NCBI RefSeq assembly: GCF_001194135.2
Contig: NC_068983.1
Coordinates: 49,378,357 to 49,429,812, forward strand
DNA from: Octopus bimaculoides
Lineage: Eukaryota
Length of the DNA stretch: 51,456 nucleotides
Direction of reading: 5' to 3'
The notes under the pieces are model-generated. The model saw only the letters and a list, made by a program, of their open reading frames with translations, ran no database searches and was not told the origin of the DNA. Numbering within the stretch: position 1 is the stretch's first letter; every line of letters begins with the position of its first letter. The translations under genes and the position numbers were made by a program. Below, piece by piece: positions 1 through 51,456 of this stretch.

Positions 1-497
1 GAGTGAGTGAAAGAGTGAGTGAGTGAGTGATTGAATGAGTGAATGAATGACTGAGTGATTGAATGAGTGTATGAGTGAGTGAGTGAATAAGTGAGTGAGT
101 GAGTGAATGATTGAGTGAGTGAGTGAATGAGTGAGTGAATGAGTGAATGAGTGAGTGAAGAATAAGTGAGTGAATGAGTGAGCGAGTGAGCAAGTGAATG
201 AATGAGTGAGTGAATGAGTGAGTGAGTGAGTGAGTGAGTGAGTGAATGAGTGAATGAGTGAGTGAGTGAATGAATGAGTGAGTGAATGAGTGAGTGAGTG
301 TGTGATTGAGTGTGTGATTGAGTGGGTGAGTGAATAAGTGAGTGCATGAGTGAGTGAATGAATGAATGAGTGAGCGAGTGAGTGAGTGAGTGAGTGAGTG
401 AGTGAGTGAGTGAATGACTGAGTGAGTGAGTCAATGAGTGAATGAGTGAGTGAGTGAGTGAGTAAGTGAGTGAGCGAGCGAGCGAGTGAGTGGTTGA
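1..497. repeat. (GAGT)n/(GAAT)n tetranucleotide satellite, cut by window start
   Basis: Mixed GAGT/GAAT units seen directly. Confidence 0.95.
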
Positions 498-871
498 ATG
501 AGCCAAAACATCAGTAAATTAATACAAAAGTAAGTTAGTGCGCATAAGTTAGAAACAATTGAAGAAATGAGAAGGAATTTTAAACAGGAAGTATGTTTGT
601 CATTTGTGGGAAGTAAAATGTCTTGATCTTGTATATATTTTGTTTTACTTTGCGTTATTTTGCTTTTTTGTTCTGTCGATGTATACTATTATTATTTCTT
701 TTTTATGCTTCAAGTTCAATGTTACGTTATGGAATGTCAATTCTTTATCGTTTTCCTTTTTTTCTCTTTTTTTACTTTTTTTCATTTCCGTACATCTTTT
801 CGACCGCTAGCTGCCTGCCAAAATCTTATGTATAATGTAAATTCGTATGTACAATTCTTTCCCACTGACTC

Positions 872-872
<1 letters not shown>

Positions 873-902
<30 letters not shown>

Positions 903-1009
903 GCACACACGCACACACACATATGCATGTATGTATGTATTTATATATATACATATATATATATATTAATATATGCATATATATACATATGTACATATGT
1001 ATGCAGGTA

Positions 1010-1040
<31 letters not shown>

Positions 1041-1987
1041 TATATTTTATATATATATATATNNNNNNNNNNNNNNNNNNNNNNNNNNNNNNNNNNNNNN
1101 NNNNNNNNNNNNNNNNNNNNNNNNNNNNNNNNNNNNNNNNNNNNNNNNNNNNNNNNNNNNNNNNNNNNNNNNNNNNNNNNNNNNNNNNNNNNNNNNNNNN
1201 NNNNNNNNNNNNNNNNNNNNNNNNNNNNNNNNNNNNNNNNNNNNNNNNNNNNNNNNNNNNNNNNNNNNNNNNNNNNNNNNNNNNNNNNNNNNNNNNNNNN
1301 NNNNNNNNNNNNNNNNNNNNNNNNNNNNNNNNNNNNNNNNNNNNNNNNNNNNNNNNNNNNNNNNNNNNNNNNNNNNNNNNNNNNNNNNNNNNNNNNNNNN
1401 NNNNNNNNNNNNNNNNNNNNNNNNNNNNNNNNNNNNNNNNNNNNNNNNNNNNNNNNNNNNNNNNNNNNNNNNNNNNNNNNNNNNNNNNNNNNNNNNNNNN
1501 NNNNNNNNNNNNNNNNNNNNNNNNNNNNNNNNNNNNNNNNNNNNNNNNNNNNNNNNNNNNNNNNNNNNNNNNNNNNNNNNNNNNNNNNNNNNNNNNNNNN
1601 NNNNNNNNNNNNNNNNNNNNNNNNNNNNNNNNNNNNNNNNNNNNNNNNNNNNNNNNNNNNNNNNNNNNNNNNNNNNNNNNNNNNNNNNNNNNNNNNNNNN
1701 NNNNNNNNNNNNNNNNNNNNNNNNNNNNNNNNNNNNNNNNNNNNNNNNNNNNNNNNNNNNNNNNNNNNNNNNNNNNNNNNNNNNNNNNNNNNNNNNNNNN
1801 NNNNNNNNNNNNNNNNNNNNNNNNNNNNNNNNNNNNNNNNNNNNNNNNNNNNNNNNNNNNNNNNNNNNNNNNNNNNNNNNNNNNNNNNNNNNNNNNNNNN
1901 NNNNNNNNNNNNNNNNNNNNNNNNNNNNNNNNNNNNNNNNNNNNNNNNNNNNNNNNNNNNNNNNNNNNNNNNNNNNNNNNNNNNNNN

Positions 1988-2018
<31 letters not shown>

Positions 2019-2215
2019 TATACACACACGCACACACATATGTATATATACACATATATATATACATACATATATATACACACACATGCTACGGACACAT
2101 ATGCATGTAAATTTATATATATATGCATACACACCCATGCACACACACACACACATATATAAACATACGCACATACACATACGTACATACACAACAGACA
2201 GATAGAAACACACAT
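873..2215. repeat. Compound (CA)n/(TA)n microsatellite flanking assembly gap 1063-1988
   Basis: Seen directly. Confidence 0.95.
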
Positions 2216-2356
2216 ATACACATCTATGCCTTTCTATGAGCAGATGTATAATAATGTGTGAATATACATGTCAGCATATGTATGTTTCCATATATTATGA
2301 ACGACAGGGAAAGAGAGAAACGTCAACAAAATAAATAGAACTTGAGATAAAATGGA

Positions 2357-2445
2357 AGAGAGAGAGAGAGGGAGAGAGAGGGAGAGAGAGAGAGAGAGAG
2401 AGAGATAGAGAGAAAGAGAGGAAGGAAGGAAGGAAGGAAGGAAAA
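2357..2445. repeat. (GA)n/(GAAG)n purine tract
   Basis: Seen directly. Confidence 0.9.
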
Positions 2446-3099
2446 CGAAGGAAAAAATTTCACATATATATTAATCTTTCTTGTATTTTCAGTAGTCTGC
2501 CATTTACCATTTTTGTCCTGACTAGTCTTATTCTATCACCAATCAACACATTGTCATCCACCGCCACCAATTTCTACTCCGCCAAAACTGTGTTTATCAG
2601 TTTTATGTTCACCTTTTCTTTCAGCTTTATTTAATTTGAGCAATAGTCAGTTGGTGAATTGACTTTATATGAAGGTGAAGGATTAACAGCTTTTTTCCAT
2701 TTCACCTCGAGCTAGTTTTTCCCAAATTCTTTGGCTACAAACATATATTTCATTTTAGAGTCATCATCATTCTAGTAAAGCTAAATTGTCAAAACCTCCA
2801 AGAGGCTGCTAATTTCCAAATACTGATAACCCTTCAGCTTGCTTTGCAAAGAATGGCAAATTTTAGTAAACAATTTTAGTAAATTGTCGTTGTTATAGTC
2901 GTTATTTTAATTAATAATTTTATTATCTTTATTTTTTCTCTTCTTGGGTTATCCATGTCATATCTTGGCTCCTTCCCTCGGCTTAGAGACGCAGCATTTT
3001 CCTAAAAGCATGTGCTGTTTCAAGTACTGGTACCAACTGAATACTTACTATGGAGTTTCTCATTTCCAAGATTTTATGACAGAATATTGCTTTTAGTTT

Positions 3100-3434
3100 G
3101 AAGGCGCATGGCTCAGTGGTTAGAGCGTCGAGCTTTCGATCGTGAGATTGTGAGTTCGAATCCCGGACCAGGCTACGTGTTGTGTTCTTGAGCAAGACAC
3201 TTTATTTCACGTTGCTCCAGTTCACTCAGCTGTAGAAATGAGTTGCGACGTCACAGGCGCCAAGATGTATCGGCCCCTTTGCCTTTCCCTTGGATAACAC
3301 TGGTGGCGTGGAGAGGGGAGGCCGGTATGCATGGGCGACTGCTGGTCTTCCATAAACAACCTTGCCTGGACTTGTGCCTCGGAGGGTAACTTTCTGGGTG
3401 CAATCCCATGGTCAGTCAAGGCCGAAGAGAGTCT
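3100..3434 (+). mobile_element. tRNA-derived SINE (head type A, tail type X)
   Basis: A box TGGCTCAGTGG (3109-3119), B box GAGTTCGAATCC (3152-3163), then central TTCTTGAGCAAGACACTTTATTTCAC...CAGTTCACTCAGC block. Head shared with copies at 14.9 kb and 33.5 kb. Confidence 0.85.
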
Positions 3435-3635
3435 CACCTTTATTTTCAGTAATGAGGTGCGGTATCAGGCAACATGGTTGGATGACAGGGTAACGCCATT
3501 TGTAGAATAGGTAGGGTGGGAAGAAAAGAAGACAATGGAACATAAAATAAAATAGAATAAAAAATAAAACAGGATAAATACTGTTACCCTCTAGATACCT
3601 ATCTACTTATATACCCACATCTATTCTCTTTTTAC

Positions 3636-3830
3636 TGTTTTACTTGCTTCAGTCATTTGACTGCGGCCATGCTGGAGCACCGCCTTAGTCTAGCAAATCG
3701 ACCCCAGGGTTATTCTTTGTAAGCCTAGTACTTATTCTATCGGGCTCTTTTGCCGAACTGCTAGATAACGGGGATGTAAACATACCACCATCGGTCATCA
3801 AGCGATGTTGGAGGGACAAACACACACACA

Positions 3831-3876
<46 letters not shown>

Positions 3877-3911
3877 NNNNNNNNNNNNNNNNNNNNNNNN
3901 NNNNNNNNNNN

Positions 3912-3949
<38 letters not shown>

Positions 3950-4116
3950 GACGGGCTTCTTTCACTTTCCGTCTACCAAATCCACTCACAAGGCTTTGGT
4001 CGGCTCGAAGCTATAGTAGAAGACACTTGCCCAAGGTGCCACGCATTGGGAATGGACCCGGAACCATGTGGTTGGTAAGCAAGCTACTTACCACACAGCC
4101 ACTCCTGTGCCTATAT
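3636..4116 (-). mobile_element. tRNA/CORE-like SINE with internal (TA)n(TG)n microsatellite (family B)
   Basis: Minus strand reads GGAGTGGCTGTGTGGTAAG...GGCACCTTGGGCAAGTGTCTTCTACTATAGC (CORE-like), internal microsatellite and gap, 3' end GTGCTCCAGCATGGCCGCAGTCAAATGACTGAA. About 10 homologous copies in the window. Relation to published octopus OR-type SINEs is inference. Confidence 0.85.
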
Positions 4117-4201
4117 CCACAAATAATTTAAACAAGCTTAAATGTTTAAACTTTTATATCCGAGAAGCTTTAAAGCTTTAATATCCATTATGAACATTAT
4201 T

Positions 4202-4733
4202 TACTTCGTTTTGGGATTTGGTTTGCAAGATTCTTTATGTGAGTTCGTGTGTTGAAGCATATTTTGTTGTGTCTGGAGAGAGTCATTCTCTTTTATTGCC
4301 TTATAATTTAACACACTCACCGATGAAATTTCCACTCTTTCCCTTCTTTATTTTTCTGAAGTTTTCGTTGCGTCTTGCAACCTTTTCAATAGTTTTGACT
4401 CTGTCCGTTAATCACACTGTGTACCTTTATGTTTGTTTGTGCGCATGTGTATGGGTTAGTGTGTGTATGTGCATATGCATACATACATGCATACATACAT
4501 ACATGCATATGCACACACACGCACATACATACACACACTAAACCCCACGCATGCGCACGAACAAACAAAAAGGAACGCAGTGTGAATAACGGACAGAGTC
4601 AAAACTATTGAAAAGGTTGCAAGACGCAACGAAAATTTTAGAAGAATAAAGAAGGAAAATGTGGAAATTTTATCGGTGAATGTGTTAAATTATAAGGCAC
4701 TAAAAGAGAATGACTCTCCCCAGATACAACAGT
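4202..4733 (+). mobile_element. Asymmetric foldback element: ~60-bp unique end plus long inverted repeat 4265-4731 with central (CATA)n
   Basis: Arms TGTTGTGTCTGGAGAGAGTCATTCTC... and ...GAGAATGACTCTCCCCAGATACAACA. Homologues at 39565-39792 and 35726-35780. Confidence 0.75.
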
Positions 4734-4875
4734 ACATTATTTGCATTTGACGGGTATATGCCCTCATCTTGTTTGTTGCTAACATAACGTTTCGGCTGAT
4801 ACACCCTCCAGCATCCATCCGGTGTCTTGGGGAAATTTCGAACCTGGATTCTCATTCCTAAGGTATTTTTCGAGG

Positions 4876-4928
<53 letters not shown>

Positions 4929-4940
4929 CATTATCATTAC
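4733..4940 (-). mobile_element. Hammerhead-bearing element, 3' part with degenerate core and (AAT)n linker
   Basis: Minus strand GACAC-CGGATGG-ATGCTG-loop-CAGCC-GAAACGTT. Homologous to 10.7, 30.3, 38.8 and 41.5 kb loci. Confidence 0.8.
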
Positions 4941-4942
4941 TA

Positions 4943-5115
4943 TTAAGACGGTGAGCTAGCTAAATCGTTAGCCCGATGGATAAGAACGTTTGGCGGCATT
5001 ACGTCCGGCTTTACAGTCTAAATTTAAATTCCGCCGTCGTGGTCTCCTTTGCCTCACGTCCTTTCGCGGTCGCTAAAATATGTAGCAGTGGAGCGCTGAG
5101 GTCGATGCAATTCAC
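4943..5115 (+). mobile_element. Degenerate tRNA/Nin-domain SINE (family D)
   Basis: GACGGTGAGCTAGCTAAATCGTTAGC head and TTTGCCTCACGTCCTTTCGCGGTCGCTAAAAT, aligning by eye to the 21107 copy. Confidence 0.65.
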
Positions 5116-5153
5116 TACATCAAATTTTAAGCAGTGGGCCTTAAGTAGAAAGG

Positions 5154-5155
<2 letters not shown>

Positions 5156-5188
<33 letters not shown>

Positions 5189-5195
5189 TTTCATC

Positions 5196-5227
<32 letters not shown>

Positions 5228-5254
5228 CATTTTCATCATCATCAACATCATCGT

Positions 5255-5287
<33 letters not shown>

Positions 5288-5325
5288 CGTCATCATCACG
5301 ATTATCATTACTGCCACAAGTATTA
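5156..5325. repeat. (CAT)n/(CGT)n trinucleotide microsatellite
   Basis: Seen directly. Source of the poly-His and poly-Asp ORFs. Confidence 0.95.
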
Positions 5326-5752
5326 TTATTAATCATGTTAATAATGTTAATATGTTAATAAATTAATTTAGCAACGAAAACTTGGGAGATTTATAGAATT
5401 TTTCTGAGTTTGAGGCAATTGATTTATGTTAAATGTCTCAAAGGCTCTTGTTTAATTATTTNNNNNNNNNNNNNNNNNNNNNNNNNNNNNNNNNNNNNNN
5501 NNNNNNNNNNNNNNNNNNNNNNNNNNNNNNNNNNNNNNNNNNNNNNNNNNNNNNNNNNNNNNNNNNNNNNNNNNNNNNNNNNNNNNNNNNNNNNNNNNNN
5601 NNNNNNNNNNNNNNNNNNNNNNNNNNNNNNNNNNNNNNNNNNNNNNNNNNNNNNNNNNNNNNNNNNNNNNNNNNNNNNNNNNNNNNNNNNNNNNNNNNNN
5701 NNNNNNNNNNNNNNNNNNNNNNNNNNNNNNNNNNNNNNNNNNNNNNNNNNNN

Positions 5753-5788
<36 letters not shown>

Positions 5789-5828
5789 ACGATACTTACA
5801 CACGGGTCTTATATGGGTGCATGTGTGT

Positions 5829-6207
5829 GTTGGCACTCCATCGCTTACGACGTCGAGGGTTCCAGTTGATCCGATCAACGGAATAGCCTGCTCGTGAAGT
5901 TGACGTGCAAGTGGCTGAGCACTCCACAGAGACGTGTACCATTAACGTAGTTCTCGAGGATATTCAGTGTGACACAGTGTGACAAGGCTGACCCTTTGAA
6001 ATACAAGTACAACAGAAACAGGAAGTAAGAGTGAGAGAAAGTTGTGGTGAAAGAGCACAGCAGAGTTCGCTACCATCCCCTGTCGGAGCCTCGTGGAGCT
6101 TTTAGGTGTTTTCACTAAATAAACTCTCACAACGCCCGGTCTGGGAATAGAAACCCCAATCCTATGACCGCGAGTCCGCTGCCCTAACCACTGGGCCATT
6201 ACGCCTC
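5829..6207 (-). mobile_element. tRNA-derived SINE (head type B, tail type Y)
   Basis: Close reverse-complement paralogue of 18828-19215. A box TGGCCCAGTGG; tail GATCGGATCAACTGGAACCCTCGACGTCGTAAGCGA. Confidence 0.9.
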
Positions 6208-6839
6208 CTATATGTGTGCATACATGTGGGTTTTATTAAGATTATTTGCTTATTACATTTTCTTTCTTTGTCTTTTAATTCATGCTTCTCTACTCTGAAC
6301 GAAGACTGAATCCCAACCGAAGGATATTTCCCACCCCACTGTCAATTCATTGTACATTTTCTGNNNNNNNNNNNNNNNNNNNNNNNNNNNNNNNNNNNNN
6401 NNNNNNNNNNNNNNNNNNNNNNNNNNNNNNNNNNNNNNNNNNNNNNNNNNNNNNNNNNNNNNNNNNNNNNNNNNNNNNNNNNNNNNNNNNNNNNNNNNNN
6501 NNNNNNNNNNNNNNNNNNNNNNNNNNNNNNNNNNNNNNNNNNNNNNNNNNNNNNNNNNNNNNNNNNNNNNNNNNNNNNNNNNNNNNNNNNNNNNNNNNNN
6601 NNNNNNNNNNNNNNNNNNNNNNNNNNNNNNNNNNNNNNNNNNNNNNNNNNNNNNNNNNNNNNNNNNNNNNNNNNNNNNNNNNNNNNNNNNNNNNNNNNNN
6701 NNNNNNNNNNNNNNNNNNNNNNNNNNTATATATATATATATATATATATGGGTCATTCCATCAGAGTGAACCGTTAACCCACTTTTTCTATCCTTCCCTT
6801 GTTTTCTTTTTTTAGTTTCTTTTCATTTTTTCCTCTCTA

Positions 6840-6880
6840 TCATTTCTGTCGAAGAACCTAGGCTCGAAACGTCAAAGGCT
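6840..6880 (+). other. Degenerate hammerhead-like motif of a second family
   Basis: TTT-CTGTCGA-A-GAAC ctag GCTC-GAAACGTC-AAA. Core position 6 deviates (T for A) and stem II has one mismatch. Confidence 0.35.
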
Positions 6881-8139
6881 TTTCCATTCTTCCAGTGCGT
6901 CAAGCTAATACAACTGCTCAAATCTACAAAAAACCAAAGACGGAGACAGGTAAGGAAACGACAAGCAGTTGTATTAGTCTGACTCCCATGAAGAATGGAA
7001 TATATATATATATATATATACGTACAGAGAGAGAGACAGAATGTGAGAGAGAAAGAAGGGGAGACATAGATTGATGAAGTAGAATACCTAGAATTTAATT
7101 CGATCCCAAATTCACAGTGCAAAAGTGTCTCCGGTTTTTGAAACCGATGATGCCAACAGTCCTTATGTAGTCATTCCATTGCCCTCAAGCAATGATTCCA
7201 CTTACGCCTTTATCATCACAATACTCTTCGTTCTTTTTCTCTATATTTTTCCTTCTGGTCAGATATATCCCAAGCTTAGAAAAACGCTCCAACCTATGAA
7301 ATTACCATGAAAATTAACCAATCAGTCTCTGCTAACACCTACCCTTACTCTCATCGCACACCCAACGCCGTACCGTTCACAGTACGCATCTCCAGTAAAA
7401 CCTCGATCTGAGCGCTTCTGCATATCTACTTCCCATTGTTCCCAAAGTTTGCACACTGAATTTATGCTTGTCAGCCGTCTAATTCACCAACATCGTAAGT
7501 GAAACAGAGTTCAGATCAGATCAGACAAACCTACTTCGTTTCCATTGTTATTGACATTGTTCTAATATTAGGAGAGTTGCAGATATGAGCGACCTGGAGA
7601 AGAGAATTTTCTTTGCTAAGAAATATTCAGTAATATTCAGCAATATTCAGTAATATTTTGCTTGGCAATATTCAGTAACATCTCTCTTAATATCTCTTTT
7701 TCGGCAATTGCCAGAGAAGTCATTTCTATCACATCCTCTCTTTCAGGCGAAATGGCAACACTTTTTCTGACAGTAACTTTCAGAGGGTTAACTCCTCTCT
7801 ATGCTTTTCTCCAGAATTGAAACATTACTAGCTCATCATCAATGGCAAATCTTGTGCAAGGCTTTTTACTGTCTATCTCCTTCTACATCAAGTTTGTAGT
7901 ATGCTTCTCCAACATCACTAACAACATCCAGGGGTTTTTCTATTAGCAGACTAATATTTGAGGACTGCTTCCAACACGTTGCACTTGTGATAAACCTTGT
8001 AACGGTTCAATAGGTTATAAGTAGAAATCATCAGGAAATCTATTTCAAACATCTTGAAATTATCAACTATGAAACTCGTGGCCTATCTTCAAACCAAGCT
8101 TCTACCAAACATATCAATTACCAAGTACGTCGAAAAAAT

Positions 8140-8155
8140 CTGACACACGGACACG

Positions 8156-8232
<77 letters not shown>

Positions 8233-8370
8233 TTATATATACAAACAAAAACACAGACATTTACACACGCAAGCATATTTGTATGTGTGTATTCATGAAT
8301 GCATAAGCTTGAATGTATGCATGTACACACACACATACATAGATAGAAAGATAAATAGATAGATAGATAG

Positions 8371-8401
<31 letters not shown>

Positions 8402-8460
8402 CATACATAAAATACATACATACGTACATAATACATACATACATACATACATACATACAT
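8140..8460. repeat. Compound (CA)n, (GATA)n, (CATA)n microsatellite
   Basis: Seen directly. Confidence 0.95.
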
Positions 8461-8708
8461 GGGTAAAACTTGTGGTTATCTCCTTAGAAGAAGACGGTTC
8501 GGTTACTTCAAATGGAGATTTAAAAATGCTTGGTTTGAATATTTTTATTAAAAAACCTGAGGCACACGTATATCATATACATATTGATGTACATATATGT
8601 GTGTATATATACATTTATGTGTCCATACGCGTCTGCATATATATATATATATACACGCACCTAATCATATATCTATCTATGAATATGTATCATATATCTA
8701 TATCTGTG

Positions 8709-8742
<34 letters not shown>

Positions 8743-10279
8743 TGTATATATNNNNNNNNNNNNNNNNNNNNNNNNNNNNNNNNNNNNNNNNNNNNNNNNN
8801 NNNNNNNNNNNNNNNNNNNNNNNNNNNNNNNNNNNNNNNNNNNNNNNNNNNNNNNNNNNNNNNNNNNNNNNNNNNNNNNNNNNNNNNNNNNNNNNNNNNN
8901 NNNNNNNNNNNNNNNNNNNNNNNNNNNNNNNNNNNNNNNNNNNNNNNNNNNNNNNNNNNNNNNNNNNNNNNNNNNNNNNNNNNNNNNNNNNNNNNNNNNN
9001 NNNNNNNNNNNNNNNNNNNNNNNNNNNNNNNNNNNNNNNNNNNNNNNNNNNNNNNNNNNNNNNNNNNNNNNNNNNNNNNNNNNNNNNNNNNNNNNNNNNN
9101 NNNNNNNNNNNNNNNNNNNNNNNNNNNNNNNNNNNNNNNNNNNNNNNNNNNNNNNNNNNNNNNNNNNNNNNNNNNNNNNNNNNNNNNNNNNNNNNNNNNN
9201 NNNNNNNNNNNNNNNNNNNNNNNNNNNNNNNNNNNNNNNNNNNNNNNNNNNNNNNNNNNNNNNNNNNNNNNNNNNNNNNNNNNNNNNNNNNNNNNNNNNN
9301 NNNNNNNNNNNNNNNNNNNNNNNNNNNNNNNNNNNNNNNNNNNNNNNNNNNNNNNNNNNNNNNNNNNNNNNNNNNNNNNNNNNNNNNNNNNNNNNNNNNN
9401 NNNNNNNNNNNNNNNNNNNNNNNNNNNNNNNNNNNNNNNNNNNNNNNNNNNNNNNNNNNNNNNNNNNNNNNNNNNNNNNNNNNNNNNNNNNNNNNNNNNN
9501 NNNNNNNNNNNNNNNNNNNNNNNNNNNNNNNNNNNNNNNNNNNNNNNNNNNNNNNNNNNNNNNNNNNNNNNNNNNNNNNNNNNNNNNNNNNNTATATATA
9601 TATCTGCGTGAGTGTACCCATGCATATCTATATGTTCAGGTATGTATATACATACATACAAGCATGCATACATACATACATACATACATACATACATACA
9701 TACATACACACACATACACACACAAACACACACACACACACACACACACGCACATATATATGATGCAAATGCGAATAGGTGAATAGCAATATTATCCTCG
9801 AAAACTAGCTATGAAATATTGGCGACTACTTTTCTACATTTCGACGGAAAATTGATTCTGCTTTGCCGATGTTTGAAGTGTTTATAAGGAGAAAAAAAAT
9901 GATGCTTTGCAAAGATTATTGATTATGTCCATAGGGGTGATTGCTTTATACTTACCTGACATTGAATATTGAATATTTACACAGTTGGTCCCACACGTAT
10001 AACGCCAAAAATGTACATGATGAGACAGTTCCATAACAGACACAAGAAACCATTATGCATCGCAGAATTTGAATATGTAAAAAAAAAAAAGCATTATTCA
10101 GTCACCTTAGCAACTGTAATGTCACACTGTTGAATAACGTAGAATAATGTACTACTTGAATATATCATATTATATTCAAAATTTTTATTCTAGCATATGA
10201 AGTACATTTGCACAATCATATCTCCGTTTCTCACATTTTACCCACCGTTACACGCGGGCATACAGACATACTCATATGC

Positions 10280-10327
<48 letters not shown>

Positions 10328-10364
10328 GCAGGTAAGTAGGTAGGTAGGTAGGTATGTAGGTAGG

Positions 10365-10422
<58 letters not shown>
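10280..10422. repeat. (GATA)n/(GGTA)n microsatellite
   Basis: Seen directly. Confidence 0.95.
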
Positions 10423-10429
10423 TACCTCC

Positions 10430-10658
10430 CGGTTTATGTATGTGTATGCATATGTTTGTGTGTCTGTCTTTGTCCCCCAACATTGCTTGACAACCGATGC
10501 TGGATGTGTTTACGTCCCCGTAACCTAGCGATTCGGCAAAAGAGACTGATAGAATAAATACTAGGCTTACAAAGAATAAGTCCTGGGGTTGATATCTTCG
10601 ACTAAAGGTGGTGCTCCAGCATGGCCGCAGTCAAATGACTGAAACAAGTGAAAGAGTA
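10430..10658 (+). mobile_element. Family B SINE, 3' half
   Basis: Matches the 3' half of 48225-48600 and 43372-43775. Confidence 0.85.
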
Positions 10659-10659
10659 T

Positions 10660-10885
10660 TATTTACTTTATTTACATTTGACGGATATTTGTTCTCATCT
10701 TGTTTGTTGTTAACACAACATTTCGGCTGATATACCCTCGAGCCTTCATCAGGAATGAAAACCCAGGTTCAAAATTTCTCCAAGACACCTGATGAAGGCT
10801 GGAGGGTATATCAGCCGAAATGTTGTGTTAACAACAAACAAGATGAGGACAAATATCCGTCAAATGTAAATAATGTAAATAATAA
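10660..10885. mobile_element. Hammerhead-bearing element as inverted pair: minus arm 10660-10753, plus arm 10751-10885
   Basis: About 90 bp of near-perfect inverted repeat. Junction has AGG microhomology at 10751-10753. Confidence 0.85.
10784..10829 (+). ncRNA. Minimal type I hammerhead ribozyme motif (predicted)
   Basis: Stem I GACAC(10784-88)/GTGTT(10825-29); core CTGATGA(10789-95) plus extra A; stem II GGCTG/CAGCC; GAAA(10817-20); short stem III (TGT here, CGT in other copies); H17=U. Activity untested. Confidence 0.65.
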
Positions 10886-11060
10886 ACAAAAATCAGTTTT
10901 CTCCTCTCCCTATCAATTAATTTTCTCAAGAGTCGTTAACTATTTCCGATCAGTTTTTGTTTCTTTCTTCAAAATCAAGGAGAGACTTCCCTTGCCACAT
11001 TTAATACCATATGAAATTCACTTGATTTTGTTTTTCTAAAAGAAAAAGATTCCTCAAAAT

Positions 11061-11225
11061 AGGTGCAGGCATGGTTTTATAGTAAAGAAGCTCGCTTTGT
11101 GATCCTGTGGTTTCAAGTTCAGTCTTACTGCAGAGCACCTCGAGCAAGTGTCTTTTATTATTGTCCCGAGCCGATCAATGCCTTGTAAGTGAATTTCATT
11201 GACTGCAACTGTGTGGAACCCCATC

Positions 11226-11257
<32 letters not shown>

Positions 11258-11465
11258 CTCTGTGTGTGTGATTCTGTGTCTATGTCTGCTCACACCACTA
11301 CTACCACTTGACAAGCGGTGCTGGTTTGTTTATGTTCCAAAACTTGGAACGATAGAATATGTACCAGATTTAAAAAGAGAATAAGTTGCTGGGGCAACTT
11401 GTTCGACTAAAACACATCGAGAATGTGCCGAAATCCAGGGATTGAAACAAATAAAAGAAGATAAA
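11061..11465 (+). mobile_element. Degenerate family B SINE
   Basis: Head, GAGCACCTCGAGCAAGTGTCTT CORE-like block, internal (TG)n, matching 3' half. Confidence 0.75.
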
Positions 11466-11759
11466 TGAAGAAAAGATCACCTTCGGTCGAATATGAATAC
11501 ACTGAGCCTATATTACATTCTTTAGGGGTATATTACATTCAGAAGGGATAAAAACGCACTAAAGGCGTTTTTACCCCCTCTGAATATGCGTTGCTGAAAC
11601 TGGGTTTCATCTAATATACACGCACATCTTTTATGCCATCAAATACAGTAATTTAGTTTGATGTTTTTTTTTTTTTACTGGACATTATTCTGTATATTGC
11701 CTATTAATTTATTTGTCTAAATTGATACTTTTTCAATTAGTTCATTATATTTTACAAAG

Positions 11760-11832
11760 GAAAGAAACACTATCACAAGGTACCATGGATGGCTTCCGCT
11801 TGGCGCTCCCTTCCGCTATTGACGGAGACTGG
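11760..11832 (+). CDS. Candidate exon 1 of unidentified spliced gene (KKHYHKVPWMASAWRSLPLLTETG)
   Basis: Acceptor ttatattttacaaag, locally GC-rich, open phase 1 to phase 2, weak donor GG|gtggaa. Ab initio only. Confidence 0.3.
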
Positions 11833-25072: not shown

Positions 25073-25261
25073 ATAACTTGGCAAAAGAACTAATAGAATA
25101 CAATTATTTCTCCGTTCCTCTGAACAGTAAACTATTAGAATACAATTACCATTTACACTTACACATTTATTTGATTAATTGATCTTCCATCATAATTAGA
25201 TCTTATTCCTCTGTGAGTACATATATTCCAATTAGATTTGATTACATTTTATTTTTTAAAG

Positions 25262-25295
25262 TATGACTAATGCTCTTTGGAGACGTACTTGCCAA
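25262..25295 (+). CDS. Candidate exon 4 (MTNALWRRTCQ), 34 nt
   Basis: Acceptor ttttattttttaaag, consensus donor CAA|gtaagt, only one open frame (phase 2 to 0). Confidence 0.55.
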
Positions 25296-25998
25296 GTAAG
25301 TGATCTGATCTGAAACGGTGCGTTGAAACTATAACGATTACAACGGAGAAGACATGTTAGCTATTCAAAAATACACAAAGTCTGTTCACGTCATTCTAAC
25401 ATTATTCAATTGGTGTCAGTGACCATGTTGCAGTTTGTACGACGAAATATTTAACACCAAATTATAAATTCTTAAGTAAAATAAACAGTCTTTGTATGTA
25501 TTTGAATGACTGGTGCATCTTCCACTCTCTAATAATGCTAATAAATTTTATATCTGTTAGGCCACTTTAACATGCACATAGATAAACGCGGTATTTTTCT
25601 TAGTTTATGAATAAAGATTCCGATTCTACATCCTGTTTGAAACTATGTCTACATCCAAGAATATAATATGTGACGTTGATTGGAAACCAAATTTATGAAA
25701 ATGCAGTATGTGTTGTAAATATAGTAAAACATTTAATCTCTAAATATGACGTTAATAATCATGAAAATTATAATCTGATTTACAATTCATCTCAAACAAT
25801 TATACATTCATTTGTATATGAATGACAGGTTGTTTGTTGATTATGAGGAATGAGATAGTTATGTTTTATTTGTATTTAATAGAAAATGTTCAGTTCATGT
25901 GATAAACTGCGATTAAATTGAGAAAGGAATGGATGTGATTCGTATGTCGTGTCCTAATGAAGCAAAGTTGGAATAGACATGCGTATAATGGAAATGCT

Positions 25999-26202
25999 GA
26001 GGCAGGTGACATCACATCAGGTATTGAGCGGCTAAAGTATGATAGAAAAACAGTATCAGCTGTCTTGCTGTTGAGGACCAAGATACCTATTCCTGTTGGT
26101 GCTTGGGAACAGATATCTTGGTCCTCGACAGCGAGACAGCTGATACTGTTTTTTTTTATCATACTTAAGCATCTCAACACCTGATATAAAGTCATTTGCC
26201 TC
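25999..26202. mobile_element. ~200-bp palindromic MITE-like foldback
   Basis: Arms ...ACAGTATCAGCTGTCTTGCTGTTGAGGACCAAGATA... and ...TATCTTGGTCCTCGACAGCGAGACAGCTGATACTGT..., loop of about 10 nt. Confidence 0.7.
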
Positions 26203-26261
26203 CCTACTACACCTTGTTCATTCCAGGGACCTCTTGTTGTGCAACTTATTTGCCTTCCTCA

Positions 26262-26500
26262 CAAGTGCCAGTGCCATAAAAAGAAGCACTCAGTATACTT
26301 CGTAATGTTGTTGGCATCAGGAAGAGCATCCAGTTATAGAAACCACGTTTAAAGCAGACACAGCTGGACTCAGTTCTCTGGCTCGTCGCATCCTGTCTGT
26401 CGAACCATCTAACAGCTTGGAAGATTGGCATTAAACAATGAAGGTGACCATGGAGATGATGACGATGATGACGATGATGACGACGACGATGACGACGCTG
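26262..26500 (+). mobile_element. Degenerate RTE 3' UTR fragment with (GAT/GAC)n tail
   Basis: GTTGGCATCAGGAAGAGCATCCAG block homologous to 50345-50485. Confidence 0.6.
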
Positions 26501-28981
26501 TTAAAAACAAAATAAAACAATCATCAAAGACCAACTAACACATCACACATTACATACAAATATGTACAATTGCAAAATAACAAATATTAAAACACAATAA
26601 AAGCATTGTACACCTAAATACGATTGCTGAAAAACTCAATCAAAAAACAAAAGGAGAAATACATTGCTATTACGTTCTATTGAAAAGCAAAATCAAACAT
26701 TAAACGTAAATATCAAAGGATAATAAATACATCAAATACTGCAATCAACTGCAAAATACAAACATCAAACGTGACATTAAAAAGTAAAAGCAAAATACAT
26801 CCTGCAACGTTTAATTTTACATTATATTACAGGTGTAGCAGCAAAAATCAGAGGCCCTCTGGTTATTATAGTGTTAAATGCACCTCCCATCATATGAGAG
26901 GTAGGATAAAGCAGTCAGCCGAAAACCTAAAACCATTGTTACAGTTAATATTATAGAAGTAATGATGATAATGATGATGACGACAACGACGACGACGATA
27001 ATGATGCTGACATCAATGATGATGATGATGATGATGATGCTGATGATGATAATGGTGATGACAACAACGACGATAAAGCCTACGACGCCGGCAACGATGG
27101 CAATTGAGGTAATGTGTACGGTGGTATGAGAATTTAAATATTTGTACTTCTCAGCTAATTCCTTGTTGTATGATTTGAATCCGTCATTAAATAGTAATGG
27201 TCAACAGTGGCAAGTGGCAGGACTATTTCTTTTCTTGTTTCCAAAAACAGTGAACTAAATCTCAAAAGAGGTTCATTTTGATTTGGTTCTGAAAATTCAG
27301 ATATTGGAAGAATATTCACATGATGGGGCTGGAATTCTCTCTGCATATTTTCTTTGCAATTAACTCTCATGGGCACCGTATAAATAACATAGATACAGTT
27401 TTGGGACATTACTGAAATTGGTTTCTGTTGGTCATAATTCTTTTGTATATAAGAAGTTTACGATTTGACAGTAGTACGTTTCATTAGCCGTCAAATTAAA
27501 GTTAACAAATTACAGATGTAATGCAATTTTCCCTCAATGTAAAGAAATATATAAAAACTACTTGCTTCGTTTTATTTTGAATAAAAGGTAAACATTGATG
27601 CCCTTATGATGTTCAAAATCAATAGAGTCATTGCAATGTTAATACCATTGATTTTTCAATTACATTTCACAATGTAATGAGTAACTTAGTGATATGCAGC
27701 GCTACGTAAAATGCCTTTTCTGAAATCATTCTCCTCCTCCTGCCTCATATCCTTCCAATTTCTAACTACAGGAAATGCTATTATGCTAAAAGAATAACTA
27801 AAATTCTCAGCTAATCTCTACTAAAGTTGCTCTAGTCAGTCATCACTTAATGGTATTATGTTACAACCATTTTCCCTTAAAGGGATATTTTTGCACTGGT
27901 TGATAAATAGGATGCAAGCTATAGAGAATTAAGCTTAATATCCCTCAGAGAGTACCCATCAAAGGAAGCACATTTTTCTAGAGAGATTTATCAGTACCAG
28001 ATCAATAGTTTGAGAGTTTTGGACAAATTCACTACAGATGAGAATAAAATACATTTATTCTTAACCATAAACTACTACAAATAAATAAAAGAAATGAACT
28101 GATGGGAATAAAAGTTCCTCTGCAGTTAATTCTTTACAGATTTGACATTGCACATCACACTTTAGCCTGACAAAAGCTATAAAGCGAATTGACATATGTT
28201 ATTAAAATGCTTTGAGGTGAGTCAATACAAAGTTTAGCAAAATCAGATTGGTAGCATCAATAAACATTTACTCTACCAACTGAGAAGTTTAGATATCCTT
28301 GTGACAGTATGTTTCTATACAATATATACTCAAATGATTAACATATAGACTAAAACAGCAAACTTGATATGGCATAAGTATAGCATATTTTTGTTTATCA
28401 CATCAGAGTGAAAGATTACAAATATTATTGAAAATGAATAAATACGTAAATACTTAGCGAAGCTCTTAAGAAGCTCTAGTGCTAATCTCCCTGAAAGAAG
28501 TGTAATTTCTTCATAAATATAAGTAGATAGTTTGGGGTGGGGTCATTTAATAACGGTACTTGATTATTTTTTTTGTTTTCATCTTTTTATCCTGATGAAG
28601 TGGGGAGGCCCATCGCAATTAAATAAATTGCAATGCTAATTACATAATCATGTCACTAATGAGGATTTTATTTCTTTGAACAGGTGTCGAGAACAAGTTA
28701 TAAATCTTTTTTCCTGTATACTGTTCTAATTGTACTAAGTCACGTTAATTAGGAGTTAATCATATTAACAAAACATTGTCATCATAACTGGATTATGTAC
28801 TTATATTCATATTTGCGTACATGTATGAGCTGGATATATCTACGATATAACAGATTTATACTACTTTTCTTGTATTTTTGATTCTTTGCTATAAATAGTA
28901 CATTTTCATCTATATTTTCTTCCTTTCTTATATTCTATTTTTGACCTTATATCTATCTATCTATCTATCTTTCTATCTATA

Positions 28982-29014
<33 letters not shown>

Positions 29015-30235
29015 NNNNNNNNNNNNNNNNNNNNNNNNNNNNNNNNNNNNNNNNNNNNNNNNNNNNNNNNNNNNNNNNNNNNNNNNNNNNNNNNNNNNNN
29101 NNNNNNNNNNNNNNNNNNNNNNNNNNNNNNNNNNNNNNNNNNNNNNNNNNNNNNNNNNNNNNNNNNNNNNNNNNNNNNNNNNNNNNNNNNNNNNNNNNNN
29201 NNNNNNNNNNNNNNNNNNNNNNNNNNNNNNNNNNNNNNNNNNNNNNNNNNNNNNNNNNNNNNNNNNNNNNNNNNNNNNNNNNNNNNNNNNNNNNNNNNNN
29301 NNNNNNNNNNNNNNNNNNNNNNNNNNNNNNNNNNNNNNNNNNNNNNNNNNNNNNNNNNNNNNNNNNNNNNNNNNNNNNNNNNNNNNNNNNNNNNNNNNNN
29401 NNNNNNNNNNNNNNNNNNNNNNNNNNNNNNNNNNNNNNNNNNNNNNNNNNNNNNNNNNNNNNNNNNNNNNNNNNNNNNNNNNNNNNNNNNNNNNNNNNNN
29501 NNNNNNNNNNNNNNNNNNNNNNNNNNNNNNNNNNNNNNNNNNNNNNNNNNNNNNNNNNNNNNNNNNNNNNNNNNNNNNNNNNNNNNNNNNNNNNNNNNNN
29601 NNNNNNNNNNNNNNNNNNNNNNNNNNNNNNNNNNNNNNNNNNNNNNNNNNNNNNNNNNNNNNNNNNNNNNNNNNNNNNNNNNAAATTTAAATAATAAGGG
29701 TGAAACATTGAATATTAATTTGATTAATATCAATTTAAAACCAGTGGCCTTAGCATATTGAAAAATCTGAAGATTCAGAAAAATTATATTACATACATAT
29801 AAGATATCTTTTCATTTGTCTTGCTATCTAAGGTATCTTTTCATTTGTCTGACTCGCTTACGTCCTGGCGTTTACTGAATTTTCTTGAGAACAATTTTTT
29901 CTTAGTGGTAAGACCATAAGGGATTTACTTCTAGCATAATGGATGTCCACTTAGTGGTCATCCCTCTTATATGTATGTATATATATATTCCATGAGTTAA
30001 AAAAAAGCAGTTCTCTCACTAGTGCACCTATGTTAAAATTTCCATAAAATATTTTGAATTTTCAATCTTGTCTAGCTTTTTTAACTCAATTTTTTGTTGT
30101 TGCTAAGAAAATAATATACATACATACATACATACATACATACACACATACATACACACATACATACACACATACATACACACATACATACATACATACA
30201 TACATACATATCGTTCTATATTTTAGAGGTAAGGA

Positions 30236-30745
30236 ATTCTGTACGTTATTTGCATTGGACGGATATGGGTTCTCATCTTGTTTGTTGATACCACAGCATT
30301 TCGGCTGATTTACTCTCCAGCCGTCATCAGGTGTCCTGGTAGAATTTTGAACCCAACACTGGGTTCTCATTCCTAAGGTATATTTTGCTGATGTTATTAT
30401 TATTATTTATTCAAGGCACTGCATGGAATTGAAATCGGAATCTTGAGGTTAGTTGCTCGTGCCCGTAGCATAGTGGTTAAAAGCGCGAGCTACTAGCCCC
30501 AAGATACCGAGTTCAATTCCTGGCAGTGCTTTGAATATATAATAACAACAACAACAACAACAATAATAATAATAATAATAACATCAGCAAAAAAAATACC
30601 TTAGGAATGAGAACCCAGCGTCGGGTTCAAAATTCTACCAGGACACCTGGTGAAGGCTGTAGAATAAATCAGCTGAAACGTTGTGGTAATAACAAATAAG
30701 ATGAGGACACATATCCTTCTAATGTATATAATGTAAATAATATAA
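30236..30745 (+). mobile_element. Full tRNA-head / (AAT)n / hammerhead element (30461-30745, +) preceded by an inverted 5'-truncated copy (30236-30458)
   Basis: A box TAGCATAGTGG (30466-76), B box GAGTTCAATTCC (30509-20), (AAC/AAT)n linker, core CTGGTGA-A-GGCTG..CAGCT-GAAACGTT (30647-30682). Minus arm retains CTGATGA (30324-30330) and stem II. Confidence 0.85.
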
Positions 30746-30764
30746 ATACGTGCATACATATATG

Positions 30765-31035
30765 TATGACGCTATAGTAAAAGTATTGCTTTCCAGCCAA
30801 ATGACTCTGGGTTCGATCTCACTGCGTGGTAAGTTAAGCAAGTGTGTTATTCTACAGCCCCTGGATAAACGAGAATCACTGTTATGCAAGCGGTGTCCTT
30901 TATTTCCGTGTCTGATATGGAAACAAGCAAGGGAGATGGCTGTGTCCGGTCATAGAAAATCTGCGTCAACAAATTCAGTTTGACACGAGAGCACGAGTAA
31001 GTGGATGTTAGAACCATGATGATGATAATTATGAT
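30765..31035 (+). mobile_element. Degenerate SINE with tRNA/CORE-like head and RTE-like (GAT)n tail
   Basis: GGGTTCGATCTC B box, TAAGCAAGTGTGTTATTCTACAGC CORE-like block, 3' GTGGATGTTAGAACCATGATGATGAT similar to the RTE tail. Confidence 0.55.
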
Positions 31036-31631
31036 GTGTAGGCGAAGGCATAGTGTGTGGTTAGACGCTCAGTTTGGGATTCATTCCAATGGTGTGGCAC
31101 TTTAGAGAGCCTGAGGGCTGACCAAAACTTGCCAGTGGGCTTGTTAGGTAGCTTCAAAGTAAGCATTTCATACGTACGTGTGTGTGTGTGTGTGTGTCTG
31201 TGTGTGAGTGTGTGTGTGTGTGTGTGTGTGTCTGTGTGCGTGCGTGTGTGTGTGTGTGTGNNNNNNNNNNNNNNNNNNNNNNNNNNNNNNNNNNNNNNNN
31301 NNNNNNNNNNNNNNNNNNNNNNNNNNNNNNNNNNNNNNNNNNNNNNNNNNNNNNNNNNNNNNNNNNNNNNNNNNNNNNNNNNNNNNNNNNNNNNNNNNNN
31401 NNNNNNNNNNNNNNNNNNNNNNNNNNNNNNNNNNNNNNNNNNNNNNNNNNNNNNNNNNNNNNNNNNNNNNNNNNNNNNNNNNNNNNNNNNNNNNNNNNNN
31501 NNNNNNNNNNNNNNNNNNNNNNNNNNNNNNNNNNNNNNNNNNNNNNNNNNNNNNNNNNNNNNNNNNNNNNNNNNNNNNNNNNNNNNNNNNNNNNNNNNNN
31601 NNNNNNNNNNNNNNNNNNNNNNNNNNNNNNN

Positions 31632-31669
<38 letters not shown>

Positions 31670-33502
31670 ATATAAGTATGTATGTAGCCATATATATATT
31701 TTCACAATTTCGTCAATTTGCCACTGAACACTACACTTCAGAAAATACATTTTTTAGGTAAAAAAAAAAAAAACCGAAGTTATAACATTATATATAAAAA
31801 TATTAATGCTTCAAAGAGGAGACAATTTATTTGAAATGTTGTAAATCCAGATAAGAAAACTCTTAATTCACACTCACTGAAGTTTGCTAAATGTTTTGAT
31901 AAGTAGGTGGATCAACTTATCAGTTTTCTTCAAAGATTTAGTTGATCTTAAGAGTAAGTCCCTTTTTACTCAGCTATCATATAAAGCTGTTTGTATTAAA
32001 ATACTTCTGTAGATTCTTAATTCGCTTATATACTTTTTTTTCTTGCTATCAAATATACTAAAACAACATTTATAGTATGATATTGTTCTTCAGTGGTTTC
32101 ATATAAGACAACATTGAAAGAAACGTCTATCAGTTAAGGATTAAATAAAAAATGACCGAGAGAGGGGGAAGAGAGAGAGAAAGAGAGAGAATAAGTTGCG
32201 ATTTATTTTGAAGTATCATCAGTAAATATTAGATTAATCGCTGTAACTATAATCCTGAAGTATCGTTATTCGGACATCTTAAAGTCTGCAACCATTTCTT
32301 TCCTATATCAATTACATCTCTTCTGCAGTCAATACCATGAGGAATGATCATAATACATGAAATTTACAATCTAAGATAAATCTACTGATATGCAATGTCA
32401 GTAATAGATGATGGTCTTTTCTTAAACTTTATGGAATCTTGGAACCTATGCAATAATATATTTAATGTTACTAAAATGTTGTATGAGAAATTTTATGGGC
32501 CTCCAGACGTCAGCTTGCCGATTTCGTTCATTAAATCATGCCTTTAAAATTGGGAAAAATCTATAATACTATCTTATGGTGATTTGTATTTGGGTTTTGA
32601 GCAACTAAATATTGTGTGTTGCTTACAAGGTTATGGATGTAAACATTCCCTAGCAATGAATATAGCAAGTAATGTTTCACAACCCATTTGGTCTGAGGCA
32701 TTAGTGAAGGTTTTATATAATCATACAAAAGCAGATACACACTGGAGTAGTTTTATTTCACATTAACGAACGAAGTCTTGAGCACTACAATGAGGTTAAC
32801 AAAACATCTATCAGTTATATGTATCACGCACTTCTTACAAGGGTGAACTATATACATCTACAGAGTATCTGTTTTAAGAGAGGCTAACAAAGCATTCAGT
32901 ATTATGAGTATTTCTTGTGAATCTATACCACGTTGTGCTTTTTGTGCTGTTACCCAATAGCTTATTGATGTGGCTTATCGTTGCCCTCCTTAGTTAATAT
33001 AGAAAACCAGATCCCAGTTGCACTTTTAATAGTTTAATTACGGATGAGTAGAGACACGATTTTTACAAGACCACCAAGAGTAGCAGAGGGAGAGGAGAAA
33101 GACACCATAATTTAGTTTGTTGACGTTAGGCAATGTATTTCAATATATGGTATTAATTCATATTGAAAAATCTAGTCTGAATTCTGTTACCAAAGTGTGT
33201 ACTCCAACCAAATTACTTAGAGGTCGGGTGGTAGCTTTAAATGTAAATTTTTAATGCGGTTTTGATTCCCATTCTTTGGGAAAGTACATCATTTTCCTGA
33301 TGCTCCAGACCACTCAGGTGTAAATGACTTGCAGAAATACATAGGAAGATAAGCCTATAATGGTCCAACATCCCATTCCAAGTAAGGAGTGCTGTGATTT
33401 CAATAATATGCAGTGGAATACACACATACGCGCACACACACTCACACAAGCACACACAGTTTAAGGCTTCAGAAAAATGTCCACTCAGCATAATAGTCCT
33501 GT

Positions 33503-33820
33503 GAGAGCACGTAGCTTAGTGGTTAGGGTGTTTGGCTCGCGATCTTAAAGTCGTGAGTTCGATTCCTGCCGACGTGTTTTGTCCTTGATCAAGACACTTT
33601 ATTTCGCCTTGCTTCACAGTCCACTCACCAAGTAAGCACCTGTAATTCAAAGGGTCAGTCTGGTCACTTTCTGTGTCACGCTGAATCTCCTTTAGAACTA
33701 CGTTAATGATACACGTGTCTGTGGAGTGGTCAGTCAGTTGCACATTAATTTCGCGAGCGGGCTGTTCCGTTGATCGGATCAACTAGAACACTCGATTTCG
33801 TCGTAACAGACGGAGTGTTA
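33503..33820 (+). mobile_element. tRNA-derived SINE (head type A, tail type Y)
   Basis: A box TAGCTTAGTGG, B box GAGTTCGATTCC. Paralogue of 14617-14931. Confidence 0.85.
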
Positions 33821-33994
33821 GTATAATAGTTATAGTATGCAGGGAAAAAAATTAATCGACAATTTAATATGCAAAAAAAAGACTGTAATAAATAAATTGA
33901 AAAAGTTCGATGAGTTCTCAAGTTTACTTTCAAGCAAAACTTATCCTAACATAGGCACAAGGCCTAAAATGTTGGGGAGGGTAACAGTTAGTTA

Positions 33995-34135
33995 CATCAA
34001 CCCCAGTGCTCAACTGCTACTTATTTTATCGACCCAGAAAAGATGAAAGGCAAAGTCGACCTCGGCGGAATTTGAACTCAAAACTTACAAAATGCCGCAA
34101 AGCATTTTACCATTTGAGCTACTCATTCTGCCTTA
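33995..34135 (-). mobile_element. Family D SINE fragment
   Basis: Reverse complement of the Nin-domain block. Confidence 0.75.
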
Positions 34136-34314
34136 CTGTTGAGAAAAGAACACCGGCAATATATTCAATGAAGAAAGACTAAAATCAAATTGACTGCTAA
34201 GATGGTGGTTTTGTATTTAATACTGAGATACAGAATGGAATGAACATTTATGGTGGGCTATTGAATACTGGGATTGATGCTGGCAATAGCATATTGTTTC
34301 TGTTGATGCCTCGT

Positions 34315-34575
34315 AAAAAGTACTTGTGCTGGTGTCACAAAAAGAAAAGCACTGGTGATGGTGCCGCGTAAAAGCCACTCAATACACTCTGTAAAGTAGT
34401 TGGCGTTAGGAAGAGTATCCAGCTCTAGAAATCAAGCGAAAACACACTATGGAACTTGGTGCGGCCTCTGCCGTTGCCAGTTCCGTTCAAACCATCCAAT
34501 CCATGCCAGCATGGAAGACGGACGTTAAGTATTGATAATGATCATGATGACGACGACGACGACGATAATAACGAT
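34315..34575 (+). mobile_element. Degenerate RTE 3' UTR fragment
   Basis: GTTGGCGTTAGGAAGAGTATCCAGCT...GCATGGAAGACGGACGTTAA with (GAT/GAC)n tail. Confidence 0.7.
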
Positions 34576-35725
34576 GAAAACTTTTTTCTGTCTAGTCAAA
34601 ATGCGATTCTTTTCTAAACCCTAAGGGAGATAATATAATATGCGTAACCAGTGAACTGCTGTGTAATAGGAAAATAGAAAACATTGACAGCTTAGACAGA
34701 AGCTTTGAAACAATAGAAATTGGAAAAATCCGTAGGATATGCAATCTGAGTTTGAAAGACAGGCTGGATTGGACTAAGCTGAGAAAGAGAGCTAAGTGTC
34801 AAAGGTATTAACTGACAAGTGCAAGTACGATAACTGCATTGATGTAATGGTAATTATTGATGCAGGTTGTGATAAAACATATTTCTGTGAAATCGTGAGA
34901 ACATTGTGTATAAATATGACAAACAACTCTTCAGAGATGTTATGAACAATGTTTACTCACTAGATTTGGCTAAATGTGATGCAGCTATAACATCGTCGTC
35001 AACATCTTCATCATCATCATCATTTTAACTAATGATTTGTAGGTATTACAAATACATGGTATTTCGTTATGCAACCATAATACATTATAAAGTATATTAA
35101 AGGTTTTTGTTAATCAATACAACATTCGGCTGCATTAGCAGACGTTTTTTTACATGATTTTGTTGAGGTTGTCTCTGCGGATATTCAATAGAAATCAAAG
35201 CCAGCACTGATTTTTGTTACGACGTTTCGTATCAAGTCGTCAGATGAAAACAAACAATGAGATCGAAGACAAAAACAGGTAATGAGTGTCTATACCATAT
35301 TGTTGTAGCAAATATCAGTGCTGACTATAATAATCTATACAATATCTCTAGTAATGACCTTAACAAAACCATCTTAAAGTCTCCTTATCCATGCTTGCGT
35401 GGAAAACTGTTAAGGCAGATTTTCTGTAGGTGTCGCCAACCATCAATTGTTTCTAAACAAATTTGGTTACAGACAACACCACTTGTTCGACGATGTCAAT
35501 CGTCATACAGCCATCATGTAATATCCAAACAAGAAGATACGAACACCAACTATAATATATNNNNNNNNNNNNNNNNNNNNNNNNNNNNNNNNNNNNNNNN
35601 NNNNNNNNNNNNNNNNNNNNNNNNNNNNNNNNNNNNNNNNNNNNNNNNNNNNNNNNNNNNNNNNATATATATATATATATATATATACATATATACATAC
35701 ATAGATACATACATGCATACATACA

Positions 35726-35780
35726 TACTGTTGTGTCTGGGGAGAGTCATTCTCTTTTGGTGCTTTTGTAATTGTCAGCA
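35726..35780 (-). mobile_element. Terminal arm of the 4202-4733 foldback family
   Basis: TACTGTTGTGTCTGGGGAGAGTCATTCTCTTTT matches the reverse complement of the arm end at 4700-4733. Confidence 0.65.
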
Positions 35781-35922
35781 CATGTAAAACTCTAACATTT
35801 ACACTGGTTCTGGTGGAACAATAACTTAAAAATAAACCAAGAATAAGAGGAAAGTATTTCAGTATAAATTTTAAATAAAGAACTTAAAATTTCAAATCAA
35901 AATCTAAAAGAGATTCAATCTT

Positions 35923-36259
35923 GAAGTAGTTATATGCTGTCAACTTAATGTGAGAGTCCTCCGAAGGAATAATACTACTGTTGGTTAGACCTAGGAAGTT
36001 GCACTGCTCCCTGTCGGCCTTGATACATTTCCTGTGTCCTTATGTTTACAAGGGGGAGACAAGCACCTCCAGCCAGCGAAGCCTGCATCCAGAGACTTGT
36101 TTCTGAGTCTTTGTTCGTCATCAGAAACATGTCTCGGATGCAGGCTTAGGAAATGTGTCAAGGCTGACAAGAAGCGGTACAGCTTCCTAGGTCTAACCAA
36201 CAGTAGTATTACTCACTTCAGGGGACTGTCACATTAAGTTGACAACATACAACTACTTC
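35923..36259. mobile_element. ~337-bp foldback with inner hairpin and asymmetric bulge
   Basis: GAAGTAGTTATATGCTGTCAACTTAATGTGA... vs ...TCACATTAAGTTGACAACATACAACTACTTC; inner AAGCCTGCATCC...GGATGCAGGCTT. Confidence 0.75.
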
Positions 36260-36867
36260 ATCGTATCACTACTGCATAAATCTCTCTGAGAGATTTAGAA
36301 ATGTATTATTTCGAGATACAATCTTGTCTCAACATTATTTAATAACAGCAAAAACAAAAAAAAAAAAACAAATACCTTTAAACTAGTTAGATTGTTAGTT
36401 TATTTTTACAATTTGCAACTATTTTTATTATTTTCACTAATTTTTACCTATTTTAAACAGATTTTACAATTTTAAACACATTGAAGTGTTACAAGTCTAA
36501 CTTTATTTTACTATGTTTAGTGATCTGACATAAATATCTCAGTTCTCTCATAGAACACAAAGGAAGAGATCTATTAGGAGAGACACCTCTGGAAAATATT
36601 TGGAGAAAAAAATTGCAAAAAGCATTTATATGTTTCCTCTTAAAAACATGTATTGTTAGTATTATAACAGAAATTCTATGATAGCTATAACATAAAAGCT
36701 GTGATATTTCTAATAGATTTATTTTGAATTAATAAACCTTTTACCATATCATAAATTCCAGTTTTTACTAAAGCTATAAGCTAAGTCTACGTATCAGTAA
36801 TCAGTAAAGTTCAGTTACATACATTTACCAAGTTGCTGAGAGAAGAATTATACCATCTGTAAAAGCC

Positions 36868-37590
36868 AAGTGAGACCATAATCCAAGGCCTCTGCCTGGA
36901 GTGTAGCCAGCCCACTTATGTGTACCTTTCCTTCATTGGACACGAAACTCTGCTTGCGAAGACCTGTTGAGGCAAGTGAAATCGAAATCGAACTAAATTG
37001 GACGACTGGCACCCATGCCAACATTTCCTTCATTGGACACTAAACTCAGCTTGCAAAGACCTATTGGGGCAAGTGAAAGTGAAATCGTGATGGCACCTGT
37101 ACCAGTGGAGCGCTAAGAGCACCGTNNNNNNNNNNCGTGATGGCACCTGTACCAGTGGAGCGCTAAGAGCACCGTCCGAGCGTGATCGTTGCCAGAGCAG
37201 CTGTCTGACTTCCGTGCCAGTGGCACGTAAATAGCTCCATTTGAGCGTAATTGTTCCTAGCACTTGTGCCGGTGACACAGGAAAAGACATTCGAGCGAGG
37301 TTGTTGCCAGTGACGCCGGACTGGCTCCTGTGCAGGTGGCACATAAAATACACCATTTTTGAGTGTGACCGTTGCCAGTACCGCCTGATTGGTCTTCGTA
37401 CCGGTGTCATGTAAAAGTACCCACTACATTCTCGGATTGGTTGGCATTAAGAAGGGCATCCAACTGTAGAAACTCTGCCAAATCAGATTAGAGCCTGGTG
37501 TAGCCATCTGATTCGCCAGTCCTCAGTCAAATCGTCCAACCCATGCTAGCATGGAATGCGGACGTTAAACGATGAGGATGATGATGATGA
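36868..37590 (+). mobile_element. RTE LINE 3' UTR with internal tandem units and (GAT)n tail
   Basis: Close paralogue of 49927-50485. Contains a 10-N gap with duplicated flanks. Confidence 0.8.
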
Positions 37591-37739
37591 TGATGTGAAT
37601 AAGATGATGTTTGTGCTCGAAAATAGGACAATAAGAATAGTTTCCAAGATAAAACATAAAATATCCTAGAAACAGAATCTTTGCTTACTTTGTCTAATGG
37701 TCTTTGCACGTGAACATTATTAAGATTATAACCTTGACG

Positions 37740-38302
37740 ACTTGCTGTGTGGTTATGGACTTTGCAGTCAGTGCAGTTTTGCAGCCATGTGGGTTTGGGT
37801 TCAGTTCCACTGTGCAGCATCTCGAGCAGGTGTTTTCTACTGTAAGCCTGGTGCTTTGAGAGTTAATTTAATACCTAGAAGCTGTTGGGTAGCCTCCACT
37901 GTGTGTGTGAACGTGTATGTATATGTGCATGTGTGTGTATCTTTGTGTTTGTGTGTATATATATATACGTGCATCATTGTGCTTGCTTCTCGCCACTTAA
38001 GTATTGAAGTTGGTTTGTTTACTTCTCCATATGTTAGCAGCTCAACAAAAAGAAACTGACAAAATAATTAGTACTTTTACTTGTTTCAGTCATTTGACTG
38101 CGGCCATGCTGGAGCACCGCCTTTAGTCGAGCAAATCGACCCCAGGACTTTATTTTTTGTAAGCCTAGTACTTATTTTATCAGTCTCTATTGCTGAACCG
38201 CTAAGTTACAGGGGACATAAACACACCAGCATCGGTTGTCAAGCGATTTTGTGGGGACAAACACAGACACACAAACATATACACACAAACATATACACAC
38301 AA

Positions 38303-38339
<37 letters not shown>

Positions 38340-38420
38340 TACTGGATTTGATGTACTCATCTCTTTAAGGCAGTGCCCCTGGATGGTTATAGTCAAATGA
38401 CTGAAACATGTAAACTAATA
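37740..38420. mobile_element. Tail-to-tail pair of family B SINEs: degenerate + copy 37740-38075 and minus 3' half 38076-38420
   Basis: Homology to 43372-43775. Confidence 0.7.
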
Positions 38421-38795
38421 AAAGAATAAAAGCATGTTTACAATGAACTACATGTTGATCATCCTAATCTCTGATCAACAAATCAGCATCTTATTTCTGG
38501 ATTTGTGATGGATTTCCGTGATGCTTCAACGAATGTGGATTCAGCAAAAGACAGTTGCTCAGTAAAGACTGTGGAAATTGGCCTTCACCCAATGGCTGCC
38601 TGGGAACACAGTCAAAGCAGTACCCTCTACCTGTTCCCGTCAGCTTTTTTCTTTATTCCCACTGAACTTATGAAGAAAATGTGATGGTATTGCTGCTGGT
38701 ATCTTGGTTTGCTGAACAACCTGCACAATAAATATTACAGTGGGCATGGTTGGTGCAAATCCTGCCCCACTCTCTTCTCGTCCTTCAAACTTGTA

Positions 38796-38914
38796 TTACA
38801 TTATTTACATTTGGCGGATATTTGTCCTCATCTTGTTTGTTAGCACAACGTTCGTCAAATGTAAATAATGTAAATAACGTACATAATTCCTAATCTCTTA
38901 AATATAGAACTGTA
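38796..38914. mobile_element. Minimal inverted remnant of the hammerhead element
   Basis: Minus arm 38796-38852 ending at AACGTT, plus arm 38853-38914 carrying the 3' tail. Confidence 0.75.
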
Positions 38915-39097
38915 TAAACTTGTATTAGTCTTGTATTGGTCTGGTACACCAATAGCTATGAGCCCAATATATAGAACTAAAATGGATTTAAACAAGGACA
39001 TTTCATTTCTAAATTATGGATAATAACAGTCTTATTGCAGATGAATTAATGGTCTTGTGAATAAGAGCATTGCTAGCAGAAATATTACCATGTTGCA

Positions 39098-39331
39098 AGG
39101 CAGCAAGCTGGCAGAATCGTTAGTAGGCGGGCGAAACGCTTAGTGGTATTTCGTCTGCCGTTATGTTCTGAGTTCAAATTCTACCGAGGTCGACTTTGCC
39201 TTTCATCCTTTCGGGGTCGATAAATTAAGTACCAGTTATGCACTGGGGTCGATGTAATCGATTTAACCCCTTTGTCTGTCCTTGTTTGCCTGTCTATGTT
39301 TAGCCACTTGTGGGCAATAAAGAAATTAGAA
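39098..39331 (+). mobile_element. Family D (Nin-domain) SINE, full length; degenerate second copy at 39380-39470
   Basis: High similarity to 21107-21340. Confidence 0.85.
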
Positions 39332-39564
39332 ACATTACCATGCTGGACAAAATACTTCGTGACATTTTGTCTCTCTTCCCGTTCGGAGCTCAAATTCTGC
39401 TGAGCTTAACTTTGCCTGTCATCCCTTTGGGATTGATAAAACAAGTAGCTGTCAAGTACTGATGTCAATGTAATTATCTTCACACTCCCCTCGAAAATTG
39501 TTGGCCCTTGTTTCCAAATTTGAAGCCCTTATCATCATCATCACAAATTAGATATAATACCTTA

Positions 39565-39792
39565 TATTGTGTCTGGGGTTTCATATTGTCTTAATGCTCT
39601 ATTATCTAACACACATACCGATTTGATTTCCACTCATTTATTATTTATATTTTTTCTTGTGGAAATCGAACTGATGAGCGAGTTGGATAACAAGGCATTA
39701 AAATAATATGACTCTCCTCAGACACAACATAATTTGCTTCAACACAGGAGTTCCGATAAAGAATCTTGCTAACCAGATACAAAACTAGAAGT
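39565..39792 (-). mobile_element. Short member of the asymmetric foldback family
   Basis: Hairpin 39565-39730 plus the same ~60-bp unique end as 4202-4264. Confidence 0.7.
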
Positions 39793-40231
39793 AATACTTT
39801 ATAGTTCGATTTTAGATTGATACTATGTATTTATATCCAATGATAAAGCATCTGGTGATGGTGGAAATGACTGCAGATCCAAACAATTCAAACATCAAAA
39901 CATAGTATAAATGTAAACACTAAGAACAAATGTTTTATTATCACAGATGAAGTCAATAGTCTTTAAATTTTTAATCTTGTTAATAACATACTAATCATTT
40001 AAGACATTTAGAAACTTAATCTGCAGTAATTTATTATAAACAAATTAAACTTTAAAATATTTCATTGCAACAAATTTCTGAAATACCTTATCATTTACGT
40101 ATACTGAATGGCCAATATAATAATCTCTGTATCCGAAAATAAGCTTAATCTACAAATAAGCTTTTGCAGATGTGTCATTAGTGGGATACATAATAACTGA
40201 ATAATAACAAACATAAGATTATTTTTTGTAG

Positions 40232-40287
40232 AGCTTCAGGATTCCAAGAGAGAAAATAATTCAAAGATGTTTCTCACAATTAAGCAT
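40232..40287 (+). CDS. Candidate exon 5 (SFRIPREKIIQRCFSQLS)
   Basis: Acceptor ttattttttgtag, donor AT|gtaaga, 56 nt, phase 0 to 2. A second frame is also open. Confidence 0.5.
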
Positions 40288-40560
40288 GTAAGAGTAATCT
40301 TTGTTTTTCTTGTTTCAGTTTTTACATATATGAGTCTTTGAAATGCAGCCTTAGTGGATTTTTTAAAATTGATCACATAGTACCCAAGACCTATGTTTTT
40401 TTATAGTTTGGTACTTATTCTATTGGTCACTTTTGCTGAACCACAAGATAATAAGGATACAGACAAACCAACAACATTTGTCAAACAGTAGCTCGCAACA
40501 AATGCAGACACCGAGACAGACAGACAGACACACACGTGCATGCACAAACATGCATGTGTG

Positions 40561-40830
40561 TATCATCATCATCATCATAATTTAACGTCCGCTTTCCATG
40601 CTAGCATGCGTGGGACGATTTGACTGGGAACTGGCGAACCAGATGGCTACACCAGGCTCCAATCTGATCTGGCAGAGTTTCGACACCTGGATGGCCTTCC
40701 TAATGCCAACCACTCTGAGAGTGTAGTGGGTGTTTTTTACGTGCCACCAGTATGAAGGCCAGTCCGGCGGTACTGGCAACGGCCACGCTCAAATGGTGCT
40801 TTTTACATGCCACTTGCACAGGAGTCAGTC
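40561..40830 (-). mobile_element. RTE 3' UTR fragment
   Basis: Reverse complement of the 50345-50485 tail. Confidence 0.85.
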
Positions 40831-40839
40831 CAATGTTTT

Positions 40840-41004
40840 GTTCTGCGTTCAAATTCTGCCGAGGTCGACTTTGCCTTTCATCCTTTTGGGGTGATAAATT
40901 AGGTACCAGTTACACACTGGGGTCGATGTAATCGACTTAATCCCTTTGTCTGTCCTTGTTTGTCCCTTCTATGTTTAGCCCCTTGTGGGCAATAAAGAAA
41001 TAAG
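40840..41004 (+). mobile_element. Family D SINE, 5'-truncated
   Basis: Nin-domain block and 3' end match 39098-39331. Confidence 0.85.
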
Positions 41005-41128
41005 GAAATTAGTTAACTTCATGCTCGAAATTCATATTTTCCCAACTCATGAAGGCAAGTCCTCATGTGGTGATATTGTGCATGCTTGGGGTCAACAAAA
41101 TAACACCCATAAAGTAGTAGCATTATGA

Positions 41129-41278
41129 CATTAATATTTATAATACTAAATAGCATTAATATTTATAATACTAAATAGCATTAATATTTATAATACTAAA
41201 TAGCATTAATATTTATAATACTAAATAGCATTAATATTTATAATACTAAATAGTATTAATATTTATAATACTAAATGG
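41129..41278. repeat. 25-bp tandem repeat, 6 copies (CATTAATATTTATAATACTAAATAG)
   Basis: Seen directly; first five copies identical. Confidence 0.95.
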
Positions 41279-41448
41279 CAGTGGATTATCAAACTTTGTA
41301 GAGCAGCATAGAAAATGCCATGTGATATTTAAATAGGATACTTTACATTCTGAGTTCAACTCTAGCCAAAGCTTACTTTGCCTTTCACCCTTTCAGGAAT
41401 TAATAAAATAAGCTGTCAGTCAAATACTAGTTTGATTTAATTGATCAT

Positions 41449-42084
41449 GTTATTTACATTATTTATATTTGACGGATATTTGTCCTCATCTTGTCTGTTG
41501 TTAACACAATGTTTCAGCTGATATACCCTCCAGACTTTTTCAGGTGTCTTTGGGAAATTTCGAACCTGGGTTCTCATTCCTAGGGTATTTTTCGACGTGG
41601 CACGTGAGAAACAACATTTGAGCGTGGTCGTTGCCAGTGCCACCGGATTGGCTCCTGTGTCGGTGGCTGCCAGAACCGCCTGACTGGCCCTCATGCCAGT
41701 GGCATGTAAAAAGCACTCATTACACTCTTGGAGTGGTCGGTGTTAGGAAGGGCATCCATCTGTACAAACCTTGCCAGACTAGACTGAGCCTGGTACGGCC
41801 TCTGGCTCACCAGTCCTCACTCAAACTGTCCAACCTATGCCAGCATGGAAAGCGAACATTAAAAGATGATTATGATTATTATTATTATTATTATTATCAT
41901 TCAGGTCACTGCCTGGAATCGAACTCGGAATCTTGGGGTTAGTGCTCTTAACCACTATGCCGTGGGCTGGAGAGTATATCAGCCGAAACGTGTTAACGAC
42001 AAACAAGATGAGGACAAATCTTTGTCAAATGTAAATAACGTAAATAATGTACATAATTCCTCATCTCTTAAATATAGAACTGTA
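41449..42084 (-). mobile_element. tRNA-head/hammerhead element (minus, 41449-41963) with nested RTE insert and inverted 3' arm plus tail (+, 41964-42084)
   Basis: Head on minus strand GGCATAGTGGTTAAGAG...GAGTTCGATTCC (41905-41963); core degenerate (CTGAAAA); plus arm GGCTG..CAGCCGAAACGT...GTACATAATTCCTCATCTCTTAAATATAGAACTGTA. Confidence 0.85.
41597..41875 (+). mobile_element. RTE 3' UTR fragment nested in the hammerhead element
   Basis: Homologous to 37300-37590. Confidence 0.8.
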
Positions 42085-42160
42085 TTACTTAACTGATCAT
42101 ATTTTCTGCTAAAATTTGCAACCTTCTGCCAATGTTGGAAATCAATGGAGTCTGTGCTAG

Positions 42161-42197
42161 GATTCCACATAGGAAATTGGAGTTTATTCTGAAGCAA
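42161..42197 (+). CDS. Candidate exon 6 (IPHRKLEFILKQ), 37 nt
   Basis: Consensus donor CAA|gtgagt, weak acceptor tctgtgctag, phase 2 to 0. Confidence 0.45.
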
Positions 42198-42829
42198 GTG
42201 AGTTTAGCTTTGTTTTTTTTTATTGCGTGCACTGGTAAAGAGAATATTTAAGTGCAGCAAATGTGAAACTACTTAAACAGCTATTTAACACCTTAAATGC
42301 AGGATACGTTTTAAGAGATCTACTACAAAAGGTTTAAAAAAATGATACAAAAGAATACAGAGTTGTTTAATTGATAATTGTAATTTTAGCTTAGCTGAAT
42401 CAATTTTCCTATCTGTAGATATATCCCCCGTGTATTTCAACTTTGTTTGTTTTATTATCTAACGTTTTAGAAATATCTGGAAGTAGGAAATGAAATTAAA
42501 GTTTAAAATTAATTAGTATAAAAGAAAATCTAACTGTGCATTTAAATACTTATGTGAGCTAATTACTATAAATAATCAATATTTATTACTGAGCCACTAC
42601 CTCGATACAATTAGATTGTTATTTTACTTGTTTAATTTCATATATACATGAAATATAAGGAAGCAGACAAGATGTCTGCGTTTTCTGCTTCGTTATTCAT
42701 TGCTGACTGCTTCAACTGAATCAACAGTCAACCTTATGGGTAGGTAGAATTAGAAATTAGGATAGATTTAGTGTAGAAGAAATGGAAATTATAGAATAAT
42801 TCATGTCTTTGAGAATCAAAGATATTGTC

Positions 42830-43165
42830 ATCATCATCATCATCATTATCGTTTAACATCCGCTTTCAATGCTAGCATGGGTGGGACGATTTGACTTAGG
42901 ACTGGTGAACCAGGTGGCTACACCAGGCTCCAATCTGATTTGGCAGAGTTTCTACAGCTGGATGCCCTTCCTAACGCCAACCACTCCGAGAGTGTAGTGG
43001 GTGCCTTTACGTGCCACCGGCACGAAGGCCAGTCAGGCGGGTACTGGCAATGGCCACGCTCAAAATGGTGTATTTTATGTGCCACCTGCACAGGAGCCAG
43101 TCCAGCAGCACTGGCAACGATCTCGCTTGAATGTCTTTACATGTGCCAGGAAGGCGACGCTGGGC
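42830..43165 (-). mobile_element. RTE 3' UTR fragment
   Basis: (CAT)n tail then reverse complement of the family consensus. Confidence 0.85.
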
Positions 43166-43371
43166 ATAGGGGTATCTTTCAATAATTCCATCCTTCCCGA
43201 AATTTGTCAACACTGCTCTTGACATTCCTGTGCACCCTTTCTTATTTATTGTTCTTTTACTTTTCATTTTGTTTTTTTTTTAATTTTTGTATCCATTGTG
43301 CTGTGTATACAATTTTGGCTGTTGCTGCTGGCTTTCTTTGCTTGACCTATTGCTCTGTTACTCTCTCTTTT

Positions 43372-43775
43372 ACTCTTTTACTTGTTTCAGACATTTTGAC
43401 TGTAGCCATGCTGGAGCACCACCTTTAGTTAATCTAATCAAACCCAGGACTTATTCTTTGTAAGCCTAGTACTTATTCTATCGGTCTGTTTTGCCGAACC
43501 GCTATGTTATAGGGACGTAAACACACCAGCATCGGTTGTCAAGCGATGGTAGGAGGACAAACACAGACACACAAACACAAACACGCATGCATACATATAT
43601 ACAAATATACGATGGGCTTCTTTCAGTTTCCATCTACCAAATCCACTCACAAGGCTTTGGTCGGCCTGAGGCTATAGTAGAAGACACTTGCCAAAGGTGT
43701 CACGCAGTGGGACTGAACCCGGAACCATGTGGTTGGTAAGCAAACTACTTACCACACAGCCACTCCTGCGCCTAT
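43372..43775 (-). mobile_element. Family B SINE, near full length
   Basis: Minus strand ATAGGCGCAGGAGTGGCTGTGTGG...GGGTTCAGTCCC...CCTTTGGCAAGTGTCTTCTACTATAGC. Confidence 0.9.
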
Positions 43776-44946
43776 GCTGTTTTTTTTTGTCTCCATGGGA
43801 TTTTCTTGTTCTGATGACTTGTGGTACACCTGAAGACTCCATACAATTACTCTGTGAGTACTAGGTCACAATTGGAGCGACAAAAATTATCACACTAAAT
43901 AAATAAGTGTTCAAGTAAAGTTAACAGTTTTTGTGTGCTTTTGAATGGCTAATGTATATCTTCGATGCTGTAATTGCTTTAGCTTCAATGCACAATCTCA
44001 GATCAAATCACTTGTCTGACCATAGATCTTCTTGAATAGGCTTGAACATGAGACAGACTTCCAACAAAAATACCTCCTACCCCACCATCAAGTTATATCA
44101 CCCCCTCCAAGTTATGCACTGACCACATTGTTCAGTCTGTGAGACAGCTTTCATTTGAAGTCTATGACAGACATTTCAAAATCTTTTTATCTTTTTTAAT
44201 AAATTTCTATAGCTTACATTTGTAATAAATGTTTATACCTTTTAATATATAAGTGTCAGAAACTTTATATATATATCACTTAATATCCAAAATAAATCAT
44301 CTGGTGATATCAATCGGACAATTAATGTAAGACGAAAATTTATGTTACACCTCATACAGCATTTGTTTTATGTTCCTTACATAATTTTATATGTTTGAGA
44401 GGAAAGCTAGAAATGTTTTATTCTTTTGAATTATTTAATTTGTATATGCTCTACATTGCATTGTCATATTCATTGTACACTAATTGCCAAATTTACACCA
44501 GTAGGTGATTTATGATATAAATTGTTTAATATGGGAAGCATGGTTTAGAATGGCCATGCTGTTTAAAAGATCGTATTGGAACTATATGATTTTAAGTTCC
44601 ATCTCACTGTATAATAGTTAGAGGTGGCGAATACTTTGATTATGGAATGTGGATTGTGGAAAATGTGTGGAATCTCATCAAGCATGCAGCTAATAATGAA
44701 ATGTATGTTTCATGATTCAGTATACTACAGAAAACTGCTTTAATGTTCAATGAGACCTAACAAGATTGGAATTGAGATGTTTGTTAAACTCAGAAAAACT
44801 GGTAATTTTTACTGGAATTTATAATTTATACTGAAGAAACAAACCTGTTCCAACAGTGTATGAGACTTAATCTGATTGAACACAAGAATTTTTTCAGTTA
44901 AATTCGAATATTATAATTTCTATATTTTACTGGTTTTCATGAATTC

Positions 44947-45425
44947 GTCATCATCATCAAAATCATTTAACGTCCACTTTCCATGCTAGCATGGGTTGGA
45001 CGATTTGATTGAGGACTGGCGAACCAGATGGCTGCACCAGGCTCCAATCTGATCTGGCAGAGTTTCTGCAGCTGGATGCCCTTCCTAACGCCAACCACTC
45101 CGAGAGTGTAATGGGTGATTTTACATGCCACTGGCACGAGGGCCAGTCTAGCGATACTGGCAGCAGCCATGCTCAAATGGTGTTTTTATGTGCCACCTAC
45201 ACAGGAGTCAGTCCAGTGACACTGGCAAAGACCTCGCTTGAATGTTTTGTTCACATGCCACCAGCATGTTACTAGCATCGCCAGTAAGGTGACGCTGCTA
45301 ACAATCACGCTCAAATGGTGCTTTTTTACGTGCCACCGGCACGGAAGCCAGACCGTTGCTCTGGCAGTAATCCCGCTCGGATGGTGCTGTTAGCGCTCCA
45401 CTGGCACAGGTGCCAGTCATCGAAT
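44947..45425 (-). mobile_element. RTE 3' UTR fragment with tandem units
   Basis: Homologous to 37140-37590. Confidence 0.85.
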
Positions 45426-46518
45426 AAATTAACACTATCCCAATACTGAATGTAGTCTCAGAAAATTGAAATCAAGACATTGCAATTGTTTGATTCAAAT
45501 GCTTTCATTTGGTGTTAGGCCACAAATATTATTTCAGACTAAAACTAGATGCTTGCTGTTTTCATATGCAATGTATTAAATAACAATTTAAAATAAACAT
45601 TTCTACTTTGTATATAATAAATATTTTGCTAAATGGTTGAATCAATACCCACTGAGAACTAATATTTATTCATATCAGTTTGTAAAATATTAAAGTAAAT
45701 AAACTCGGAGAAGGATTTCAATACAGAACACAAAAATCTTGGACAGAATATTAGTATCTATTCTATTCATCTGTTGCAATGTTCGCCAAATCATTATCTT
45801 CATAGTAGTAGTTGTTGTCTTATTAATCACAATCACTACCTCAGGTAGTACCATTGTTCTCCTCCTTCTCATCGTCATCTCCTTTCTTTTATCATGATGA
45901 TCATCATTCTTGTTATCTCTTTTACATCCGCTTTTCCATGATTGCATATTTAAGAGTATTATAATTTGTTGTAAATTTTAGCTATATCACCCCCAGTACA
46001 ACCCTGAGTGGGAAGACGTTTGATCAAAGACCAACTTAAATACAGCTTTAAGAGACGAGGAATCGTTACGAGCGTTATTACCTTGTATTTTATTATAGTT
46101 CTTTTTAGTGTATTTACTTATTAATTTTTTCTTCGATTCTTTTCTCTACATTATATATTGATATATTATATACTGTGAAACTTGATTTAATTTTAATTTC
46201 TGATAAATTGAATATAATTGAGTTTTTACCTGTAAATTTGGATTTTTATCCCTAATATTATTATTATTATCATTATATATATATATATATATATATAAAT
46301 CACAGCATGATGATAGTTGTTAAGCCAAAACCTCAACATCACCACACTTTAGAAACAGAGACTTCCAATATGAAATGATATGAGCCATATTAAAAACTAT
46401 TCAACTCNNNNNNNNNNATATATATATATATATGCATGTATGTATATGGAAAATGAAAGATGGAAGATGGAATATATGAGAATTTATATAATCATGACAA
46501 TTGTTTCAACACACCTAG

Positions 46519-46591
46519 CATCGATCCTGCATGGCTGAGACACTCAACAACTGGTTCAGGAGGATCCGGCGGTGCAGATGTATCTCGTCGG
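46519..46591 (+). CDS. Candidate exon 7 (HRSCMAETLNNWFRRIRRCRCISS)
   Basis: GC-rich island, acceptor ttgtttcaacacacctag, donor G|gtgata, phase 0 to 1. Confidence 0.45.
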
Positions 46592-46652
46592 GTGATAAAT
46601 AAATATAACTCGTTAGAATAACAGTTCTGCAATATAAATTCCCATCTTGTAG

Positions 46653-46773
46653 AAAGAAAAGCAGCCAGACAGAGGAAATATCTTCATGTATATAGAGCAT
46701 CCAAAACAAAATCACAGATGACAAAAAGAGAAATAAACACGCAATCCAATGAGAAAAGTATTAATGCTACCAG
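46653..46773 (+). CDS. Candidate exon 8 (RKAARQRKYLHVYRASKTKSQMTKREINTQSNEKSINAT)
   Basis: Acceptor aattcccatcttgtag after a 61-nt intron, phase 1. 3' end ambiguous (donor at 46758 or 46774, or read-through to a stop near 46806). Confidence 0.4.
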
Positions 46774-46941
46774 GTGCAAGCCATTCATTTTATTATCCAT
46801 TATATAAATACATACTTGATTATTTCATATGCGAATATCACAGTATACAATATATATAATACTATGTACATTTATATTCCTACATACATGCATACATACA
46901 TACATACATTCATACATACATACATACATACATACACACAT

Positions 46942-46984
<43 letters not shown>

Positions 46985-47804
46985 AAATATGTACAGTTGA
47001 GTGCAAACCAGAAAGATAGAAGTGGATATATATATAAATATGAATCTAAACGTAGATTCATTGAAAGCAGCACTTCACAAATCATTACTCTACATTTCTT
47101 GTTGTAGATCTTCAAATGATTGATCAACGGAGCAGGACAAATATATTATTGGCTCCATAGCTCAGCGACAATACACTACTTCTGTAGACCTAATATTCAA
47201 AAGTATAAAAATAGACTCAGAAATAGCTTTGTGATATGATTCAATACATGTTTTAAATTTAAGAGCAAACTCAGTTAAATCGTTTCCTAATTTAATTTTT
47301 TTCCAATTTCTAACAAACCATAAATAGTACATTTTTGACAGATTTGAATAAGGTTAGTTTGGTTTTTTTCAAAAATGTCTCTCTAAGTGCCAATTCCAAT
47401 TCTAATGTTAATCTCCTTTCTGGCACAAATTACTCACCTCATTCGCCCAACTGTAACTGTAACAGTCGTAATATTTGCTTACTTAGTGGCAACTGTCTGA
47501 TAAAATAGTATGTCTGTTCTGTCTCAACATACTGTGACAAATTCCTCTGATAGATGAACTGAACAATTTTTTAAGCCCCATTTTTACTTACACAGATATT
47601 ATCATATTCACCTACACGGGAAATTTAAGAAAACCACATTCAAGTATATTTTGTTCTTGAAAGAGAGACAAGCACACATACATTCAGATTAAGCTTTGAC
47701 GCTATTATACTGACATGTAAGCTTTCACCGAAAACAACAGTGCCTGCTAGGCTTAACTGAAAAATTTGTATATTCTGTTTCCAAATTCTGAAAGGGCTGC
47801 ATGG

Positions 47805-48120
47805 TTGTGAAGTTCAATTTGCAATCATGTGGTTTCAGGTTAATTCCCTTTGCACAATACCTTGGACAAGTGTCTTCTACTATAACCCGGAGCTGATCAA
47901 TGCCTCATTAGTGACTTTCGTGGAAGATGGAAACTGTGAAGAAGCCCCTGTATATGTGTGTTTATATCAGTGCATGTCTGTACCACACTATCACTTGACA
48001 ACTGGTGTTGGTTTCTTTACATTCTTGTAAGTCAGTGATTTAATAAACCTCTGACTTAAGAATAAGTACAGTGGTTGATGTATTTAAGTAACCTCATCAA
48101 GGGTGTAACTCACTATGAAT
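47805..48120 (+). mobile_element. Degenerate family B SINE
   Basis: CAATACCTTGGACAAGTGTCTTCTACTATAAC CORE-like block. Confidence 0.65.
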
Positions 48121-48182
48121 GCAGTTCAATGACTAAAGCAGTGGTTCCCAAACCTTTTATTTAAATGAGTTTTCCTACGGAC

Positions 48183-48219
<37 letters not shown>

Positions 48220-48224
<5 letters not shown>

Positions 48225-48601
48225 CATAAGAGTGGCTGTGTGGTAGGTAACTTGCTTACTAACCACATGGTTCAATCCCATTGCATGGCACCTTGGGTAA
48301 GTGTCTTCTACTATAGCCTCAGGCTGACCAAAGCTTTGTGAGTGGATTTGGTAGACGGAAACAGAAAGAAGCCTGTCACACACATATGTGTGTGTGTGTG
48401 TGCTTCTCCCCCAATCAACGCTTGACAAGTGATGCTTGTGTGTTTACATCCTTGTAACTTAGTGGTTTGGCAAAAGAGACTGATAGAATAAGTAATAGGT
48501 TTACAAATAATAAGTCCTGGGGTCGATTTGCTCAACTAAAGGTGTGGCTCCAGCATGGACACAATCAAATAACTGAAACAAATAAAAGAAAAAGAATAAA
48601 A
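48220..48601 (+). mobile_element. Family B SINE, near full length
   Basis: Paralogue of 43372-43775. Confidence 0.85.
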
Positions 48602-49926
48602 NNNNNNNNNNNNNNNNNNNNNNNNNNNNNNNNNNNNNNNNNNNNNNNNNNNNNNNNNNNNNNNNNNNNNNNNNNNNNNNNNNNNNNNNNNNNNNNNNNN
48701 NNNNNNNNNNNNNNNNNNNNNNNNNNNNNNNNNNNNNNNNNNNNNNNNNNNNNNNNNNNNNNNNNNNNNNNNNNNNNNNNNNNNNNNNNNNNNNNNNNNN
48801 NNNNNNNNNNNNNNNNNNNNNNNNNNNNNNNNNNNNNNNNNNNNNNNNNNNNNNNNNNNNNNNNNNNNNNNNNNNNNNNNNNNNNNNNNNNNNNNNNNNN
48901 NNNNNNNNNNNNNNNNNNNNNNNNNNNNNNNNNNNNNNNNNNNNNNNNNNNNNNNNNNNNNNNNNNNNNNNNNNNNNNNNNNNNNNNNNNNNNNNNNNNN
49001 NNNNNNNNNNNNNNNNNNNNNNNNNNNNNNNNNNNNTAAAAACTTTTACCATGTTTTTTACAGCCAGACCTAGGTTTCGAACTTTAATTAGCAAATAAAA
49101 TAATTTGCTAGGTGAAGTTCTTATCAGTGGGTGCACCAAACATTAACATAATGTACATTAATTTTATATGGAAAATATATTGTCTATACATGCTAAGCCA
49201 CTGGTAAAAAAAAAAAGAATTTCTAAAATTTTGCTACCCTCACACTCTTCTACTATCTCTCTCCCTCTCTTGTTCTTCATCCTTTCCGTTTTTCTCTCCC
49301 ACCCTTTCCTTATTCTTCTCCCCCTTTCACCGTTCCGTCTCTCTCTCTCTCTTACTCCTCCTCTTCCTCCTTGACTCTCTCATCACTGACACTTGATGAA
49401 AGGGGCTCTTTCTTTCTGCTTACTGGTCTTCCGAAAGAACAGACGTGTTTTTCTGTCTCTTCTACTTAGCGTTCATAATAATTTTTCTATCGTCTTCGCT
49501 CAACAGCCTTCACCGTTTGTTTTTACAGTCTTGTGCTCACTGTCATGGTTTTACTGTTTTTATTGTTTTTACTGTCTTGTTCACACTGTCCTGTTCTTGT
49601 TAATACTTTCACCCTCCGCAAAAAATTCCAAATTTTATTTAATTTGCTTTGCGGGAGGGACTGTTCCAACGAAGTCGCATTTTGTCCTTGCCTTCGAAAT
49701 GCGGAGTAGATGGAACAGGGACAACTGAAGAAGGGAAATATTCTTTATGTTGCATGTCTCATTTCTCTGTTTGCTTTTTTCGTTGTTCGGAAAAAGTTCG
49801 ATTTCTGTTTTCATTTTTATGTTTTCGTTTCTCATTGTGTTTAAGGTTTTTTAATGTCCTGTACCCATATATGCATGTATGCATACATATAGATGTAGGC
49901 ATGTACATATATGTATGAATATATGC

Positions 49927-50485
49927 GAGGCAATGGCTTGTGACCGACATCTTTGGGCCTCACCGAGGCAATGACTTGTGACCGAGACCTTTGGAAATAT
50001 GCTGTGCGTGAGAAGACCCGGCAAACCAAGTGAGACCAAAATCCAAGGCCTCTGCCAGGGATGTAGCCAGCCCAGTTATGCGTACCATTCTTTCATTGGA
50101 CACTAAACTCCGCTTGCGAAGACCTGTTGAGGCAAGTGAAATCAAAATCGAACTAAATTTGACGACTGGCACCCATGCCAACGTCTCTTTATTGAACACT
50201 AAACTCGGCTTGCGAAGACCCGTTGGGGCAAGTGAAAGCGAAATCATGCTGGCACCTGTACCAGTGGAGCACTGAGAGCACCGTCCGAGCGTGATCGTTG
50301 CCAAAGCAGCTGTCTAGCTTCCATGCTATCTTACATTCTCGGAGTGGTTGTCGTCAGGAAAGGCATCCAGCTGTAGAAACTCTGCCAAATCAGATTGGAG
50401 CCTGGTGTAGCCATCTGGTTCACCAGTCCTCAGTCAAATCGTCCAACCCATGCTAGCATGGAAAGCGGACGTTAAACGATGATGT
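49927..50485 (+). mobile_element. 5'-truncated RTE-clade LINE: ORF2 C-terminus plus 3' UTR
   Basis: 49953-50033 translates LGLTEAMTCDRDLWKYAVREKTRQTK*, the DR..W...V C-terminal motif of RTE ORF2; tail GCATGGAAAGCGGACGTTAAACGATGATG. Confidence 0.8.
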
Positions 50486-51084
50486 ATATACATATGAAAT
50501 TTTGAATTTAGTTCATGGACTTCCAGTACTACCTTTGCAGATCCCAGGTTGGCAGCCACTGTATTAACGCAAAAGATAAAATGTACTAAAAATTACGCGC
50601 GCGCGCACACACACACACACATACACACGCACACGCACACGCACACACACACACACACACACACGCGCGTGTGTGAGCACTTTTGTGACTTTTTAAAGTT
50701 TAACTATACATTAAAGTGAGAACTGGAATATTTCAATGTAAAAACTGAAACCTATTGTTAGACACCACTTACAGGGAAGCTTACCCATTCATCTCTACAC
50801 TTGTCACTTACTGAATAAGTAATAACAAAAATTAGGGTATTTAATGACTTATCTTGTCAGTTAAATTGATTTGTTCTGAATGACTTATCCTCTGCAACTA
50901 CTGAAAACTTTAATCAGGCTTAATTCAGATATTTTGTTAAGCAAATGCATTACAAGATTTAGAATCAGATTATTCAAGAGGTTTAAAAGTTTTTCTTGAA
51001 TTCTTTAAAGTGTTGGAATACAATTCATTTCTTATTCTTTCAATAAAAACAAAGGGAAATCATATTTATGAATTTATGTTAAAC

Positions 51085-51456
51085 TTATTCGGATGCTGAC
51101 CTAAGTCTGCTTTTGATTCTGGCTGTTTTTCCTTCCCGTTTAAAGGAAGGTGGCGGAACAATATTCACGATAGACTCGGCTGATAAGTGGGCTAGTCCCA
51201 CACGCGACAACAGCCGTTCGACGAAGGTCCACAGCTCTGAAATATCTGGACACTGCACGAGTGCGTGCAGAACGGTTTCGTCGCTCTCACCGCATCTCGG
51301 GCAGGTCGGTCCGGTGGTTTTCGAACCGTGTCTGTAGATCTTCTCTCGAACTGGTAGTGCGTCTCGATAGCATTGCCAAGCCAGGGATCTCTGGAAATTA
51401 TCCATTGGCCCCGGCCCGAACGTCGTCTTGAAAAGGCGGGTTAAGAATTTCTCGTC
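51085..51456 (-). mobile_element. L1/Tx1-type LINE ORF2 C-terminal zf-RVT fragment, open to the window edge
   Basis: DEKFLTRLFKTTFGPGPMDNFQRSLAWQCYRDALPVREK...CPRCGESDETVLHALVQCP (C-x2-C-x8-H-x4-C). GC-rich; homology appears to end near 51120. Confidence 0.85.

What the first reader, a model, noticed from the sequence alone, without database searches (positions are those of the whole stretch)
30236..30745. tRNA-headed SINE carrying a hammerhead ribozyme, with Penelope-like insertion architecture
Seen: the plus arm 30461-30745 has Pol III A/B boxes, an (AAT/AAC)n linker, then GACAC-CTG(A/G)TGA-A-GGCTG-loop-CAGCC-GAAACGTT-GTG(T/G)T and an AT-rich 3' end. The same element recurs at 4.7, 10.7, 38.8 and 41.5-42.1 kb, and the head is seen again at 41905-41963. 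Established: Penelope-like elements carry minimal type I hammerheads in their pseudo-LTRs, and Schistosoma Sm-alpha is a tRNA-related repeat with a hammerhead. Inference: this is a non-autonomous Pol III retroposon that captured a PLE pseudo-LTR and is mobilised by a PLE RT/GIY-YIG protein. Five loci in 51 kb suggest very high genome-wide copy number. I do not recall such a family described in cephalopods but cannot check that.
Basis: partly seen in the sequence, partly recalled or inferred. Interest (0 to 1): 0.9.

Follow-up and report, generated by a model that had tools for sequence, protein, structure and literature searches.

The report
Octopus SINE with Penelope-type hammerhead tail
A short, old, high-copy mobile element in an octopus genome joins a tRNA-like promoter head to a tail that looks and inserts like the end of a Penelope-like retrotransposon, relic hammerhead ribozyme included; this suggests a SINE that uses Penelope enzymes rather than LINE enzymes.

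Summary
30208-30752 is two copies of one ~290-nt repeat set head-to-head. The plus copy is full length: A/B-box head, (AAC/AAT)n linker, ~150-nt 3' module. The minus copy lacks the first 22 nt and carries an extra 37-nt tail.

Nine module copies lie at five loci in the window. Four loci are abutting inverted pairs with variable inner junctions. Three pairs are flanked by 9-12 bp target-site duplications. The tail sits only on the outer end of the shorter arm.

The majority consensus carries a complete minimal type I hammerhead with no helix III: CUGAUGA, a bulged A, GGCUGG/UCAGCC, GAAA-CG-U-U^, helix I GACAC/GUGUU. This matches the published Penelope-like element (PLE) min-hammerhead, and a genuine PLE locus fetched as a control. 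Only one of seven copies (10784-10829) is still intact, and both copies in the reported interval are dead.

There is no covariation, no Rfam or tRNA call, and no PLE gene or partner was found. Protein hits place the family in Octopus bimaculoides.

Best reading: a Pol III SINE mobilised by a PLE RT/GIY-YIG enzyme. The architecture is shown; the partnership is inferred. I found no publication describing it.

The parts
30461..30752 (+). Full-length copy: tRNA-like head (30461-30536), (AAC)n(AAT)n linker (~30537-30582), 3' module (~30583-30752)
   Evidence: There is no TTTT on the sense strand.
30466..30520 (+). Pol III type-2 promoter boxes: A box TAGCATAGTGG 30466-30476, B box AGTTCAATTCC 30510-30520
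   Evidence: 3 A/B-box matches in the window against 0.037 expected. Coordinates.
30642..30687 (+). Hammerhead relic of the plus copy, inactivated (CUGGUGA = A6 to G; helix I mismatch)
30208..30462 (-). Inverted copy truncated at head position ~23: partial head with B box 30425-30435, (AAT)n, 3' module, and a 37-nt tail at 30208-30244
30290..30335 (-). Hammerhead relic of the minus copy (CUGAUGA intact, GAAAUGCU = U16.1 to C)
30203..30211 (.). Putative target-site duplication CATACATAT, repeated at 30753-30761, lying in an (ACAT)n context
10751..10884 (+). 5'-truncated copy (from module position ~143) holding the only intact min-hammerhead in the window, at 10784-10829; predicted cleavage after U at 10824
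10657..10753 (-). Inverted 5'-truncated partner of the 10.7-kb copy. Arms are 97 nt and 97% complementary; the pair folds to a near-perfect hairpin
38796..38852 (-). Short 5'-truncated copy, left arm of the 38.8-kb pair
38855..38915 (+). Shorter inverted arm with the 37-nt tail at 38879-38915. The whole pair is flanked by the TSD AAACTTGTATTA at 38787-38798 and 38916-38927
41449..41967 (-). Second full-length copy: head 41899-41967 (A box 41952-41962, B box 41915-41925), (AAT)n, nested unrelated 275-nt repeat at 41596-41870, 3' module with hammerhead relic at 41503-41548
41965..42085 (+). Inverted 5'-truncated arm (from within helix II) with the 37-nt tail at 42049-42085. The unit is flanked by TTAATTGATCAT (41437-41448) and TTAACTGATCAT (42089-42100)
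4732..4926 (-). Solitary copy: long (AAT)n plus 3' module with hammerhead relic at 4781-4826. No head and no inverted partner

Best explanation
This is an old family of non-autonomous retroposons in an Octopus genome, about 290 nt long and about 330 nt with the tail.

Each master RNA is probably made by RNA polymerase III from an internal A/B-box promoter in a degenerate tRNA-like head (inferred from motifs). It runs through an (AAY)n linker into a ~150-nt 3' module. That module imitates the 3' end of a Penelope-like element (PLE), including its minimal hammerhead.

A PLE reverse transcriptase / GIY-YIG endonuclease supplied in trans recognises that 3' module and copies the RNA into a nicked target (inferred by analogy). 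The PLE style of integration leaves its marks, and these are shown directly in the sequence:
- frequent 5' truncation;
- a second, inverted, 5'-truncated copy abutting the 5' end of the first;
- a 37-nt extension on the outer end of the inverted arm only;
- a 9-12 bp target-site duplication around the whole pair.

The hammerhead has a complete catalytic core in the family consensus but no helix III. It could cut only as a dimer, through the palindrome ACGU. It is most likely an inherited part of the PLE 3' end rather than something each SINE copy needs. Cutting would separate the promoter head from the 3' end, and six of the seven copies spanning the motif have lost it.

A side effect is that each insertion is a ready-made hairpin, which would form long double-stranded RNA when transcribed through.
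For: - Nine module copies at five loci.
- Four of five loci are abutting inverted pairs with different inner breakpoints: q23/q1, q186/q143, q217/q258, q8/q195. Two other repeat families in the same window give 0 of 13.
- TSDs of 12, 12 (one mismatch) and 9 bp flank three pairs; the chance of 9 bp or more is about 0.001.
- The 37-nt tail is present only on the shorter inverted arm, three times, and is also in the O. bimaculoides gene model P0002.
- The inverted arm at 30208-30462 carries head, linker and module contiguously, so they moved as one RNA.
- The head is linked to the module in 3 of 3 informative copies.
- The consensus hammerhead has all core nucleotides, a bulged A after A9, G10.1-C11.1, 5-6 bp helix II, 5 bp helix I and CG at 15.2/16.2. 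These are the traits listed for metazoan PLE min-hammerheads in PMC4209133.
- The descriptor gives 1 hit in the window and 0 in 300 simulations.
- Control: in the genuine PLE locus L003 the RT/GIY-YIG ORFs lie head-to-head (arms 2056 nt, 100%, 29-nt spacer). It has CUGAAGA-A-GACCG-loop-CGGUC-GAAA-CG-U-C 54 nt after the stop codon and about 50 nt from the 3' end.
- The PLE insertion features are as described in PMC8557442.
Against: - No PLE ORF is in the window. There is only a weak, probably chance, GIY-YIG-like 17-mer at 12058-12108.
- No partner sharing the 3' module was found. The octopus genome could not be reached, and no octopus protein is among the 120 best PLE proteins listed.
- No direct tandem (pseudo-LTR) copies are present.
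- There are no compensatory changes in helices I and II.
- No Rfam hammerhead or tRNA hit, even at E up to 10 on the 581-nt region. ARAGORN does not call the head.
- The isolated hammerhead region of the intact copy does not fold into the ribozyme shape by minimum free energy.
- Only three copies show the head.
- Arm-to-arm identity exceeds between-locus identity clearly only in the 10.7-kb pair.
Confidence: 0.68

Rival explanations
1. It is not a SINE. The 3' module is a short non-autonomous PLE derivative, or a bare 5'-truncated PLE 3' end, that prefers microsatellites. It has repeatedly landed in the (AAT)n tails of an unrelated small tRNA-derived SINE.
For: PLEs have a microsatellite insertion bias (PMC8557442). 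Head and module are always separated by (AAT/AAC)n. The copy at 4732-4926 has (AAT)n plus module but no head. Most copies are headless.
Against: The inverted 5'-truncated arm at 30208-30462 continues from the module through the linker into head positions 23-76, so the template RNA held all three parts. All three copies that reach past the linker have the same head in the same orientation. A 76-nt head plus (AAT)n would be an unusually small free-standing SINE.
Confidence: 0.12
2. It is an ordinary LINE-dependent tRNA SINE whose tail merely resembles a hammerhead. The inverted pairs arise from insertion into earlier copies or from local rearrangement.
For: LINE fragments lie in the window at 24656-25084 and 51085-51405. 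Octopus SINEs are generally assumed to be LINE-driven (PMC8967140, PMC13282606). No hammerhead covariation is seen.
Against: The min-hammerhead descriptor gave 0 hits in 300 simulated windows, and the consensus matches five independent PLE-specific traits. TSDs enclose whole inverted pairs. The inner junctions are within 0-4 nt in four loci. The tail is one-sided. Two other repeat families give 0 of 13 pairs. The two LINE 3' ends in the window do not carry the module.
Confidence: 0.07
3. It is a metazoan retrozyme or Sm-alpha-type element. Tandem hammerhead repeats are transcribed, self-cleave and circularise, and the circular RNA is the transposition intermediate.
For: A hammerhead and a Pol III-type promoter lie in one short element, as in Schistosoma Sm-alpha (PMC6765202). 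Animal retrozymes are proposed to be PLE dependents (10.64898/2026.07.22.740005).
Against: The window has no direct tandem copies; all pairs are inverted. The hammerhead is the minimal form lacking helix III and the loop contacts of the canonical type I motif. Insertion ends are fixed 59 nt (96 nt with the tail) 3' of the cleavage site, not at it.
Confidence: 0.06
4. It is a foldback or MITE-type DNA transposon whose long terminal inverted repeats are the two arms.
For: Near-perfect hairpins exist, for example 10657-10884 at -157.7 kcal/mol with z = -30. TSD-like repeats are present.
Against: Inner junctions differ at every locus. Arm lengths are unequal (255 vs 292; 97 vs 134; 57 vs 61; 519 vs 121 nt). 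One outer end carries a tail and the other does not. A solitary one-armed copy exists.
Confidence: 0.02

Closest known systems
Minimal hammerheads of metazoan Penelope-like elements (Cervera & de la Pena 2014, PMC4209133; Lunse et al. 2017)
   Same: Same architecture. It is type I with no helix III or loop 3, palindromic 15.2/16.2 (ACGU), an unpaired nucleotide between A9 and 10.1, G10.1-C11.1, a longish helix II and a 5-bp helix I. It is widely scattered as solo and opposite-strand copies. The layout is nearly the same as the hammerhead in the control PLE L003.
   Different: Here it sits behind a tRNA-like Pol III head and a microsatellite linker instead of behind an RT/GIY-YIG ORF. No sequence similarity to the control PLE 3' end was found beyond the motif.
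Penelope-like element insertion architecture (Evgen'ev & Arkhipova 2005; Craig et al. 2021, PMC8557442)
   Same: 5' truncation, an inverted 5'-truncated copy abutting the 5' end, a 30-40 bp tail at one end only, and TSDs around the unit.
   Different: No ORF and no partial tandem (pseudo-LTR). The unit is 60-520 nt per arm, not kilobases.
Schistosoma Sm-alpha / Sj-alpha SINE-like elements (Ferbeyre 1998; Laha 2000; summarised in PMC6765202)
   Same: A short repeat combining Pol III promoter boxes with a hammerhead.
   Different: Sm-alpha has a canonical, efficient type I hammerhead with helix III and often lies in tandem arrays, where cleavage releases monomers. The octopus element has the minimal dimer-only form, is dispersed, and forms inverted pairs.
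Animal non-LTR retrozymes (Cervera & de la Pena 2020, PMC7229834; Li et al. 2026 preprint)
   Same: Non-autonomous hammerhead-bearing elements thought to depend on PLEs.
   Different: Retrozymes are tandem repeats with canonical hammerheads that give abundant circular RNAs and have no tRNA-like head. None of these features is seen here.
tRNA-derived SINEs of octopus (Ohshima & Okada 1994, from my own knowledge; 'unclassified SINE' in PMC13282606)
   Same: A/B-box head, short length, high copy number, octopus host.
   Different: Classical SINEs share a 3' tail with a LINE and insert as single direct copies. This family has a PLE-type tail and a PLE-type insertion pattern. I could not compare it with Repbase, Dfam or SINEBase sequences.

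Membership tests
tRNA-derived SINE | Internal Pol III A and B boxes at tRNA-like spacing near the 5' end | tested here: met
   TAGCATAGTGG at 30466-30476 and AGTTCAATTCC at 30510-30520; also CGGCATAGTGG and AGTTCGATTCC in the 41.9-kb copy. The regex gives 3 hits against 0.037 expected.
tRNA-derived SINE | Recognisable homology to a tRNA (cloverleaf or covariance-model score) | tested here: not met
   Rfam tRNA model gives no hit at E up to 10 on 30200-30780. ARAGORN gives none, even when relaxed. The head is tRNA-like only in its boxes and length.
tRNA-derived SINE | Short, non-coding, dispersed, flanked by target-site duplications | tested here: met
   About 290 nt; five loci; TSDs of 9-12 bp at three units. 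An open frame across the module is probably chance.
tRNA-derived SINE | 3' region shared with an autonomous partner retrotransposon | not testable with these tools
   No eukaryotic genome or repeat library was available. The window's two LINE 3' ends lack the module. No PLE is in the window.
PLE-type minimal hammerhead | Complete catalytic core: C3 U4 G5 A6 N7 G8 A9, G12 A13 A14 A15.1, U16.1 H17 | tested here: met
   Met in the majority consensus and in copy 10784-10829. Broken in the other six copies, including both in the reported interval.
PLE-type minimal hammerhead | Unpaired nucleotide between A9 and 10.1; G10.1-C11.1; no helix III loop; palindromic 15.2/16.2 | tested here: met
   CUGAUGA-A-GGCUGG...UCAGCC-GAAA-CG-U-U. 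Criteria from PMC4209133.
PLE-type minimal hammerhead | Helices supported by covariation among copies | tested here: inconclusive
   Six copies: 88.7% of cells paired, 0 compensatory changes, shuffles equal to observed. There are too few copies and they are too closely related.
PLE-type minimal hammerhead | Match to a curated hammerhead covariance model | tested here: not met
   No Rfam hammerhead hit at gathering or at E up to 10. This is expected if the models need helix III, but it is still a negative result.
PLE-type minimal hammerhead | Self-cleavage (as a dimer) | not testable with these tools
   Needs in vitro transcription of monomer and dimer constructs.
Penelope-like element dependent (non-autonomous PLE) | 5' truncation plus an inverted 5'-truncated copy abutting the 5' end | tested here: met
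   Four of five loci, junction gap or overlap of 0-4 nt, against 0 of 13 for two control families. The same layout is seen in the genuine PLE L003.
Penelope-like element dependent (non-autonomous PLE) | 30-40 bp tail at only one end of the insertion unit | tested here: met
   37-nt tail at 30208-30244, 38879-38915 and 42049-42085, always on the outer end of the shorter arm. Absent from the 10.7-kb pair.
Penelope-like element dependent (non-autonomous PLE) | Partial tandem copies forming pseudo-LTRs | tested here: not met
   No direct tandem of the module in the window.
Penelope-like element dependent (non-autonomous PLE) | 3' end shared with an RT/GIY-YIG-encoding PLE of the same genome | not testable with these tools
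   Octopus PLE sequences could not be retrieved.
Animal retrozyme | Tandem repeats, each with a canonical type I hammerhead, giving unit-length circular RNA | tested here: not met
   No tandem copies. The hammerhead lacks helix III. Circular RNA is not testable.
MITE / foldback DNA transposon | Constant terminal inverted repeats and constant internal junction | tested here: not met
   Junctions and arm lengths differ at each locus; the tail is one-sided; one solitary copy exists.

The most novel reading that the evidence does not exclude
A sizeable part of the octopus-specific SINE expansion is driven by Penelope-like reverse transcriptases rather than LINEs. PLE-style integration builds an inverted duplicate at each insertion. 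These SINEs would then be a main source of the unusually abundant long double-stranded RNA, and of the A-to-I hyper-editing, reported for Octopus bimaculoides (PMC5625713). The minimal hammerhead could still act in trans as a dimer to limit or process SINE RNA.
Probability: 0.15. Interest if true: 0.85.

Novelty: new variant of a known kind. Interest (0 to 1): 0.6.

Why it matters
- **A new kind of partnership.** SINEs are defined by their dependence on LINEs. A Pol III tRNA-headed SINE that carries a Penelope-type 3' end and inserts with the Penelope signature would extend the SINE concept to a third retrotransposon class. It would also give PLEs a classical parasite, beyond the tandem retrozymes now being linked to them.
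- **Octopus repeats.** SINEs are the largest or second-largest repeat class in octopus and are mostly unclassified (PMC13282606, PMC8967140). Knowing which enzyme moves them bears on how these genomes expanded.
- **Double-stranded RNA.** Each insertion is a hairpin, and octopus is reported to have exceptional levels of dsRNA-forming loci and hyper-editing (PMC5625713). This link is only a hypothesis here.
- **Gene annotation.** The family also feeds gene models. One O. bimaculoides "protein" is nothing but this module, and a dystrobrevin-beta isoform starts in it.

Tried and rejected
- **Rfam and ARAGORN.** Rfam at gathering and at E up to 10, on the whole window and on the 581-nt region, gave no hammerhead or tRNA. 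It gave only spurious miRNA-hairpin hits caused by the inverted repeat and microsatellites. ARAGORN at default and relaxed settings called nothing.
- **Reaching more octopus DNA.**
  - A LINE ORF from the window found one non-octopus contig with no SINE copy.
  - The module translation found two O. bimaculoides proteins. One has no contig on record and the other spans a 132-kb gene, so no DNA was returned.
  - A window ORF is not on record.
  - Pattern scans of JGI metagenomes and IMG/VR found nothing.
- **Finding the PLE partner.**
  - tblastn of a PLE pseudo-consensus that I wrote from memory found only a 17-aa GIY-YIG-like match at 12058-12108, inside microsatellite-derived sequence. I judged it chance.
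  - The same query retrieved 6951 real PLE proteins, but no octopus protein is among the 120 listed.
  - The supplements of Craig et al. are not held.
- **Sequence comparison with a real PLE.** Alignment of the module to the L003 3' end showed no real similarity beyond the motif.
- **Thermodynamic folding.** The intact hammerhead with flanks does not give the ribozyme fold.
- **Literature string search.** A search for the element's sequence found nothing. The Albertin 2015 and Lunse 2017 papers are not held.
- **Rejected readings.** MITE/foldback, retrozyme, and chance motif.

Full report
**1. What is at the coordinates**

The interval 30236-30745 lies inside a slightly larger unit, 30208-30752. 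The unit is two copies of one repeat placed head-to-head.

- The plus copy (30461-30752) is full length. It has a 76-nt head, an (AAC)n(AAT)n linker and a ~150-nt 3' module.
  - The head carries an exact A-box consensus, TAGCATAGTGG (30466-30476), and a near-consensus B box, AGTTCAATTCC (30510-30520).
  - An A/B-box regex finds three such heads in the window against 0.037 expected.
- The minus copy (30208-30462) starts at head position ~23. It continues through (AAT)n and the module, and ends with 37 extra nucleotides (30208-30244).
- The repeat finder reports the arms as 151 nt at 85% and 78 nt at 82% complementary.
- The two copies meet at a 2-nt overlap.

**2. Recurrence**

blastn and an nhmmer profile find nine copies of the 3' module at five loci.

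| Locus | Copies |
|---|---|
| 4.7 kb | 4732-4926 (-), solitary |
| 10.7 kb | 10657-10753 (-) with 10751-10884 (+) |
| 30.2-30.7 kb | the pair described above |
| 38.8 kb | 38796-38852 (-) with 38855-38915 (+) |
| 41.4-42.1 kb | 41449-41967 (-) with 41965-42085 (+) |

- The 41449-41967 copy is a second full-length element with the same head.
- Its linker is interrupted by a 275-nt repeat that has six other copies in the window, each preceded by (ATC)n. I read this as a nested later insertion.
- Head and module are joined in all three copies that extend past the linker.

**3. Insertion architecture**

- Four of the five loci are abutting inverted pairs.
- The inner breakpoints differ at every locus: query positions 23/1, 186/143, 217/258 and 8/195. 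That is what random 5' truncation gives. It is not what a transposon with fixed terminal inverted repeats gives.
- Two other abundant repeat families in the same window have no abutting inverted partner in 13 copies.
- A conserved 37-nt extension, GTACATAATTCCTCATCTCTTAAATATAGAACTGTAT, occurs three times. Each time it is on the outer end of the shorter arm.
- Direct repeats flank whole pairs:
  - AAACTTGTATTA at 38787-38798 and 38916-38927;
  - TTAATTGATCAT at 41437-41448 against TTAACTGATCAT at 42089-42100;
  - CATACATAT at 30203-30211 and 30753-30761, the last in a microsatellite context.
- A repeat of 9 bp or more arises by chance about once in a thousand trials. Each inverted pair with its tail is therefore one insertion event.
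- This matches the description of PLE insertions in Craig et al. [quoted passage not shown]
- The 10.7-kb arms are 97% identical to each other. They fold into a near-perfect hairpin of -157.7 kcal/mol, z = -30.

**4. The hammerhead**

The majority consensus of the copies reads GACAC | CUGAUGA | A | GGCUGG-AGGGUAUA-UCAGCC | GAAA | CG | U | U^ | GUGUU.

- All invariant core positions are present.
- Helix II is 5-6 bp with G10.1-C11.1. Helix I is 5 bp.
- One unpaired A follows A9.
- There is no helix III. A15.1-C-G-U16.1 forms the palindrome ACGU, which could pair with a second molecule.
- These are the features Cervera and de la Pena list for the minimal hammerheads of metazoan PLEs, which they argue work as dimers (PMC4209133).

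A descriptor for this motif finds one intact copy in the window (10784-10829, with a U.G at 15.2/16.2) and none in 300 simulated windows.

The other six copies are broken by point mutations. That includes both in the reported interval: A6 to G in the plus arm and U16.1 to C in the minus arm.

Counting pairs over six copies gives 88.7% paired and no compensatory change. The helices are conserved in the consensus but not supported by covariation.

Rfam finds no hammerhead at any threshold. The intact copy with flanks does not adopt the ribozyme fold by minimum free energy. The consensus core segment does form helices I and II.

**5. A genuine PLE as control**

I wrote a PLE RT/GIY-YIG pseudo-consensus from memory. 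It retrieved 6951 real PLE proteins with the domains RVT_1, PF28514 (DUF8422), PF26215 (HTH_animal) and, in some, PF01541 (GIY-YIG). One of them, P0038, lies in locus L003.

- Two PLE ORFs lie head-to-head there.
- The arms are 2056 nt, 100% identical, and 29 nt apart.
- 54 nt after the stop codon, and about 50 nt from the 3' end, sits CUGAAGA-A-GACCG-GAGUAACA-CGGUC-GAAA-CG-U-C.
- This has the same bulged A, the same 5-bp helix II closed by G-C, the same GAAACGU and no helix III.
- The helices differ from the octopus ones by paired changes.
- In the octopus module the cleavage site lies 59 nt from the 3' end, or 96 nt with the tail.
- Beyond the motif the two 3' ends are not alignable.

**6. 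Host**

The module is open in one reading frame. A search with those translations found only two proteins, both from Octopus bimaculoides.

- A 51-aa "uncharacterized protein" (A0A0L8FV75) is nothing but module plus tail.
- A dystrobrevin-beta isoform X1 has an N-terminal exon that comes from the module.

The window is therefore from O. bimaculoides or a close relative. The octopus genome itself could not be fetched.

**7. Mechanism**

- Shown: the composite structure, the promoter boxes, the consensus ribozyme core, the insertion architecture and the TSDs.
- Inferred:
  - transcription by Pol III;
  - recognition of the 3' module by a PLE reverse transcriptase in trans;
  - creation of the inverted arm and tail during PLE-type target-primed reverse transcription.
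- The hammerhead is unlikely to be needed by individual copies, since six of seven are dead. In a single SINE RNA, cutting would detach the promoter-bearing part from the 3' end used for priming.
- It is best seen as an inherited piece of the PLE 3' end that is held inactive as a monomer.

**8. Literature**

Searches of the held library gave no paper on a tRNA-headed, PLE-dependent SINE or on hammerheads in octopus repeats. The searches combined hammerhead, SINE, Penelope, octopus, cephalopod and the element's own sequence.

- Recent octopus repeat surveys list SINEs (11.6% of O. vulgaris, almost all "unclassified") and Penelope elements separately (PMC13282606, PMC8967140).
- The nearest ideas are Sm-alpha of schistosomes and animal retrozymes as PLE dependents.
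- Repbase, Dfam and SINEBase could not be consulted, so the family may be catalogued without this interpretation.

**9. Verdict**

The partnership with a PLE, ribozyme activity and copy number are untested. I rate it a new variant of known kinds (SINE crossed with non-autonomous PLE), of moderate to high interest.

Noticed in passing
window 41596-41870; also 34368-34528, 37190-37575, 40574-40818, 42845-43134, 44962-45336, 50331-50483: A separate ~275-nt repeat family (TTTCCATGCTAGCATGGGTTGGAC...) has seven copies in the window. In this orientation each is preceded by (ATC)n. One copy is nested in the linker of the full-length element at 41.4-42.0 kb.
   Followed up: partly
window 10300-10656, 3635-3852, 38074-38336, 43373-43597, 48383-48589, 23658-23736: Another abundant repeat (…CAGTCATTTGACTGCGGCCATGCTGGAGCACC…) has six copies and a microsatellite tail. 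One copy abuts the left end of the 10.7-kb inverted pair, which may be why no TSD is visible there.
   Followed up: partly
window 3109-3162 and 33512-33565: Two further A/B-box tRNA-like heads belong to other SINE families. The second scores 23.3 bits against Rfam tRNA, below the gathering score.
   Followed up: no
protein P0003 (O. bimaculoides dystrobrevin beta isoform X1) and P0002 (A0A0L8FV75): The predicted N-terminal exon of a dystrobrevin-beta isoform is derived from the SINE 3' module. A 51-aa annotated protein is wholly module plus tail. These suggest exonisation or annotation artefacts from this family.
   Followed up: partly
3' module, e.g. window 10755-10900 and 30208-30370: One reading frame stays open across the whole module and tail in the consensus and in most copies (about 55 codons). 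My rough estimate of the chance over six frames is about 0.1, and no protein homologues were found outside octopus.
   Followed up: partly
window 24656-25084 (-) and 51085-51405 (-): LINE-type C-terminal zinc-knuckle ORF fragments (CxxC...H...C). The only database relative (60% identity) lies on an ENA contig beside RVT_1/zf-RVT ORFs. Neither 3' end carries the SINE module.
   Followed up: partly
window 12058-12108 (-): A 17-aa stretch, CIYEMPCIACHWSYIGQ, resembles the GIY-YIG motif of PLE endonucleases (E 0.78). It is flanked by microsatellite-derived sequence and stops immediately, so it is probably chance.
   Followed up: yes
window 19555-19700 and 26046-26153: Two other compact hairpins are unrelated to this family. 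One is a ~146-nt palindrome that draws spurious plant-miRNA Rfam hits. The other has 48-nt arms, 92% complementary and 12 nt apart. They are possibly MITEs.
   Followed up: no
L003 6020-6035 vs window module (…AAATATCCGTCAAATG…): The genuine PLE ends with …GTATATCCGACA and the octopus module has …AATATCCGTCA near its 3' end (9 of 11 identical). This could be chance or a shared terminal recognition motif.
   Followed up: no
L003 1895-6035: A PLE from an unidentified eukaryote in an ENA assembly forms a perfect 2056-nt head-to-head inverted pair (100% identity, 29-nt spacer). That implies a very recent insertion.
   Followed up: partly
window, many sites (e.g. 1060-2000, 5460-5800, 8760-9600, 29010-29690): 4453 N in assembly gaps, nearly all bordered by microsatellites. 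The window is a short-read draft, so some repeat copies may be collapsed or missing.
   Followed up: no
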